DNA of 64,000 nt from Haemophilus parainfluenzae (GTDB lineage: Bacteria; Pseudomonadota; Gammaproteobacteria; Enterobacterales; Pasteurellaceae), in contig JAGZBU010000003.1 of NCBI GenBank assembly GCA_018369675.1, positions 8,234 through 72,233 on the forward strand, written 5' to 3'. Below the pieces are notes generated by a model. That model ran no database searches and was not told where the DNA came from. It worked only from the letters and a program-made list of their open reading frames with translations. Position numbers and translations under genes: made by a program. Positions 1 to 64,000 of this stretch are shown piece after piece. Numbering within the stretch: position 1 is the first letter of the stretch; each line of letters opens with the position of its first letter.

Positions 1-176
1 CTCTCTTTATTAAAGGTGGGCTTTCATCTTATATTAAACCTGAATATACAGAAATTATTCTAAAACAATTCCCGAATGCAACCTCGTTCACTATCAATGG
101 TTGTGGGCACTGGGTTCATGCAGAAAAACCTGATTTTGTGATACGTGCAATTGATAGGTTTCTAAATAAGAATTAA
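1..176 (+). CDS. 3' fragment of an alpha/beta-hydrolase esterase (YbfF-like); the N-terminus lies outside the window
   Basis: Frame +3 reads ...FTINGCGHWVHAEKPDFVIRAIDRFLNKN*, which matches the catalytic-His C-terminal motif of YbfF-type esterases. A stop codon lies at 174-176. In enterics ybfF is the neighbour of fldA-fur. Confidence 0.45.
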   Translation, partial: LFIKGGLSSYIKPEYTEIILKQFPNATSFTINGCGHWVHAEKPDFVIRAIDRFLNKN

Positions 177-183
177 TCGTTTT

Positions 184-223
184 AAATGAGAATTATTCTA
201 TTCAAATGAGAATTCATTTATGT
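184..223 (+). promoter_or_regulatory. AT-rich direct repeat (aaatgagaatt x2) with a Fur-box-like hexamer pattern, upstream of fldA-fur
   Basis: The sequence is tttaaatgagaattattctattcaaatgagaattcattta. It reads as an array of GATAAT-like hexamers immediately upstream of the fldA RBS. Confidence 0.3.
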
Positions 224-302
224 TATAGTTCGCACAAATTGTGGGGCTTTGATCCCTCATCTTTTTTCTACTCACCTAATTTTATTTCAAAAGGAAAGAA
301 CA

Positions 303-827
303 ATGGCAGTTGTCGGTTTATTTTACGGTAGTGACACAGGTAATACAGAAAACATTGCAAAAATGATTCAAAAGCAATTAGGTAACGAACTCGTTGATAT
401 TCGTGACATTGCAAAAAGCTCGAAAGAAGATATCGAAGGTTATGATTTTTTACTTTTCGGTATTCCGACTTGGTATTACGGTGAAGCACAAGCTGACTGG
501 GATGATTTTTTCCCAACCTTAGAAGAAATTGATTTTACTGACAAATTAGTGGGTATTTTTGGCTGTGGCGATCAGGAAGACTACGCAGATTACTTCTGTG
601 ATGCGATCGGTACAGTACGTGATATCGTTGAACCACGTGGTGCGATTATCGTGGGCAATTGGTCAACTGATGGTTACACCTTTGAAGCATCAAAAGCATT
701 ATTAGACGACGGAAACTTTATCGGTTTGTGTATCGATGAAGATCGTCAACCAGAACTCACAGCAGAACGTGTAGAGAAATGGACGAAACAAATCTACGAT
801 GAAATGTGTTTAGCAGAATTGGCTTAA
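303..827 (+). CDS. fldA: flavodoxin FldA
   Basis: The protein begins MAVVGLFYGSDTGNTE (the FMN-binding T/SxTGNT loop) and is about 175 aa. An AAGGAAAG RBS precedes the ATG at 303. The longer ORF track start at 249 is unlikely to be used. Confidence 0.9.
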   Translation: MAVVGLFYGSDTGNTENIAKMIQKQLGNELVDIRDIAKSSKEDIEGYDFLLFGIPTWYYGEAQADWDDFFPTLEEIDFTDKLVGIFGCGDQEDYADYFCDAIGTVRDIVEPRGAIIVGNWSTDGYTFEASKALLDDGNFIGLCIDEDRQPELTAERVEKWTKQIYDEMCLAELA

Positions 828-862
828 CCATCTCTATTTAGCAAATTAATTAAGGGAACATT

Positions 863-1297
863 ATGTCTGAAGAAAACATCAAATTACTCAAAAAAGCAGG
901 GTTGAAAATCACCGAACCCCGGCTGACTATCCTTGCGTTAATGCAAGAACATAAAAACGAGCATTTCTCAGCTGAAGAAGTGTATAAAATCTTGTTAGAA
1001 CAAGGTAGTGACATTGGTCTTGCAACTGTATATCGCGTGCTTAACCAATTTGATGAAGCACGTATTTTAATTCGTCATAATTTTGAAGGTAACAAGTCTG
1101 TTTTTGAACTTGCACCAACAGAACACCACGATCACATTATCTGTGAAGATTGCGGTAAGGTATTTGAGTTTACTGATAACATTATCGAACAGCGTCAAAA
1201 AGAAATCAGTGAGCAACATGGTATCAAATTAAAAGCACACAGTTTATACCTCTACGGTAAATGTAGCGATATCAACAAATGTGAAGAGAAAAAATAA
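863..1297 (+). CDS. fur: ferric uptake regulator Fur
   Basis: The gene encodes 144 aa with an N-terminal winged helix (LKKAGLKITEPRLTILALM) and the HHDH...CEDCG metal-site motifs. It lies immediately downstream of fldA, as in enterics and Haemophilus. Confidence 0.92.
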   Translation: MSEENIKLLKKAGLKITEPRLTILALMQEHKNEHFSAEEVYKILLEQGSDIGLATVYRVLNQFDEARILIRHNFEGNKSVFELAPTEHHDHIICEDCGKVFEFTDNIIEQRQKEISEQHGIKLKAHSLYLYGKCSDINKCEEKK

Positions 1298-1315
1298 TTC
1301 TTGCTAAAAAACAAA

Positions 1316-1346
1316 AACCTTAGACCCAACGCCTAAGGTTTTTTAT
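1316..1346 (+). terminator. Rho-independent terminator after fur
   Basis: The hairpin is CCTTAG-acccaacgc-CTAAGG, followed by TTTTTTATT. Confidence 0.45.
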
Positions 1347-1356
1347 TATCTCAATC

Positions 1357-1386
1357 AAAAGTGCGGTCAAAATTGACTGCACTTTT
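1357..1386. repeat. Inverted pair of uptake signal sequences (AAGTGCGGTCAAAATTGACTGCACTT)
   Basis: A perfect Hin-type USS core, AAGTGCGGT, is followed by a near-perfect inverted copy. The pair forms a hairpin between the convergent fur and argG genes. Confidence 0.7.
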
Positions 1387-1405
1387 TCCAATTTAAAAGA
1401 GAAAA

Positions 1406-2743
<1,338 letters not shown>

Positions 2744-2791
2744 TTATTTCCTTCATTGTGGTTATGGTGAGTAAGTCTTTAAAAAGCGCGG

Positions 2792-3622
2792 TCAAAAATC
2801 ACCGCACTTTTCTAACATATCATCGGGATTTGGATAACGATAAGAGAAGCCTAAATCTCGACAAATTTTATCTGCCATAATGATTCGTTTCGGATCCGAA
2901 TCACTACAATCGAATTGTGGTATGGATAAATCATAAAATACCGCTGCTTTTGTGTAATATTCTGCTCGAGTAGGATGAATTGGCGCGCAAAGATGGTAAG
3001 TTCGCAATCCATTTGGATTCATGAGTAAGGTAGTAATAGCTTGAATGCAATCCTCTAGATGCACCAAATTAACAGGTGAATTACCCTGTTTTAAATTTCG
3101 TTTTCCTGCTAAGAATTTAACCGGATGGCGTTGTTTCCCAATTAATCCTGCAAGTCGAAGAATATCGCAATGAGATATTTCTGATTGGAATAAATACTGC
3201 TCGGCTTGTATCAGTGTTTTACCAATTTCTGTTTCAGCTGAAAGTTGAGAACTTTCATCAAATTGCCTCGAGATATCAGGAAAAACAGAAGTTGAACTGG
3301 TAAAAATCAAGTGCTGTACACCTTGTTTCTTTGCTTGATTAGCTAAAAAAGCAAGATGTTCACAATACTGTTGAGAAGAAAAACGGCTAGGTGGTAAGGT
3401 GATAATGAGAGCATCTACATTAAAAAGAGTGCAAATATGGTCTGGTAAATGCTTTATTTCATCAGAAAGAGAAAAAGGATAAGTTTCAATACCTAGCTGA
3501 TGCAATTTTTGAGCATCCTCAGGGGATTGTTTTGATCCTTTTACACACCAACCAAGCTCTTTTAAGTGCAGCGCCAGCGGTAAGCCTAACCAACCTAAAC
3601 CAACTATTGCAACAGATTTCAT
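2792..3622 (-). CDS. NAD(P)-binding Rossmann-fold protein, YeeZ-like (epimerase/dehydratase-related)
   Basis: The gene encodes 276 aa. MKSVAIVGLGWLGLPLA (GxGxxG) plus ILRLAGLIGKQRHP...VNLVHLEDCIQAITTLL are collinear with E. coli YeeZ, from memory. Confidence 0.65.
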   Translation of the reverse strand: MKSVAIVGLGWLGLPLALHLKELGWCVKGSKQSPEDAQKLHQLGIETYPFSLSDEIKHLPDHICTLFNVDALIITLPPSRFSSQQYCEHLAFLANQAKKQGVQHLIFTSSTSVFPDISRQFDESSQLSAETEIGKTLIQAEQYLFQSEISHCDILRLAGLIGKQRHPVKFLAGKRNLKQGNSPVNLVHLEDCIQAITTLLMNPNGLRTYHLCAPIHPTRAEYYTKAAVFYDLSIPQFDCSDSDPKRIIMADKICRDLGFSYRYPNPDDMLEKCGDF

Positions 3623-3694
3623 ACTCTTTTATTTACAATATTTTATCCATAAAAATCCCTGCCATTCTAAAGCATAGCAGGGAGTTTGTTAATG

Positions 3695-4564
3695 TTATTT
3701 TGTTAATAAATCCAACGCCTCTTGATATTTAGCAACTGTTTTTTCAATCACTTCTTTTGGTACTTTAGGCGCTGGCGGTTGTTTATCCCAACCACTTTGC
3801 TCTAACCAATCTCGTACAAATTGCTTATCAAATGAGGGCGGATTTGTTCCTTCTTTATAAGTATCAACTGACCAAAAACGACTAGAATCTGGTGTTAATA
3901 CCTCATCCATTAAAGTGAGCGTACCATTTTCATCTAAACCAAATTCAAATTTAGTATCACAAATAATAATGCCTTTAGTCAGCGCATATTTGGCAGCCTC
4001 AGTATAAAGTGCAATCGCTTTTTCTCTGACTTGTGCCGCTAACTCTGCGCCAATTGCTTTTTCACATTCTTCATAGCTAATATTGATATCGTGATTGCCC
4101 ACTTCTTCTTTGCTTGATGGTGTGAAAATCGGCTCTGGTAATTTACTTGCCTCAACTAATCCTTCTGGTAATTTCAAACCACAAATGGTGCCCGTTTGCT
4201 TATAATCTTTTAGCCCGCTACCCGTTAAATAACCACGCACGATAGATTCAATTTTTATTGGTTTCAAACGCTTACATACCACTGCACGATCTTTCACTAA
4301 ATCAGCTTCTTCTTTTGGTAACACATCATAAACTGAATCGCTAGTAAAATGAGTCGGCATAATATGGGCTAACTTATTGAACCAAAAATTGGAAATTTGA
4401 GTCAGAATTTCCCCTTTGCGTGGAATAGGATCATCTAAAATCACATCAAATGCAGACAAACGGTCACTGGCGACCATTAACATCCGTTTATCATCGATCT
4501 CATAAAGATCACGCACTTTTCCCGAATAGATTTTTTTTAGACTAAGTTGTGTCATTGCTTGCAC
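3695..4564 (-). CDS. purC: phosphoribosylaminoimidazole-succinocarboxamide synthase (SAICAR synthetase)
   Basis: The gene encodes 289 aa and contains the characteristic [15 protein letters not shown]...[11 protein letters not shown] motif. Confidence 0.92.
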
Positions 4565-4612
4565 CTTTTATTATAAGAATAAAAAATCGGCACGTATTAT
4601 ACCTCATTTCTT

Positions 4613-4628
4613 ACGCAAACGTTTGCTT
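4613..4628. promoter_or_regulatory. PurR box upstream of purC
   Basis: ACGCAAACGTTTGCTT matches the PurR operator consensus ACGCAAACGTTTGCGT at 15 of 16 positions. It lies about 50 bp upstream of the purC start. Confidence 0.6.
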
Positions 4629-4774
4629 TTTTATCAAAAATTTTTAAAGAAAAGAAATTACAGAGTCATACACCTAAATAAGCTATAGATAACAAAAGAA
4701 AAACAATTTAATTTGAGCTCAATCTGAAAATCAGCGACAATACACCATTATTTAAAACAGAAGAAACAAGACAA

Positions 4775-6358
4775 ATGAGTTATCCATTAGAAGAAGTGAA
4801 TAAACGTCGCACATTTGCGATTATTTCCCACCCTGACGCGGGTAAAACCACCATCACCGAAAAAGTATTGTTATACGGCAATGCCATTCAAAAAGCAGGC
4901 TCAGTAAAAGGTAAAGGCTCTGCACAACATGCAAAATCTGACTGGATGGAAATGGAAAAACAACGTGGTATTTCCATTACGACTTCCGTGATGCAATTCC
5001 CTTACAATGAGTGCTTAGTGAATTTATTGGATACGCCGGGGCATGAGGATTTCTCGGAAGATACCTACCGTACTTTGACGGCTGTGGATAGCTGCTTAAT
5101 GGTTATCGATTCTGCAAAAGGGGTTGAAGAACGTACCATTAAATTAATGGAAGTGACCCGTTTACGCGATACGCCAATTATCACTTTCATGAATAAACTT
5201 GACCGTGATATCCGTGATCCAATGGAATTATTAGATGAAGTGGAAAGCATATTAAAAATCCATTGTGCGCCAATTACTTGGCCGATTGGTTGCGGTAAAT
5301 TGTTTAAAGGGGTTTATCATTTATATAAAGATGAAACCTATCTTTATCAAAGTGGACAAGGCTCTACTATTCAAGAAGTACGAATCGTGAAAGGCTTAAA
5401 TAGCCCTGAATTAGACGCTGCCGTAGGTGATGACTTAGCCCAACAACTGCGTGATGAATTAGAGCTAGTAAAAGGTGCAAGTAATGAATTTGATTTAGAT
5501 TTATTCTTAAGTGGTGAATTGACGCCTGTCTTTTTTGGTACTGCATTAGGTAACTTCGGTGTCGATCATTTCTTAGATGGTTTAACCGAATGGGCACCTG
5601 CACCACAAGCTCGTCAAGCTGATACCCGTAAGGTTTCAGCAGAAGAAGAAAAATTCACTGGTTTCGTGTTTAAAATCCAAGCTAACATGGATCCAAAACA
5701 CCGCGACCGCGTGGCTTTCCTACGCGTAGTTTCTGGCAAATATGAAAAAGGCATGAAACTTAAACACGTGCGTATTGGTAAAGATGTGGTTATTTCTGAT
5801 GCGCTCACCTTTATGGCGGGAGATCGTACCCATGCCGATGAGGCCTATGCTGGTGATATTATCGGCTTACACAATCATGGCACAATTCAAATTGGCGATA
5901 CCTTCACACAAGGTGAAGATCTGAAATTTACCGGCATTCCAAACTTTGCCCCTGAATTATTCCGTCGCATTCGTTTGAAAGATCCGCTTAAACAAAAACA
6001 ATTGTTGAAAGGCTTAGTACAACTTTCTGAAGAAGGTGCTGTGCAAGTATTCCGTCCATTAAGCAATAATGATTTGATTGTTGGCGCGGTCGGTGTATTA
6101 CAGTTTGACGTGGTTGTTTCGCGTTTGAAATCTGAATATAACGTTGAAGCCATTTACGAAACGGTCAACGTCGCAACGGCTCGTTGGGTGGAATGTGCGG
6201 ATAACAAAAAATTTGAAGAGTTCAAACGTAAAAATGAGCAAAACCTAGCATTAGATGGTGGGGATAATCTCACTTATATCGCACCGACTATGGTAAACCT
6301 AAACCTTGCACAAGAACGTTATCCTGATGTGACCTTCTTTAAAACAAGGGAACATTAA
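4775..6358 (+). CDS. prfC: peptide chain release factor 3 (GTPase)
   Basis: The gene encodes 527 aa. It has [16 protein letters not shown] (G1), DTPGHEDF (G3) and NKLD (G4). Confidence 0.93.
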
Positions 6359-6368
6359 TTGCAATACG

Positions 6369-6408
6369 AAGTGCGGTCAAAATTTATAGTGAATTAAGTA
6401 CCGCACTT
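6369..6408. repeat. USS inverted pair acting as the prfC terminator
   Basis: The pair is AAGTGCGGTCAAAATTT...GTACCGCACTTT. Confidence 0.65.
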
Positions 6409-6421
6409 TATGAGAAATAAA

Positions 6422-6838
6422 ATGAAAAAACGACACTTCATCTGTATCGTTCTTATACTAGTTGTTGCATTCAGCTGGCGATGGCGTAATGTTTGTCGAG
6501 ATATGGAATATTCGATGAACTCGACTAATCATTGTGTAAACCACAGTTTTCCAAAATTCAAGCGTAATATTTCTGTTTGTGCAGGTTTCATTCCTAATGG
6601 GTTTTCACTTAATTTGGGTTATCGTGCCACAGTTTTTGTGTTTGATCTTAATAAGAATTTGCTTGGCTTTTACGATCTTGGCGAAGAATACATGGATGGA
6701 ATAGGAGATAAGTCTGGTCCATACGTCGATGAAGACACTTTTGATCTTGGCTTACTGGGACAAGGTAGTGAATTTGATACAACACCATGGTTTCATCGCC
6801 GATTAGAAGCAAAACTTATCGAGAGAATGTGTAAATAA
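6422..6838 (+). CDS. hypothetical protein with an N-terminal hydrophobic or signal-like segment (the ORF track gives an alternative start at 6410)
   Basis: It is an intact 138-142 aa ORF. The sequence MKKRHFICIVLILVVAFSWRW is followed by a Cys, Asn and Gly-rich region. I recognise no domain, so coding status is uncertain. Confidence 0.3.
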   Translation: MKKRHFICIVLILVVAFSWRWRNVCRDMEYSMNSTNHCVNHSFPKFKRNISVCAGFIPNGFSLNLGYRATVFVFDLNKNLLGFYDLGEEYMDGIGDKSGPYVDEDTFDLGLLGQGSEFDTTPWFHRRLEAKLIERMCK

Positions 6839-6914
6839 TATTTTAAACAAAAATAAAACAAAGTGCGGTTAAATTTAATCGCATTTTTTATACAAAAGAA
6901 ATTGAAAAATAAGA

Positions 6915-6989
6915 TGGCTGGGGTACTAGGATTCGAACCTAGGGATGCCGAGATCAAAACCCGGTGCCTTACCGCTTGGCGATACCCCA
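6915..6989 (-). tRNA. glnU/V-like: tRNA-Gln (UUG)
   Basis: The reverse complement reads UGGGGUAUCGCCAAGCGGUAAGGCACCGGGUUUUGAUCUCGG...GGUUCGAAUCCUAGUACCCCAGCCA. Anticodon loop UUUUGAU gives UUG. The T-loop GGTTCGAATCC and a CCA end are present. Confidence 0.9.
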
Positions 6990-7036
6990 ACTGAAATTCT
7001 TTGATTGGAAATAAAGAAGATTTTATTTAGATAGTA

Positions 7037-7111
7037 TGGCTGGGGTACTAGGATTCGAACCTAGGGATGCCGAGATCAAAACCCGGTGCCTTACCGCTTG
7101 GCGATACCCCA
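7037..7111 (-). tRNA. tRNA-Gln (UUG), second identical copy
   Basis: It is an exact duplicate of the 6915-6989 sequence, about 47 bp upstream. Confidence 0.9.
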
Positions 7112-7138
7112 ACTACTATTTGACTGCAAGCTGATAAA

Positions 7139-7224
7139 TGGTGCGGGACGAGGGACTTGAACCCACACACCTCTCGGCGCCAGAACCTAAATCTGGTGCG
7201 TCTACCAATTTCGCCAGTCCCGCA
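7139..7224 (-). tRNA. leuW-like: tRNA-Leu (UAG), class II with a long variable arm
   Basis: The reverse complement reads GCGGGACUGGCGAAAUUGGUAGACGCACCAGAUUUAGGUUCUGG...GGUUCAAGUCCCUCGUCCCGCACCA, which resembles E. coli leuW. Confidence 0.85.
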
Positions 7225-7228
7225 AACT

Positions 7229-7305
7229 TGGTGGCTACAGCGAGATTCGAACTTGCGACCCCAACATTATGAGTGTTGTGCTCTAACCAACTGAGCTATG
7301 TAGCC
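7229..7305 (-). tRNA. metT-like: tRNA-Met (CAU), elongator type
   Basis: The reverse complement reads GGCUACAUAGCUCAGUUGGUUAGAGCACAACACUCAUAAUGUUGGGGUCGCAAGUUCGAAUCUCGCUGUAGCCACCA. The Met-Leu-Gln-Gln order mirrors the E. coli metT operon. Confidence 0.85.
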
Positions 7306-7337
7306 ATCATTTGCTTTACCTTATCGGCTTTGCGGGG

Positions 7338-7372
7338 CGTATTATCCTGATTTGACCTATTCTCGTCAATCA
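7338..7372 (-). promoter_or_regulatory. sigma70 promoter of the tRNA operon, with a GC-rich (stringent-type) discriminator
   Basis: The minus strand reads TTGACG-17 nt-GATAAT-ACGCCCC. An A/T-rich UP-like tract lies upstream, 30-40 nt before tRNA-Met. Confidence 0.5.
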
Positions 7373-7428
7373 TTTTTTTGCAAAAAACGGATTTTTTGAT
7401 TTAGTTGATTATAAATAAAACGCTTTTG

Positions 7429-8172
7429 CTATTTTTTGTTCACATCAAGAACGGAGATCATTCCAACAAAACGCTTCCAATGCAAGGTGTTAAATTGCCC
7501 TGGAATGTACCAATTAGATATTGTTCCATCAAGATATAAGGCGTCATGACAACCTATTTTCAGCAAACCTTGGCTTAAGGTATAAAGGTTAGGCTCACCT
7601 TTTATCGTCATCAAGAAAAGTAATTCATTTTGCTTCGTCAAACACACTGCATTGCGCTTATGATAGCTTTCTAGGCTAGCTCGAAATTGCGGATTCATTT
7701 TTCCATGAATAATCAACATCGGGCCTGATTGCAATGCAAAATCTGGTTTGAGTTTGCTTTTTTGATACGCAGCGGTTGTTAAAATATAGGGTTTATTTCC
7801 AGCAATGGCAAACACGCCATTAGGCTGCACATGGAAATTACCCTTACCTGATTTTGTATTTAACGCATTGAGCTCTTTTCCTTGCTCAATCCATAATCCT
7901 GCAGGCACATTATTCATGCTATAAATGCCTGCATTCATGACCATTTTCACGTTATAGCTATCTTCTAGGGCATTTTTGAGGCGCGTTAAACTTTGATAAT
8001 CGTTACCTTCAGCATCTTTCCAATGTAGCTGCACTTCTTCAGGTTTAGCTTGGAAAATCCCGTAAGTAATATTGCCATCATTAAAGGTTCGATATTCAGC
8101 TAGGGCTGATACACTCATCAGTAGCGATGAGCCACCTAAAAGTGCGGTCAAAAATCTAATCGTTTTTTTCAT
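7429..8172 (-). CDS. exported protein, phosphodiester glycosidase (DUF2233/NAGPA-like) family
   Basis: A signal peptide [25 protein letters not shown] is present. The C-terminal [12 protein letters not shown] resembles the xLNLDGGGSS motif of DUF2233. The gene overlaps the hemA stop by 17 nt. Confidence 0.45.
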
Positions 8173-9478
8173 TTAAAGGATGGGTTAAATGCAAAGCATT
8201 GGAAAAGGCATGCAAACCTTCCGCATTACCGGATTTCATCATGGCTTGCATGGTTTGGGTTGGTGCATGAATGAGTTTATTCATTAATTTATAACTTAAT
8301 TCTTGCAAAATTTTTTCAGCATTCTCACCTTGTTGAATTTGGTGTAAGGCTTTTTCGAGTAATTCTTGTCGAGTATTCTCCGCTTCATCACGATAATGAC
8401 GAATCAAATTAGAGAACTGATGAACCTTCAACCACTCGAAGAAATCCGTGCATTCTTGTGTAATGATGTCTTGCGCTTGCTCTGATGCTTGCTCACGTTG
8501 AGAAAGATTGCGTTGAATAATATCTTGCAAATCATCTACGGTGTAATGATACACACTTTCTAATTCCGAGACGTTTTCATCAATATCACGCGGCACCGCA
8601 ATATCCACCATCAAAGTCGGTTTAAATTGGCGTGCTTTTTCCGCAATTTCAGCCATTGCTTTGGTGATTAAAACATTCGGACTGCCTGTTGAGCTGATAA
8701 CAATATCCGCTTGATTTAGTGGTGTTTGCAACTCATCGAGAGAATACACTTCTATCGGTGTATTAGATGCTAAGTTTTCCACCAACTGTTCAGCGCGAGA
8801 TAAAGTGCGGTTAGCAATCATCAATTTTTTTACACCATGGCGTAATAAATGACGGCTTACCAATTCAATGGTTTCCCCTGCCCCAACGAGCAAAATTTGT
8901 AATTCACGTAAAGATTCAAAAATTTGACGTGCCAAACTACAAGCTGCATAAGCCACCGATACAGCGCTTTCACCAATATTGGTTTCAGTGCGTACACGTT
9001 TTGCTGTAGCAAAGGTTTTTTGGAACAAACGAGAAAGCGTGCTTGAAAGCGGAATATTCGCCGCTTGATAATAATCTTCACTGATTTGGAACGCTTGTTT
9101 CACCTGTCCTAAAATTTGCGGCTCACCCAAAATTAATGAATCCAAACCACAGGCCACTCGCATTAAATGATTCGCTGCTTGTTGATTTTGATGTGTGTAA
9201 ATACTCTTATTTAATTCATCGACAGAAAGCTGATGAATATTAGCAAACCAATTTGTACAGTTCGTTTGCCATTGCTTACACTCTTGGGGTGAAATTTGAC
9301 GATGGTGAAGATAAATCTCTGTACGGTTACAGGTAGAAAGAATAACCGCACTTTCTGCCAAATCTTGTTGGTGAATTTGTTGTAAGGCAAGCTGCCGCTT
9401 TTCTTCAGAAAAAGCGACTTTCTCACGAACAGCAACAGAAGCTGTTTTATGATTAATGCCAAGAACAAGAAGGGTCAT
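8156..9478 (-). CDS. hemA: glutamyl-tRNA reductase
   Basis: The gene encodes 440 aa and begins [23 protein letters not shown]. It contains the NAD-binding [11 protein letters not shown] segment. Confidence 0.93.
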
Positions 9479-9613
9479 AAAAACCTAATAAAAACAACCG
9501 CACTTTTATGAATAGGCGGCTTAAGTAGAAAGTAAAAGTTTCGCTATTTTAATGAATTGTTGAGAATTGAGCAAATTTCAAGAGAAAAAACTCAAATAAA
9601 TAACTAAAACGAG

Positions 9614-10315
9614 TTAAAACTTATCTTTAGCTAAACGCCATTGTGTAAATTCGTCTAAATTTTTTGCTTGTAAAAACGGGTTAATTTGTTTCTCTAATCC
9701 AATTGTTGTCGGCAAACTCGGCTTGCCCTCTGCCCGATAACGCTCCACTAAAACACGTTGATTTTCAATCGCACTTTTATCTGTCAATACGGTTTCCGCA
9801 AAAGCTAAATTGCCCAGCGTATATTCATGAGCCGGGCAAACCACGGTTTCATCTGGTAATTGGTTAAAACGTTGCATAGATTCAAACATTTGAGCAAAAT
9901 TTCCCGTGAATACGCGTCCACAACCACCAGAAAATAACGCATCACCGCAAAATAGATGCCCATCCACCAAATAACTGACATGCCCTGCCGTATGACCACC
10001 GCTTGGCAAAACTTCAATATGATAATGTGCCGTATTAATCACACCACTATCCACGATATTGGTTGCCCCTTTATTTGCACATTCTGTTGGACCGAAAACA
10101 GGCACATTGGGATAATACTGCTTAAACTCCGCGACACCTTGCACATGATCATCATGATTATGGGTTAATAACACCGCTTCTACGTCTAACTTATTCGATT
10201 CTAAATACGGAATTAAACGGGTTATTTCTGGGATATCGATCACAATTACGGGGAAATTTTCTCGTCTATAAAGCCAAATATAGTTATCATTGAGTGCAGG
10301 AATAGGAACTAGCAT
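9614..10315 (-). CDS. gloB: hydroxyacylglutathione hydrolase (glyoxalase II)
   Basis: The gene encodes 233 aa. It has the metallo-beta-lactamase motif [10 protein letters not shown] and the [11 protein letters not shown] segment. Confidence 0.9.
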
Positions 10316-10325
10316 AAATTACCTT

Positions 10326-11042
10326 ATGAAAATAGGATTAACATTGAATTGGAAAGCCAAATGGCACAAACCACTTCTTTCACCTGAAAGTTGGCAAGCG
10401 TTACCACAAGGTGGAGCCTATTGTAACGTATTAACACATTATTTTGCCCAATGGACACCAAAAATTTTAGGCTATCAAGTTCTGAAAGTCGGTGCCTTAA
10501 GTGGCGAAATTGCCTTTGACTTGCCTTTACGCCATCAAATTGTGCTAGCTGAAAAAACAACACATTTTCCCACCGCACTTTTAAATGAAAGTGATAGCTT
10601 GCTCCAAGCATCGCCATTAGCCTTGCCTTTTATTGAAAAAGAAATGGATGCCTGCTTATTGGCAAACACCTTAAATTTTGCGCAAGACCCTCATCAAATA
10701 TTACGTGAAGCACATCGTGTTTTAAAGGATGACGGCTGGATGTTCATCACATTATTTAATCCAATGAGTCCATTACTTTTCAAATCCAAATTAGGTGAGT
10801 TTAAATTCCGACAATATGCTACTTGGCGAGTGGTTGACTGGCTATCATTATTAAATTTTGATGTGATTGCAGAAGAAAGACTATCCATAAAACAAGAAAA
10901 GAGCACGCTCTGCTCTCCGCTCAGTGTTATCGTCGCCCAAAAACGAACTTATCCGTTAACACTGAATCCGGAGAAAGCACGGTCAAAAATGCCGGCGTTT
11001 TTAGAGCCGGCAGGTGCATTTAAAGAAATCAGAACAGAATGA
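10326..11042 (+). CDS. yafS: class I SAM-dependent methyltransferase, YafS-like
   Basis: It is divergent from gloB, as in E. coli. Conserved C-terminal blocks are LLREAHRVLKDDGWMFI and DWLSLLNFDV...RTYPLTLNP. The start is taken at MKIGL; the ORF track begins earlier at a TTG. Confidence 0.6.
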   Translation: MKIGLTLNWKAKWHKPLLSPESWQALPQGGAYCNVLTHYFAQWTPKILGYQVLKVGALSGEIAFDLPLRHQIVLAEKTTHFPTALLNESDSLLQASPLALPFIEKEMDACLLANTLNFAQDPHQILREAHRVLKDDGWMFITLFNPMSPLLFKSKLGEFKFRQYATWRVVDWLSLLNFDVIAEERLSIKQEKSTLCSPLSVIVAQKRTYPLTLNPEKARSKMPAFLEPAGAFKEIRTE

Positions 11043-11381
11043 TTATTCTGTCACTTCTTTGATTACTGCTGAAGATGCATTATTCATTACAGACTCAACG
11101 CCTTTTTCTGCTGCAGCTTGAGAAGAATAATATTGGCTACGGCCAATTTCTTGGTGGTTAGCCGCTTTTAAAATGAAGTAAGGTTTGTCATTTTTCGCTA
11201 CGCGATATTCAAAGTTTTTCGCATCCACACCATTTTTTTGTACTGAAGCAATACCGTTTTCAGCTGATGCTTTTGTTTTATAAAGTTCGCTAGTTAAAAT
11301 AACTTGTCCGTTTGCTGCTTTTAAGTTGAACATAAATTGTCCGTCTTTAGCCACTTTTAATTCATAAAATCCTTGAGCCAT
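11043..11381 (-). CDS. YegP/UPF0339 (DUF1508) family protein, two tandem domains
   Basis: It begins MAQGFYELKVAKDGQFMFNLKAANGQVILTSELYKTKASAENGIASV. A second half, FEYRVAKNDKPYFILKAANHQEIGRSQYYSSQAAAEKGVESV, repeats the same pattern. Confidence 0.6.
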   Translation of the reverse strand: MAQGFYELKVAKDGQFMFNLKAANGQVILTSELYKTKASAENGIASVQKNGVDAKNFEYRVAKNDKPYFILKAANHQEIGRSQYYSSQAAAEKGVESVMNNASSAVIKEVTE

Positions 11382-11560
11382 AATGTCTCCCAATTGATTG
11401 ATTTGTTTATAATTTTACCTACACAGAAAATGCCTTTCTGCGCCAGGCTAATTTACCCTTAAAAATAAAGGAAAACAAGAGCTAAAGCGTATAAATTTTA
11501 TGCTTGATTAGCCCACTAAACTCCCCTATGATGCGGGAGCTTTTTATAACAGGAACAATT

Positions 11561-13324
11561 ATGACTGAACAAACATTTATTCTCGGCAAAGATGCCGCAC
11601 TTGAAGACAGTATTTCAAAATTTCAACAAAAATTGACCGCACTTGGTTTCAATATCGAAGAAGCCTCTTGGCTTAATCCTGTACCAAATGTCTGGTCTGT
11701 ACATATTCGTGATAAGGATTGCCCACAATGTTTTTCTAACGGTAAAGGTGCAAGCAAAAAAGCAGCGCTAGCCTCTGCATTAGGTGAATATTTCGAACGT
11801 CTTTCCACCAACTATTTCTTTGCCGATTTCTATTTAGGGCAAGAGATTGCCAATGGCGATTTCGTCCATTATCCCACTGAAAAATGGTTTCCAATTGAAG
11901 ATGAAGCCCTTTTACCAAAAGGGATTTTAGATGATTATTTATGGGATTATTTCGATCCAAATCAAGAACTAACCCCTGAATTGCTTGTGGATCTGCAATC
12001 CGGTAATTACGATCGCGGTATTGTCGCGATGCCTTATGTGCGCCAATCCGATCAAGAAACCGTCTATATTCCACAAAGTATCATTGCGAATTTGTACGTC
12101 TCTAATGGGATGTCCGCTGGTAACACAAAAAATGAAGCACGCGTGCAAGGGCTTTCAGAAGTTTTTGAACGTTACGTAAAAAATCGTATTATTGCAGAAG
12201 CAATCAGTCTTCCTGAAATTCCAAAATCTGTGATGGATCGCTATCCATCCATTCAAGCCTCTATTGCAAAATTAGAGGAAGAAGGCTTCCCAATTTATGC
12301 CTTTGATGCGTCACTAGGTGGCAAATATCCTGTCATTTGTGTTGTGTTGCTTAACCCAAATAATGGCACTTGCTTTGCTTCTTTTGGTGCACATCCAAAC
12401 TTTCAAGTGGCATTAGAGCGTACCGTAACGGAGCTTTTACAAGGTCGCAGCTTAAAAGATCTCGATGTATTCTCGCCTCCATCATTCAATAATTATGATG
12501 TGGCGGAGCATGCTAACCTTGAAACACACTTTATTGATTCTAGCGGTTTAATTTCTTGGGATTTATTTAAAAATACGCCAGATTATGAATTTGTAGATTG
12601 GGATTTCTCAGGTTCAACGCAAGAAGAATATGAAAACTTGATGGCAATCTTTAATGCAGAGGAAAAAGAAGTCTATATCATGGATTACAACCATTTAGAC
12701 GTTTACGCTTGCCGCATTATCGTACCAGGCATGTCTGATATCTATCCTGCTGATGACCTCATTTATGCCAATAATAATATGGGTATGGACTGGCGTGAGA
12801 TCTTATTGGATCTACCACACCATCATCATGATGCTGAAACTTATGAAGAATTATTAGCAGAATTAGATGAGCAAGATATTGACGACGCTACACGCGTTCG
12901 CGAATTTATCGGTATCGTTGCACCAAAAGCAAGCGGTTGGACAACATTACGTGTTGGTGAACTTAAATCCATGCTTTACTTAGCATTAGGTGAATTAGAA
13001 TTAGCCTTAGATTGGGCAAACTGGACGATGAATATGAACAGCTCTGTATTTACACCAGAGCGTGCAAATTACTATCGTGCCTTAATCAGCATCATTGAAT
13101 TGCATTTAGACAATACTCGCGATCCACAACAATATCGCACTGTATTTGAAAGAATGTATGGCAAAGAAGCTGTTCAACAAGCTTGGGCGGCAGTAGCAGA
13201 AAAAGGTAACCCGTTCTATAACTTGCCAGCCAGCGATGAAACGCTTGAAAACTTCAAAGAACACCAAGCTTTACTTGGTGCTTATGCGAAATTACAAAAA
13301 GCCAAACGAGAAAATTGGAAATAG
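11561..13324 (+). CDS. ycaO: YcaO (ribosomal protein S12 methylthiotransferase accessory factor, ATP-dependent YcaO domain)
   Basis: MTEQTFILGKDAALEDSISKFQQKLTALGFNIEEASWLNPVPNVWSVHIRD...KKAALASALGEYFERLSTNYFFADF is nearly collinear with E. coli YcaO. The ATG lies at 11561. Confidence 0.85.
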   Translation: MTEQTFILGKDAALEDSISKFQQKLTALGFNIEEASWLNPVPNVWSVHIRDKDCPQCFSNGKGASKKAALASALGEYFERLSTNYFFADFYLGQEIANGDFVHYPTEKWFPIEDEALLPKGILDDYLWDYFDPNQELTPELLVDLQSGNYDRGIVAMPYVRQSDQETVYIPQSIIANLYVSNGMSAGNTKNEARVQGLSEVFERYVKNRIIAEAISLPEIPKSVMDRYPSIQASIAKLEEEGFPIYAFDASLGGKYPVICVVLLNPNNGTCFASFGAHPNFQVALERTVTELLQGRSLKDLDVFSPPSFNNYDVAEHANLETHFIDSSGLISWDLFKNTPDYEFVDWDFSGSTQEEYENLMAIFNAEEKEVYIMDYNHLDVYACRIIVPGMSDIYPADDLIYANNNMGMDWREILLDLPHHHHDAETYEELLAELDEQDIDDATRVREFIGIVAPKASGWTTLRVGELKSMLYLALGELELALDWANWTMNMNSSVFTPERANYYRALISIIELHLDNTRDPQQYRTVFERMYGKEAVQQAWAAVAEKGNPFYNLPASDETLENFKEHQALLGAYAKLQKAKRENWK

Positions 13325-13477
13325 GCAATTTTCTCTCAATCATAAGGCGGACTTCATGTCTGCCTTATTTATTTCCACATTAAAAAACTGCTTTAAAATC
13401 AACCGCACTTTTCACACAAAAATGCTTAAATTTATGCTATAATCCGTCACAATTTTTTGATCAAAAAAGGAATAAAA

Positions 13478-16123
13478 ATGACGGATTCAATCCATTCCTC
13501 TATTACCCCAGTCAATATTGAAGAAGAACTAAAATCTTCTTACCTTGACTACGCCATGTCGGTGATTGTTGGGCGTGCTTTGCCTGATGTGCGTGACGGT
13601 TTAAAACCGGTGCATCGACGTGTGCTTTTCTCCATGGATCAATCTGGCATCACTGCCGGCAAAAAATACGTAAAATCTGCCCGTGTGGTAGGTGATGTAA
13701 TCGGTAAATATCACCCGCACGGTGATTCTGCGGTGTACGACACCATTGTGCGTATGGCACAGCCGTTCTCATTACGCTACATGTTGGTAGATGGGCAAGG
13801 TAACTTCGGTTCAATCGACGGTGATGCCCCAGCGGCAATGCGTTATACCGAAGTCCGTATGCAAAAAATCACCCAAGCGTTATTAACTGACTTGGATAAA
13901 GAAACCGTGAATTTCTCGCCTAACTATGATGGCGAATTAATGATTCCAGACGTATTACCAACCCGTATTCCGGCACTTTTAGCAAACGGTTCTTCCGGTA
14001 TTGCGGTAGGGATGGCAACGAATATTCCTCCACACAACTTAAATGAAGTTTTAGATGGCTGCTTGGCTTATATTGATAACGAAAACATCACTATTGATGA
14101 GTTAATGCAATATATTCCTGGCCCAGACTTCCCAACAGCGGCATTAATTAATGGCCGCAAAGGGATTGAAGAAGCTTATCGCACTGGTCGCGGCAAAGTG
14201 TATGTTCGCGCTCGCGCTAGCGTAGAAACCACAGATAAAGGCAAAGAGCAAATTATTGTGACCGAATTGCCTTATCAAGTGAACAAAGCCAAATTAGTGG
14301 AAAAAATTGCTGAGCTTATCAAAGATAAAAAAATCGAAGGCATCAGCAATATTATCGACCTTTCGAACAAAGAAGGGATCCGCATTGAAATTGACATCAA
14401 ACGTGATGCCGTAGGCGAAGTGGTATTAAATCACCTTTATGCTCTGACCCAAATGCAGGTAACCTTCGGGATCAACATGGTGGCCTTGGATCACGGTCAA
14501 CCACGTTTATTCAACTTAAAACAAATCATTGAAGCTTTTGTGATGCATCGTCGCGAAGTGGTGATTCGCCGTTCTTTATTTGAATTGCGTAAAGCCCGCG
14601 AGCGTACCCATATTTTAGAAGGTTTAGCGGTTGCAACATCAAACATCGATGAAATCATCGACATTATCCGTCAATCGAAAGAGCGTAAAGAAGCGGCAGA
14701 AAAATTAATTTCTCGCCCTTGGAAACTCAACAATGAGATCTTAGGCTTACTTGATGCAGCGGCACGCCCAGCTGAATTAGCCGCTGAATTTGGTATTCAA
14801 GGTTCTGATTACTACCTTTCTCCAGAACAAGTTGATGCAATCTTAGAACTTCGCTTACACCGTTTAACCGGTCTTGCTACCGAAGAAGTCATCAATGAAT
14901 ACAAAGAGTTATTGGTTAAAATTGCAGAACTTCTCCACATCATCAACAGCCCTGAACGCTTGATGGAAGTAATTCGTGAAGAACTTGAACAAGTACGTGC
15001 ACAATTCGCCGATGAACGTCGTACCGAAATCACTGCAGCTTCCGGTGATATTGATTTAGAAGATTTAATCGCTCAAGAAGATGTGGTGGTGACCCTTTCT
15101 CACGAAGGTTATGTGAAATATCAACCGCTTACCGACTACGAAGCTCAACGCCGAGGTGGTAAAGGTAAATCTGCAACGAAGATGAAAGATGAAGACTTCA
15201 TCGAAAAACTCTTAGTGGCGAATACTCACGATACGATTCTCTGTTTCTCTAGCCGTGGCCGCTTATATTGGTTGAAAGTCTATCAATTACCACAAGCTAG
15301 CCGTGGTGCGCGTGGTCGTCCAATTGTCAATATTCTACCGTTACAAGAAAACGAGCGTATCACCGCAATCCTGCCAATCTCTGCTTATGAAGAAGATAAA
15401 TTCGTGATCATGGCAACCGCTGGTGGTATTGTGAAGAAAATTGCACTAACCGAATTCAGCCGTCCACGTTCCAGCGGCATCATCGCCTTGAACTTACGTG
15501 ATGAAGATGAATTAATCGGCGTCGATATCACCGACGGTTCTAACGAAATCATGTTGTTCTCTTCTCAAGGTCGCGTAGTGCGTTTCGCTGAAAGCGCAGT
15601 CCGTGCAATGGGTCGTTTAGCAACAGGTGTACGCGGTATTAAACTCGCTCTTACCAATGATATCGCTGACGATGAAAGTGCGGTCGAAATTGAAGATGTT
15701 TCTGACGATAATGCAGAAGAAACACTCGATCTCAACATCGATAAAGTCGTATCCTTAGTTGTGCCGAAAAATGATGGTGCAATCCTTACGGCGACACAAA
15801 ACGGTTACGGTAAACGTACACAATTAAGCGAATACCCAACCAAATCGCGTAATACCAAAGGGGTGATTTCGATTAAAGTGAGCGAACGTAACGGTAAAGT
15901 CGTTGCAGCGACACAAGTAGAAGAAACCGACCAAATTATGCTTATCACTGATGCAGGTACCTTAGTGCGTACTCGTGTAAGTGAAGTAAGTATCGTTGGC
16001 CGTAACACCCAAGGGGTTCGTTTAATTCGTACCGCAGAAGATGAACACGTAGTCAGTCTTGAACGTGTTTGTGATGTGGATGATGAAGACGAAGGCACTG
16101 AAGATGTGACTTCTGAAGAATAA
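13478..16123 (+). CDS. gyrA: DNA gyrase subunit A
   Basis: [42 protein letters not shown] contains the active-site Tyr region. The acidic C-terminal tail follows. The gene encodes 881 aa from the MTDSIH start. Confidence 0.95.
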
Positions 16124-16139
16124 TTGATCTCCCATTAAA

Positions 16140-16176
16140 TAAAAGCCCCGCGTTTTGATTCGCGGGGCTTTTTTAT
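16140..16176. terminator. bidirectional Rho-independent terminator between gyrA and ycdY
   Basis: The sequence is AAAAGCCCCGCG-ttttgattc-GCGGGGCTTTTTT. Confidence 0.7.
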
Positions 16177-16221
16177 TGGCATCTAAAAATCTCTTTTAGA
16201 GATCTATTCTATTGATGAAAA

Positions 16222-16779
16222 CTACTCGCCCTCTTCTAATTCATCAGCCATTGCAGCCAAGATTTCACGGGTTAAATACGCCAATGAACGATAGAAAGGA
16301 AGTGTTGCATAAGTTTCCACTTGGGTTAAGAATTTCGCTGCACAAGGTAATAAGAAATCACCGAATAAATCCTGTTGAGCGGATAGCGATTCCGTGTTGT
16401 CTTCTAACCAAGAAGCCGTAAGCAATAGCAAAGCGAAATGATCGACATTCTCTGCCTCAGGCACATTACGCGCATGACGGAAATCCACAAAACGTTGCAC
16501 ATCCATATCATAACTTGAAATAGCCGTTGGTACGTTACCGTTTGGACCAAACAATTTTTGATATTCTTGATCAAGCAACGTTAAATCAATTTTCATTTGT
16601 AAATTATCAATGGCCGCTTCGCTTTCTTTATCTGTAGAGAGCGCCCACACTTGACTTAAACCTTGTTGCTGCAACCAATCAAATACCCCACTCAAAATTG
16701 GATCTGTGGGGCTGCGATAAAATAAATTGCCAAATAGGCGGCTTATTAAAGAAAAATTATTCACTTGAGTTTCTGACAT
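16222..16779 (-). CDS. ycdY: TorD/DmsD-family redox-enzyme maturation chaperone, YcdY-like
   Basis: FSLISRLFGNLFYRSP.DP...ENVDHFALLLLTASWLEDN...TLPFYRSLAYLTREILAAMADELEE is collinear with E. coli YcdY (ILCRVLGSLYYRQPQDP...PADHIGTLLLAASWLED...MWDELEE). Confidence 0.65.
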   Translation of the reverse strand: MSETQVNNFSLISRLFGNLFYRSPTDPILSGVFDWLQQQGLSQVWALSTDKESEAAIDNLQMKIDLTLLDQEYQKLFGPNGNVPTAISSYDMDVQRFVDFRHARNVPEAENVDHFALLLLTASWLEDNTESLSAQQDLFGDFLLPCAAKFLTQVETYATLPFYRSLAYLTREILAAMADELEEGE

Positions 16780-16803
16780 CTGTTTGCTTTCCTATGATTG
16801 TGC

Positions 16804-17409
16804 TCACGATTGAGCTAAAAGTGCGGTCAATTTTGCCGTTGTTTTTTCGGCGGCTTCGTCAAGCATCGCTTGGCGAGCAGCATTATCGATAATATGAATA
16901 TCACCGAACAAAGTATAATCCACATTCTCAATACCACAATAATTAAATAACCCATTGATCAAACAATGATTGAGGGACTTATCCACGCCGTATTCTTGAT
17001 ATTTTGCTACGCTGCTACCAATAGTGATAAATTGTTGCATCGCTTTACCTTGAAGCAGACCTTTGGATTCGCCATTTTCTGTTTTATAAGCAAAACCATG
17101 ACTTAATACACGATCCAAATAGCCTTTTAGCATCGCTGGAAAACCCATCCACCATAAAGGATAAACCATCGTAATCAAATCTGCTTGGCGGATAAAATCA
17201 TGTTCCTGCTGAATTTCGGCTGGGATAATCCCCTTATTGGCCGATTGCAATTCTTCAAAGGAAATAATCGGATTAAATTCCATGGTGTAAAGATCGCGCA
17301 AATGGGTTTCAACACCAAGTTGTTGGCTTGCTTTTACAACACGATCTACGATGGCACGACCAAAACTTTTTTGGCTATTGGGATGTGCAAAAATAATTAA
17401 ATGATTCAT
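16804..17409 (-). CDS. flavodoxin-like NAD(P)H-dependent (quinone) oxidoreductase, Flavodoxin_2/NQO family
   Basis: MNHLIIFAHPNSQKSFGRAIVDRV...MVYPLWWMGFPAMLKGYLDRV is typical of this family. It overlaps nfeD by 4 nt (ATGA), which suggests translational coupling. Confidence 0.65.
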   Translation of the reverse strand: MNHLIIFAHPNSQKSFGRAIVDRVVKASQQLGVETHLRDLYTMEFNPIISFEELQSANKGIIPAEIQQEHDFIRQADLITMVYPLWWMGFPAMLKGYLDRVLSHGFAYKTENGESKGLLQGKAMQQFITIGSSVAKYQEYGVDKSLNHCLINGLFNYCGIENVDYTLFGDIHIIDNAARQAMLDEAAEKTTAKLTALLAQS

Positions 17410-17861
17410 TCCGTTACCTTTTTCACTAACAATGTGATGCCATCAACGCGTTCTACCACCACTAGATCATTCACCGCTAAATGCTCACCTTGAATACGCC
17501 ATGTGGTATCGCCAAAGGCACCACGACCAATCCCATTAGAACCAATTTCTAATACCGTGCCTTTTTTACCTAACAAAGTATGATCTCGTTGGTTTAAAGT
17601 TGTACGTGATTGGTCCTGATTATCTTTGCTATGTTGATATTTCCACCAGAGCAACGAGAATATAATCGCTAAAATCGCATAAAAAACGGCTAACACGGTT
17701 AAGGATAAACTCGGTACTAACGCCATTACGCCTGCAGCCACAATCGCAGCCAAGCCCCACCACAATAAAAATACGCCGGGCACGAGGGTTTCAGCAATTA
17801 ACAATACAAAACCTAATACCAACCAATGCCATACCGACCAAGTTGTTAACCAATCAGCCAT
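17406..17861 (-). CDS. ybbJ: NfeD-family membrane protein (YbbJ-like), partner of QmcA
   Basis: Two transmembrane helices are followed by a C-terminal beta domain (GKKGTVLEIGSNGIGRGAFGDTTWRIQGE...VVV). It lies downstream of the SPFH protein, as in E. coli ybbK-ybbJ. Confidence 0.7.
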   Translation of the reverse strand: MADWLTTWSVWHWLVLGFVLLIAETLVPGVFLLWWGLAAIVAAGVMALVPSLSLTVLAVFYAILAIIFSLLWWKYQHSKDNQDQSRTTLNQRDHTLLGKKGTVLEIGSNGIGRGAFGDTTWRIQGEHLAVNDLVVVERVDGITLLVKKVTE

Positions 17862-17913
17862 ATCAACTCCTTGAGAGAAAAAGTGCGGTCATTTTTAACC
17901 GCACTTTAAGAAA

Positions 17914-18828
17914 TTACGCTTTTTTGTCGCCTTTTAACAGTTCGGCAATACCCGCTACCGAGCCGATTAAATTACCGGCTTCAAGCGGCATCATGACCAC
18001 TTTGCTATTTGGTGAACCACCGATTTGTTTTAAGGCTTCTGTGTATTTTTGTGCGATGAAGTAATTGATCGCTTTGGTATCACCGCTGGCAATCGCTTCT
18101 GATACCATTTGAGTTGCTTTCGCTTCCGCTTCTGCTGCACGTTCACGCGCTTCTGCTTGTAAGAAGGCTTCTTGACGCTCCCCTTCCGCTTTCAGAATTC
18201 GGGCTTGTTTTTCCCCTTCTGCACGTAAAATTTCCGCCTGACGAATACCTTCCGCCTCCAACACTTCCGCACGTTTATTACGTTCCGCTTTCATTTGTGC
18301 GTTCATAGAATCAATCAATTCACGTGGTGGACGCACATCGCGAATTTCAATACGGGTGACTTTAATCCCCCAAGGATTGGTCGCTTCATCCACAATTGCC
18401 AATAAACGACCATTAATGGAATCACGTTGAGAAAGCATTTCATCCAATTCCATCGAGCCTAGCACGGTACGAATGTTGGTCATGGTTAAATTGATAATCG
18501 CCTGTTCTAAATGATTCACTTCATAAGCTGCACTGCGAGCATCAATCACCTGGACGAAACAAACCGCATCAATGGATACGTTCGCATTATCCTTAGAAAT
18601 AACTTCTTGTGAGGGAATATCTAATACCTGTTCCATCATATTGATCTTACGACCAACACGATCCACAAACGGCACCACAAAGTTCAAGCCAGGCATTAAG
18701 GTGTGGGTATAACGCCCAAAACGCTCAATCGTCCAGTTATAACCTTGCGGTACAGTTTTAAGTGCCGAAAATAGCACAACAACAACTAATACAATAAAGA
18801 CGATTGCGGCAATAGATAAGCCTTCCAT
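17914..18828 (-). CDS. qmcA: SPFH/band-7 (stomatin-like) protein QmcA
   Basis: It has an N-terminal transmembrane segment and a band-7 domain ([30 protein letters not shown]). A coiled-coil Ala/Glu-rich tail follows. Confidence 0.85.
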
Positions 18829-18873
18829 AGATTGCTCCTTAATGATGAGGAAATATAAGAAAAGTCTATCAAA

Positions 18874-20322
18874 TTAGACCGCACTTTGTATATAAATATA
18901 TTTATCGTTTTCTCTTATAAATTCAAAAAGATGCGTAATGCAATTCGGAGCATCTAAATCTTGATGAGAGACAAATAAGAGCTGCGTTTCACTATTATTA
19001 ACAAGTTGTTCAATAAAATGTTTCACTAGCTTACGATTTAATCCATCAAGTCCTTGAAAAGGCTCATCTAAAATTAAAACAGGCGGATGTTTCACCATCG
19101 CTCGTGTGATTAAAAGCAAACGTTGCTGCCCCCAAGAAAGTGAACGAAATGGCGTTTTTGCTAAATGAGTCAGATTTAAACGAGCTAACCACTGCATGGC
19201 TTTCAAACGAATTGCCTCTGGTACTTGTTGATAAATCCCTATACTGTCAAAAAAGCCCGAAATAATCACATCAAGCACAGAACAATTCACGCGATAATCT
19301 AAATGCAGTTGGCTACTTACGTAACCAATTTTTTGTTTAATATCCCAAATCGTTTCGCCTGAGCCTCGTTGTTTACCAAAGATCACCACATGATTCGAAA
19401 ATGCCTGAGGATGATCGCCTGTAATCAAAGAAAGTAAGGTTGACTTTCCTGCACCATTTGGTCCTTTAATCCACCAATTTTCATGAGGTTGAACAACCCA
19501 GTTTAAATGATCCAAAATCACTTTATCGCCATACTGAACCGTGACATTTCGGAGCTCAAAGTGCGGTTGGTTTCCAGGCAGTTTTAGTAATGGTGACGCT
19601 GGTTCTGGCAACGCTACATCAACAGATTGCTCCGCATAAACTAATTGTTGATAAATACTTTGTTGCTCAATGGATTGGCGTTCACCTTCTAATACTAACT
19701 CTAAATTTTCCAACATGGCTAAATGAGTGGACTGTTCTGGAATATCCGCTAGACGATTAACAATTAGAACGATTGCACATTCTTTTTTCAGTTCGTTCAG
19801 CATCGCCATCCAATCTTGCACAGATTGCTGATCTAGCCCTTCAAAAGGTTCATCTAAAATTAATAGGTCGGGCTTTTGTAATAACGCTTGTGCCAATAAT
19901 ACTTTACGCGTTTCCCCAGTGGAAAGTTTGATAAAGAAACGATCTAAGAGATAAGTAATCCCTAATTTTTCTGCAATCTCTTCGCAAAAATCTAGCGATG
20001 AACTGCCATTTAAGATCATTTCCCTTGCGGTTTTACCAAAAAAATCTGGATCGGTATCATCATTATTTAAATTCTTTAATGTTGCTTCAAGAATTTCACG
20101 TTGTTTTTCAAAAGAGAAGGATTGAACCCGTTGAAAGGAATTATGATACTTCCCTTCCTGCAAAGACAATTCATTTTGCAAAGCGAGAGCAAACGCTGAT
20201 TTTCCACTCCCATTACTGCCTACCACAACCCAATATTGTCGTGGCTCAATCGCAAAGTGCGGTAAGTTTAAGGTCTGTTTTTGATGAAGTTCAAATTTTG
20301 CTTGCTGAATTAAAAGTGTCAT
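18874..20322 (-). CDS. modF: ABC-type ATPase with duplicated nucleotide-binding domains, ModF
   Basis: Two Walker A sites are present (VVGSNGSGKSA and [22 protein letters not shown]). Two signature motifs (LSTGETRK and LSWGQQRL) are collinear with E. coli ModF. The start is taken at MTLLIQQ. Confidence 0.8.
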   Translation of the reverse strand: MTLLIQQAKFELHQKQTLNLPHFAIEPRQYWVVVGSNGSGKSAFALALQNELSLQEGKYHNSFQRVQSFSFEKQREILEATLKNLNNDDTDPDFFGKTAREMILNGSSSLDFCEEIAEKLGITYLLDRFFIKLSTGETRKVLLAQALLQKPDLLILDEPFEGLDQQSVQDWMAMLNELKKECAIVLIVNRLADIPEQSTHLAMLENLELVLEGERQSIEQQSIYQQLVYAEQSVDVALPEPASPLLKLPGNQPHFELRNVTVQYGDKVILDHLNWVVQPHENWWIKGPNGAGKSTLLSLITGDHPQAFSNHVVIFGKQRGSGETIWDIKQKIGYVSSQLHLDYRVNCSVLDVIISGFFDSIGIYQQVPEAIRLKAMQWLARLNLTHLAKTPFRSLSWGQQRLLLITRAMVKHPPVLILDEPFQGLDGLNRKLVKHFIEQLVNNSETQLLFVSHQDLDAPNCITHLFEFIRENDKYIYIQSAV

Positions 20323-20336
20323 TCTCTTTCCCTTAA

Positions 20337-20372
20337 AAACAAAAGGCGAGCAATTTGCCCGCCTTGTCAGAT
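20337..20372 (-). terminator. Rho-independent terminator after sstT
   Basis: The minus strand reads GGCGGGCAAATTGCTCGCC-TTTTGTTTTT. Confidence 0.55.
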
Positions 20373-20380
20373 TCATTTAA

Positions 20381-21622
20381 TTAGCCGTTTTTACGTTCTT
20401 CTTCCATACATACTGCCGCAGTAAATAATACGTCAGTTGAAGAGTTTAATGCGGTTTCTGTTGAGTCTTGTAAGATACCAATCACAAAACCTACACCGAT
20501 CATTTGTGCCGCGATGTCATCACTGATACCAAATAAGCTACAAGCTAATGGGATTAATAATAATGAACCACCTGCCACACCAGAAGCACCACATGCACAA
20601 AGCGCCGCAACAATACTTAATAATACAGCACTGACAAAAGATACTTCTATACCTAATGTATGAACAGCCGCTAACGTTAATACAGTAATAGTAATCGCTG
20701 CACCCGCCATATTGATATTCGCACCTAATGGAATTGCCACAGAATAGGTTTCTTCATCAAGATTTAAGCGTTTTGCTAATTCAATGTTTACTGGAATATT
20801 TGCCGCAGAACTACGAGTAAAGAATGCAGTTACACCACTTTCGCGTACACAAGTCCAAACTAATGGATATGGGTTACGACGGATTTTCCAATAAACGAGA
20901 ATTGGGTTTAGCACAAATGCAGTGAATAACATTGTACCGATTAACACGAATAGTAAGTGTACATATCCACCTAACGCCGCTAATCCTCTGTCAGATAAAG
21001 TTTCAGCCACTAAACCGAATACACCGAAAGGCGCAAAAGAAATAATGATATGAACAATTTTAGAAATGCCTTCTGCAAAATCAGCCACCACTTGTTTAGT
21101 TGCATCAGAAGCATGACGAAGTGCTAAACCTAAACCGATAGACCATGCTAATACACCGATAAAGTTTGCTTTAAAAATCGCATTTAATGGGTTATCTACC
21201 ACGTTCAATACTAAAGCAAGCATCACTTGGCCAACAGATTGTGGTGCCGAACTTGCATCTTCTTTTACCGCAAGTGCAACCTCTGACGGGAATGCCATAC
21301 TTGCAATTACCGCAGCAACAGCGGCTAAGAAGGTTCCCACAAGATAAAGCACTACGATTTCTTTCATATTGCTTTTAGAGCCCACTTTCTTATTAGCCAG
21401 TGCAGCCATAACAAGGAAGAAAATCAAAATTGGTGCAACTGCACGTAATGCTTTAACGAAAATTTGACCCAGCACACCAAAGCTAGATGCAAGATCAATG
21501 CCTGATGAATTTTTAACACTCTCATTCACCAATGCAACAAGGATCCCGAGTACCAAACCAACAGCAATTCGTTTTACCAAATTACCTTGGAAAAGAAAAT
21601 GAAATAAACGTGATGTATTCAT
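20381..21622 (-). CDS. sstT: serine/threonine:Na+ symporter
   Basis: It is collinear with E. coli SstT throughout. Examples are [31 protein letters not shown] and [17 protein letters not shown]. Confidence 0.9.
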
Positions 21623-21811
21623 AATAATTTTAAATAAAGATTAAGTTGAACTTCAGATCGTTACGATCCACCGAAACAGACTAAAGATAGCTTAAATTTT
21701 GTTTAAAAGAAAATTTTTTCTTTATCATTTTATTAAAAAATTGAACTTTTTAAGCCTGGAATGAATTTTTTCTAAAATTTTCGCCTATAAAAAAATTTTT
21801 TCTATGCCCTA

Positions 21812-21841
21812 TTGACATACTGTATCTAACCACAGTATATT
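21812..21841 (+). promoter_or_regulatory. sigma70 promoter (TTGACA-17-GTATAT) with an embedded LexA/SOS box TACTGTATCTAACCACAGTA
   Basis: The sequence is ttgacaTACTGTatctaaccACAGTAtatt. The pattern CTGT-N8-ACAG, flanked by TA and TA, spans 21818-21837. It lies about 55 bp upstream of the ORF at 21896. Confidence 0.6.
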
Positions 21842-21895
21842 ACACCTGTATAAACAACCAATGATTAAAAACACACTAACTAAAAGGAACACAAG

Positions 21896-22345
21896 ATGAT
21901 GAACTACGCAAATACAGTTGCACAAAATGATATGACGTTTTCTTATCATCCTATGCCATTTTTCAATGATGTTGAAAGCAAATCGACATTTAATAAAAAA
22001 TTAGATCTCAACCTTTATTGCATCAAACGTCCACAACAAACGTGTTTTATTCGTGTAACGAATCCGAATATGCTTGCTTGGGGAATTGAAATGGGCGATA
22101 TGTTAGTGGTTGAAAAAAATGACAGCCTTTTCATCGGTGATCTTGTAGTATTGGAAAAACAAGATGAATTCCATATTTATGAATTTGCCGGTGTAAGCGG
22201 TAATGAATTTGTATTCATGGCATTAGATTCCAAAGTGGAGAATATTAAAACAACACAATGGACAAGCCTACCATTGGTTGGAACAGTAACAAATACCATC
22301 CATCAAATGAAACCAAGAAGAGATTTAATGAAATTTGCGGCTTAA
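21896..22345 (+). CDS. UmuD/LexA-C-terminal-like (peptidase S24 fold) protein with substituted catalytic dyad
   Basis: The region CFIRVTNPNM-LAWGIEM-GDMLVVEKNDSLFIGDLVVLEKQDEFHIY aligns with the UmuD and LexA pattern G-x-S-M, then 7 residues, then G-D-L-L, then 26 residues, then K. Spacing is exact. Asn replaces the Ser and Tyr replaces the Lys. No Cys-Gly or Ala-Gly cleavage site was found. Confidence 0.5.
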   Translation: MMNYANTVAQNDMTFSYHPMPFFNDVESKSTFNKKLDLNLYCIKRPQQTCFIRVTNPNMLAWGIEMGDMLVVEKNDSLFIGDLVVLEKQDEFHIYEFAGVSGNEFVFMALDSKVENIKTTQWTSLPLVGTVTNTIHQMKPRRDLMKFAA

Positions 22346-22373
22346 TCCAATAAACAGATAATCTACGCAAAGA

Positions 22374-22405
22374 AAAAGTGCGGTTAATTTTAACCGCACT
22401 TTTTG
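22374..22405. repeat. USS inverted pair forming a bidirectional terminator
   Basis: The sequence is AAAAGTGCGGTTAATTTTAACCGCACTTTTT. Confidence 0.7.
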
Positions 22406-22424
22406 TTGAAATAAAAAATTGTTA

Positions 22425-22976
22425 TTACATCACTCGACGTGATTGTGTGTAAGTTCTTGCCCAGTAATCTTCATCTAATGAACTAATTGTTACACCTTGG
22501 CTTGAACTTGCATGCATAAATTGGTTGTTACCAATATAAACGCCCACATGATTGTTGCGACGGAAGAACACTAAATCACCTTTACGTAATTCATGTTTTT
22601 GGATTTGGCGACCTAAATAGCGTTGTTCTGAGGTTGAACGTGGAAGCTCCATGCCGTAAGCATCGAGAAAAGCAGTTTGCATAAATGCAGAGCAATCAAT
22701 ACCATGTTTTGAAGTGCCCCCCATTCTGTAACGAGTACCAACCCATTCGTTATAAACTTGAGCAAGCGCTTTATCACCAATTAAACCTGATTTAGGACGG
22801 TTAGTTCTTAATTTAGGGTAAACGCCCCCTTTTTTCCCATCTAAACCAGCAATCAAACCCGTTAACTCAGCATCATCACTTTCACTAATCATGCCGTTTT
22901 GTGCCTGCCCCGAGTTGTTAGAGCAGGCTGTTGTCAAAACAGCCAAACCTACAATAATCAAAATCTTCTTTAACAT
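22425..22976 (-). CDS. nlpC: NlpC/P60-family lipoprotein (cell-wall endopeptidase)
   Basis: A lipobox (VLTTAC|S) is present. The NlpC/P60 Cys-His core reads GIDCSAF...HVGVYIGNNQFMHAS. Confidence 0.8.
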   Translation of the reverse strand: MLKKILIIVGLAVLTTACSNNSGQAQNGMISESDDAELTGLIAGLDGKKGGVYPKLRTNRPKSGLIGDKALAQVYNEWVGTRYRMGGTSKHGIDCSAFMQTAFLDAYGMELPRSTSEQRYLGRQIQKHELRKGDLVFFRRNNHVGVYIGNNQFMHASSSQGVTISSLDEDYWARTYTQSRRVM

Positions 22977-23087
22977 AGCTTTTAAATAATAAAAAAATAT
23001 AAAAACAAAACTGGTCGGATTTTATCAAAAAGTCATTATGCCCGCCAGTTTTTATTGAATTTTTATGCAATTTTGTGAGTGAGATCT

Positions 23088-23123
23088 CAAAAAAAATAAG
23101 GACTACTCAATCAGCAGTCCTTA
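23088..23123 (-). terminator. Rho-independent terminator after lpdA
   Basis: The minus strand reads AAGGACTgctgattgagtAGTCCTT followed by ATTTTTTTT. Confidence 0.55.
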
Positions 23124-23139
23124 AAATAACTAAATTTGA

Positions 23140-24564
23140 TTATTTTTTCTTCGCTTTTGCATTTGGAAGATCGGTAATTGAACCCTCAAATACTTCAGCT
23201 GCAAGACCCACAGATTCATGAAGTGTTGGGTGAGCATGAATCGTTAATGCGATATCTTCCGCATCACAACCCATTTCGATCGCTAGACCGATTTCACCTA
23301 ATAATTCACCACCGTTAGCCCCCACGATAGCCCCACCAAGTATACGGTGAGTATCTTTATCAAAGATTAATTTGGTCATACCTTCTGCACATTCAGATGC
23401 AATTGCACGACCAGAAGCTGCCCAAGGGAATTTCGCGACTTCGTAGTTTAAACCTTCTTGTTTACATTCTTTCTCAGTTTTACCTACCCAAGCCACTTCT
23501 GGTTCAGTATAAGCAATAGAAGGAATAACTTTTGGATCGAAGTAATGTTTTTGTCCTGCAATCACTTCTGCCGCAACGTGACCTTCGTGAACACCTTTGT
23601 GGGCCAACATTGGTTGACCAACGATATCACCGATTGCAAAGATATGAGGCACATTGGTACGCATTTGCTTATCAACATGAATGAAACCACGTTCATCCAC
23701 TTCAACACCTGCTTTACCTGCATCGATCAATTTACCGTTTGGTGTACGACCGATTGCCACTAACACTGCATCATAACGTTTAGTGTCATTGCATGCTTTA
23801 CCTTCCATTGAAACATAGATACCATCGTCTTTTGCTTCAACTGCAGTCACTTTAGTTTCAAGCATTAACTTGAATTTTTTCTCAACTTGTTTGGTGTAGA
23901 TTGCAACAACATCTTTATCTGCTGCTGGAATTACTTGGTCAAACATTTCAACCACTTCAACTTCAGAACCTAATGCATGATATACAGTACCCATCTCTAA
24001 ACCGATGATACCACCACCCATGATTAACAGTTTTTTCGGTACTTCTTTTAATTTAAGTGCATCTGTTGAATCCCAAACACGTGGATCTTCATGTGGAATG
24101 AATGGTAATTGAATTGGGCGAGAACCCGCTGCGATAATCGCATTATCGAATTTGATTGTAGTTGGTTTACCATCACGATCACGTGCTACTAATGTATGTG
24201 GATCGGTAAACGCCGCTAAACCTTCAACAACGGTAACTTTACGTTGTTTAGCCATGCCTGCAAGACCGCCTGTTAATTTAGCCACAACCGCTTCTTTACC
24301 TGCGCGCACTTCATCTAAATCAATGCGAGGCTCAGCGAAATACACACCGTTTTTGCTTGCATGTTTTGCTTCTTCAATTACTTTAGCAACGTGAAGTAAT
24401 GCTTTAGAAGGGATACAACCTACGTTTAAACATACCCCACCTAATGTTGAATAACGTTCAACAAGTACTGTTTCTAAACCTAAGTCCGCACAACGGAATG
24501 CCGCTGAATAACCTGCAGGACCAGCACCAAGTACCACAACTTGGGTTTTAATTTCTTTACTCAT
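23140..24564 (-). CDS. lpdA: dihydrolipoyl dehydrogenase (E3)
   Basis: An FAD GxGxxG motif (VVVLGAGPAGYSAA) is present. The redox disulfide reads GGVCLNVGCIPSK, and the HAHPTL motif is present. The gene encodes 474 aa. Confidence 0.95.
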   Translation of the reverse strand: MSKEIKTQVVVLGAGPAGYSAAFRCADLGLETVLVERYSTLGGVCLNVGCIPSKALLHVAKVIEEAKHASKNGVYFAEPRIDLDEVRAGKEAVVAKLTGGLAGMAKQRKVTVVEGLAAFTDPHTLVARDRDGKPTTIKFDNAIIAAGSRPIQLPFIPHEDPRVWDSTDALKLKEVPKKLLIMGGGIIGLEMGTVYHALGSEVEVVEMFDQVIPAADKDVVAIYTKQVEKKFKLMLETKVTAVEAKDDGIYVSMEGKACNDTKRYDAVLVAIGRTPNGKLIDAGKAGVEVDERGFIHVDKQMRTNVPHIFAIGDIVGQPMLAHKGVHEGHVAAEVIAGQKHYFDPKVIPSIAYTEPEVAWVGKTEKECKQEGLNYEVAKFPWAASGRAIASECAEGMTKLIFDKDTHRILGGAIVGANGGELLGEIGLAIEMGCDAEDIALTIHAHPTLHESVGLAAEVFEGSITDLPNAKAKKK

Positions 24565-24614
24565 TTTTACCTCGTAAAAACGTTCAAATTTTTGACCGCA
24601 CTTGCGATCCTTTC

Positions 24615-24646
24615 TGTAAGATGTGAGCCTAATTACTCACATCTTA
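24615..24646. other. perfect 12-bp-stem hairpin in the aceF-lpdA spacer
   Basis: The sequence is GTAAGATGTGAG-cctaatta-CTCACATCTTAC. Neither strand has a U-tract after it. Confidence 0.4.
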
Positions 24647-24655
24647 CCGTGTTAA

Positions 24656-26560
24656 TTACATCACCAAACGACGTAAGTCAGCTAATACGCCATTGATATA
24701 GCTTAAGAAACGAGCACCATCAGCACCATCGATCACACGGTGGTCGAAAGATAATGATAATGGAAGCATTAAACGTGGCTCAAATTCTTTACCATTCCAA
24801 ACCGGTTGCATTTCTGATTTAGACACACCTAAAATTGCCACTTCAGGTGCATTTACGATTGGCGTAAAGTGAGTTGTACCAATACCACCTAAACTTGAAA
24901 TAGTGAAACAACCACCTTGCATATCTGAACCGGAAAGTTTACCGTCACGTGCTTTTTTGGAGACTTCCATTAATTCACGAGAGAGTTCGATAATACCTTT
25001 TTTGTTCACATTTTTAAATACAGGTACAACAAGACCGTTTGGTGTATCTACCGCTACGCCAATGTTGATGTATTTTTTAAGTGTTAATTTTTGACCGTCT
25101 TCAGAGATAGAGCTATTGAAACGTGGGAACGCTTCTAATGCTTTCGCTACCGCTTTCATAATGAACACAACAGGTGTAATTTTCACATCCAATTTTTGTT
25201 TTTCAACAATCTTGTTCTGTTCTTTACGGAATGCTTCTAAATCGGTGATATCGGTACGATCGAAGTGAGTAACATGTGGAATCATTACCCAGTTACGATG
25301 TAAGTTTGCACCAGAGATTTTGTTGATACGGCTTAATTCAACTTCTTCCACTTCACCAAATTTGCTGAAGTCAACTTTCGGCCATGGTAATAAACCTAAG
25401 CCCGCACCGTTTGCCACACCATTACCCGCTGTTGCAGAAGATACAGTGCCTGTTTCAAACGCTTTAACAGCGGTTTTCACGTAAGCTTGGATATCTTCTT
25501 TTACTACGCGACCTTTACGACCCGTACCTTTTACGCGATCAAGGTTAATGCCGTATTCACGCGCTAAACGACGAATCACTGGAGTTGCATGTGCATAGCC
25601 CGCGCTTGCGACAACTTGTTCTTGGCTTAAGCCAGATACATTACCTGGTTGTGCTACCGGCGCTGCTGCAGGTGCTGCTTGGGGCGCTGGAGCTGCTGCC
25701 GCTGGAGTCGCTGCTGGAGCAGGTGCTGCACCCGCCACTTCAAATTTCATAATTAATGAACCAGTTGAAACTTTATCACCTGATTTCACTAAAATTTCTT
25801 TTACCACACCCGCAAACGGAGCTGGCACTTCCATTGAGGCTTTATCGCCTTCAACGGTAATTAAAGATTGCTCTTCAGAAACGCTGTCGCCAACTGCAAC
25901 CATGATTTCAGTTACGTTAACTTCATCACCACCAATATCAGGTACATTCACTTCTTTAATGGCTGAAGCTGTTGGTGTTGGTGCTGCTGCAGGTGCTGCC
26001 GCCTGTTGAACTGGCGCTGCGGCTGGTGCTGCACCGGCTACTTCAAATTTCATGATTAATTTGCCTGTAACAACTTTATCGCCCACGTTGATTAAAATTT
26101 CTTTAACTACGCCAGCAACTGGAGCAGGGACTTCCATTGATGCTTTATCACCTTCAACATTGATGATTGATTGGTCAACTTCAACAGTATCACCGACTTT
26201 CACCATAATATCTGTCACGTTTACTTCGTCTGAACCGATATCTGGTACATTGACTTCAACTACACTTGCAGCTGCTGGTGCGGCTGTCGGCGCAGGTGCT
26301 GCTGCCGCTGGAGCTGGCGCTGCCGCATCCGCTGACTCTAAAATAAGCATTGGTGTGCCAGTTGTGACTTTATCACCCACTTTTACTAATACTTCTTTTA
26401 CCACACCGGCTTCTGGTGCTGGTACTTCCATTGAGGCTTTATCACCTTCAACATTGATAATGCTTTGATCTGCAGTAATGGTATCTCCTACTTTCACCAT
26501 CACTTCTGTTACGGTAACTTCATCACTACCGATATCAGGAATTTGAATTTGTTTTGACAT
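24656..26560 (-). CDS. aceF: dihydrolipoyllysine-residue acetyltransferase (E2) with three lipoyl domains
   Basis: There are three repeats of the ...[19 protein letters not shown]... pattern separated by Ala/Pro linkers. The catalytic domain has the DHRVIDGA motif. Confidence 0.95.
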
Positions 26561-26647
26561 GTTATCTTACCTTTAAAAAACGCAGTTAAAATCAACCGCA
26601 CTTTATTTGTAGATGATCCTGTGCGTTTTGCGCACAGGATGTTTTTA

Positions 26648-29314
26648 TTAAGCGTAAAGCGGGTTTAAAACTTCAGTTTTTAAACCAAATTTCGCGATTG
26701 CATCAGCCACGACTTTCGCATCAAATTTGCCTTGTTTTGCAAGCTCATGTAATGCTGCAACCACAACATAACGCGCATCCACTTCGAAGTGTTCACGTAA
26801 GTTTGCACGGCTGTCTGAACGACCGAAACCATCAGTACCTAATACGTGGTAGCTTTGTGCAGGAATAAATGCACGAACTTGTTCTGCGAACAATTTCATG
26901 TAGTCAGTTGCCGCAACAGCCGGTGCATCATTCATGACTTGTGCAATGTAAGGTACACGTTGTTTTTCAGTTGGGTGTAACATATTCCAACGTACAGCAT
27001 CTGCACCTTCACGAGCAACTTCAGTGAATGAAGGCACGCTATAAACATCCGAGCTTACACCATATTCATTTGCAAGAATTTGTGCTGCTTCACGAACATG
27101 ACGGAAGATCGCACCAGAACCTAATAATTGAACATGGCCTTTGTTGTCTTTCGCTTCAACGGTTTCAAATTTATAAATACCTTTACGAATACCCTCTTCA
27201 GCGCCTTTTGGCATTGCTGGTTGTTCGTAAGTTTCGTTTAATGTGGTGATGTAGTAGAACACATCTTCTTGTTTTTCACCGTACATACGATTGATACCGT
27301 CTTGTAGGATAACTGCCACTTCATAAACGTAAGCTGGGTCATAAGACACACAGTTAGGAATAACAAGAGATTGAATATGGCTATGACCATCTTCGTGTTG
27401 TAAACCTTCACCATTTAATGTTGTACGACCAGAAGTACCACCAATCATGAAACCACGTGCTAATTGGTCACCTGCTGCCCACATTAAGTCACCCACACGT
27501 TGGAAACCAAACATTGAGTAGTAGATGAAGAATGGAATCATCGGAAGATTATTTACAGAGTATGAGTTTGCTGCTGCTAACCAAGATGATGCTGCACCTA
27601 ATTCGTTGATACCTTCTTGTAATACTTGACCATCTTTCGCTTCACGGTAGTAGGCCACTAAATCACGGTCAGAAGGTACATAGTTTTGACCATGTGGGTT
27701 GTAAATACCGATTTGACGGAATAAACCTTCCATACCGAAAGTACGCGCTTCGTCAGCGATAATTGGCACAATTTGTTTACCAATATTTTTATCTTTCAAT
27801 AAGGTATTTAAGAAACGTACAAATGCCATTGTGGTTGAAATTGGACGCGCTTGTTCTTCCAATAATGGAGCAAATTCTTCCAATGATGGCACTTTAAATT
27901 CAGTGGTGAATTTTGGTAAACGTTTTGGTAAGTAACCGTTTAACGCTTTACGTCTGCCGTGAAGATAATTGTATTCTTCCGAACCTTCTGGGAAGGTGAT
28001 ATATGGATAGTTAGGGATATCTTCATCTTTAATATCTAATTGGAAATGATCACGGAAAGATTTTAAGCTTTCGAGAGACATTTTTTTCGATTGGTGTGCA
28101 GTGTTTTTACTTTCTGCTTCAGGAATTTTATAACCTTTAACCATGTGCGCTAAGATCACAACAGGTTTACCTGCAGTTTGCGCTTTATGGAATGCAGCAT
28201 AAAGTTTTTCTGAATCGTGACCACCACGTCTTAATGCCCAGATTTCATCATCTGTCATATCTGCTACTAATGCAGCGGTTTCTGGATAACGACCGAAGAA
28301 GTGTTCACGAACGTATGCACCATTCTTAGATTTGAAGGTTAAATAGTCACCGTCAACTACTTCCATCATTAATTGGGTTAATTTGCCGGTAGTATCTTTT
28401 GCAAATAATTTATCCCAGCCACTACCCCACATGACTTTGATCACTTCCCAGCCTGCACCAGCAAATAAACCTTCTAATTCTTGAACGATTTTGCCGTTAC
28501 CCGTTACTGGACCATCTAAACGTTGCAAGTTACAGCTTACTACGAAGATTAAGTTATCTAAGCCTTCACGTGCTGCGAATGTTAAATCACCTTTTGCTTC
28601 GATTTCGTCCATCTCACCGTCACCAAGGAAAGCATACACTTTTTGATCTTTGGTATCTTTTAAACCACGGTTATCTAAGTATTTTAAGAAACGAGCAGTA
28701 CGGATTGCATTTACTGGACCTAAACCCATCGATACTGTGGAGAATTGCCAGAATTCAGGCATTAATTTCGGGTGTGGGTAAGAAGAAAGACCTTTACCAG
28801 GTTCACATTCCTGACGGAAATTATTCATTTGATCTTCAGTAATACGACCTTCAATAAATGCACGAGCATACATACCTGGTGCCGCGTGGCCTTGGAAGAA
28901 GACTAAGTCACCGCCGTTTTTATCTGTAGCAGCTTTGAAGAAGTGGTTAAAACAAACTTCATACATGCTTGCTGCAGATTGATAAGTTGAAATATGACCA
29001 CCTAATTCAAGATCTTTTTTCTGGCCACGTAATACCGCCATGATCGCATTCCAACGTACAGCACTACGAATACGACGCTCAATAGCTTTATCACCTGGGT
29101 ATGCTGGCTGTTCAGAAACAGGGATGGTATTAACATAAGGGGTTGTTACGCCACCTTTTGCAATGTTCACACCACCATTACGTGCCTGATCGATCACCTG
29201 ATTGATGATGTAATGCGCACGCTCTGCGCCTTCGGCACGAATTAATGAATCAACAGCTGACAACCAATCTTGTGTTTCAATTGGGTCAATATCGTTTACT
29301 AAGGTATCTGACAT
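26648..29314 (-). CDS. aceE: pyruvate dehydrogenase E1 component
   Basis: The gene encodes 888 aa. It begins MSDTLVNDIDPIETQDWLSAVDSLIR and matches E. coli AceE throughout. Confidence 0.95.
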   Translation of the reverse strand: MSDTLVNDIDPIETQDWLSAVDSLIRAEGAERAHYIINQVIDQARNGGVNIAKGGVTTPYVNTIPVSEQPAYPGDKAIERRIRSAVRWNAIMAVLRGQKKDLELGGHISTYQSAASMYEVCFNHFFKAATDKNGGDLVFFQGHAAPGMYARAFIEGRITEDQMNNFRQECEPGKGLSSYPHPKLMPEFWQFSTVSMGLGPVNAIRTARFLKYLDNRGLKDTKDQKVYAFLGDGEMDEIEAKGDLTFAAREGLDNLIFVVSCNLQRLDGPVTGNGKIVQELEGLFAGAGWEVIKVMWGSGWDKLFAKDTTGKLTQLMMEVVDGDYLTFKSKNGAYVREHFFGRYPETAALVADMTDDEIWALRRGGHDSEKLYAAFHKAQTAGKPVVILAHMVKGYKIPEAESKNTAHQSKKMSLESLKSFRDHFQLDIKDEDIPNYPYITFPEGSEEYNYLHGRRKALNGYLPKRLPKFTTEFKVPSLEEFAPLLEEQARPISTTMAFVRFLNTLLKDKNIGKQIVPIIADEARTFGMEGLFRQIGIYNPHGQNYVPSDRDLVAYYREAKDGQVLQEGINELGAASSWLAAANSYSVNNLPMIPFFIYYSMFGFQRVGDLMWAAGDQLARGFMIGGTSGRTTLNGEGLQHEDGHSHIQSLVIPNCVSYDPAYVYEVAVILQDGINRMYGEKQEDVFYYITTLNETYEQPAMPKGAEEGIRKGIYKFETVEAKDNKGHVQLLGSGAIFRHVREAAQILANEYGVSSDVYSVPSFTEVAREGADAVRWNMLHPTEKQRVPYIAQVMNDAPAVAATDYMKLFAEQVRAFIPAQSYHVLGTDGFGRSDSRANLREHFEVDARYVVVAALHELAKQGKFDAKVVADAIAKFGLKTEVLNPLYA

Positions 29315-29346
29315 AGTCTTTCCTTATTTTACTGAGTGAAAATGAA

Positions 29347-29364
29347 GTTTGGTCATGACCAAAC
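29347..29364. promoter_or_regulatory. perfect 18-bp palindrome GTTTGGTCATGACCAAAC, a PdhR/GntR-type operator-like site upstream of aceE
   Basis: It lies 33-50 bp upstream of the aceE start codon. The TTGGT-N4-ACCAA core resembles the PdhR box (ATTGGT-N3-ACCAAT). Confidence 0.4.
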
Positions 29365-29621
29365 ACGAAAATCAAGCTTGTTAATCAATGTTACAAACAT
29401 TTAACAAATCTTGTAAATTTTAGAAGATTTTTTGCAAGAAAGATAGTAGATTTTCACTGTTCTCACGCATTTCTTCCTGTTATTGCAATAGTCTTCATTA
29501 AAAGTGCGGTCATTTTTAAAGGATTTTTGGGTTTAAATTAAAGCATACTTTATATATTGCATTCCTTACCCGCTTTGATCTAAAGTGTTCGCATGCTTTT
29601 GAGCTTTTTAGAGGACAAAAT

Positions 29622-30080
29622 ATGAACACGACAACTCGCCCAATCTTTTCTCATAAACGAATAGCGCTCGTTGCACATGATAGCTGCAAACAAAATCTGC
29701 TCAATTGGGTAAAGAAACACAAAGAAGCACTCGCTCCCCATCAACTTTATGCGACGGGTACAACTGGCCATCTATTAGAAAGAGAAACGGGACTCAAAAT
29801 AGCCTCGCTATTAAGTGGCCCGATGGGCGGCGATCAACAACTTGGCGGACTGATTGCTGAGAAAAAAATTGATATGATGATTTTCTTTTGGGATCCGATG
29901 AACGCCGCACCACATGATCCCGATGTAAAAGCCCTTATGCGTATTGCAACTGTTTGGAATATTCCTGTGGCAATTAATCAAAGCACCGCTGATTTTCTTT
30001 TAACATCAAACTTATTTGATCAAGAAATCAATATTGATATCCCCGATTATGAAGGATATTTAAAAGCACGTTTAAGTTAA
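29622..30080 (+). CDS. mgsA: methylglyoxal synthase
   Basis: The gene encodes 152 aa and has the [18 protein letters not shown]...LYATGTTG motifs. Confidence 0.92.
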
Positions 30081-30086
30081 CCAAAT

Positions 30087-30120
30087 AAAAAGGAGATAAA
30101 TCACTTTATCTCCTTTCTGT
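30087..30120. terminator. bidirectional terminator between mgsA and ydgA
   Basis: AAAGGAGATAAA-tcac-TTTATCTCCTTT forms a 12-bp perfect stem. A-rich and T-rich tracts flank it. Confidence 0.65.
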
Positions 30121-30135
30121 TTATTTACTCGTTAA

Positions 30136-31638
30136 TTACTTACCCTGCATTGCCGCGCTCATGATTAACATAAACAGCACGCCTTGCACCTGCTCTTCTG
30201 GAATCACTTGACCATTAAGTTTTAATTCACCTTTTTCGAGTACTAAGGCAAGCGTCACATTTTTATCGTTATTCACCACAATATTTTGTGCTGCTGCTTG
30301 TTTGGCTTGCTCTTCAATTTTCTCTTTAATCAACGCTTTATCTTCTTCTGGAGAAAATTGTGTCAGGATTTTTTCTGCTGTCGCTTTATCTACATGAATA
30401 TGCACCGCAAAATCCGTAAATTGTTTATATAAACTTCCTTTCATTAAATCAAATTTTGGATCTTTCGCTAATGCCACATTGAGATCTAATGACACTTTAC
30501 CTTGATTGTCCGAAATTGATACTGGGTTGAGTTTAAGTTGAGGCTGATTATTAAAAATAGCCATACCATGCTCTTCAACCCATGAACTTAAGATTTCAGA
30601 TACCACTTCATCATTCACATTTTTATCATCTCTAACAGACTTAAATACCGTGAAAACAGCTTCAATCAACGCATTTGCTGCGTTTGCTTCAATATGATTT
30701 AACTCGCTATTGTTAGTTAACTTCCCTAACTCTTTTCCATCTAAAACAAATGAATCTACTGCACTCTCACTTTTTAAATTTACAAAATCACCATTAAGTG
30801 AAATATCAGATGTGGCTTTTAAGCCTTTTTCAATAAGAGAAGTCGTTTTTCCAGCATAGTCCGTGCTCGTCATTTCGAAGCTTTCAGTTGAATAAGAACC
30901 TTTCCCCGTATAAATGTAAGCCCATTTTGTAGGATTGAATGAAGCAGCCAATTTCATACCCTTCATCTTCGTTTTTACCGACTTAACTGCAGTAGCGTCC
31001 TGGCTATTTTCCCCATCTGTACTACTAGGGCCTAAATCAGCAGTCACTTCGTCTAAGGTCATGTCATATTTCCCCGCTCGATCTTTATCTACATCAAAAC
31101 CAATGTTGATATTTGACCATGAGATCTTATTTTGTGGTGAGTGAGGATCTGTCATTCCCCCTGCTGCTAATTCAACTTTACCTTTTGTTGCTAAACTATA
31201 GCTAGTTGAAGCTTGATATTGAACAGGTTTATCTGATTTAAGAAAATCAAATAGCGGCTGAGTTGTTTCATTTTTACCAATCACACCTTGTGCTGAAAAC
31301 ATTGTTGGTACGAAGTTAAATTTTTCCAACTGATTAAGTGGAAATGGTCCATGATAAAGCTTAGTTGAAAGTGGGATAGTAAATACTTGTCCTTCTTTCG
31401 GTAAAGAAATAACTACTTCATCTTCCACTTGAGAAGTAAAGAAACTGCGATCAAATTGCTTATTTTTATAAACAAGATTCACTGAATCTGGCAAACCTAA
31501 ACTTTGTAATTTTTGGTTCGCTAATTCAATTTGACGCAAATATTCAGTTTGTGCTTTTTCCCCAGTAAACCATGCACCACCGATGCCGACAATACCGAGG
31601 GCAACAATGACACCTAATGCTACAGTTGATTTTTTCAT
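30136..31638 (-). CDS. ydgA: DUF945-family protein YdgA
   Basis: The gene encodes 500 aa. The N-terminus MKKSTVALGVIVALGIVGIGGAWFTGEKAQ is very like E. coli YdgA (MKKSLVAIGVIVALGAVWTGGAWYTGKK). Confidence 0.7.
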   Translation of the reverse strand: MKKSTVALGVIVALGIVGIGGAWFTGEKAQTEYLRQIELANQKLQSLGLPDSVNLVYKNKQFDRSFFTSQVEDEVVISLPKEGQVFTIPLSTKLYHGPFPLNQLEKFNFVPTMFSAQGVIGKNETTQPLFDFLKSDKPVQYQASTSYSLATKGKVELAAGGMTDPHSPQNKISWSNINIGFDVDKDRAGKYDMTLDEVTADLGPSSTDGENSQDATAVKSVKTKMKGMKLAASFNPTKWAYIYTGKGSYSTESFEMTSTDYAGKTTSLIEKGLKATSDISLNGDFVNLKSESAVDSFVLDGKELGKLTNNSELNHIEANAANALIEAVFTVFKSVRDDKNVNDEVVSEILSSWVEEHGMAIFNNQPQLKLNPVSISDNQGKVSLDLNVALAKDPKFDLMKGSLYKQFTDFAVHIHVDKATAEKILTQFSPEEDKALIKEKIEEQAKQAAAQNIVVNNDKNVTLALVLEKGELKLNGQVIPEEQVQGVLFMLIMSAAMQGK

Positions 31639-31823
31639 TTTGATTCCTTTGCTAACTAATAGATGATTAAAATTGCTGGCAATTTATCACAAATCACAAT
31701 TTTTTTCTTATTTTTAAAAAATAATTTTATATCACCCCTTGAACTTCTCATCTCTGGACTTATTTTGTAAAACAAGAACGGAAATGACCGCACTTTAAAA
31801 GGAAGAAAAAATTTTAAATCTTG

Positions 31824-31856
31824 CCTCTTGAAATGCGAAAAAGTATCCACATCTTA
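31824..31856 (+). promoter_or_regulatory. sigma32 heat-shock promoter for dnaK
   Basis: The sequence is CTTGAAA-13 nt-CCACATCT, against the consensus CTTGAAA-N13-15-CCCCATNT. It lies about 50 bp upstream of the dnaK ATG. Confidence 0.55.
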
Positions 31857-31906
31857 TTCATCGTAACAATTTACAACGAATTTAAAATTTAAGTAGGAGT
31901 AACAAC

Positions 31907-33808
31907 ATGGGAAAAATTATTGGTATTGACTTAGGTACAACAAACTCTTGTGTCGCTGTAATGGATGGTGATAAACCACGCGTAATTGAAAACGCAGAAG
32001 GCGATCGTACTACCCCGTCAATTATCGCTTATACAAATGATAACGAAATTTTAGTGGGTCAACCGGCTAAACGCCAAGCAGTGACCAACCCGAAAAATAC
32101 ATTATTCGCAATCAAACGTTTAATTGGTCGTCGTTTTGATGATGCTGAAGTAAAACGTGATATCGACATTATGCCATTTGAAATCACCAAAGCAGACAAT
32201 GGTGATGCATGGGTAAATGTAAAAGGTGACAAACTTGCACCGCCACAAATTTCTGCAGAAGTATTGAAAAAAATGAAGAAAACTGCAGAAGACTTCTTAG
32301 GTGAGCCAGTGACTGAAGCGGTAATCACTGTTCCAGCATACTTTAACGATGCTCAACGTCAAGCAACTAAAGATGCAGGTCGTATCGCAGGCTTAGAAGT
32401 TAAACGTATTATCAACGAACCTACAGCTGCAGCATTAGCTTACGGTTTAGATAAAGGTCAAGGTAACAAAACTATCGCTGTTTATGACTTAGGTGGTGGT
32501 ACATTCGACTTATCTATCATCGAAATTGATGAAGTAGGTGGCGAAAAAACCTTCGAAGTATTAGCAACCAACGGTGATACTCACTTAGGTGGTGAAGACT
32601 TCGATAACCGTGTAATCAACTACTTAGTGGATGAGTTCAAAAAAGAACAAGGCGTTGATTTACGTAATGACCCACTTGCAATGCAACGTTTAAAAGAAGC
32701 AGGTGAAAAAGCGAAAATTGAACTTTCTTCTGCACAACAAACTGATGTGAACTTACCTTACATCACTGCAGATGCTACAGGTCCTAAACATTTAAACATT
32801 AAATTAACTCGTGCTAAATTAGAATCTTTAGTAGAAGATTTAGTGGCGAAATCACTTGAACCTGTAAAAGTTGCATTAAACGATGCTGGCTTAAGTGCAT
32901 CACAAATTGATGATGTTATCTTAGTGGGCGGTCAAACCCGTATGCCATTAGTACAACAAAAAGTAGAAGAATTCTTCGGTAAAGCACCTCGTAAAGATGT
33001 GAACCCTGATGAAGCCGTTGCTATCGGTGCAGCAGTTCAAGGTGGTGTATTAGCGGGTGATGTAACTGATGTATTATTGTTAGACGTAACGCCGTTATCT
33101 TTAGGTATCGAAACCATGGGTGGCGTGATGACTACCTTAATTGAGAAAAACACGACGATTCCAACTAAAAAATCGCAAGTATTCTCAACAGCAGAAGATA
33201 ACCAAAGTGCAGTAACCATTCACGTGTTACAAGGTGAACGTAAACAAGCATCAGCGAATAAATCTTTAGGCCAATTCAACCTTGAAGGCATCAACCCTGC
33301 TCCACGCGGTATGCCACAAATTGAAGTAACCTTTGATATCGACGCTGACGGTATTATCCATGTTTCTGCGAAAGATAAAGGTACAGGTAAAGAACAACAA
33401 ATCACCATCAAAGCCTCTTCAGGTTTAAGTGATGAAGAAATTCAACAAATGGTTCGTGATGCAGAAGCAAACGCTGAAGCAGACCGTAAATTTGAAGAAT
33501 TAGTACAAGCTCGCAACCAAGCAGATCACCTTGTACACAGCACACGTAAACAATTAGAAGAAGCAGGTGACAAAGTTCCAGCTGAAGATCGTGCAGCAAT
33601 TGAAAGTGCATTAAGCGATTTAGAAACAGCTGCGAAAGGTGAAGATAAAGCGGCTATCGAAGCTAAACTTCAAGCACTTGCAGAAGTTGCTCAAAAACTT
33701 GTTCAAGCTGCACAACCGCAAGCTGATGCACAACAAGCTCAAAGCAACAGCAAACCAAATGATGATGTTGTTGATGCTGAGTTTGAAGAAGTGAAAGACA
33801 ACAAATAA
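31907..33808 (+). CDS. dnaK: molecular chaperone DnaK (Hsp70)
   Basis: It begins [18 protein letters not shown] and contains DLGGGTFD. The C-terminus is the usual [10 protein letters not shown]. Confidence 0.97.
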
Positions 33809-33828
33809 TTTCACTTTAACCTAAATCA

Positions 33829-33856
33829 AAGGGCGTAGCGATACGCCCTTTTGGCA
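33829..33856 (+). terminator. Rho-independent terminator after dnaK
   Basis: The sequence is AGGGCGTA-gcga-TACGCCCT followed by TTTGG. Confidence 0.5.
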
Positions 33857-33928
33857 TATTCATTAAATGCCATTTTTCCTGACTTTATTTAAAAAAGTGA
33901 AGTCAGGAAAAATAAACCCGGAGGATAA

Positions 33929-34327
33929 ATGGCGTTAAAACTCTACCCAATCGTACAACAACGCTTAAATAACAACATAGCAAATGAGATAATCTCAGCC
34001 CTTTGGCAAAACAATCTTGATAAACTACCACAAGGCCACTGTTGTTATGGCATCTATTTTAATTATGCTACGAATCACCTAGCAGACTATGATTTTGCGA
34101 TTGCAAGTGAAGTAGTATTAGAGACAGATATTCCGGTGATTGAAATTGAAGATTTGAGTTTCTACGAAGTTTTTCGTTGCAAAGTAGATGAAATTTATCA
34201 AACATGGCAACTAATCTGGAAAAAAGAACAACAAGGTTTACTTAAGCGGGCTTATTCAGTGGATTTTGAAAAATACCACTCTGATGGTTTGGTAGAAATT
34301 TATATCGCTGTTGTACCACATTGCTAA
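33929..34327 (+). CDS. small GyrI-like (SbmC-like) ligand-binding domain protein
   Basis: The gene encodes 132 aa. The C-terminus SFYEVFRCKVDEIYQ...DGLVEIYIAVVP resembles the SbmC/GyrI end ...GQYAVAVARV...DIEMYVAVQP. Confidence 0.4.
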   Translation: MALKLYPIVQQRLNNNIANEIISALWQNNLDKLPQGHCCYGIYFNYATNHLADYDFAIASEVVLETDIPVIEIEDLSFYEVFRCKVDEIYQTWQLIWKKEQQGLLKRAYSVDFEKYHSDGLVEIYIAVVPHC

Positions 34328-34403
34328 GCTCAAAAGTGCGTAAAATTTTATAAAAAACGACCGCACTTTACCCCAAAACAAACACAACTTAAAGGAAAAA
34401 ACA

Positions 34404-35672
34404 ATGAAATTCGAAACGAAATGCCTCCATGCTGGCTATAGCCCTAAAAACGGTGAGCCACGTGTTCAACCTATCGTACAAAGCACGACTTATACCTACG
34501 ATTCTGCAGAAGAAATTGGCAAGTTATTTGATTTACAAGCTGCTGGCTATTTTTATACTCGCCTAGCAAACCCGACAACTAATGCAACTGAAGAAAAAAT
34601 CACGGCACTTGAAGGTGGCGTGGCAACAATGTGTACTGCTTCAGGTCAATCTGCGGTTTTCTATGCAATGTTGAATATTTTAGAAGCCGGCGATCATTTC
34701 ATTTCCTCTTCTTATGTGTATGGTGGTACTTACAATTTATTTGCCCATACATTCAAAAAAATGGGTATCGAAGTGACTTTTGTGGATCAAGATTTACCAC
34801 TTGAAGAACTCAAAAAAGCGATTCGTCCAAATACAAAAGCCGTCTTTGCTGAAACCATTGCAAACCCCGCTTTACGCGTGTTGGATATTGAAAAATTTGC
34901 TGCCTTAGCGAAAGCTGCAGAGGCGCCATTATTAGTTGATAACACCTTTGCAACGCCCTATTTTTGTCGTCCAATCGAATTTGGCGCAAACGTGGTCATT
35001 CACAGCACATCTAAATATTTAGATGGTCATGCTATAGCCTTAGGTGGCTCAATTACTGATGGTGGTAACTTTAATTGGAATAACGGCAAATATCCGCAAT
35101 TAAGCACGCCAGACCAAACTTATCATGGTTTGGTTTACACAGAAACTTTCGGCCCTGCGGCTTATATTGTCAAAGCACGCGTGCAATTAATGCGTGATTT
35201 AGGTGCTACACCAGCACCACAAAATAGTTTCTTATTAAATGTGGGTATGGAAACTCTTGCGCTTCGCATGCAACGTCATTATGAAAATGCACAGGCTGTA
35301 GCCGAGTTTTTAGAAAAACATCCGCAAGTTGTTAAAGTGAATTACCCTGGCTTACCAAGTTCGCCAGATTATGCCCTCAAACAAAAATACTTACCTAACG
35401 GTTTGTGTGGCGTTATTTCCTTTGAGATTAAAGGTGATAAAGAAACCGCGGCAAAATGGTTAAACGCATTGCAAATGACCTCTCGTGAAGTACACGTAGC
35501 CGATATTCGTACTTGTGCATTACATCCAGCGACTTCAACACATCGCCAATTAAGTGAAGCTGAATTAGAAAAAGCGGGGATTTCTGCAGGACTTATTCGC
35601 TTTTCTTGCGGTATTGAAAATATTCAAGATATTTTAGCTGACTTAGAGCAAGCATTCGCAGCAGCAAAATAA
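34404..35672 (+). CDS. metY: PLP-dependent O-acetylhomoserine sulfhydrylase-like enzyme (Cys/Met-metabolism family)
   Basis: The gene encodes 422 aa. It has LANPTT and the PLP-lysine motif VIHSTSKYLDGHA. It matches MetY/Met17 more closely than MetB in length and motifs. Confidence 0.75.
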   Translation: MKFETKCLHAGYSPKNGEPRVQPIVQSTTYTYDSAEEIGKLFDLQAAGYFYTRLANPTTNATEEKITALEGGVATMCTASGQSAVFYAMLNILEAGDHFISSSYVYGGTYNLFAHTFKKMGIEVTFVDQDLPLEELKKAIRPNTKAVFAETIANPALRVLDIEKFAALAKAAEAPLLVDNTFATPYFCRPIEFGANVVIHSTSKYLDGHAIALGGSITDGGNFNWNNGKYPQLSTPDQTYHGLVYTETFGPAAYIVKARVQLMRDLGATPAPQNSFLLNVGMETLALRMQRHYENAQAVAEFLEKHPQVVKVNYPGLPSSPDYALKQKYLPNGLCGVISFEIKGDKETAAKWLNALQMTSREVHVADIRTCALHPATSTHRQLSEAELEKAGISAGLIRFSCGIENIQDILADLEQAFAAAK

Positions 35673-35812
35673 GTCATAAATTAACGAATTTACCCTTGAT
35701 ATTTCTGACTTCGACATTATTTTTATTCTTAGGTATGTTGTTAACTCAATACCATACAATAACAAAATAAAATTTTTTAAATTTATATTTTTAAACGGAA
35801 AACGAAAACATT

Positions 35813-36949
35813 ATGGCAAAGAAAGATTATTACGACGTTCTTGGTGTTGAACGTGGCGCAGATGAAAAAGCAATTAAACGTGCTTACAAAAAACTCGCCA
35901 TGCAATATCACCCTGATAGAACCAAAGGTGATAAAGCCAAAGAAGAAAAATTTAAAGAAATCCAAGAAGCCTATGAAATTTTAGGTGATAAAGAAAAGCG
36001 TGCTGCTTACGATCAATACGGCCATGCAGCCTTTGAACAAGGCGGTATGGGAGGCGGTGGCTTCGGTGGCGGATTCAGCGGCGCTGATTTCGGTGATATT
36101 TTTGGAGATATGTTCGGTGATATCTTCGGCGGTGGCGGACGCGGTCGTCAGCGTGTAGTACGCGGTGAAGATTTACGTTATGACATCCAAATTACGTTAG
36201 AAGAAGCCGTAAAAGGTACAACCAAAGATATCCAAATTAATACTCTTGCTCACTGTGATAGCTGCGATGGTACTGGCGCAGAAAAAGGATCAAAAGTTGA
36301 GACATGCCCAAGCTGTCATGGTTCAGGTCGTATTCGTCGCCAACAAGGTTTCTTCGTAACTGAAGCGGTTTGTCCTACTTGTCATGGTTCTGGTAAGAAA
36401 ATTGAAAAACCATGTAAAAGCTGCCATGGCGAAGGTCGTGTTCACAAGAAGAAAAATCTTTCCGTTAAAATCCCAGCAGGTGTGGATACCGGCAACCAAT
36501 TACGTTTAAGCGGCGAAGGTGCAGCGGGCGAAAATGGTGCACCAGCAGGTGATTTATATGTGGTTATTCATGTTAAAGAACATCATATCTTTGAACGTGA
36601 TGGCAATAACCTCTACTGCGAAGTGCCAATCAGTTTCTCAATGGCTGCGTTAGGTGGTGAAATTGAGGTCCCAACCTTAGACGGTAAAGTGAAACTCAAA
36701 ATCCCTGCTGAAACCCAAACAGGCAAACTCTTCCGTATGCGTGGTAAAGGGGTGAGCTCTACACGTAGCGGCTACGCAGGGGATCTGATTTGTCGTGTGG
36801 TGATTGAAACACCAGTGAACTTAAATAAAGAACAAAAAGAATTATTAGAAAAACTGGAAGAAAGTTTGAAAGGACAAAAATCGCATAGTCCGAAATCTTC
36901 AAGCTTTTTAGACGGTGTGAAGAAATTCTTTGATAACTTAGGTAAGTAA
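35813..36949 (+). CDS. dnaJ: molecular chaperone DnaJ
   Basis: A J-domain (DYYDVLGV...YHPDR) is present. A Gly/Phe-rich region and four CxxCxGxG zinc-finger repeats follow. Confidence 0.95.
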
Positions 36950-36957
36950 GCCTAAAC

Positions 36958-37006
36958 AAAAAGTGCGGTCAATTTTAAAACTGTTTTGAAATTGACCGCA
37001 CTTTTA
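36958..37006. repeat. USS inverted pair forming a bidirectional terminator (dnaJ / modC)
   Basis: The sequence is AAAGTGCGGTCAATTTTAAAACTGTTTTGAAATTGACCGCACTTTT. Confidence 0.7.
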
Positions 37007-37008
37007 CT

Positions 37009-38064
37009 TTATACGACTGAAATGGCTTTTATTTGTACATAAACATCCATGCCTTGAGCAAAATGTAATTCATTAAACGCCCATTTACTGATACTTGCCC
37101 AAACTTTATGCCCTTCTACCAATACCGCAATATCAATGCGATTCTCTTGCGGAACAATTTGTACAATTTGCCCACGTAAGATATTACGAATACTCGTTTG
37201 TTCTGGCTTGCTGAGAGTGAGTGATACATCGGAACTATAAATACAGACGCGCACTTTTTCATTCGCTTGATGATGCACTTCGTTAATCCAAAGCTGTTGT
37301 TTGCCTAAAGAAAGTGCGGTCATTTTATAGATTGGATTATGCAAATAGACAGGCAACGCCAACACACTACTCTGCTCCGATTCACCTTTCCAAGGGGCAA
37401 ATAACGGACTGTTCCAGACATTTTCTAAGGTGTCATAGGCTTTCACTTTGCCATTTTCCATCAACACAACGCGATCGGCCAAACGTAATAATTCGTCCAA
37501 ACTGTGCGTCACATATAAAATCGGCACATTAATTTCTTTAGATAAACTTTCTAAATATTGCATAAGCTCACGTTTGCGAGGCACATCTAAAGCAGAAAGC
37601 GGTTCATCCATTAATAAAATATCAGGATCAGTTAATAAGGCTCGCCCAATCGCCACACGTTGTTTTTCGCCTCCCGATAAAGTCAGTGGATAGCGTTTGA
37701 GTAATGGCTCAATACCAAGTAGCTGAACGATATAGTCAAAATCTTCACGGCTGACATGCTTCATGCCATAACGTAAATTGCCTTTGACGTTGTAATGCGG
37801 AAATAAACGAGCGTCTTGGAATACATAACCAATTTTGCGCTGATGCACAGGAAGATTCTCATCATTCTCCACATCCACCAAAGTGCGGTCATTTAAACGA
37901 ATAAATCCTTGATCAGGATGAGTTAAACCGCTCACTAAATTAATTAATGAGGTTTTTCCCGAACCCGACAATCCAAAAATAGCCGTCACACCTTGAGTTG
38001 GCAGTTGCAGATCCGCACGTAAGGTCAGGCGACCTAATTGTTGCTGTACATTAATGTGTAACAT
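37009..38064 (-). CDS. modC: molybdate ABC transporter ATP-binding protein (with a C-terminal TOBE domain)
   Basis: It has a Walker A ([11 protein letters not shown]) and the signature [15 protein letters not shown]. The C-terminus has a Mop/TOBE domain. The gene encodes 351 aa. Confidence 0.9.
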
Positions 38065-38767
38065 CGCCTTGCCCCAATTTTTTCTGCATCCGTTTGCTCA
38101 ATGCTTCGGAAAGCAATAAAGAAATTAATGAAAGGATCACCGCAAACAAGCAAAGGCGTGCTGTTTGTGCTTCTGCGCCTGGTGTTTGGATAAATGAATA
38201 CATCGCTAAAGGAATGGTTTGGGTTTCCCCCGCAATATTAGATACGAAGGTAATGGTTGCGCCAAATTCCCCTAAAGAGCGAGCAAAACCTAATACTAAA
38301 CCCGCCAATACACCTGGGAGAGAAAGGGGCAACGTGATTGTAAAAAAGACTCGCCAAGGTGAAGCGCCAAGTGTTTGTGCTGCTTGCTCTAATTTAAAAT
38401 CAATGCTTTCCAAGGAAAGACGAATCGCCCGCACAACCAATGGAAATGCTACCACCGCGGAAGCTAATACCGCCCCCTTCCAACTAAAGCCAAAGGATAC
38501 ACCAAACCATTGATATAAATACTTACCGATAAAACCGTTACGCCCCATGGCGACTAATAATAAATAACCGATTACCACCGGCGGTAACACCAAAGGCAGA
38601 TGAATAATCCCTGTGATTAGCGACTTACCGTAGAATTCCTTACGAGCCAGCAACCAAGCGATAAAAATTGCGAAGGGTAAACTCCAAAGCATAGAACTCA
38701 ATGCGACACTCATGCTTAAGTGAATCGCATCCCATTCCATCGGGCTTAATTGAAACCAAGAGAGCAA
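38051..38767 (-). CDS. modB: molybdate ABC transporter permease
   Basis: The gene encodes 238 aa. The EAA-loop region reads [20 protein letters not shown]. It overlaps modC by 14 nt. Confidence 0.9.
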
Positions 38768-38812
38768 AATATTTCCTTGTGTATATATCGATATGACGAA
38801 ATTTCTTTAGAG

Positions 38813-38842
38813 ATAACAAAAAGGACAGTTTCCTGTCCTTTC
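38813..38842 (-). terminator. hairpin with U-tract between modA and modB (a possible partial terminator)
   Basis: The minus strand reads AAGGACAGgaaaCTGTCCTT followed by TTTGTT. Confidence 0.4.
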
Positions 38843-38861
38843 TTTATAAAGTCTGAGCTCA

Positions 38862-39623
38862 TTATTTCACAGAGAAACCATATTCAACAAATATTTTTTT
38901 CGCTGCGCTCGATTCTAAGTAGTTAAGGAAATCACGAGTATCCGCATTGTCATGATCTTTTAAAATCGCGACTGGATATTCAACCGGTTTATAACTATCT
39001 TTCGGGAATACACCTACTGCTTTCACGTCTTTACTCACTTTTGCATCAGTGCTATACACGATACCATAAGGGGCTTCAGCGCGTTCAACTAAGGCTAACG
39101 CACCTCGTACGTCTTTCGCTCGCGCTAATTTATCTTTAACTTGATCCCATAAATTTAATTTGGTTAATGACTCTTCAGCATATTGTCCTGCAGGAACATG
39201 CGCAGGATCACCCATAGATAAATAGCTGTCTTTTAAGCCTTTGATCCATTCACCTTTGGCAATATCCACTGAATTAGCGGCACTTTTGGCTGGTGCAATT
39301 AACACTAATTCGTTGCCAGCTATGACTTTCTCAGTCTCTTTAACAGTAAGATTCTTATCTGATAAATATTTCATCCATTTGTTGCTAGCTGAAATAAATA
39401 AGTCTGCTGGTGCACCTTCTTCAACTTGTTTTGCAAGGGTGGAAGAAGAAGCAAAAGAGAAAACGACGGTATTATTTGGCTTTTCAGTTTGGTATTGATC
39501 TGCAATTTGTTGTAACGCATCAGTCATTGAAGCGGCAGCAAACACAGTCACTTTTGCTGATACAGCAAAAGATACACCCATACCCGCAATTAAAAGTGCG
39601 GTTGCAAATTTAGTTAATTTCAT
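38862..39623 (-). CDS. modA: molybdate-binding periplasmic protein
   Basis: A signal peptide is present, and the FAAASMTDALQQIADQY...VFSFASSSTLAKQVEEGAPADLFISA region is ModA-like. Confidence 0.88.
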   Translation of the reverse strand: MKLTKFATALLIAGMGVSFAVSAKVTVFAAASMTDALQQIADQYQTEKPNNTVVFSFASSSTLAKQVEEGAPADLFISASNKWMKYLSDKNLTVKETEKVIAGNELVLIAPAKSAANSVDIAKGEWIKGLKDSYLSMGDPAHVPAGQYAEESLTKLNLWDQVKDKLARAKDVRGALALVERAEAPYGIVYSTDAKVSKDVKAVGVFPKDSYKPVEYPVAILKDHDNADTRDFLNYLESSAAKKIFVEYGFSVK

Positions 39624-39632
39624 TATTTATCT

Positions 39633-39658
39633 CCTATATAAATGAAACTATATATAAA
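39633..39658. promoter_or_regulatory. putative ModE operator (TATATA-N8-TATATATA) abutting the modA RBS
   Basis: The sequence is cTATATAaatgaaacTATATATA, which resembles the ModE half-site arrangement TAYAT-N7/8-TAYAT. It lies between divergent modA and modE. Confidence 0.4.
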
Positions 39659-39757
39659 AAAATATACTACGAATGAATTATAACTTGAATTTTTAAATAA
39701 GCATACAGAAAAACTTAAAGATCAAGTAAAATAAACAGAATTGTGTATTAGGAGGAG

Positions 39758-40528
39758 ATGATGAAACAAACTGAAATTTTACTGACGATCAAACTTCATC
39801 AAGAATTATTTATTGATCCAAAACGTGTTCGCCTCTTAAAAGAAATTAAAGAATGTGGCTCAATCAACCAAGCAGCCAAAAACGCCAAAGTAAGCTATAA
39901 AAGTGCTTGGGATCACCTTGAGGCAATGAATAAAATCAGCCCCAAACCGCTTTTAGAACGTAATATCGGTGGGAAAAATGGGGGCGGTACCTCATTAACC
40001 ACTTATGCCGAGCGTTTACTGCAGCTTTATGATTTGCTCGAACAAACGCAAGAGCACGCCTTTCATATTCTGCAAGATGAGACGATCCCGCTAAACAGCC
40101 TACTTTCAGCAACGGCAAAATTCTCCTTACAAAGTAGCGCGCGCAATCAATTTTTTGGTAAGGTGGCAAGCCAACATATTGTGGATTCCCGCTGCATTGT
40201 TGCAGTAAATATTCAGGATTTAGCTCATCCATTACATGTTTCGATCACAATGCGTAGTGCTGAACGTCTCAGACTGATAACTGAAAAAGAAGTGATGGTC
40301 ATGTTTAAAGCCCCTTGGGTGAAAATTAGCGCCACCCCATTAGAAGAAAAAAATAACCTTTTCCAAGCGACGATTCTTTCAATGCAGAATGAAGAAGCCA
40401 TTGTGCAAATAAAGGACAGCTCAATTGAATTTTGCGCGAGCATTCATAGCAAAGATGGTTGGAAAGTGGGACAAGAAGTCTGGTTACACGTGGATCCTGA
40501 ACAGATTATTTTAGCCACATTGAAATAA
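39758..40528 (+). CDS. modE: molybdate-dependent transcriptional regulator ModE (HTH plus two Mop domains)
   Basis: The N-terminal HTH (RVRLLKEIKECGSINQAAKNAKVSYKSAWD) is followed by GGKNGGGTSLT. Two C-terminal Mop repeats are present. Confidence 0.88.
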   Translation: MMKQTEILLTIKLHQELFIDPKRVRLLKEIKECGSINQAAKNAKVSYKSAWDHLEAMNKISPKPLLERNIGGKNGGGTSLTTYAERLLQLYDLLEQTQEHAFHILQDETIPLNSLLSATAKFSLQSSARNQFFGKVASQHIVDSRCIVAVNIQDLAHPLHVSITMRSAERLRLITEKEVMVMFKAPWVKISATPLEEKNNLFQATILSMQNEEAIVQIKDSSIEFCASIHSKDGWKVGQEVWLHVDPEQIILATLK

Positions 40529-40539
40529 TCCTAGAAACA

Positions 40540-40572
40540 AAAAGTGCGGTTAAAATTAACCGCACTTTTTTA
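40540..40572. repeat. USS inverted pair forming a bidirectional terminator (modE / yfbR)
   Basis: The sequence is AAAAGTGCGGTTAAAATTAACCGCACTTTTTT. Confidence 0.7.
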
Positions 40573-40579
40573 TTTTCGT

Positions 40580-41173
40580 TTATAACGCAATCTCATCAAT
40601 CGAGCGTCCAAAACTTGGCAAAAAAACCTGTAAAAAATAATCCATTTCTTGGCTGTGCCATTGTTCCATTAAATTTTCTAAGCGTTTTTTCGCTGTTTTA
40701 AATTCATGATTACCATGCTCTAATTCAAATTGAGCTTTAATATAGGCACAAATCAAATCCGCTTGTTTTACTAAATGCTTTTCTTCCGGGCTAAATTGCT
40801 CACTATCTAAATATGGTGCAAAACTCTCTTGCAATTCAGTCGGGAGCAAACTAATTAAATGCAATTCTGCAGCTGCTTCAATATCTTTATAAGCATGCGT
40901 TATTTCAGAATTGAAATACTTAATTGGGGTTGGCAAATCACCCGTAAAGATTTCAGAGGTATCATGATACATCGCCATCACCGCAATACGCTCAGGATTC
41001 ACTTCCCCACCAAAAAAGCGATTTTTAATAATGGCTAAGGCTTGTGCCACAAAGGCAACTTGCAGGCTATGCTCCGCCAAGTTTTCCTTTTCAATATTGC
41101 GCATCAATGACCAACGCTGAATTAAGCGAAGACGATCTAAACAAGCAAAAAAGTGACTGGTTTTAACTTCCAC
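40580..41173 (-). CDS. yfbR: HD-domain 5'-deoxynucleotidase
   Basis: It is collinear with E. coli YfbR (SHFFA.L.RL.LI.RW.LMRN...ENV.EHSLQVA.VA.ALA.IKNR.FGG.VN.ERIA..AMYHD.SE..TGDLPTP.KYFNS). Confidence 0.85.
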
Positions 41174-41182
41174 AATATATCC

Positions 41183-42205
41183 TTAATTAGACGGTAACTC
41201 TTCAATAATCACGGGGAGATCAATCACTTTACCTAAGCGAGAAATGGTAACGATGACTTCAGTATTCGGTTTAGTATCACTGATAATTTGCATCATTTCA
41301 CGAATAGACAGGTTATCTTGTTTATTTAAACGTAAAATCACATCACCTACTTGGATGCCCGCTTTCGCTGCAGGGCTATTGGCGGTCACGCCTGTAATCA
41401 CGATACCACCATTTGAATTAGCGGTAATTTCACTTTGTACCCCAAAATAACCACGAATCACGCGTCCATCGCGAATAATTTTATATAACACATCATTGGC
41501 AATACTAATTGGAATCGCAAAATTTAATCCTTCTGCAATTTCATTGGCTGTTTTACCAATACTTAACGTGCTGATCCCTACTAATTCGCCTGCAGAGTTA
41601 ATCAATGCTCCACCAGAGTTACCACGGTTAATTGATGCATCTGTTTGAATAAAGTTTTGACGACCTAAAGAATCCCCTACGGCACTACGCCCTACCGCGC
41701 TGATAATCCCTTGGGAAACACTTTGACCGAGGTTATACGGGTTACCAATAGCCAGTGCAATATCACCAACTCGTACTTGGCGTTCTTTATTTTGTGGAAT
41801 GGTAGAAAGATTGGTTGCTTTGATTTTTAATACCGCAAGATCCGTCAAATTATCCGAACCGATTAAATTCGCTTCATAAATATTGCCGTTTTGCAGTGCC
41901 ACCACAATTTGATCGGCATTTTGGATAACGTGTTTATTGGTAAGAATATAACCGTCTTTGGTCATAATCACGCCAGAACCTAAGTTATTTACCTGTAATT
42001 GATCGCTATCATTAATGCTGGCAGAAGAAAAAGATCGGTTGTACACGTTCACCACAGCAGGCGAAGCAATTCTCACGGCACTATTGAACGAAACGATATC
42101 ATCAGCAGAGAAGAGACTGCTGTTATTGAGCTTAGGAACGGCAAATAAAATAACGCCTGCCGCAGCAAGCCCCCAAAGGGCGGAATGGAAAAGTTTTTTA
42201 AACAT
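41183..42205 (-). CDS. degS: periplasmic serine endoprotease DegS (trypsin-like S1C with one PDZ domain)
   Basis: The gene encodes 340 aa with an N-terminal anchor. The catalytic triad context reads HVI, DLAVLK and GNSGGAL. A single PDZ domain (GIQVGDVIL) is present. Confidence 0.8.
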   Translation of the reverse strand: MFKKLFHSALWGLAAAGVILFAVPKLNNSSLFSADDIVSFNSAVRIASPAVVNVYNRSFSSASINDSDQLQVNNLGSGVIMTKDGYILTNKHVIQNADQIVVALQNGNIYEANLIGSDNLTDLAVLKIKATNLSTIPQNKERQVRVGDIALAIGNPYNLGQSVSQGIISAVGRSAVGDSLGRQNFIQTDASINRGNSGGALINSAGELVGISTLSIGKTANEIAEGLNFAIPISIANDVLYKIIRDGRVIRGYFGVQSEITANSNGGIVITGVTANSPAAKAGIQVGDVILRLNKQDNLSIREMMQIISDTKPNTEVIVTISRLGKVIDLPVIIEELPSN

Positions 42206-42207
42206 TT

Positions 42208-43338
42208 TTATTCTTTTATTAATAAGTTAGGTAAATAACTGAGCTTTAAATCATCCCCAATTCTTTCACATTCTTGCAATTGCCACAATGGGGCATCCGC
42301 AAGTTTTTCCAAATGCGGGAGTTGGCATAATCCTCGAGCTTTATCTCCTAAGAGTTTCGGGGCGACATAAATAATTAATTCATCTACAGCATGTTGTTCA
42401 ATCAAGCTACCCGCTAAATAGGCGCCCGCTTCAACCCAAATGGAATTCACTTGTCTCTTACCTAATTCTGTCATCAATAGATCAAAATCATAGTTTTCTG
42501 GCAGTAGAATTTGCTCACAGAAATCCGGGAATACAGACATATCTCGTGGAATTGAACCCACAAGCCAAACTGGCGAATGGGTATGGAATAATTGATGGTT
42601 TGGTTGAACTCGATTTTTAGAATCTAAGATGATGCGAATAGGCTGACGCACAGTATCTTCAGCATATTCCGCTTTTAGAGCATCGGGAAATTGATTCCAA
42701 CGCACGTTCAAACTTGGATCATCGGCTAACACGGTAGCACTTGTAGATAAAAGTGCGGTCGCTTTGGCTCGCATTTTTTGTACATCCGCACGAGCTGCGT
42801 CACCTGTAATCCATTTGCTTTCACCACTCGCCATGGCTGTGCGACCATCTAAACTCATGGCTAATTTTAGCTGCACATAAGGCTTGCCAGTTCGCATACG
42901 TTTGAGAAAACCTTTATTTAAGGCTTCTGCTTGTTCGTTCAATAAATTGACCGCACTTGGTATGCCTGCATCGGCTAACATTTTTAAGCCCTTGCCGGCC
43001 ACTTGAGGATTAGGATCGACCATGGCTGCGACAACTCGACTGACCCCAGCTTCAATTAAACCTAATGCACAAGGCGGTGTGCGTCCATAATGAGAACAAG
43101 GTTCAAGCGTCACATAAGCCGTTGCGCCTTTCGCGTTCTCACCAGCATCTGCCAACGCCACACGTTCTGCATGAGGCTGACCGGCTTTAAAATGAAACCC
43201 TTTCCCGACAATTTTACCGTTTTTAACCAACACACATCCTACAGATGGATTAGGCGTAGTGGTGTACTGCCCTTTTGCCGCAAGCTCAAGAGCCAGTTGC
43301 ATAAATTTCACGTCATCAGGGGAAAAGGTGTCACTCAT
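42208..43338 (-). CDS. ribD: bifunctional riboflavin biosynthesis deaminase/reductase
   Basis: The deaminase zinc motifs HAERVAL and TLEPCSH are present. A C-terminal reductase domain follows. The gene encodes 376 aa. Confidence 0.92.
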   Translation of the reverse strand: MSDTFSPDDVKFMQLALELAAKGQYTTTPNPSVGCVLVKNGKIVGKGFHFKAGQPHAERVALADAGENAKGATAYVTLEPCSHYGRTPPCALGLIEAGVSRVVAAMVDPNPQVAGKGLKMLADAGIPSAVNLLNEQAEALNKGFLKRMRTGKPYVQLKLAMSLDGRTAMASGESKWITGDAARADVQKMRAKATALLSTSATVLADDPSLNVRWNQFPDALKAEYAEDTVRQPIRIILDSKNRVQPNHQLFHTHSPVWLVGSIPRDMSVFPDFCEQILLPENYDFDLLMTELGKRQVNSIWVEAGAYLAGSLIEQHAVDELIIYVAPKLLGDKARGLCQLPHLEKLADAPLWQLQECERIGDDLKLSYLPNLLIKE

Positions 43339-43339
43339 A

Positions 43340-43789
43340 CTAATCCTTTAAGCTTTCAATTTCTTTGGTAAATTCATTGATATTATCAAAGCTCAAATAA
43401 ACGGACGCAAAACGGATATACGCCACTTTATCTAATTCTTTCAGCTCATTCATGGCTAATTTGCCTACGAGATGGCTTGGCACTTCGCGCTCACCCGTCG
43501 CACGTAATTGGATAATAATATGGCTGATGGCTTTTTCCACATCATCCGAACTTACAGGGCGTTTTTCTAATGCATGTTGAATACCGCTACGCAATTTATC
43601 TTCATTAAACGGCTCGCGTGACCCATCATTTTTAATAATTTTTGGCACCACTAATTCGGCTGTTTCAAAGGTGGTAAAGCGTTCATGACAATTCCCGCAT
43701 TCCCGACGACGACGCACTTGATACCCATCAGAAACCAAACGGCTGTCAATCACCTTAGTTTCTTCAGTTGAACAAAACGGACAACGCAT
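43340..43789 (-). CDS. nrdR: transcriptional repressor NrdR
   Basis: An N-terminal zinc ribbon (CPFC...CGNC) is followed by an ATP-cone. The gene encodes 149 aa and its stop overlaps the ribD start, the classic nrdR-ribD order. Confidence 0.92.
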
Positions 43790-43866
43790 TTTAGATCCTT
43801 TTCAAAATTATTCTTAAGCCATTATCTTATCAAAAATCCAAGATCTTTTCGATCTGAAGATCCGCT

Positions 43867-46800
43867 TTAAGACAACATTTCTCCAAACCAGGATGTGGTT
43901 TGTTTCACCAACTGCAAAAGACCATCCTGCGATTTAAATTGTTCTGTTTGACCCAATACCCTCGCCCAATAAGGATCGGCTTTTCTATAGCCATAAGGAT
44001 CATCTTTCGCAAGGGATTCGATATTCGTTAAAACATTGTCAAAATTGACCGCACTTTCATCTTTTTCAATAAACTTCGCTATATTTCCCGTTGGAATGAG
44101 CTGAATTTGTTGCTGGCTTTGTAAATAAGCCTCGACATACATTTTCAGTTTCTCAAGTGCGGTTGATTTTTCTATTGTTTTTAATGTTAAATCCTTATCT
44201 TTAGCGATAATGCGTGGTGGCAGTGCGTTATCTTTTGTCGCCAGTTGAATGAGATAATAAAGCCATGGGCGAATACGATAACGATCTTTATATTTTGCAA
44301 ATCGCCATTCGATTATCTGATTTTCATCGCCAAATAATGGCTCCATATAGCCAAACAAGCGAATATTGCCTTGTGCCGTTTCCACCACAAAATCGACACT
44401 CTCACTATGTGGTGAAGAATAATCCTTAATTTTCTCTTTAAAAGCCAATACATCAGCACGAATAGATTGCGCACAAACTTCCGCAAACTCGCCGCGTGGC
44501 ATGATGCCTTTCACTTGCTGTTTGGCGAAATAATCGTTAAATTGCGTTTCCTCCAAATGCAATAACTCATTACTAATACGATAATGATCCAAACCATTTA
44601 ACGTGAAGTTTTCACTTTCTTCAATGCGATCATCTTCATCTCGGAAATACACGCCAAGCTGCTTTTCAAAAAAGAATTTCACTGGATTTTCAACAAAACT
44701 CACAAAACGATCGAGTTCAATTTCCGTTATTGGCTCTTGATTTTCACCCATCGGCACAACAAATTCATGACATTTTCTTTCTTGGAATTGCGCAATCGGC
44801 AGCCATTTTTTTGCAAAAGAGCGGTTAATTTTCCCTTCATGTTGGAAATTGCTTGGGCTAAACGCCGTCATTGGATGTTGTTCAATTCTCAAGCCATTGT
44901 CTGAATAATGATTAATATAATCAAGCAACTGGCTCACCAATACTGAAGGTTCTTTAGGTTGATTATCAATAATTGAAGAGCCTACATAACTCACATAAAA
45001 ATGGGATCTTGCAGCCAGTAAGGCTTCAAGGAATAAGTAACGATCATCATCTCGACGAACACGATCGCCTTTTTGATGGTGGTATTGCATTAAGTCAAAA
45101 CTATTTGGTGTATGACTGCGTGGGTAATCCGCCTCATTCATCCCAAGCAAACACACCACTTTGAAAGGAATAGAGCGCATTGGTAAAAGTGTGCAGAAAT
45201 TTACTTTTCCCGCTAAGAAACGAAGGCTGTTTGGTGTCTCTTCTAAACGTGCAGACATCACTTCCGCAATCACATCCGCCTGCAAAGTTTCTTCAAAATT
45301 GACGGCCTGCAAATCATCGGCAAAGGCATTGATACAATCTTGAATATAAAATAAGGTATCCGCAGTTTCTTCATTTTGCACAAAGAAATCCGTCAAAAGT
45401 GCGGTCAATTTTTCACGCCATTTTTCAATATTGTGTGCCTTTTGCAAATCTTGATGCCATTTATTTAAGGCAGTAAAAAATTGATTCACTGCACCGACTA
45501 ACTGCCCTTTCAATCCATAGCTACTATCAAGTCCAAGACTGTCTTGCCAAACGCCTTGTTCTTCACGCATCGCATAACCTAAGGTCATACGTTCAAGTCC
45601 CGCCTGCCACGCGTTAAAATTCAGTGTGTTCTGCAGTTTTTCTAAACCAAAGCGAATGCCCGACTCTTTCACCCATTCACGAATTTGTTCGAGATCGGTA
45701 AGGGCAATATTAAAACGCTCACGAATAGCGGGAATATCTAATAAAGCCAGTACTTCTTCCGCGCCAAACTGACTTTCTCTTAAATTTAACAGAGAAAGAT
45801 AGCTCGACACGATCACATCACTTTCAGACAATTTACTGTCAGAAATTGAGAACGGAATAACAGGTGCATCCGCACTATTCGCACCAAAGACAGCCTGAAT
45901 ATAAGGCGTATATTGGTTAACATCGGCCACCATGACCACCACATCTTTTGGTGTAATCTGTTCTTCTTTTGGCTTATGCTGATTTTGATTGAATAAATCC
46001 AACAAGTAATCATGCAGCACTTCAACTTCTCGCATCGCGCTATGGCAAGATTTCACGACCAAAGAGCGGTCATTTTTCGCGACATTTAATGCACCATGAC
46101 TCAACGCCAAAATTTGATTTTGGATCTGCCCTAACAACGTTTTTTCGGGAAGTTCTGCATAGTAATCACGGGAAATGGCTTGAATATTTTCCTCATCTCG
46201 CACTAATTGATAGAGAAAATCTCGTCCCATTTTTCCCCAAGAGGCTAAAAGCGGATTTCCGCTGAACAATTCTTCTTGTTGATTGGTGTAATCAAGGTCA
46301 GTAGGTTCCCATGACACTTGCTCGGCTGAAATTAAAGGCTTCACATCATCACTTGCTTGCACGAAACGCTGTCTTTCTAATAAATAGGATTTACTCAGAT
46401 CTCGCAAGTCGCCCCAATATTCTTGACATGGATTATTAAAAAATAAATGCACGTCTGTTTTAGCTGAAATACCTTGGAAAATATTGAGATAAACCGTTGG
46501 CAATGCAGGAATACCAAAAATAAAAATACGTTCCGGCAAGTTGAGTGTCGCATTGGGATCACGACATAATGCTAAAAATTGTTGATTGAGTGCAGCACGA
46601 TGTTTTGCTTTTCCACCGAAATCACGTTGGACATCATCCACCAAGGCTCGCCATAAAATTCCCTGCCAATGAATATTGCCTTTAATTTGAGAAAGAAGGG
46701 TAGGGTTTAACGCCGAAAGCCCCTGCTTTTGCTGATTAATTTGAGCCAAGATCTTTTCATCGTTATTTTCTTCCCATGCGGCAATCCATTCGGGACGATA

Positions 46801-47226
46801 GACGAGATATTGGTCAAATAAATCGGCAACTTTTAGGCTTAATTGATAAAGTTTTTGCTGTTCTGATGCCGGTGAGGACGCTAAATATTTTTTTAATGGT
46901 TCAAATTCTTTTTGCTGTAAAAAGGTAGGGATTAATCGCATTAATCGCCATAACGTTGAATCTTTTTCAAAAGGGTTTTGCGTGGAAACATTCGGCAAAT
47001 TATCGGCATAAAGTTTCCAAATAAAACTGGAAGGCATCGGGAATTGAAAATTCGCTGCAACGCCGCGTTTTTTAGCAATTTCCATTTGCAACCATTGTGC
47101 CATGCCTGGGCTTTGCACCAACACAATGTCAGACTGAAATGGATGATCTTGCGGTAAATTTTCCAACAACGAAACTAAAATATCTTTTTGAATTTCTGGT
47201 TGGTTTGAATAATAAGTAACGAACAA
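43867..47226 (-). CDS. recC: exodeoxyribonuclease V gamma subunit
   Basis: The gene encodes 1119 aa. The N-terminus YYSNQPEIQKDILVSLL...IVLVQSPGMAQWLQMEIAKKRG parallels E. coli RecC (VYHSNRLDVL...ILVQSTGMAQWLQMTLSQKFG). Confidence 0.93.
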   Translation of the reverse strand: MFVTYYSNQPEIQKDILVSLLENLPQDHPFQSDIVLVQSPGMAQWLQMEIAKKRGVAANFQFPMPSSFIWKLYADNLPNVSTQNPFEKDSTLWRLMRLIPTFLQQKEFEPLKKYLASSPASEQQKLYQLSLKVADLFDQYLVYRPEWIAAWEENNDEKILAQINQQKQGLSALNPTLLSQIKGNIHWQGILWRALVDDVQRDFGGKAKHRAALNQQFLALCRDPNATLNLPERIFIFGIPALPTVYLNIFQGISAKTDVHLFFNNPCQEYWGDLRDLSKSYLLERQRFVQASDDVKPLISAEQVSWEPTDLDYTNQQEELFSGNPLLASWGKMGRDFLYQLVRDEENIQAISRDYYAELPEKTLLGQIQNQILALSHGALNVAKNDRSLVVKSCHSAMREVEVLHDYLLDLFNQNQHKPKEEQITPKDVVVMVADVNQYTPYIQAVFGANSADAPVIPFSISDSKLSESDVIVSSYLSLLNLRESQFGAEEVLALLDIPAIRERFNIALTDLEQIREWVKESGIRFGLEKLQNTLNFNAWQAGLERMTLGYAMREEQGVWQDSLGLDSSYGLKGQLVGAVNQFFTALNKWHQDLQKAHNIEKWREKLTALLTDFFVQNEETADTLFYIQDCINAFADDLQAVNFEETLQADVIAEVMSARLEETPNSLRFLAGKVNFCTLLPMRSIPFKVVCLLGMNEADYPRSHTPNSFDLMQYHHQKGDRVRRDDDRYLFLEALLAARSHFYVSYVGSSIIDNQPKEPSVLVSQLLDYINHYSDNGLRIEQHPMTAFSPSNFQHEGKINRSFAKKWLPIAQFQERKCHEFVVPMGENQEPITEIELDRFVSFVENPVKFFFEKQLGVYFRDEDDRIEESENFTLNGLDHYRISNELLHLEETQFNDYFAKQQVKGIMPRGEFAEVCAQSIRADVLAFKEKIKDYSSPHSESVDFVVETAQGNIRLFGYMEPLFGDENQIIEWRFAKYKDRYRIRPWLYYLIQLATKDNALPPRIIAKDKDLTLKTIEKSTALEKLKMYVEAYLQSQQQIQLIPTGNIAKFIEKDESAVNFDNVLTNIESLAKDDPYGYRKADPYWARVLGQTEQFKSQDGLLQLVKQTTSWFGEMLS

Positions 47227-47263
47227 AGTAACGCCCTTTTGAAAGCAAAAACAATGCGTTATT

Positions 47264-47566
47264 TTACTCGGTTTTCACTAAAAATTCACCTTGAGGATAG
47301 CGTATATTCACTTGATGATAACTACATTGAATTGCAAATTGAATGCCATTTTGTTGTACGCTATTTTCACAAGACAAGCCTAAAAACTGACGCTGAGCCT
47401 GATTTTCAGCAATTTGAACGGCCTGGAATTCTTGAAAAATTCTGACCGCACTTTTCCGTTGCTCACTCGTCCATTGGTTAAAGATCAAAAATAACCCACT
47501 GAAAATCGATAAGGCTAATAAAAGTGACATTAACGACATGCCTCTATTCACTTTGATCTTGCGCAC
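47264..47566 (-). CDS. comQ: competence pseudopilin-like protein ComQ (the smallest of the four, with a prepilin-type N-terminus)
   Basis: The gene encodes 100 aa, with a transmembrane helix after NRG|MSLMSLLLAL. It is the last of four genes before recC, matching H. influenzae comNOPQ and E. coli ppdAB-ygdB-ppdC. Confidence 0.6.
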   Translation of the reverse strand: MRKIKVNRGMSLMSLLLALSIFSGLFLIFNQWTSEQRKSAVRIFQEFQAVQIAENQAQRQFLGLSCENSVQQNGIQFAIQCSYHQVNIRYPQGEFLVKTE

Positions 47567-48230
47567 TTAAATCACTCCAACTTTTATCCACCAAACGCCA
47601 TTGGCTATATTCTTGTACGAGTTTTGTTACCACAGCTTTACCGTAAGCCACCGTCACATCTCCCTCCAACTTAAGTGAGCCTCCAGTAATCACAGCACCA
47701 CTAATACGCCCTTTGCCAGTTAAACTTAAATCGCCTTCTGCTAGCAGAATACCACTCACATTCCCTTTAATTTCTAATTGGCTTTGCGTTATCCAATACA
47801 CTTGTGGTGTTTTTTGAGCAATTAAAGTAGTATCTACTTTCATAAAGTGCGGTTGAAAATCAGCTTGTTTTTCGCTGGAAATAAAATCCCGCAGCATATT
47901 TTCATTAATGCCTTTTGTCGGTGATTTTTTAAATAACTCAGCGCGTTTACACCAAACGGAATAGGCGACTTTATCCTCTGCCCCTGAAGACTCGAAAAAG
48001 ACTTGTTTCACTTTTTCAACACCATTTAAAGGTAAATTTTGGCAAATGTGCGTTTGTTGCTGCTGACTGATTTTCTGTAATGCAAGGCTTTGTTCTACAT
48101 AATATTTTCGCTGGCTCATTTGAGATCGAAAAAACGCAAAGATCTGTTCATCAAATAATAAGATCAAGGCCAATAAGCCCGAAAGTAAAATCAGTGCCGT
48201 CAGTGTCACAATCCCTTTTTTCATGATCAT
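47544..48230 (-). CDS. comP: competence pseudopilin-like protein ComP
   Basis: The gene encodes 228 aa with an N-terminal hydrophobic helix (GIVTLTALILLSGLLALILL). It overlaps its neighbours, which suggests an operon. Confidence 0.6.
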   Translation of the reverse strand: MIMKKGIVTLTALILLSGLLALILLFDEQIFAFFRSQMSQRKYYVEQSLALQKISQQQQTHICQNLPLNGVEKVKQVFFESSGAEDKVAYSVWCKRAELFKKSPTKGINENMLRDFISSEKQADFQPHFMKVDTTLIAQKTPQVYWITQSQLEIKGNVSGILLAEGDLSLTGKGRISGAVITGGSLKLEGDVTVAYGKAVVTKLVQEYSQWRLVDKSWSDLSAQDQSE

Positions 48231-48952
48231 TCTTCTTGATTTAATAAAGGCACCACAAGCGAAGTTTCATATTGAATATGCTTATGTGTTGCAAGATTTC
48301 CCGCGAGTTTAATTTCAATCCCTTTCCCTGCCTTTAACCAATCAAAACGTAATTGAGAAATCTCAAACTCTTTTTCATCCAATAAATCTGTCCATCCACC
48401 ACCGGCGTTACAAGTAGATTGCGTTAAAGCACGCTGACACTCTTCTGAACGACAATCCGCATTTACCGCATTTTTATAAGTTTGTTTGGTTTCGATCATT
48501 TTCCCGTTAAGTTTGTAACCAAATAGCTCCTTTTCGATATTTTTTGCCACATTTTTAACGCCATTTACACAGGTATTTTTTGTGTATTTTTCACCAATAC
48601 AACCATTACTATTTAAATCATAAAAAAATAAAACACAGCTATTTGACGGAGCATTGTCTGCTTGAGCAATGGTTATTGCAGTGCCCTTTTCATCCAATTC
48701 AAATAAAGCCAGATTATCTTCAATGAGTTTTTGGTTTGCGGCTCGAAAGCCTACACGACGCAGATCTTTCCCGATGAGTTGAATTGTACGTTGTAATTCC
48801 GTTTGTAGTTTGAGTTGTAACATTAAACGCTGATTCTGCTGTTGAGTTTGGGCATAAAATTGTGCAACCAATAGCAATAATAAAGCGGATAAGCCAAGTG
48901 AAATCAACAAACTCACCAATGTTTCGCCTTTTAATGGTTTCATCTTGTACAT
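48227..48952 (-). CDS. comO: competence pseudopilin-like protein ComO
   Basis: The gene encodes 241 aa with a prepilin-like N-terminus (KG|ETLVSLLISLGL). It overlaps comN by 13 nt. Confidence 0.6.
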   Translation of the reverse strand: MYKMKPLKGETLVSLLISLGLSALLLLLVAQFYAQTQQQNQRLMLQLKLQTELQRTIQLIGKDLRRVGFRAANQKLIEDNLALFELDEKGTAITIAQADNAPSNSCVLFFYDLNSNGCIGEKYTKNTCVNGVKNVAKNIEKELFGYKLNGKMIETKQTYKNAVNADCRSEECQRALTQSTCNAGGGWTDLLDEKEFEISQLRFDWLKAGKGIEIKLAGNLATHKHIQYETSLVVPLLNQEE

Positions 48953-49458
48953 GCACTCGCCGCTTGATCAGACTTTAATTTGATACTGCCAACATTGAAA
49001 AAAGAGAACAATGTACGATGCTCTTCAGCCTGTAGCATAAAACAATTTGTTTCCATGGTATTTCTTGCCCCATTAAATTTCACCGCCACTTCAGACGGAT
49101 ATAATTTAGGGCCTATCAGCATCGTTTTTCCTTCAAAATAAGGATAGTAAAAATGCGCATAAAGGTTTTTAGGACAATTCTGGGGATGAAAACAATCACA
49201 AAAATGATCGTTTTTTACTTGAGCAGTAATACACCAACGCTGATTCGCCCTATCTTGATTAGCCAAAATAAACCAAATCGCTGATGAATTTTCTGCCCTC
49301 GCTTGAATATTACGTAAGAAAAAATAAAGCCGTTGTTGCTCTTTTTCGAGAAAATATTTGGGATCGTTTTTCTGCCATTTTGGCAATGTAAACGTCAACG
49401 TTAAGCCTAAAATAAATAACGTAATCAAGGTTTCTAATAAAGTTATCCCTTTATACAT
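48940..49458 (-). CDS. comN: competence pseudopilin ComN (prepilin-type N-terminal cleavage/methylation domain)
   Basis: MYKG|ITLLETLITLFILGL is a class III signal peptide. The gene is the first of the operon and lies directly downstream of the CRP-S site. Confidence 0.65.
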   Translation of the reverse strand: MYKGITLLETLITLFILGLTLTFTLPKWQKNDPKYFLEKEQQRLYFFLRNIQARAENSSAIWFILANQDRANQRWCITAQVKNDHFCDCFHPQNCPKNLYAHFYYPYFEGKTMLIGPKLYPSEVAVKFNGARNTMETNCFMLQAEEHRTLFSFFNVGSIKLKSDQAASACTR

Positions 49459-49524
49459 AAAATGCCTTCTTTTTTGACCGCACTTTAAAAGTCCTTTAGA
49501 AGAAAGCCAAATTTGCTACTTTAT

Positions 49525-49546
49525 TTTTGCGATACTGATCGCAAAT
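49525..49546. promoter_or_regulatory. CRP-S (Sxy-dependent CRP) competence regulatory element
   Basis: TTTTGCGATACTGATCGCAAAT matches the consensus T-rich / TGCGA-N6-TCGCA / A-rich exactly. It lies about 70 bp upstream of comN. Confidence 0.75.
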
Positions 49547-49657
49547 TTCTTTTAAAAAACGGGAAAAACCGTGAATTAAACATTTTCAACTGGCTATTTA
49601 CTAAAACTCCCTTATAATAGGCGACCTATTATCTGTTCTTTAAAATCTGGTGGAAAT

Positions 49658-50458
49658 ATGAATCCAATGTTAAATATCGCTATTCGTGCGGCACGAAGAG
49701 CGGGCAACGTGATTGCTAAAAACTATGAGCGCCGTGATGACATCCAAACAAGTAAAAAAGGTATTAATGATTATGTGACTAGCGTCGATAAAGCCGCTGA
49801 AGCTGAGATCATTGAAATCATTCAAAAATCTTATCCTGATCATACAATTATCAGTGAAGAACGTGGTGCATTAGAAGGCAAAGACAGTGATATTCAATGG
49901 GTGATTGATCCACTAGATGGCACAACCAACTTTGTAAAAGGTTTGCCACATTTCTCTGTTTCTATTGCTATCCGTGTAAAAAACCGTACCGAAGTAGGTG
50001 TGGTTTACGATCCTATTCGTAATGAATTATTCACTGCTGTGCGTGGTGAAGGCGCAAAATTAAATGAAGTGCGTTTACGTGTAGATAGCCAAAATGAACT
50101 TAACGGGGCGATTTTAGCTACCGGTTTCCCATTCAAACAACCAAGCTTAATGCCAACTCAATTTGCTATCATGAATAACTTAATTGATGAAGCAGCAGAT
50201 TTTCGTCGTACAGGTTCTGCCGCATTAGACCTTTGCTATGTAGCATCCGGTCGCGTTGACGGTTATTTCGAAATGGGCTTAAAACCTTGGGATTGCGCAG
50301 CGGGTGATTTAATCGTTCGTGAAGCAGGCGGTTTAGTGTGTGATTTCAATGCGGGGCACAGCTATTTACGCTCAGGCAACATCGTGGCTGCACCAGCGCG
50401 TATTTTAAAAGAAATGCTGAATAAAATTCAGCCTTGCCTAACTGAACAAGTGAAGTAA
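49658..50458 (+). CDS. suhB: inositol-1-monophosphatase
   Basis: It begins MNPMLNIAIRAARRAG and contains the WVIDPLDGTTNF metal-binding motif. The gene encodes 266 aa. Confidence 0.9.
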   Translation: MNPMLNIAIRAARRAGNVIAKNYERRDDIQTSKKGINDYVTSVDKAAEAEIIEIIQKSYPDHTIISEERGALEGKDSDIQWVIDPLDGTTNFVKGLPHFSVSIAIRVKNRTEVGVVYDPIRNELFTAVRGEGAKLNEVRLRVDSQNELNGAILATGFPFKQPSLMPTQFAIMNNLIDEAADFRRTGSAALDLCYVASGRVDGYFEMGLKPWDCAAGDLIVREAGGLVCDFNAGHSYLRSGNIVAAPARILKEMLNKIQPCLTEQVK

Positions 50459-50467
50459 GACTCAATA

Positions 50468-50500
50468 AAAAGTGCGGTAGATTTCACCGCACTTTTTTTA
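50468..50500. repeat. USS inverted pair forming a bidirectional terminator (suhB / bioB)
   Basis: The sequence is AAAAGTGCGGTAGATTTCACCGCACTTTTTTT. Confidence 0.7.
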
Positions 50501-50503
50501 TGA

Positions 50504-51520
50504 CTAATTTCTGTCGAGTGGTTTTCTATTTTCTTCCGTTTCCGGCTCAAGATCTAATTTAGCCATGAGCAGCTGATCGCCATCTTCTTCTGGGTTGCCA
50601 GTCACTAATAATTTATCACCATAGAAAATGGAATTTGCTCCAGCCATAAAGCACATGGCTTGCATTTCTTCACTCATGCCTTGACGACCTGCAGAAAGAC
50701 GAACATAACTTTTCGGCATAGTAATACGCGCCACCGCAATGGTGCGAACAAACTCTGTCCAATCTAAATCAGCTGCATCAGCCATTGGCGTGCCTTCCAC
50801 TTTCACTAATTGGTTAATCGGCACTGACTCCGGCTGAGGATCAAGATTTGCCAAACTTGCGATGAAGCCTGCTCGCTCTTTACGGGTTTCATTCATGCCC
50901 ACAATACCGCCACAGCAAACTTTCAAACCAGCATGACGCACTTTTCCTAGTGTACTTAAACGATCATCAAAACGGCGTGTGCCAATGACATTGTGATAAT
51001 TCTCTGGCGCGGTATCTAGATTGTGGTTGTAATAATCCAATCCTGCATCTTTTAACTCTTCCGCCATACCATCTTGCAACAACCCAAAGGTACCGCAAGT
51101 TTCTAAGCCAATATCTTTTACCGCACGAATAATCGCCGTCACTTTTTCTATATCTTTAGGCTTAGGACCACGCCATGCTGCGCCCATACAAAAACGTCCT
51201 GCACCACGTGCTTTAGCAATTTTGGCTTTTTCGACAATTTCATCAATATCCAAGATCTGCTGATTTTGTACACCTGTTTGATAACGCGCTGATTGAGGAC
51301 AATAGCCACAATCCTCTGGACAACCACCCGTTTTAATCGACATCAACGTCGATAACTGTATCGCGCCAGGGTTGAAATGCTCTCGATGCACTTGAGCTGC
51401 ACGATAGACTAATTCTAAAAAAGGGGTCTCAAATAACGCTTCTACTTTACAAACAGACCAATACTCTACTGAGGGATGGGGCGTAATAGATGAAAGCTGT
51501 ACTACATTTGTTGTGGTCAT
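50504..51520 (-). CDS. bioB: biotin synthase (radical SAM)
   Basis: It has the [11 protein letters not shown] radical-SAM cluster and is collinear with E. coli BioB. Confidence 0.93.
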
Positions 51521-51536
51521 TATATTTTCCTCGTTT

Positions 51537-51550
51537 AAGCTATATAGCTT
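51537..51550. promoter_or_regulatory. 14-bp perfect palindrome AAGCTATATAGCTT next to the bioB RBS, a candidate operator or -10 element
   Basis: It lies 17 bp upstream of the bioB ATG. Confidence 0.25.
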
Positions 51551-51593
51551 TTATTAAGTTGAGCATATTACTCTGCAATATGATAAAAAGAGA

Positions 51594-52223
51594 TCAGATC
51601 ACTTTTCCTTGATGAATTTCAATCACTCGATCAATATGCCGTTCAATTTCTTTGGGTTGATGTGTCACCAGTAACATGGTGAGCTTTTTTTCTTCACATA
51701 ATTGATCCATTAAATCCTGCATTTCAATGCGTAATTTAGGATCAAGGGCTGAAAAAGGCTCATCCAATAATAAAATGGGTTTATCTCGTAGCAAACAGCG
51801 CGCCAATGCCACACGCTGTTTTTGCCCGCCTGAAAGTGCGGTCGGTTTTCTCGTTAAAAAATCCTGTAAATTGACCGCATTTGCAGCTTGTTCTACAAGT
51901 GCTTTTTCTTCTGCATTTAAAGCTAAATTCGGTTTTAAACCTAAAGCGATATTCTCTTCTAGGGAAAGATGAGTAAAGAGATTGTTTTCCTGAAACAGCA
52001 TGGAAACCGGGCGTTCAAAAGGTGCTGTTTTGGTATGATTTTCACCATTGAGCCAAATCTCCCCACTATCGGCATATTCAAAGCCGGCAATTAAATTCAG
52101 TAAGGTACTTTTTCCTGCACCACTTTCACCAATGATGGCGACTTTTTCTTGTGCTTGAATCTGTAAATCAAACACCATCGGCATGGATTGATAATTGAAG
52201 ACCACATTATTTAATTTAATCAT
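51594..52223 (-). CDS. thiQ: thiamine ABC transporter ATP-binding protein
   Basis: A Walker A ([19 protein letters not shown]) and the signature [13 protein letters not shown] are present. It is the last gene of thiBPQ. The start MIKLNN overlaps the thiP stop. Confidence 0.85.
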
Positions 52224-53820
52224 GTTGTTCCTTCTGCCCTTCAATAAACATAAATAAACCTAAACATAAGCCCAATAAAATCAATGCCGTCACTGCCGCT
52301 TCTTGGCTTCGATATTGCCCGATTTGTTGATAAAGCAAATGAGGCAAAGAAGTAAAATCAGGGCTACCAAATAAGGCTATCGCTGTAAAATCACCGAGTG
52401 ATAAAGTCGTTGCGAGCGCCAAGGCATATTTCAACGGGGCTTTTAGTAGCGGATATTCAATTAAACGAAAACGCTGCCAGCCTGTAATATTCAGCGATAA
52501 ACAGAGTTTTTCATAATATTGCATCGATTGATTCATTGGTGAATTGAGAATTTTGATAACAAATGGCAAGGCAGCCAAGGCATTGCAAACCGATACCACT
52601 ACAAACAAATGCCCTGCTGAAAAATCAATATCTTGTAACCAAAGGAATAAGCCGACTGCTAAAACAATCGTCGGAATGGCTAAAATCATCATGCCCCCCG
52701 TTAAAATTAAGTGGGCTAATTTGGGGTGATATAACCATTGTAGTTGCCGTGAAAGCAATAATAAGAAAAATCCAAATAATACCGATAAAATCCCTGCAGT
52801 CGGAGCCATGGTTAATGAATAAGCAAGCGCTTTCCATAATTGTGGATTTTGCCAATAGCCAAATAATTGAGTTGCAGATAAACCTTGAAAAACAATATTG
52901 AATAAGGGAGTTAGAATAAATAAGCACACCGAGAATAAGACAAAAACATGTCCAAACTTGACCGCACTTGAAGAAGGCAAAACCCAGCGATAACGTTGTG
53001 AAATCTGCGTTTCAGGTGCTTTTGCCCAATATTGTGAAAGTGAAAATAACGCAAAACAAAACGCAAATTGCACAAGCGCAAAAAGTGCGGCTTTGGGTAA
53101 ATCAAATTCAAAGAAAATGGCTTGGTAAATCGCAACTTCTAGCGTGCTATTTTGTGGCCCGCCACCCAGTGCCAACACTATCGTAAAACTGGTGAAACAT
53201 AGCATAAAAATCAGCACAAAGGCAGAGACTATTTGGCTTTTCAAATAAGGCCATTCAATTAAATGAAAAAATGTGAAACCTTTGATATTCAATTGTGCCG
53301 CGAGTTGATGCTGTTCGGTCGGTACACTTTGCAAAGCCTGTAAACTCATTCGGGCAGCTAAGGGAATATTAAAAAATAAATGGGCAATGAGAATGCCGCT
53401 TAAACCATAAATGGAGGGTTTCCACGAAATACCTAAGGTTTGTAGCACTTGTGTTAGCCAACCTGCCGTGCCATAAATCCCAATCAAACCGAAAATAGCC
53501 AGTAATGCTGGCAAAACAAAGGTGAGGGAAAAAATGCGTAAAATGAGCGATTTGCCTTTGAAATCTAAATAGAAAAAAGCACGCGCAAATAACATACCAA
53601 TTATGCTAGAAAGCAAGGCAGATAATAATGCCTGACCGACACTAAAGGCGATAACTTGATGCAAATAATCGTCTTTTAAGAAATCAGATAAGGCATAATC
53701 ACTTCCAACTGAAAAAACAGCAGAAAGTGAAAATCCATAGAGTAAAACAATGAAAAAAATGACCGCACTTCCGCCCAAATAATGGCGTGGACGAAAATGC
53801 GGATGTTGCAATAAGCTCAT
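52216..53820 (-). CDS. thiP: thiamine ABC transporter permease (duplicated membrane domain)
   Basis: The gene encodes 534 aa and about 12 transmembrane segments with two EAA-like regions. It sits between thiB and thiQ. Confidence 0.85.
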
Positions 53821-53825
53821 TAATA

Positions 53826-54824
53826 CTACTTAGATAAAGCTTTTTGCCATTGATTGATCCAGCCTTTCAGCTGCTCACTTGTTACCGTTGTGGTATCTAA
53901 AATACGCATTGATTTTGCGCGAGAATTAAGCGCATCAATGTGACTTTCGATATTGGTCTCTACCACGGGTAACATGACATTATTTTTAGCAATATCCGCT
54001 TGAGCTTGCGGTGAAAGTAGGAAGCCTAAAAATTCATCCGCACAGGCATTATTACGGTTAGCGACTTTTGCTGCCACTTCAACTTGTAATACGCTACCCT
54101 CTGCAAATTCCGTTGCCACATAATTGTCTTTTTGTTCAGAAAGAATATGGTAAATCGGTGAAGTATTGACGCTTAAAACCACATCCCCTTCGCCTTTTAA
54201 GAAGGCCCCATAAGACTCAGTCCAACCTTTGGTGACCGTGACCGTATGTTTAGAAAGGGTCTTCCAGGCATTTGCGACATCTGCTTCTGGATAAACTACA
54301 TTCATCCAAAGTAATAAACCACGTCCAATACTGCTTGTACGTGGATCTTGATATAACACTTTAAGATCTTGACGCTCAACTAATTCTTTTAAGCTCTTTG
54401 GTGGATTAGCCAGTTTATTTTTATCATAAATAAACGCATATTGCGCATAATCAAATGGTAAGAACGTGTGATTTTCCCATTTAATTGGTAAACGTAACTG
54501 GCTTAAATCCACTTTATTTGGCTCAAAAATATTGAGTTTTTGTGCATCCTCAATTTGATAACTATCTAAACCGAGCACTACATCCGCCTTAATTTTTTTA
54601 CCTTCTAGACGAACACGGTTAAACAAGGTGCCATTATTATCAAAAGCCACATAATTCAGCTTACATTGCGGGAATTGTTGTTCAAAAGCTGCTTTAACTT
54701 TTGGTCCAGCGCTCCAATCAGCACTAAATGAATCATAAGTATAAACATCTAATGTTTGAGGAGCTGCTTGTGCGAAAGCGGAAGCGGTAAAAAGTGCGGT
54801 TAAAATGGAAAGCGTTTTGTTCAT
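53826..54824 (-). CDS. thiB: thiamine/TPP-binding periplasmic protein
   Basis: The gene encodes 332 aa. A signal peptide is present. The family-1 SBP fold reads VYTYDSFSADWSAGPKVKAAFEQQ. A TPP riboswitch lies upstream. Confidence 0.85.
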   Translation of the reverse strand: MNKTLSILTALFTASAFAQAAPQTLDVYTYDSFSADWSAGPKVKAAFEQQFPQCKLNYVAFDNNGTLFNRVRLEGKKIKADVVLGLDSYQIEDAQKLNIFEPNKVDLSQLRLPIKWENHTFLPFDYAQYAFIYDKNKLANPPKSLKELVERQDLKVLYQDPRTSSIGRGLLLWMNVVYPEADVANAWKTLSKHTVTVTKGWTESYGAFLKGEGDVVLSVNTSPIYHILSEQKDNYVATEFAEGSVLQVEVAAKVANRNNACADEFLGFLLSPQAQADIAKNNVMLPVVETNIESHIDALNSRAKSMRILDTTTVTSEQLKGWINQWQKALSK

Positions 54825-54867
54825 TATGCGTTCTCCTTATTTTTGCATAACGAAACAGCATAATGAG

Positions 54868-54952
54868 ATGATTAGTTTCCTACGCCAGCATTATCTGTTT
54901 CAGGTTCACGGGTATTTCTCAGCCATTAATATAGGCACCCCGACTAACGCAA
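54868..54952 (-). ncRNA. TPP (THI-box) riboswitch leader of thiBPQ
   Basis: The minus-strand RNA reads ...UAGUCGGGGUGCCUAUAUUAAUGGCUGAGAAAUACCCGUGAACCUGAAACAGAUAAUGCUGGCGUAGGAAACUAAU... It contains the invariant GGGGUGCC, GCUGAGA, ACCC, AACCUGA and GCUGGCGUAGGAA blocks. Confidence 0.8.
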
Positions 54953-55044
54953 CGTAGTCTATCTTAAGGAAATTTAATCAACAAGTTATTTAATTTAAAA
55001 ATGTTAATTCGATCACACTTTTCTATCTGGTTTATCATTTTTTG

Positions 55045-55076
55045 AGCAAAAGAAAACCTGCTAAAAAGCAGGTTTA
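55045..55076 (-). terminator. Rho-independent terminator after grxD
   Basis: The minus strand reads AAACCTGCtttttaGCAGGTTT followed by TCTTTTGCTC. Confidence 0.6.
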
Positions 55077-55096
55077 TCTTGATAATCGGTTATCAA

Positions 55097-55423
55097 TTAA
55101 GCTTGATGTTTAGCCGCTACTTCGCTTAATAAAGTTTGAAGTTCGCCAGCTTGATACATTTCTAAAATAATATCACAACCACCAATTAACTCACCTTCTA
55201 CCCATAATTGTGGGAAAGTTGGCCAGTTTGCATAAGTCGGCAATTCAGCACGAATATCTGGATGTTGAAGAATATCAACATAGCCGAAAGGTACTTTGCA
55301 ATTCATTAATGCTTCAGATGCACGCGCAGAGAAACCACAAGAAGGTAATTTTGGTGAACCTTTCATGTAAATTAAAATTGGGTTTTCAGCGATTTGTTTT
55401 TTGATTTTTTCTAACGTTTCCAT
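55097..55423 (-). CDS. grxD: monothiol glutaredoxin Grx4
   Basis: The gene encodes 108 aa and has the CGFS active site (KLPSCGFSARA). Confidence 0.9.
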   Translation of the reverse strand: METLEKIKKQIAENPILIYMKGSPKLPSCGFSARASEALMNCKVPFGYVDILQHPDIRAELPTYANWPTFPQLWVEGELIGGCDIILEMYQAGELQTLLSEVAAKHQA

Positions 55424-55498
55424 AATGTTCCTTGTTCAAATAAGTCTGAATAGGGCGCTATTCTAGCATAAGATAGAACCTGAGTGAAAGACTTGGTC

Positions 55499-56299
55499 TT
55501 ACCAACTTCCACCAGCTCCACCGCCACCGAAGCCGCCGCCGCCAAATCCCCCACCGGAAGAACCGCCTCCGCCGAAGCCACCGCCAAATCCGCCTCCGAA
55601 ACCGGAACCGCCACCACGGCGACGAGAAATCGTACTTTGACGAATAATTTTATTCAGTTGGTCACGTTGATTCGGGCTAATATAGACTTCATCTTTGTGA
55701 TATTGGAACTCACCAAATAATACAATAGCAATAAACGCCAATACCATTAAGAATGGGATGTACTTATCGAACGCATCTTCTTCAACTTGTGCTGCATCAA
55801 ACTCGCCTTTACTTGCCGCAATAATTTGGTTTAAGCCATCATTAATACCTTGCGCATATTGGCCTTGTTTAAATTGTGGCAAAATTGCCGAACGGATGAC
55901 TTGCGATAAAAAAGCATCTGGCAAAACACCTTCTAAACCTTGCCCTGTTGCGATAAAAACTTTGCGATCATCCTTCGCAATCAGCATCAACACGCCATTG
56001 TTCAGATTTTTTCGTCCAATACCCCATTTATCACCTAAAGCAAAAGTATAATCAGCAATTTCATATTCACCGGTTGTCGGAACTAAAACGACAGCGATTT
56101 GTGAACTCGTTTCTTTGCTATAAGCAATCAGTTTATTTTCTAAAATTTGCTTATGCTCTGCAGAAAGTGTATTGGTGTAATCGTTAATGTAATGAAAAGG
56201 ATTTGGAGCTGGCGGAAATTCTGCTGCCGATACCATTTGAGCAAAAAAAACAAGGCTAAAAATAACCGCACTTTTCATAAGAGATAAAAGCTTAGCCAT
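55499..56299 (-). CDS. TPM-domain (YgcG/DUF477) membrane protein with a Gly-rich C-terminal tail
   Basis: It has a signal peptide, a TPM domain (INDYTNTLSAEHKQILENKLIAYSKETSSQIAVVLV) and a transmembrane helix. The tail is a (GGGFGGG)n repeat. Confidence 0.7.
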   Translation of the reverse strand: MAKLLSLMKSAVIFSLVFFAQMVSAAEFPPAPNPFHYINDYTNTLSAEHKQILENKLIAYSKETSSQIAVVLVPTTGEYEIADYTFALGDKWGIGRKNLNNGVLMLIAKDDRKVFIATGQGLEGVLPDAFLSQVIRSAILPQFKQGQYAQGINDGLNQIIAASKGEFDAAQVEEDAFDKYIPFLMVLAFIAIVLFGEFQYHKDEVYISPNQRDQLNKIIRQSTISRRRGGGSGFGGGFGGGFGGGGSSGGGFGGGGFGGGGAGGSW

Positions 56300-56741
56300 T
56301 AATAATTACCTCATTAGATAATTCATTCACATCATCAGGCTGAATAGGGAAATGGCGAGATAAAATATCACTGATACGATCAATCGCATCGACAATGCCT
56401 TGTGTATAAGCTTTTTGTTTAAACTGCTCAATCATCAAATCACATTGTAACTGCCAATAAGCCACATCAACAAATTGATGAATGCCTTTATCACCTACTA
56501 TTGCACAGAGATGATTTTTATATCCCACATAAATCAACACGGCATTTTGTGCCGCTGTTTTATGCATTTCCAGTTCATCAAACACTTCTAAAGCACGTTC
56601 CATTGCTGACAATTGTGCTGAAGCCTTTGGTACTTTGCGTTCAATATAAACACGTAACTCAGCTGAACTTAAGCTTTCGAGGCGACTAATCGCCGCCTCG
56701 ATTTGCTTTTTATCTACCGGAATTCTGGAAAAGAATGGCAT
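56292..56741 (-). CDS. TPM-domain protein (second member of the triad)
   Basis: The gene encodes 149 aa and overlaps the downstream TPM gene by 8 nt. It follows lemA. Confidence 0.55.
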   Translation of the reverse strand: MPFFSRIPVDKKQIEAAISRLESLSSAELRVYIERKVPKASAQLSAMERALEVFDELEMHKTAAQNAVLIYVGYKNHLCAIVGDKGIHQFVDVAYWQLQCDLMIEQFKQKAYTQGIVDAIDRISDILSRHFPIQPDDVNELSNEVIING

Positions 56742-56750
56742 AGATAAACC

Positions 56751-57332
56751 TTAGTTAAAGTTTACAGTTGGTGCATTTTCAGCGCCTGCAGCTGATTTAA
56801 AGTAAGGTTTAGCTTTAAAACCAAAAATCATTGCCGCTAATTTAGTTGGGAATTGACGTACTTTTTCATTATAGATACGTGCAGCTTCATTAAATTTATT
56901 ACGAGCCACATTGATACGGTTTTCTGTACCTTCAAGTTGCGCTTGTAAGTTCATAAAACCTTCATTCGCTTTTAATTGTGGGTATTGCTCTACTGTAACA
57001 AGTAAGCGAGATAATGCTGAACCCACTTGATTTTGGTTTTGTTGGAATTCGTTTAATTGTTCTTCCGTTAAATTAGACGGATCAATTTTAGTTTGTGTCG
57101 CTTTTGCACGCGCTTCAATCACATTAGTTAATGTTTGTTGTTCAAAATTAGCTTGACCTTTTACAGTATTCACTAAGTTTGGAATTAAATCAGCACGACG
57201 TTGGTAAGATGATTCAACATTTGCCCAAACAGAATCAATTTCAGTTTCTGCTTTTACTAAGCCATTGTAGCTAGACATTAAGCCTAAACCCACAGCAACA
57301 GCAATAATAATCAAGATAATCCACTTTTTCAT
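56751..57332 (-). CDS. lemA: LemA-family membrane protein
   Basis: An N-terminal transmembrane segment is followed by SYNGLVKAETEIDSVWANVESSYQRRADLIPNLV, typical of LemA. Confidence 0.8.
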   Translation of the reverse strand: MKKWIILIIIAVAVGLGLMSSYNGLVKAETEIDSVWANVESSYQRRADLIPNLVNTVKGQANFEQQTLTNVIEARAKATQTKIDPSNLTEEQLNEFQQNQNQVGSALSRLLVTVEQYPQLKANEGFMNLQAQLEGTENRINVARNKFNEAARIYNEKVRQFPTKLAAMIFGFKAKPYFKSAAGAENAPTVNFN

Positions 57333-57371
57333 TCAAAAATTCCTTCAATTTATAGGTTTAATTTATATAAG

Positions 57372-57400
57372 AAAAGACCTAAACCGAAGTTTAGGTCTTC
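57372..57400 (-). terminator. Rho-independent terminator after ompP5
   Basis: The minus strand reads AAGACCTAAACttcgGTTTAGGTCTT followed by TTCTTAT. Confidence 0.6.
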
Positions 57401-57434
57401 TAATGCTAATCCGTTAATGGATAACTAAATAAAA

Positions 57435-58541
57435 TTATTTAGTACCGTTAACTGCGATTTCTACACGACGGTCTGGTGCTAAACAAGCGATAAGTGCTTT
57501 ACGACCTTTAACCGCGTCACAAGTAGAACCTGTAACTGGGTTAGCTTTACCGTGACCAACTGCAGAAATGTTTTGAGCTGGAACACCTTTAGCTACTAAG
57601 TAGTTAGCTACAGAGTCTGCACGACGTTGTGATAATTTCACGTTTGGTGCATCTTTACCGATACGGTCTGTATAACCAGCAACCGCTACGTTAGCGTTAT
57701 TAACTTGAGCGATTTCACCGTAGATACCATCTAAAGTTGCTTTAGCTTGTGGTTTTAAGTTAGCTTTACCAAACGCGAAAGTTACATCAGAGCTTAAGTT
57801 GAAAGTTTTGCTTACAACTTCAGGCGCAACAACTGGAGCAGCACCTTGACCGAAACGGTAAGATAAACCAGCGTTGATAGAACCGATCCATGGGTTGTAG
57901 TCTTGAGAACTATTGTGAGTATCTTGAGTACGTAATTTACCTACGCGAGTTAACCATTGGTATTCTAAACGTAATGCTAACTCTGGTAATGATGGTAATG
58001 CATATTCAACACCAGCTGCGAACATTGGAGAAACGCGTAAGCTATGACGACCTTCTTCGTGGTCACGAGCACCACTTTTAGCATCATAGAATTTGTAGTC
58101 TGAACGTACTAAAGCTGCACCAACACGACCGTAAACATCTAAGCCTTCTAAAGCAGAAGTTAAACCGCCTAAACCATAGCTACCTTTTAAGCTTAAGTGT
58201 GCACCGTGGTTAGTGTGTTTGAACACTGTTTTACCAGCATCACGGAATTTAGCACGACCGAAATCATCGTAACCTAATTCAACCGCTAAACCTAAGTTGT
58301 CACGATTTAAAATTTGGTAACCACCAAATACACCGTAAGTAACAGAGTTACGGTGGTAACCAGGACCGAAATCAGAATATGCATTAGTAGGGTTAACTAC
58401 AGTGTTAGCTTTGATACCATCGTGGAAAGATGCTTGACCAGCTTTAACACCTGCATAGAAAGTGTTTTCTTGTGGAGCTGCTTGAGCTACAGAAGCTGCT
58501 GCTAAACCAGCAACGACTAATGCGATTGCAGTTTTTTTCAT
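57435..58541 (-). CDS. ompA: OmpA-family outer-membrane protein (Haemophilus P5)
   Basis: MKKTAIALVVAGLAAASVAQAAPQENTFYAGVKAGQ...C-terminal RVEIAVNGTK is very close to H. influenzae P5 as I recall it. A C-terminal OmpA peptidoglycan-binding domain is present. Confidence 0.9.
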   Translation of the reverse strand: MKKTAIALVVAGLAAASVAQAAPQENTFYAGVKAGQASFHDGIKANTVVNPTNAYSDFGPGYHRNSVTYGVFGGYQILNRDNLGLAVELGYDDFGRAKFRDAGKTVFKHTNHGAHLSLKGSYGLGGLTSALEGLDVYGRVGAALVRSDYKFYDAKSGARDHEEGRHSLRVSPMFAAGVEYALPSLPELALRLEYQWLTRVGKLRTQDTHNSSQDYNPWIGSINAGLSYRFGQGAAPVVAPEVVSKTFNLSSDVTFAFGKANLKPQAKATLDGIYGEIAQVNNANVAVAGYTDRIGKDAPNVKLSQRRADSVANYLVAKGVPAQNISAVGHGKANPVTGSTCDAVKGRKALIACLAPDRRVEIAVNGTK

Positions 58542-58940
58542 TTTGATGTCCTCTATTTAGTCATCGTTATTAATAAGAAAAGTTTCCTTGTTTATTGTGA
58601 ACTTTATAAAAAAGAAACACTCTAAACGTTGCTTAACTAGGGTTTTGAATTTGCCCTAACTTATCCTTTTGACAAATTCAATTCCTTTGCCATAGCCAAA
58701 GGAACGTTCAAAAGTATGGTTATTATCCTATAAAAACACCAAAGATCAAACTTTTTTTGCCCTTTTTGGTTATTTTATAGACAAACAACCCCTGAAATGA
58801 ACATTCATTCACAAAAATCGGGTTAATTTTTAACCCGATTTCTATTCTAACAAAAAATATCTTTTGTTCAAATCGACTTTTTTTTGAGCTTCATATATCA
58901 TCAAATTCACTTTCTTCTCTATTTACAGGTGAGTGATTTT

Positions 58941-61900
58941 ATGTTGCCCCGTCTTTCTAATGTACCCCAACTTAATAATGTGGTAAGTGATTATCTTACC
59001 GAACTCCAAAAACAGCATTTTGAAGGTGATATTGCCTCAAATTATGCTGACCGTTTAAGTCTTGCGACAGATAACAGCGTCTATCAGCAGCTTCCTCAGG
59101 CTATTTTATTCCCTAAATCTGTTGCCGATGTAGTACGTATCACCAAATTAGCCAATAAAGAGAAATACCTTCATCTAACCTTTACACCTCGCGGTGGCGG
59201 CACAGGTACCAATGGGCAATCTATAAATAACAACATTATTGTCGATCTCTCTCGCCACATGACGAGCATTTTAGAGCTTAATATAGAAGAACGTTGGGTT
59301 CGCGTGCAGGCCGGCGTAGTAAAAGACCAACTCAACCAATTTCTAAAACCACACGGATTATTCTTTGCACCAGAGCTCTCCACCAGTAATCGAGCAACAC
59401 TAGGTGGCATGATTAATACTGATGCCTCCGGTCAAGGCTCACTACAATACGGAAAAACCTCTGATCATGTTTTAGCATTACGTTCTGTTTTAATGAATGG
59501 TGAAATATTAGATACAAGTGCGGTCAAATCTGATAATGTTTTAGAAAACTACCCGCTTGCAGAAAATGGAAAAACGTTACATCAAACGATTTTCCAACGT
59601 TGCAAAGAGAAACGCGCCTCAATCATTCAAGATTTACCACAACTCAATCGCTTTCTCACCGGTTACGATCTTAAGAATGTCTTTAATAAAGATGAAAGTG
59701 AATTTAACCTTACCCGAATTTTAACGGGCTCAGAAGGTTCACTTGCGTTTATCTGCGAAGCTAAACTCAATTTATTGCCGATTCCTAAATATCGCACCTT
59801 AATTAATGTGAAGTACAGCTCATTTGATGCGGCCCTTCGCAATGCGCCTTTTATGGTGAAAGCCAATGCCCTTTCAGTCGAAACCGTCGATTCCAAAGTG
59901 CTGAACCTTGCTAAGCAAGATATTATTTGGCATTCAGTAAAAGAACTTTTAACAGAAGAAGAACAAAATCCAATTCTGGGTTTAAACATTGTGGAATATG
60001 CGGGCAACAATCAAGCTAAAATCGACAGCCAAGTGACCGCACTTTGTCAGCAATTAGATGAAAAAATTGCACAAGGCCAAGATCATATTATCGGTTATCA
60101 ACTTTGTTCTGACTTGCCTTCTATTGAACGTATTTACGCCATGCGTAAAAAAGCGGTGGGACTATTAGGTAATGCGAAAGGCGCTGCCAAACCGATTCCT
60201 TTTGTGGAAGATACCTGTGTGCCACCAGAACATCTTGCGGATTACATTGCTGAATTTAGAGCCTTATTAGATAGCCACAATCTGCAATATGGGATGTTTG
60301 GCCATGTTGATGCTGGCGTATTGCATGTTCGCCCCGCTTTAGACCTATGCGATAAAGAACAAGTTAAACTCTTTAAACAAATTTCAGACGAAGTGGCTGA
60401 ACTCACCGTGAAATACGGTGGTTTGCTATGGGGGGAACACGGTAAAGGGGTACGCTCTCATTATGGAGAAAAATTCTTTACTCCCGAACTTTGGCAAGAG
60501 TTACGTTATGTGAAGTTCTTATTTGATCCAAACAATCGTCTAAACCCTGGCAAAATCTGTACGCCACTTAATAGCGATGCGGAACTCTATTCGATTCTCT
60601 CGCCGATGCGTGCGGACAATGATCGCCAAATCCCGATTCAAATGCGAGATGAATTCAAAGGCGCAATGAACTGTAACGGCAATGGACTTTGCTTTAACTT
60701 TGATGAGCACAGCATTATGTGCCCTTCCATGAAAGTGAGTAAAAATCGCATATTCTCACCAAAAGGACGAGCCGCGATGGTGCGTGAATGGTTGAGATTA
60801 ATGGCCAATGAAAACGCCTCGCCTGATCAATTAGATTTTCATAAAACACAAGTGAAACTGACCGCACTTGTGGAGCGTTTCCGCAATAGCGTACAGAAAT
60901 GGCGCGGTGAGTATGATTTCTCACATGAAGTGAAAGCCGCAATGGATACTTGTCTGGCTTGTAAAGCCTGTGCAAGCCAATGCCCGATTAAAATTGATGT
61001 ACCAAGTTTCCGTGCGAAATTTTTCCATTTCTACCACAGTCGTTATTTACGTCCAGCCAAAGATCATATTGTGGCGAATTTAGAAGTTGCCGCACCTTAT
61101 ATGGCGAAACAACCGGTATTATTCAATTATTTCACCAAGCTAAAAATCACACAAAGCCTGGTTGAAAAAACACTAGGTATGACTGATTTGCCTCTCCTTT
61201 CAGAGCCAAACCTTCAACAGCAATTAGTCGAAATCGGCTACCAAGGCAAAAAACTAGAAGAATTGGAAGGTCTCAGTGCAACAGAAAAAGCCAATATGCT
61301 CTTTATCGTGCAAGATCCCTATACCTCTTATTACGATGCTAAAGTAGTACGGGATTTCGTGGCTCTCACACAAAAACTAGGTTTTGAGCCAATCCTTCTG
61401 CCTTTTAAACCAAATGGTAAAGCCATGCATATTAAAGGTTTTTTAACTCGCTTTAGTAAAACCGCGAAAACACAAGCGGAATTTTTAAATCGCGTCGCCA
61501 AATTAAATGTGCCTTTAGTCGGTGTTGATTCCGCCATTGTGCTTTCTTATCGTGATGAATATAAAGAAGCCTTAGGGGATTCTCGCGGTGATTTCCATGT
61601 GCTTACGGCGCATGAATGGCTGACCAATCAATTAGAAAGTAACGCATTACAAAGTGCGGTGAAAAATCTTGCAAAATCTGACTGCACTTTTGAGTGGCAT
61701 TTATTCCCTCATTGTACTGAATCTACCTTTATGCCAAACAGCCCAAAAGAATGGCTGTATATTTTTGCGCAATTTGGACAAACATTGAATGTCGAGAAAG
61801 TCGGCTGCTGTGGTATGGCGGGTGTATTTGGTCATGAGGTTCAAAATCAAACCATGTCGAAAGATATTTACGACGTATCTTGGGGCAAAAAATTACAAGG

Positions 61901-62018
61901 TAAAGATCCGAATCATTGTCTCGCAACTGGCTATTCTTGCCGTAGCCAAGTGAAGCGATATGAAAAAGCCATCTTAAAACACCCTGTTCAAGCATTGCTT
62001 GAAGTGTTGAATAACTAA
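58941..62018 (+). CDS. ydiJ: FAD-linked oxidase plus Fe-S (CCG-domain) fusion protein, YdiJ-like 2-hydroxyacid dehydrogenase
   Basis: The gene encodes about 1025 aa from MLPRLS. An N-terminal FAD-binding PCMH region (TPRGGGTGTNGQS) is present. Later C..C..C...CP clusters (CLACKACASQCPI) occur, as in E. coli YdiJ. Confidence 0.8.
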   Translation: MLPRLSNVPQLNNVVSDYLTELQKQHFEGDIASNYADRLSLATDNSVYQQLPQAILFPKSVADVVRITKLANKEKYLHLTFTPRGGGTGTNGQSINNNIIVDLSRHMTSILELNIEERWVRVQAGVVKDQLNQFLKPHGLFFAPELSTSNRATLGGMINTDASGQGSLQYGKTSDHVLALRSVLMNGEILDTSAVKSDNVLENYPLAENGKTLHQTIFQRCKEKRASIIQDLPQLNRFLTGYDLKNVFNKDESEFNLTRILTGSEGSLAFICEAKLNLLPIPKYRTLINVKYSSFDAALRNAPFMVKANALSVETVDSKVLNLAKQDIIWHSVKELLTEEEQNPILGLNIVEYAGNNQAKIDSQVTALCQQLDEKIAQGQDHIIGYQLCSDLPSIERIYAMRKKAVGLLGNAKGAAKPIPFVEDTCVPPEHLADYIAEFRALLDSHNLQYGMFGHVDAGVLHVRPALDLCDKEQVKLFKQISDEVAELTVKYGGLLWGEHGKGVRSHYGEKFFTPELWQELRYVKFLFDPNNRLNPGKICTPLNSDAELYSILSPMRADNDRQIPIQMRDEFKGAMNCNGNGLCFNFDEHSIMCPSMKVSKNRIFSPKGRAAMVREWLRLMANENASPDQLDFHKTQVKLTALVERFRNSVQKWRGEYDFSHEVKAAMDTCLACKACASQCPIKIDVPSFRAKFFHFYHSRYLRPAKDHIVANLEVAAPYMAKQPVLFNYFTKLKITQSLVEKTLGMTDLPLLSEPNLQQQLVEIGYQGKKLEELEGLSATEKANMLFIVQDPYTSYYDAKVVRDFVALTQKLGFEPILLPFKPNGKAMHIKGFLTRFSKTAKTQAEFLNRVAKLNVPLVGVDSAIVLSYRDEYKEALGDSRGDFHVLTAHEWLTNQLESNALQSAVKNLAKSDCTFEWHLFPHCTESTFMPNSPKEWLYIFAQFGQTLNVEKVGCCGMAGVFGHEVQNQTMSKDIYDVSWGKKLQGKDPNHCLATGYSCRSQVKRYEKAILKHPVQALLEVLNN

Positions 62019-62057
62019 AGTAGATTTTTCGACTTACCACAATATATCAGAAAATAA

Positions 62058-62095
62058 AAAGCGGCCAGATTTTAAATCTGACCGCTTTCTTTATT
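62058..62095. terminator. bidirectional terminator between ydiJ and valS
   Basis: The sequence is AAAAAGCGGCCAGATTT-taa-AATCTGACCGCTTTCTTTATTT. Confidence 0.6.
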
Positions 62096-62101
62096 TAAAA
62101 A

Positions 62102-64000
62102 CTACAACGCTTCAATCGCTTTATACTGCTCTTGGATTTTTTCTAATCCAGATTGGTATTCCGCTTGTTTTTCGCGTTCTTTCGCAATCACTGCTTCAGG
62201 CGCTTTAGCCACAAAAGCTTCGTTGCTGAGTTTGTTTTCAATGCGTTTAACTTCATTTTGATATTTTTCAATCTCTTTGGTTAAACGGGCAAGCTCTGCT
62301 TCTTTATTGATAAAGCCAGCCATTGGCACGAGCAATTCAGTATTACCAACGAGTTTCGCTACAGCAAGCGGTGCTGTTTCGTTTACAGACAATACTTGAA
62401 CATTGTCTAATTTCGCCATTGCTTTTAAAAGAGCGGTCTGTTTTTCGAGAATTTTTGCGTTTTCTGCGCTTAAATTACGGAATAACAGATCTAAGCCTTT
62501 GCTTGGTGCGATGTTGCTTTCTGCACGAATATTACGCACCGCAACGATCACTTCTTTTAACCATTCAATTTCAGCTTCTGCTTCTGGATCAAAGCCGTTT
62601 TCCTCCACTTGTGGGAAAGGTTGTAACATAATGCTATCTGCAGTAATGCCTACAAATCCTTTCACTTTTTGCCAAATTTCTTCGGTAATAAATGGAATAA
62701 GCGGGTGTGCTAAACGTAATAATTTTTCTAACACGTGAACCAAGGTTTGGCTTGCCGCACGGATTTGTGCTGCATTGCCATTTGCAAATACCGGTTTAGT
62801 CAATTCTAAATACCAGTCGCAGAATTGGTTCCAAGTAAACTCATAAATTGCATTGGCACAAAGGTCGAAACGATATTGGCTTAATGAATTACGGAAAGTT
62901 TCCACGGTACGATTGAATTCTGATTGAATCCAACGATCCGCTAATGAGAATTCGATCTCACCTTCGCTTAAATCTAATTTTTCATTCGTTAAGACGAAAC
63001 GGCTTGCATTCCACAATTTATTACAGAAGTTACGGTAGCCCTCTAAACGTTTCATATCCCAGTTGATATCACGACCGTTTGAAGCCAATGCGGCTAATGT
63101 GAAACGCAATGCGTCTGTACCGTGAGCTGCAATACCTTCAGCGAATTCTTTGCGAGTCGCTTTAGCAATTTTCTCTGCTAATTGAGGCTGCATCATGTTG
63201 CCAGTTCGTTTTTCAAGTAAATCTTCAAGGCTGATACCGTCAATCATATCGATTGGGTCAAGTACGTTACCTTTCGATTTCGACATTTTTTGGCCTTGCT
63301 CATCACGAATCAAGCCTGTTACATACACCGTTTTGAATGGCACTTGTGGTTTGCCATTTTCATCTTTCACAAAGTGCATCGTGAACATAATCATACGTGC
63401 AACCCAGAAGAAGATGATGTCAAAGCCGGTGATTAACACGTCCGTTGGGTGGAACATTTTGAGTTCTTTAGTTTGCTCTGGCCAACCTAAAGTGGAGAAC
63501 GTCCATAAGCCTGATGAGAACCACGTGTCTAATACGTCTTCATCTTGTTTGAGTTCAACCGCAGAATCTAAGTTGTATTTTGACCGCACTTCTTCTTCGT
63601 TGCGTGCGACATACACGTTGCCTTCTACGTCATACCACGCAGGAATGCGGTGTCCCCACCAAAGTTGGCGAGAGATACACCAATCTTGAATATCACGCAT
63701 CCAAGAGAAGTAAAGGTTTTCGTATTGTTTCGGCACGAATTGGATTTCACCATCTTCCACCGCTTTAATCGCTACATCAGCAAGCGGTTTCACGCTCACA
63801 TACCATTGGTCGGTTAACATAGGCTCAATCGGCACACCACCACGGTCGCCATAAGGCACTTTGAGATCGTGTGGTTTAATTTCGTCTAATAAACCTAGTG
63901 CTTCAAAATCTGCCACGATTTTCTTACGTGCAACAAAACGCTCTAAGCCACGGTAATCCGCAGGAATCGTCGCTTCATAACCAGCAAGCGGCTTACCGTC
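62102..64000 (-). CDS. valS: valyl-tRNA synthetase, C-terminal about 630 aa (the 5' end lies beyond the window)
   Basis: The KMSKS motif is present. The anticodon-binding domain and the C-terminal coiled-coil (...[13 protein letters not shown]) are present. The ORF remains open to position 64000. Confidence 0.9.

What the first reader, a model, noticed from the sequence alone, without database searches (positions are those of the whole stretch)
21812..22345. LexA-box promoter driving a standalone UmuD/LexA-like S24 domain with both catalytic residues replaced
A near-consensus sigma70 promoter (TTGACA-17-GTATAT) has a canonical SOS box (TACTGT-N8-ACAGTA) in its spacer. It sits 55 bp upstream of a 149-aa ORF. 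I hand-aligned the ORF to UmuD and the LexA C-terminal domain, and the spacing is exact. The S24 signature is SM, then 7 residues, then GD, then 26 residues, then K. Here it reads N-M-LAWGIEM-G-D...-Y. The nucleophilic Ser is Asn and the general-base Lys is Tyr. No Cys-Gly or Ala-Gly self-cleavage site was found. No umuC or dinB-like partner is adjacent; the neighbours are sstT and nlpC. That implies an SOS-induced protein with a UmuD fold that cannot autocleave. It could be a non-cleavable UmuD-like regulator that manages RecA or the polymerases. It could also be a decoy of the LexA dimerisation domain. Haemophilus genomes carry an 'impA/umuD-like' annotation that may correspond to this gene, but I cannot verify that here.
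Basis: partly seen in the sequence, partly recalled or inferred. Interest (0 to 1): 0.65.

Follow-up and report, generated by a model that had tools for sequence, protein, structure and literature searches.

The report
SOS-controlled, catalytically dead UmuD homologue (impA)
This is the Haemophilus parainfluenzae copy of impA, a DNA-damage-inducible gene found in all Pasteurellaceae genera sampled; its UmuD-like protein has lost every residue needed to cut itself, so it must act by binding other proteins, and its target is still unknown.

Summary
A strong sigma-70 promoter (TTGACA 21812-17, TATATT 21836-41) contains a perfect LexA box, TACTGT-N8-ACAGTA at 21818-37. That pattern occurs once in the window against 0.01 expected. 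The promoter lies 55 bp upstream of a 149-aa ORF (21896-22345).

The ORF is a Peptidase_S24 protein (Pfam E=9e-15). Its nearest solved relative is E. coli UmuD'. Asn58 sits on the UmuD nucleophile Ser60 and Tyr95 on the general base Lys97. The Cys-Gly cleavage-site segment is deleted.

The gene is the known impA. Orthologues occur in every Pasteurellaceae genus sampled, and one in Plesiomonas. All 37 distinct clade members inspected lack the Ser, the Lys and the cleavage motif. dN/dS is 0.02-0.18. The gene is always monocistronic with no umuC beside it.

Published work already shows DNA-damage induction in P. multocida and lists impA as an SOS gene in H. influenzae.

Function is untested. My best guess is a non-cleavable "full-length UmuD state" that manages the replisome, DinB or RecA*. 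This is a real, modestly novel variant of a known family.

The parts
21812..21817 (+). -35 hexamer TTGACA
   Evidence: Promoter scan 11/12 match. TTGAC is invariant in 13 species of 5 genera and present in 81/82 loci.
21818..21837 (.). LexA (SOS) box 1, TACTGTATCTAACCACAGTA, filling the promoter spacer and overlapping the -10
   Evidence: Exact palindrome found once, 0.01 expected. CTG...CAGTA is invariant across genera.
21836..21841 (+). -10 hexamer TATATT (18-nt spacer)
   Evidence: Orthologues have TATATT, TAAAAT or TAAACT in the same register.
21846..21861 (.). LexA box 2, CTGTATAAACAACCAA. The left half is conserved and the right half is degenerate in this species.
   Evidence: CTGTA-AAA--A-C is invariant in 13 species. 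The box is perfect CTGT-N8-ACAG in Aggregatibacter and H. paracuniculus, and CCAG in Pasteurella and Avibacterium.
21884..21888 (+). Ribosome-binding site AAGGA, 7 nt before the ATG
   Evidence: Read from the sequence.
21896..22345 (+). impA coding sequence, 149 aa, a non-catalytic UmuD-like S24 domain
   Evidence: dN/dS is 0.02-0.18 over 18 pairs.
21938..21970 (+). N-terminal arm motif FSYHPMPFFND (residues 15-25), aligned on UmuD 14-TFPLFSD-20. The cleavage-site segment that follows it in UmuD is deleted.
   Evidence: P-[FL]-[FY] is kept in the clade. 0/22 clade members carry a cleavage-site motif, against 19/50 canonical proteins.
22067..22069 (+). Codon AAT = Asn58, at the position of the UmuD Ser60 nucleophile
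   Evidence: the clade has N14/D5/H2/G1; canonical proteins have S in 45/50.
22178..22180 (+). Codon TAT = Tyr95, at the position of the UmuD Lys97 general base
   Evidence: the clade has Y18/F3/I1; canonical proteins have K39/R10.
22334..22342 (+). C-terminal Phe-Ala-Ala-COOH at the end of an extension that UmuD lacks; a candidate ClpX-type degron (inferred)
   Evidence: AA-COOH is found in 18/22 clade members against 2/50 canonical UmuD-like proteins.
22370..22407 (.). Bidirectional intrinsic terminator shared with the convergent NlpC/P60 gene, built from an inverted pair of uptake signal sequences
   Evidence: RNA fold -20.6 kcal/mol, z = -5.7. USS copies at 22376-84 (+) and 22393-401 (-).

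Best explanation
This is the H. parainfluenzae orthologue of impA.

Shown here:
- It is a single-gene transcription unit.
- Its strong sigma-70 promoter is overlapped by one perfect and one half-degenerate LexA operator.
- It encodes a protein with the UmuD fold.
- The protein has lost the Ser nucleophile (now Asn), the Lys general base (now Tyr) and the Cys-Gly cleavage-site segment.
- These losses are fixed across Pasteurellaceae under strong purifying selection.

Shown in print for orthologues: the gene is switched on by DNA damage together with lexA.

Inferred:
- The protein cannot be processed to a UmuD'-like form and there is no UmuC to activate. It therefore acts purely by binding, as a permanent equivalent of uncleaved UmuD2.
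- Its conserved N-terminal arm (P-[FL]-[FY]-x-D, equivalent to UmuD F15-D20) and its remodelled former active-site cleft (N-P-N-M-L-A-W-G) serve as interaction surfaces.
- My preferred target is the replisome/translesion machinery: the beta clamp, Pol III alpha and DinB, the only Y-family polymerase reported for H. influenzae. The effect would be to slow or discipline DNA synthesis while recombinational repair proceeds.
- The conserved ...FAA-COOH tail would make the protein short-lived through ClpXP, so the effect ends when LexA re-represses.

Rough probabilities: identity, SOS control and loss of catalysis about 0.9. Binding-only manager of some DNA-damage-response partner about 0.6. Replisome/DinB as the specific target about 0.3.
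For: Fold and descent.
- Pfam Peptidase_S24 E=9e-15, 54.8 bits against a 23.3 cut-off.
- Best NCBIfam match is the Pol V autoproteolytic subunit rather than LexA, 55 against 20 bits.
- Best PDB sequence and structure matches are UmuD/UmuD'.

Loss of catalysis.
- N58 on S60 and Y95 on K97.
- The same holds in 22/22 clade members and in 15 more genera or species, including Actinobacillus, Mannheimia, Glaesserella, Gallibacterium and [H.] ducreyi.
- A 6-7 residue gap lies where UmuD has C24-G25. 0/22 clade members carry a cleavage-site motif.

Selection. dN/dS is 0.02-0.18.

Operators.. They are also present upstream of the most distant members, Plesiomonas and H. paracuniculus.

Induction. P. 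multocida impA rises 4.55-fold and lexA 9.87-fold with enrofloxacin (PMC2966327). Both rise in a phoP mutant (PMC4730259). H. influenzae impA is listed among six SOS genes (PMC6957337).

Orphan status.
- The downstream gene is convergent in every locus examined.
- A review table lists H. influenzae with lexA and dinB but without umuC (PMC2734928).

Non-catalytic roles of full-length UmuD with DinB, alpha, beta and UmuC are documented (PMC5342242; PMC3901139).

Tail. AA-COOH occurs in 18/22 clade members against 2/50 canonical proteins. That ClpX recognises LAA/VAA-type C-termini (ssrA tag, LexA N-terminal fragment) is from my own knowledge, not checked here.
Against: - No experiment on ImpA function was found in nine literature searches.
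- UmuD D91/G92, which I recall (Godoy et al. 2007) as contributing to DinB binding, are not conserved in the clade.
- The arm motif that argues for clamp or alpha binding also contributes F18 to the RecA L2 pocket (PMC9926225). It therefore does not discriminate between targets.
- dinB is not among the listed H. influenzae SOS genes, so co-regulation with the proposed partner is absent.
- The other members of that small regulon (recA, recX, recN, ruvA) all concern recombination, which favours the RecA rival.
- The AlphaFold model gives the arm low confidence (pLDDT 40-54).
- Presence of dinB and absence of umuC were not checked in H. parainfluenzae itself.
Confidence: 0.6

Rival explanations
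1. ImpA is a non-cleavable occupant of the RecA* filament groove. It would dock where LexA and UmuD dock but never leave by self-cleavage. It could then compete with LexA to give negative feedback on SOS, or temper RecA-mediated recombination, as DinI, RecX or UmuD'2C do in E. coli.
For: - The fold matches UmuD in the RecA complex 8gmt.
- Three of the four residues that form the pocket for RecA L2 F203 remain hydrophobic: position 54 I19/22, position 94 F/L/M/Y 21/22, arm F18 F/Y 21/22.
- The other H. influenzae SOS genes (recA, recX, recN, ruvA) are all recombination functions.
Against: - The fourth pocket residue, Y52, is aromatic in 49/50 canonical proteins but Cys in 17/22 clade members.
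- The acidic contact E93 is E8/Q5/K5 in the clade. Charge reversal there impairs RecA-dependent cleavage of UmuD.
- The cleavage-site region that makes van der Waals contacts with RecA (L21, Q23, F26, P29) is deleted or diverged.
- These changes look like relaxed selection on the RecA interface.
Confidence: 0.25
2. ImpA is a decoy of the LexA dimerisation domain. It would form mixed dimers with the LexA C-terminal domain and so alter repression or LexA cleavage.
For: It shares the S24 fold with LexA C-terminal domains and is made at the same time as LexA.
Against: - By sequence and structure it is closer to UmuD than to LexA: NF007621 55 bits against TIGR00498 20 bits; UmuD' E=4e-6 against LexA E=0.2.
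- Nothing in the alignments points to a LexA-type interface.
Confidence: 0.05
3. ImpA is a DNA-binding regulator, as many database names say ('LexA family transcriptional regulator', 'SOS-response transcriptional repressor'). This would be comparable to Acinetobacter UmuDAb.
For: The source annotations say so. UmuDAb shows that a UmuD homologue can become a repressor (PMC4807011 and PMC11332147, abstracts).
Against: - Only residues 30-131 match any Pfam family, and that family is S24. There is no HTH hit.
- The 35-residue arm is predicted disordered with no helix-turn-helix.
- The LexA model scores 20 bits against a 110.95 cut-off.
- UmuDAb keeps self-cleavage and needs a larger N-terminal domain (PMC4807011 title and abstract).
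Confidence: 0.03
4. ImpA is still a self-processing or trans-acting peptidase that uses other residues.
For: The former active-site loop is among the most conserved parts of the protein: N56, W62, G63 and D68 are (nearly) invariant.
Against: - The nucleophile position varies among N, D, H and G, and the base position among Y, F and I. No single chemistry is conserved.
- There is no cleavage-site motif.
- Non-catalytic members of this superfold are known: S. pyogenes SipA 4n31 and the phage 186 CI C-terminal domain, both in the fold-search list.
Confidence: 0.03
5. ImpA is a decaying remnant of a lost umuDC operon with no function.
For: No umuC lies beside it, and the catalytic residues are gone.
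Against: - dN/dS is 0.02-0.18 in 18 pairs.
- The reading frame is intact, and the promoter and operators are conserved in 81/82 loci.
- Synteny with sstT holds across five genera.
- The gene is present across the whole family.
Confidence: 0.01

Closest known systems
E. coli UmuD (DNA polymerase V accessory subunit, MEROPS family S24)
   Same: - Same fold: 1ay9 TM 0.75 normalised to the target.
- Similar size.
- LDLN and GD motifs and the arm motif P-[LF]-[FY]-x-D.
- A LexA-repressed promoter.
   Different: - No Ser/Lys dyad and no Cys-Gly site, so no UmuD' form.
- No umuC partner gene.
- Only about 22% identity. It scores 55 bits against a 110-bit family cut-off.
- Trp in the active-site loop (W62, 21/22 clade members) where UmuD-like proteins have Ala.
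- A C-terminal extension ending in FAA.
Laboratory non-cleavable UmuD variants (S60A, K97A)
   Same: They are locked in the full-length state. These variants are what was used to show UmuD2 binding to Pol III alpha and to the RecA filament (PMC5342242; PMC9926225).
   Different: Those are single substitutions that keep the cleavage-site region and the RecA contacts. ImpA is a natural, ancient version with the cleavage-site region deleted and part of the RecA interface changed.
Plasmid TP110 ImpA of the impCAB operon (source of the gene name; from my own knowledge)
   Same: A UmuD-like S24 protein under SOS control.
   Different: The plasmid ImpA is a cleavable UmuD analogue that works with the UmuC-like ImpB. 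The Pasteurellaceae protein is chromosomal, solitary and non-catalytic. The shared name overstates the relationship.
Acinetobacter UmuDAb
   Same: A UmuD homologue that has taken on a role other than activating Pol V (PMC4807011, PMC11332147).
   Different: UmuDAb is larger, binds DNA through its N-terminal domain, acts as the SOS repressor and still self-cleaves. ImpA has no DNA-binding domain and cannot cleave. Pasteurellaceae also keep a normal LexA.
Non-catalytic members of the LexA/signal-peptidase superfold (S. pyogenes SipA; phage 186 CI C-terminal domain)
   Same: They are precedents for this fold being kept as a binding or assembly module after loss of catalysis. Both appear in the fold-search list.
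   Different: They have unrelated biology (pilus assembly, repressor oligomerisation) and much weaker similarity (E of 1e-3 to 1e-1).
Type VI secretion protein ImpA/TssA
   Same: Only the name. Many database records for orthologues carry it.
   Different: There is no sequence relationship. The only Pfam hit is Peptidase_S24. This is a name collision that has entered at least one paper (PMC4730259).

Membership tests
Peptidase S24 (LexA/UmuD) structural family | Sequence match to Pfam PF00717 above the gathering score | tested here: met
   54.8 bits against a 23.3 cut-off, E=9e-15, residues 30-131.
Peptidase S24 (LexA/UmuD) structural family | UmuD/LexA C-terminal-domain beta fold | tested here: met
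   AlphaFold core pLDDT >90. Foldseek top hits are UmuD' 1ay9 and 1umu, UmuD 8gmt and LexA C-terminal domains, all at probability 1.00.
Peptidase S24 (LexA/UmuD) as an active peptidase | Ser nucleophile and Lys general base | tested here: not met
   Asn58 and Tyr95 occupy these positions. Across the clade the nucleophile position is N/D/H/G and the base position Y/F/I.
Peptidase S24 (LexA/UmuD) as an active peptidase | Ala-Gly or Cys-Gly cleavage site in the segment preceding the globular domain | tested here: not met
   A 6-7 residue gap lies where UmuD has C24-G25. 0/22 clade members carry the motif.
Peptidase S24 (LexA/UmuD) as an active peptidase | RecA*-stimulated self-cleavage | not testable with these tools
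   This needs a biochemical assay. It is predicted to be absent.
UmuD, the Pol V accessory subunit | Score above the NCBIfam NF007621 family cut-off | tested here: not met
   55.2 bits against a 110 cut-off.
UmuD, the Pol V accessory subunit | Encoded in an operon with a umuC-type Y-family polymerase | tested here: not met
   The downstream gene is convergent in all loci examined and no same-strand partner exists. H. influenzae is listed without umuC (PMC2734928). The rest of the H. parainfluenzae genome was not searched.
UmuD, the Pol V accessory subunit | RecA-filament contact residues (Y52, V/L54, F94, F18, D91, E93) | tested here: inconclusive
   Positions 54, 94 and 18 are kept as hydrophobic or aromatic. 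Y52 is Cys in 17/22 members and E93 is not conserved.
SOS (LexA) regulon | LexA operator of the gamma-proteobacterial type overlapping the promoter | tested here: met
   The perfect 20-bp box lies in the spacer, 0.01 expected. A second box lies after the -10. Both are footprinted across genera.
SOS (LexA) regulon | Induction by DNA damage / LexA binding | not testable with these tools
   Published for orthologues only: P. multocida 4.55-fold with enrofloxacin, and H. influenzae impA listed as an SOS gene.
LexA repressor | N-terminal winged-helix DNA-binding domain and a match to TIGR00498 | tested here: not met
   20.2 bits against a 110.95 cut-off, and only the C-terminal part aligns. There is no HTH Pfam hit. 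The arm is predicted disordered.
Type VI secretion ImpA/TssA | Match to the ImpA/TssA domain | tested here: not met
   A Pfam scan at E<=10 returned only Peptidase_S24.

The most novel reading that the evidence does not exclude
Pasteurellaceae have kept, inside one of the smallest SOS regulons described, a natural 'permanently uncleaved UmuD'. It works with no Pol V in the cell. If so, the polymerase/RecA-manager role of UmuD is an independent, selectable function. ImpA would be the factor that times replication restart, DinB use or SOS shut-off in these naturally competent, phase-variable pathogens. The remodelled cleft (N-P-N-M-L-A-W-G plus Tyr95) would serve as a new peptide-binding site.
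Probability: 0.3. Interest if true: 0.65.

Novelty: new variant of a known kind. Interest (0 to 1): 0.48.

Why it matters
In E. coli it is hard to separate what uncleaved UmuD2 does (checkpoint, DinB restraint, displacement of Pol III alpha from the clamp) from what UmuD' does as part of Pol V. Pasteurellaceae offer a natural separation. They have a UmuD-fold protein that cannot be cleaved, no UmuC, and a very small SOS regulon. They also include genetically tractable species such as H. influenzae, P. multocida and A. actinomycetemcomitans.

A phenotype for an impA deletion would show directly what a 'manager-only' UmuD is for. It may also bear on mutation and phase-variation rates under antibiotic stress.

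On a practical level, the family is annotated in at least five contradictory ways: ImpA, type VI secretion protein, LexA family regulator, S24 peptidase and Pol V subunit UmuD. These names should be corrected to a non-peptidase UmuD homologue.

Tried and rejected
1. Literature. Nine full-text searches found expression data for impA. They found no functional study and no statement that the catalytic residues are missing. The key paper (Sweetman, Moxon & Bayliss 2005) and Gmuender et al. 2001 are not held, so I cannot exclude that the former mentions it.

2. Terminator scan. The consensus scan reported nothing in 21400-22700. Folding shows a strong hairpin followed by a T-run at 22370-22407. The scan result was a false negative.

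3. RecA-interface test. I mapped the UmuD-RecA contacts from PMC9926225 onto the clade to choose between the RecA and replisome models. The result is mixed and does not decide.

4. Core box statistics. CTGT-N8-ACAG alone is not rarer than chance in 64 kb. The search with up to 2 mismatches is also at chance level, 2 found against 1.96 expected. Its second hit at 22269-88 lies inside the ORF and is dismissed.

5. Rejected readings. Pseudogene (dN/dS). DNA-binding regulator. Type VI ImpA. Mobile-element cargo: synteny with sstT in five genera and housekeeping neighbours ModF, SstT, NlpC/P60 and LpdA.

6. Not attempted.
   - A dimer or complex structure prediction, because the tool folds single chains only.
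Full report
**1. What is in the sequence**

The window is Haemophilus parainfluenzae. Forty loci from that species or close relatives are 96-100% identical to the ORF product.

Between the divergent sstT gene (20381-21622, minus strand; SstT equivalog, 634 bits) and the ORF lies a promoter. Its elements are TTGACA at 21812-17, an 18-nt spacer and TATATT at 21836-41. This is an 11/12 consensus match and the only strong one in the region.

The spacer is filled by TACTGTATCTAACCACAGTA (21818-37). The exact pattern TACTGT-N8-ACAGTA occurs once in 64 kb against 0.01 expected. The 8-base core alone would not be significant.

The ORF runs from 21896 to 22345 and encodes 149 aa. AAGGA lies 7 nt before the ATG. 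A hairpin at 22370-22407 (-20.6 kcal/mol, z = -5.7) followed by a T-run ends it. The hairpin is flanked by A and T runs, so it can serve both the ORF and the convergent NlpC/P60 gene.

**2. The protein**

Sequence matches:
- Pfam gives Peptidase_S24 only (E=9e-15, residues 30-131).
- The best NCBIfam model is the Pol V autoproteolytic subunit, at 55 bits and well below its 110-bit cut-off. LexA scores 20 bits.
- The best solved relatives are UmuD/UmuD' at E of about 5e-6. LexA is at E of about 0.2-1.

Structure: an AlphaFold model built on a 72-sequence alignment has a core pLDDT above 90 and a disordered N-terminal arm. Its best Foldseek matches are UmuD' (1ay9, target TM 0.75), UmuD in the RecA complex (8gmt), and then LexA C-terminal domains.

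Catalytic residues: the phmmer alignment puts Asn58 on UmuD Ser60 and Tyr95 on UmuD Lys97. MAFFT alignments agree. Where UmuD has the cleavage-site segment (…QCGFPSP…), the protein has a 6-7 residue gap.

One small error: an Ala-Gly dipeptide does exist (A98-G99), but it lies in the globular domain and is not conserved.

**3. Relatives**

The gene is what databases call impA. Named orthologues come from these genera:
- Haemophilus, including H. influenzae, H. haemolyticus, [H.] ducreyi and H. paracuniculus;
- Rodentibacter, Pasteurella, Aggregatibacter, Avibacterium, Basfia, Caviibacterium;
- Actinobacillus, Mannheimia, Glaesserella, Bibersteinia, Gallibacterium;
- Nicoletella, Otariodibacter, Phocoenobacter, Testudinibacter, Muribacter;
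- outside the family, only one Plesiomonas assembly.

In 22 clade members, the Ser position is N/D/H/G and the Lys position is Y/F/I. In 50 canonical UmuD-like proteins from the same search, Ser is present in 45 and Lys in 39 (Arg in 10). Fifteen further genera or species show the same pattern. None of the 22 has a (C/A)-G-hydrophobic-P-(S/A)-P cleavage motif, against 19 of 50 canonical proteins.

The gene is nevertheless under strong purifying selection, with dN/dS of 0.02-0.18 in 18 pairs. The most conserved parts are:
- the arm motif FSYxPMPFFxD;
- the block KKLDLNLYCIKRPQQTCFIRVTNPNMLAWGIExGDMLVVE, which contains the former active-site loop, with a clade-specific Trp62;
- GTVTNTIHQ;
- the last three residues, FAA.

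**4. Regulation**

Upstream regions from 13 species of five genera were aligned. This shows invariant TTGAC, invariant CTG…CAGTA of box 1, and a second invariant element, CTGTA-AAA--A-C, just downstream of the -10.

That second element is a perfect CTGT-N8-ACAG box in Aggregatibacter and H. paracuniculus. It is CCAG in Pasteurella and Avibacterium. In the window it is degenerate on its right half (21846-61, CTGTATAAACAACCAA). The ancestral arrangement is therefore two operators, and different lineages have let one or the other decay.

81 of 82 loci have CTG-N10-CAG within 130 bp upstream, against 0.5% of control windows. The Plesiomonas gene has TACTGTATAAACGTACAGTA ending 10 nt before its ATG.

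Published expression data on orthologues:
- P. multocida impA rises 4.55-fold and lexA 9.87-fold with enrofloxacin; impA was one of six genes taken to qPCR (PMC2966327).
- impA and lexA rise together in a P. multocida phoP mutant (PMC4730259).
- H. influenzae impA is listed with lexA, recA, recN, recX and ruvA as the SOS genes (PMC6957337 citing Sweetman et al. 2005).
- NTHi ImpA is 2.1-fold up in biofilm (PMC3417516).

**5. Context**

sstT is the divergent upstream neighbour in Haemophilus, Rodentibacter, Pasteurella, Avibacterium and most Aggregatibacter. The downstream gene differs between genera but is always on the opposite strand. impA is therefore a single-gene unit in the core chromosome, with no UmuC-like partner beside it.

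A review table lists H. influenzae with lexA and dinB but without umuC, and does not count impA as umuD (PMC2734928).

**6. How it probably works**

Shown:
- UmuD fold;
- no dyad and no cleavage site;
- a LexA-type promoter;
- family-wide conservation under selection;
- no adjacent polymerase gene.

Inferred: the protein acts only by binding, as a permanent counterpart of uncleaved UmuD2. Full-length UmuD is documented to bind DinB, Pol III alpha, beta and epsilon, RecA, Lon and ClpXP. It also displaces alpha from the clamp in a way that depends on the N-terminal arm (PMC5342242; PMC3901139).

ImpA keeps the arm motif P-[FL]-[FY]-x-D, equivalent to UmuD P16-D20. I therefore favour a replisome/DinB-manager role, at about 0.3.

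The main rival, at about 0.25, is a non-cleavable binder of the RecA* groove. UmuD F18 from the same arm motif, together with Y52, V/L54 and F94, forms the pocket for RecA loop L2 (PMC9926225). In the clade:
- positions 54, 94 and 18 stay hydrophobic or aromatic;
- Y52 is Cys in 17/22 members;
- the acidic contact E93 is not conserved.

The RecA interface therefore looks partly relaxed. The fact that the rest of the small H. influenzae SOS regulon concerns recombination favours the RecA rival.

The conserved ...FAA-COOH occurs as AA-COOH in 18/22 clade members against 2/50 canonical proteins. It resembles ClpX-recognised C-termini such as the ssrA tag LAA and the LexA N-terminal fragment VAA. 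That resemblance is from my own knowledge and was not tested. It suggests built-in instability, which would suit a transient damage-response factor.

**7. Comparison and novelty**

Structurally the protein belongs to the S24 fold family. It fails the defining tests of an active S24 peptidase and of the UmuD Pol V subunit: the dyad, the cleavage site, the family score cut-off and the umuC partner.
- It is not a LexA-type regulator, because it has no DNA-binding domain.
- It is unrelated to type VI ImpA/TssA.
- The plasmid ImpA that gave it its name is, to my knowledge, a cleavable UmuD analogue with an ImpB partner.

The gene and its SOS control are already in the literature. I could not find the following stated anywhere in the held papers:
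- the family-wide loss of all self-cleavage determinants;
- the two-operator architecture;
- the conserved tail.

No function has been assigned. I rate it a new variant of a known kind. It is of moderate interest as a natural 'manager-only' UmuD.

Noticed in passing
window 22376-22384 (+) and 22393-22401 (-); whole window: The impA/NlpC-P60 terminator hairpin is made of an inverted pair of the Haemophilus uptake signal sequence AAGTGCGGT. The 9-mer occurs 53 times in the window against 0.42 expected. Five more closely spaced inverted pairs lie at 6369/6400, 17881/17898, 36961/36995, 40542/40559 and 50470/50486. They are probably terminators too.
   Followed up: partly
orthologues: [quoted passage not shown] The type VI name has been carried into a published gene list (PMC4730259). 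None of these names reflects a non-catalytic UmuD homologue.
   Followed up: yes
proteins P0194, P0196, P0205, P0227, P0267; P0150, P0151, P0179, P0183, P0236: Other UmuD-like proteins outside the ImpA clade also lack the dyad: Ser replaced by A, L or D together with Lys replaced by R. 10 of 50 canonical-looking proteins have Arg at the Lys position, 5 of them keeping the Ser. Loss or alteration of the S24 dyad in UmuD-like proteins may have happened several times independently.
   Followed up: no
proteins P0145, P0147, P0148: These proteins of 252-285 aa match the query in two separate stretches. They may be tandem double S24 domains.
   Followed up: no
L081 3960-4438 (Plesiomonas sp. MAG, JBOFTR010000004.1): This is the only clade member named outside Pasteurellaceae. 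It has Gly at the Ser position and Tyr at the Lys position. It has a perfect SOS box, lies between serS and nth, and lacks the C-terminal AA tail. It could reflect horizontal transfer, or the clade could predate Pasteurellaceae.
   Followed up: partly
L060 about 3910-3935 (Haemophilus quentini K068): This is the only one of 82 loci without CTG-N10-CAG upstream. Box 1 reads CTGTATGAAACATACAG, with a 9-nt rather than 8-nt centre. It is either a natural operator-spacing mutant or an assembly error.
   Followed up: no
window 21787-21806: An A-run/T-run tract (ATAAAAAAATTTTTTCTA) lies just upstream of the -35. It is conserved in Haemophilus and Rodentibacter and partly in other genera. It may be an UP element, or part of the divergent sstT promoter region.
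   Followed up: no
window 22269-22288: A 2-mismatch match to the LexA palindrome (TACCATTGGTTGGAACAGTA) lies inside the impA coding region. This is at the chance level for the window, 2 found against 1.96 expected.
   Followed up: yes
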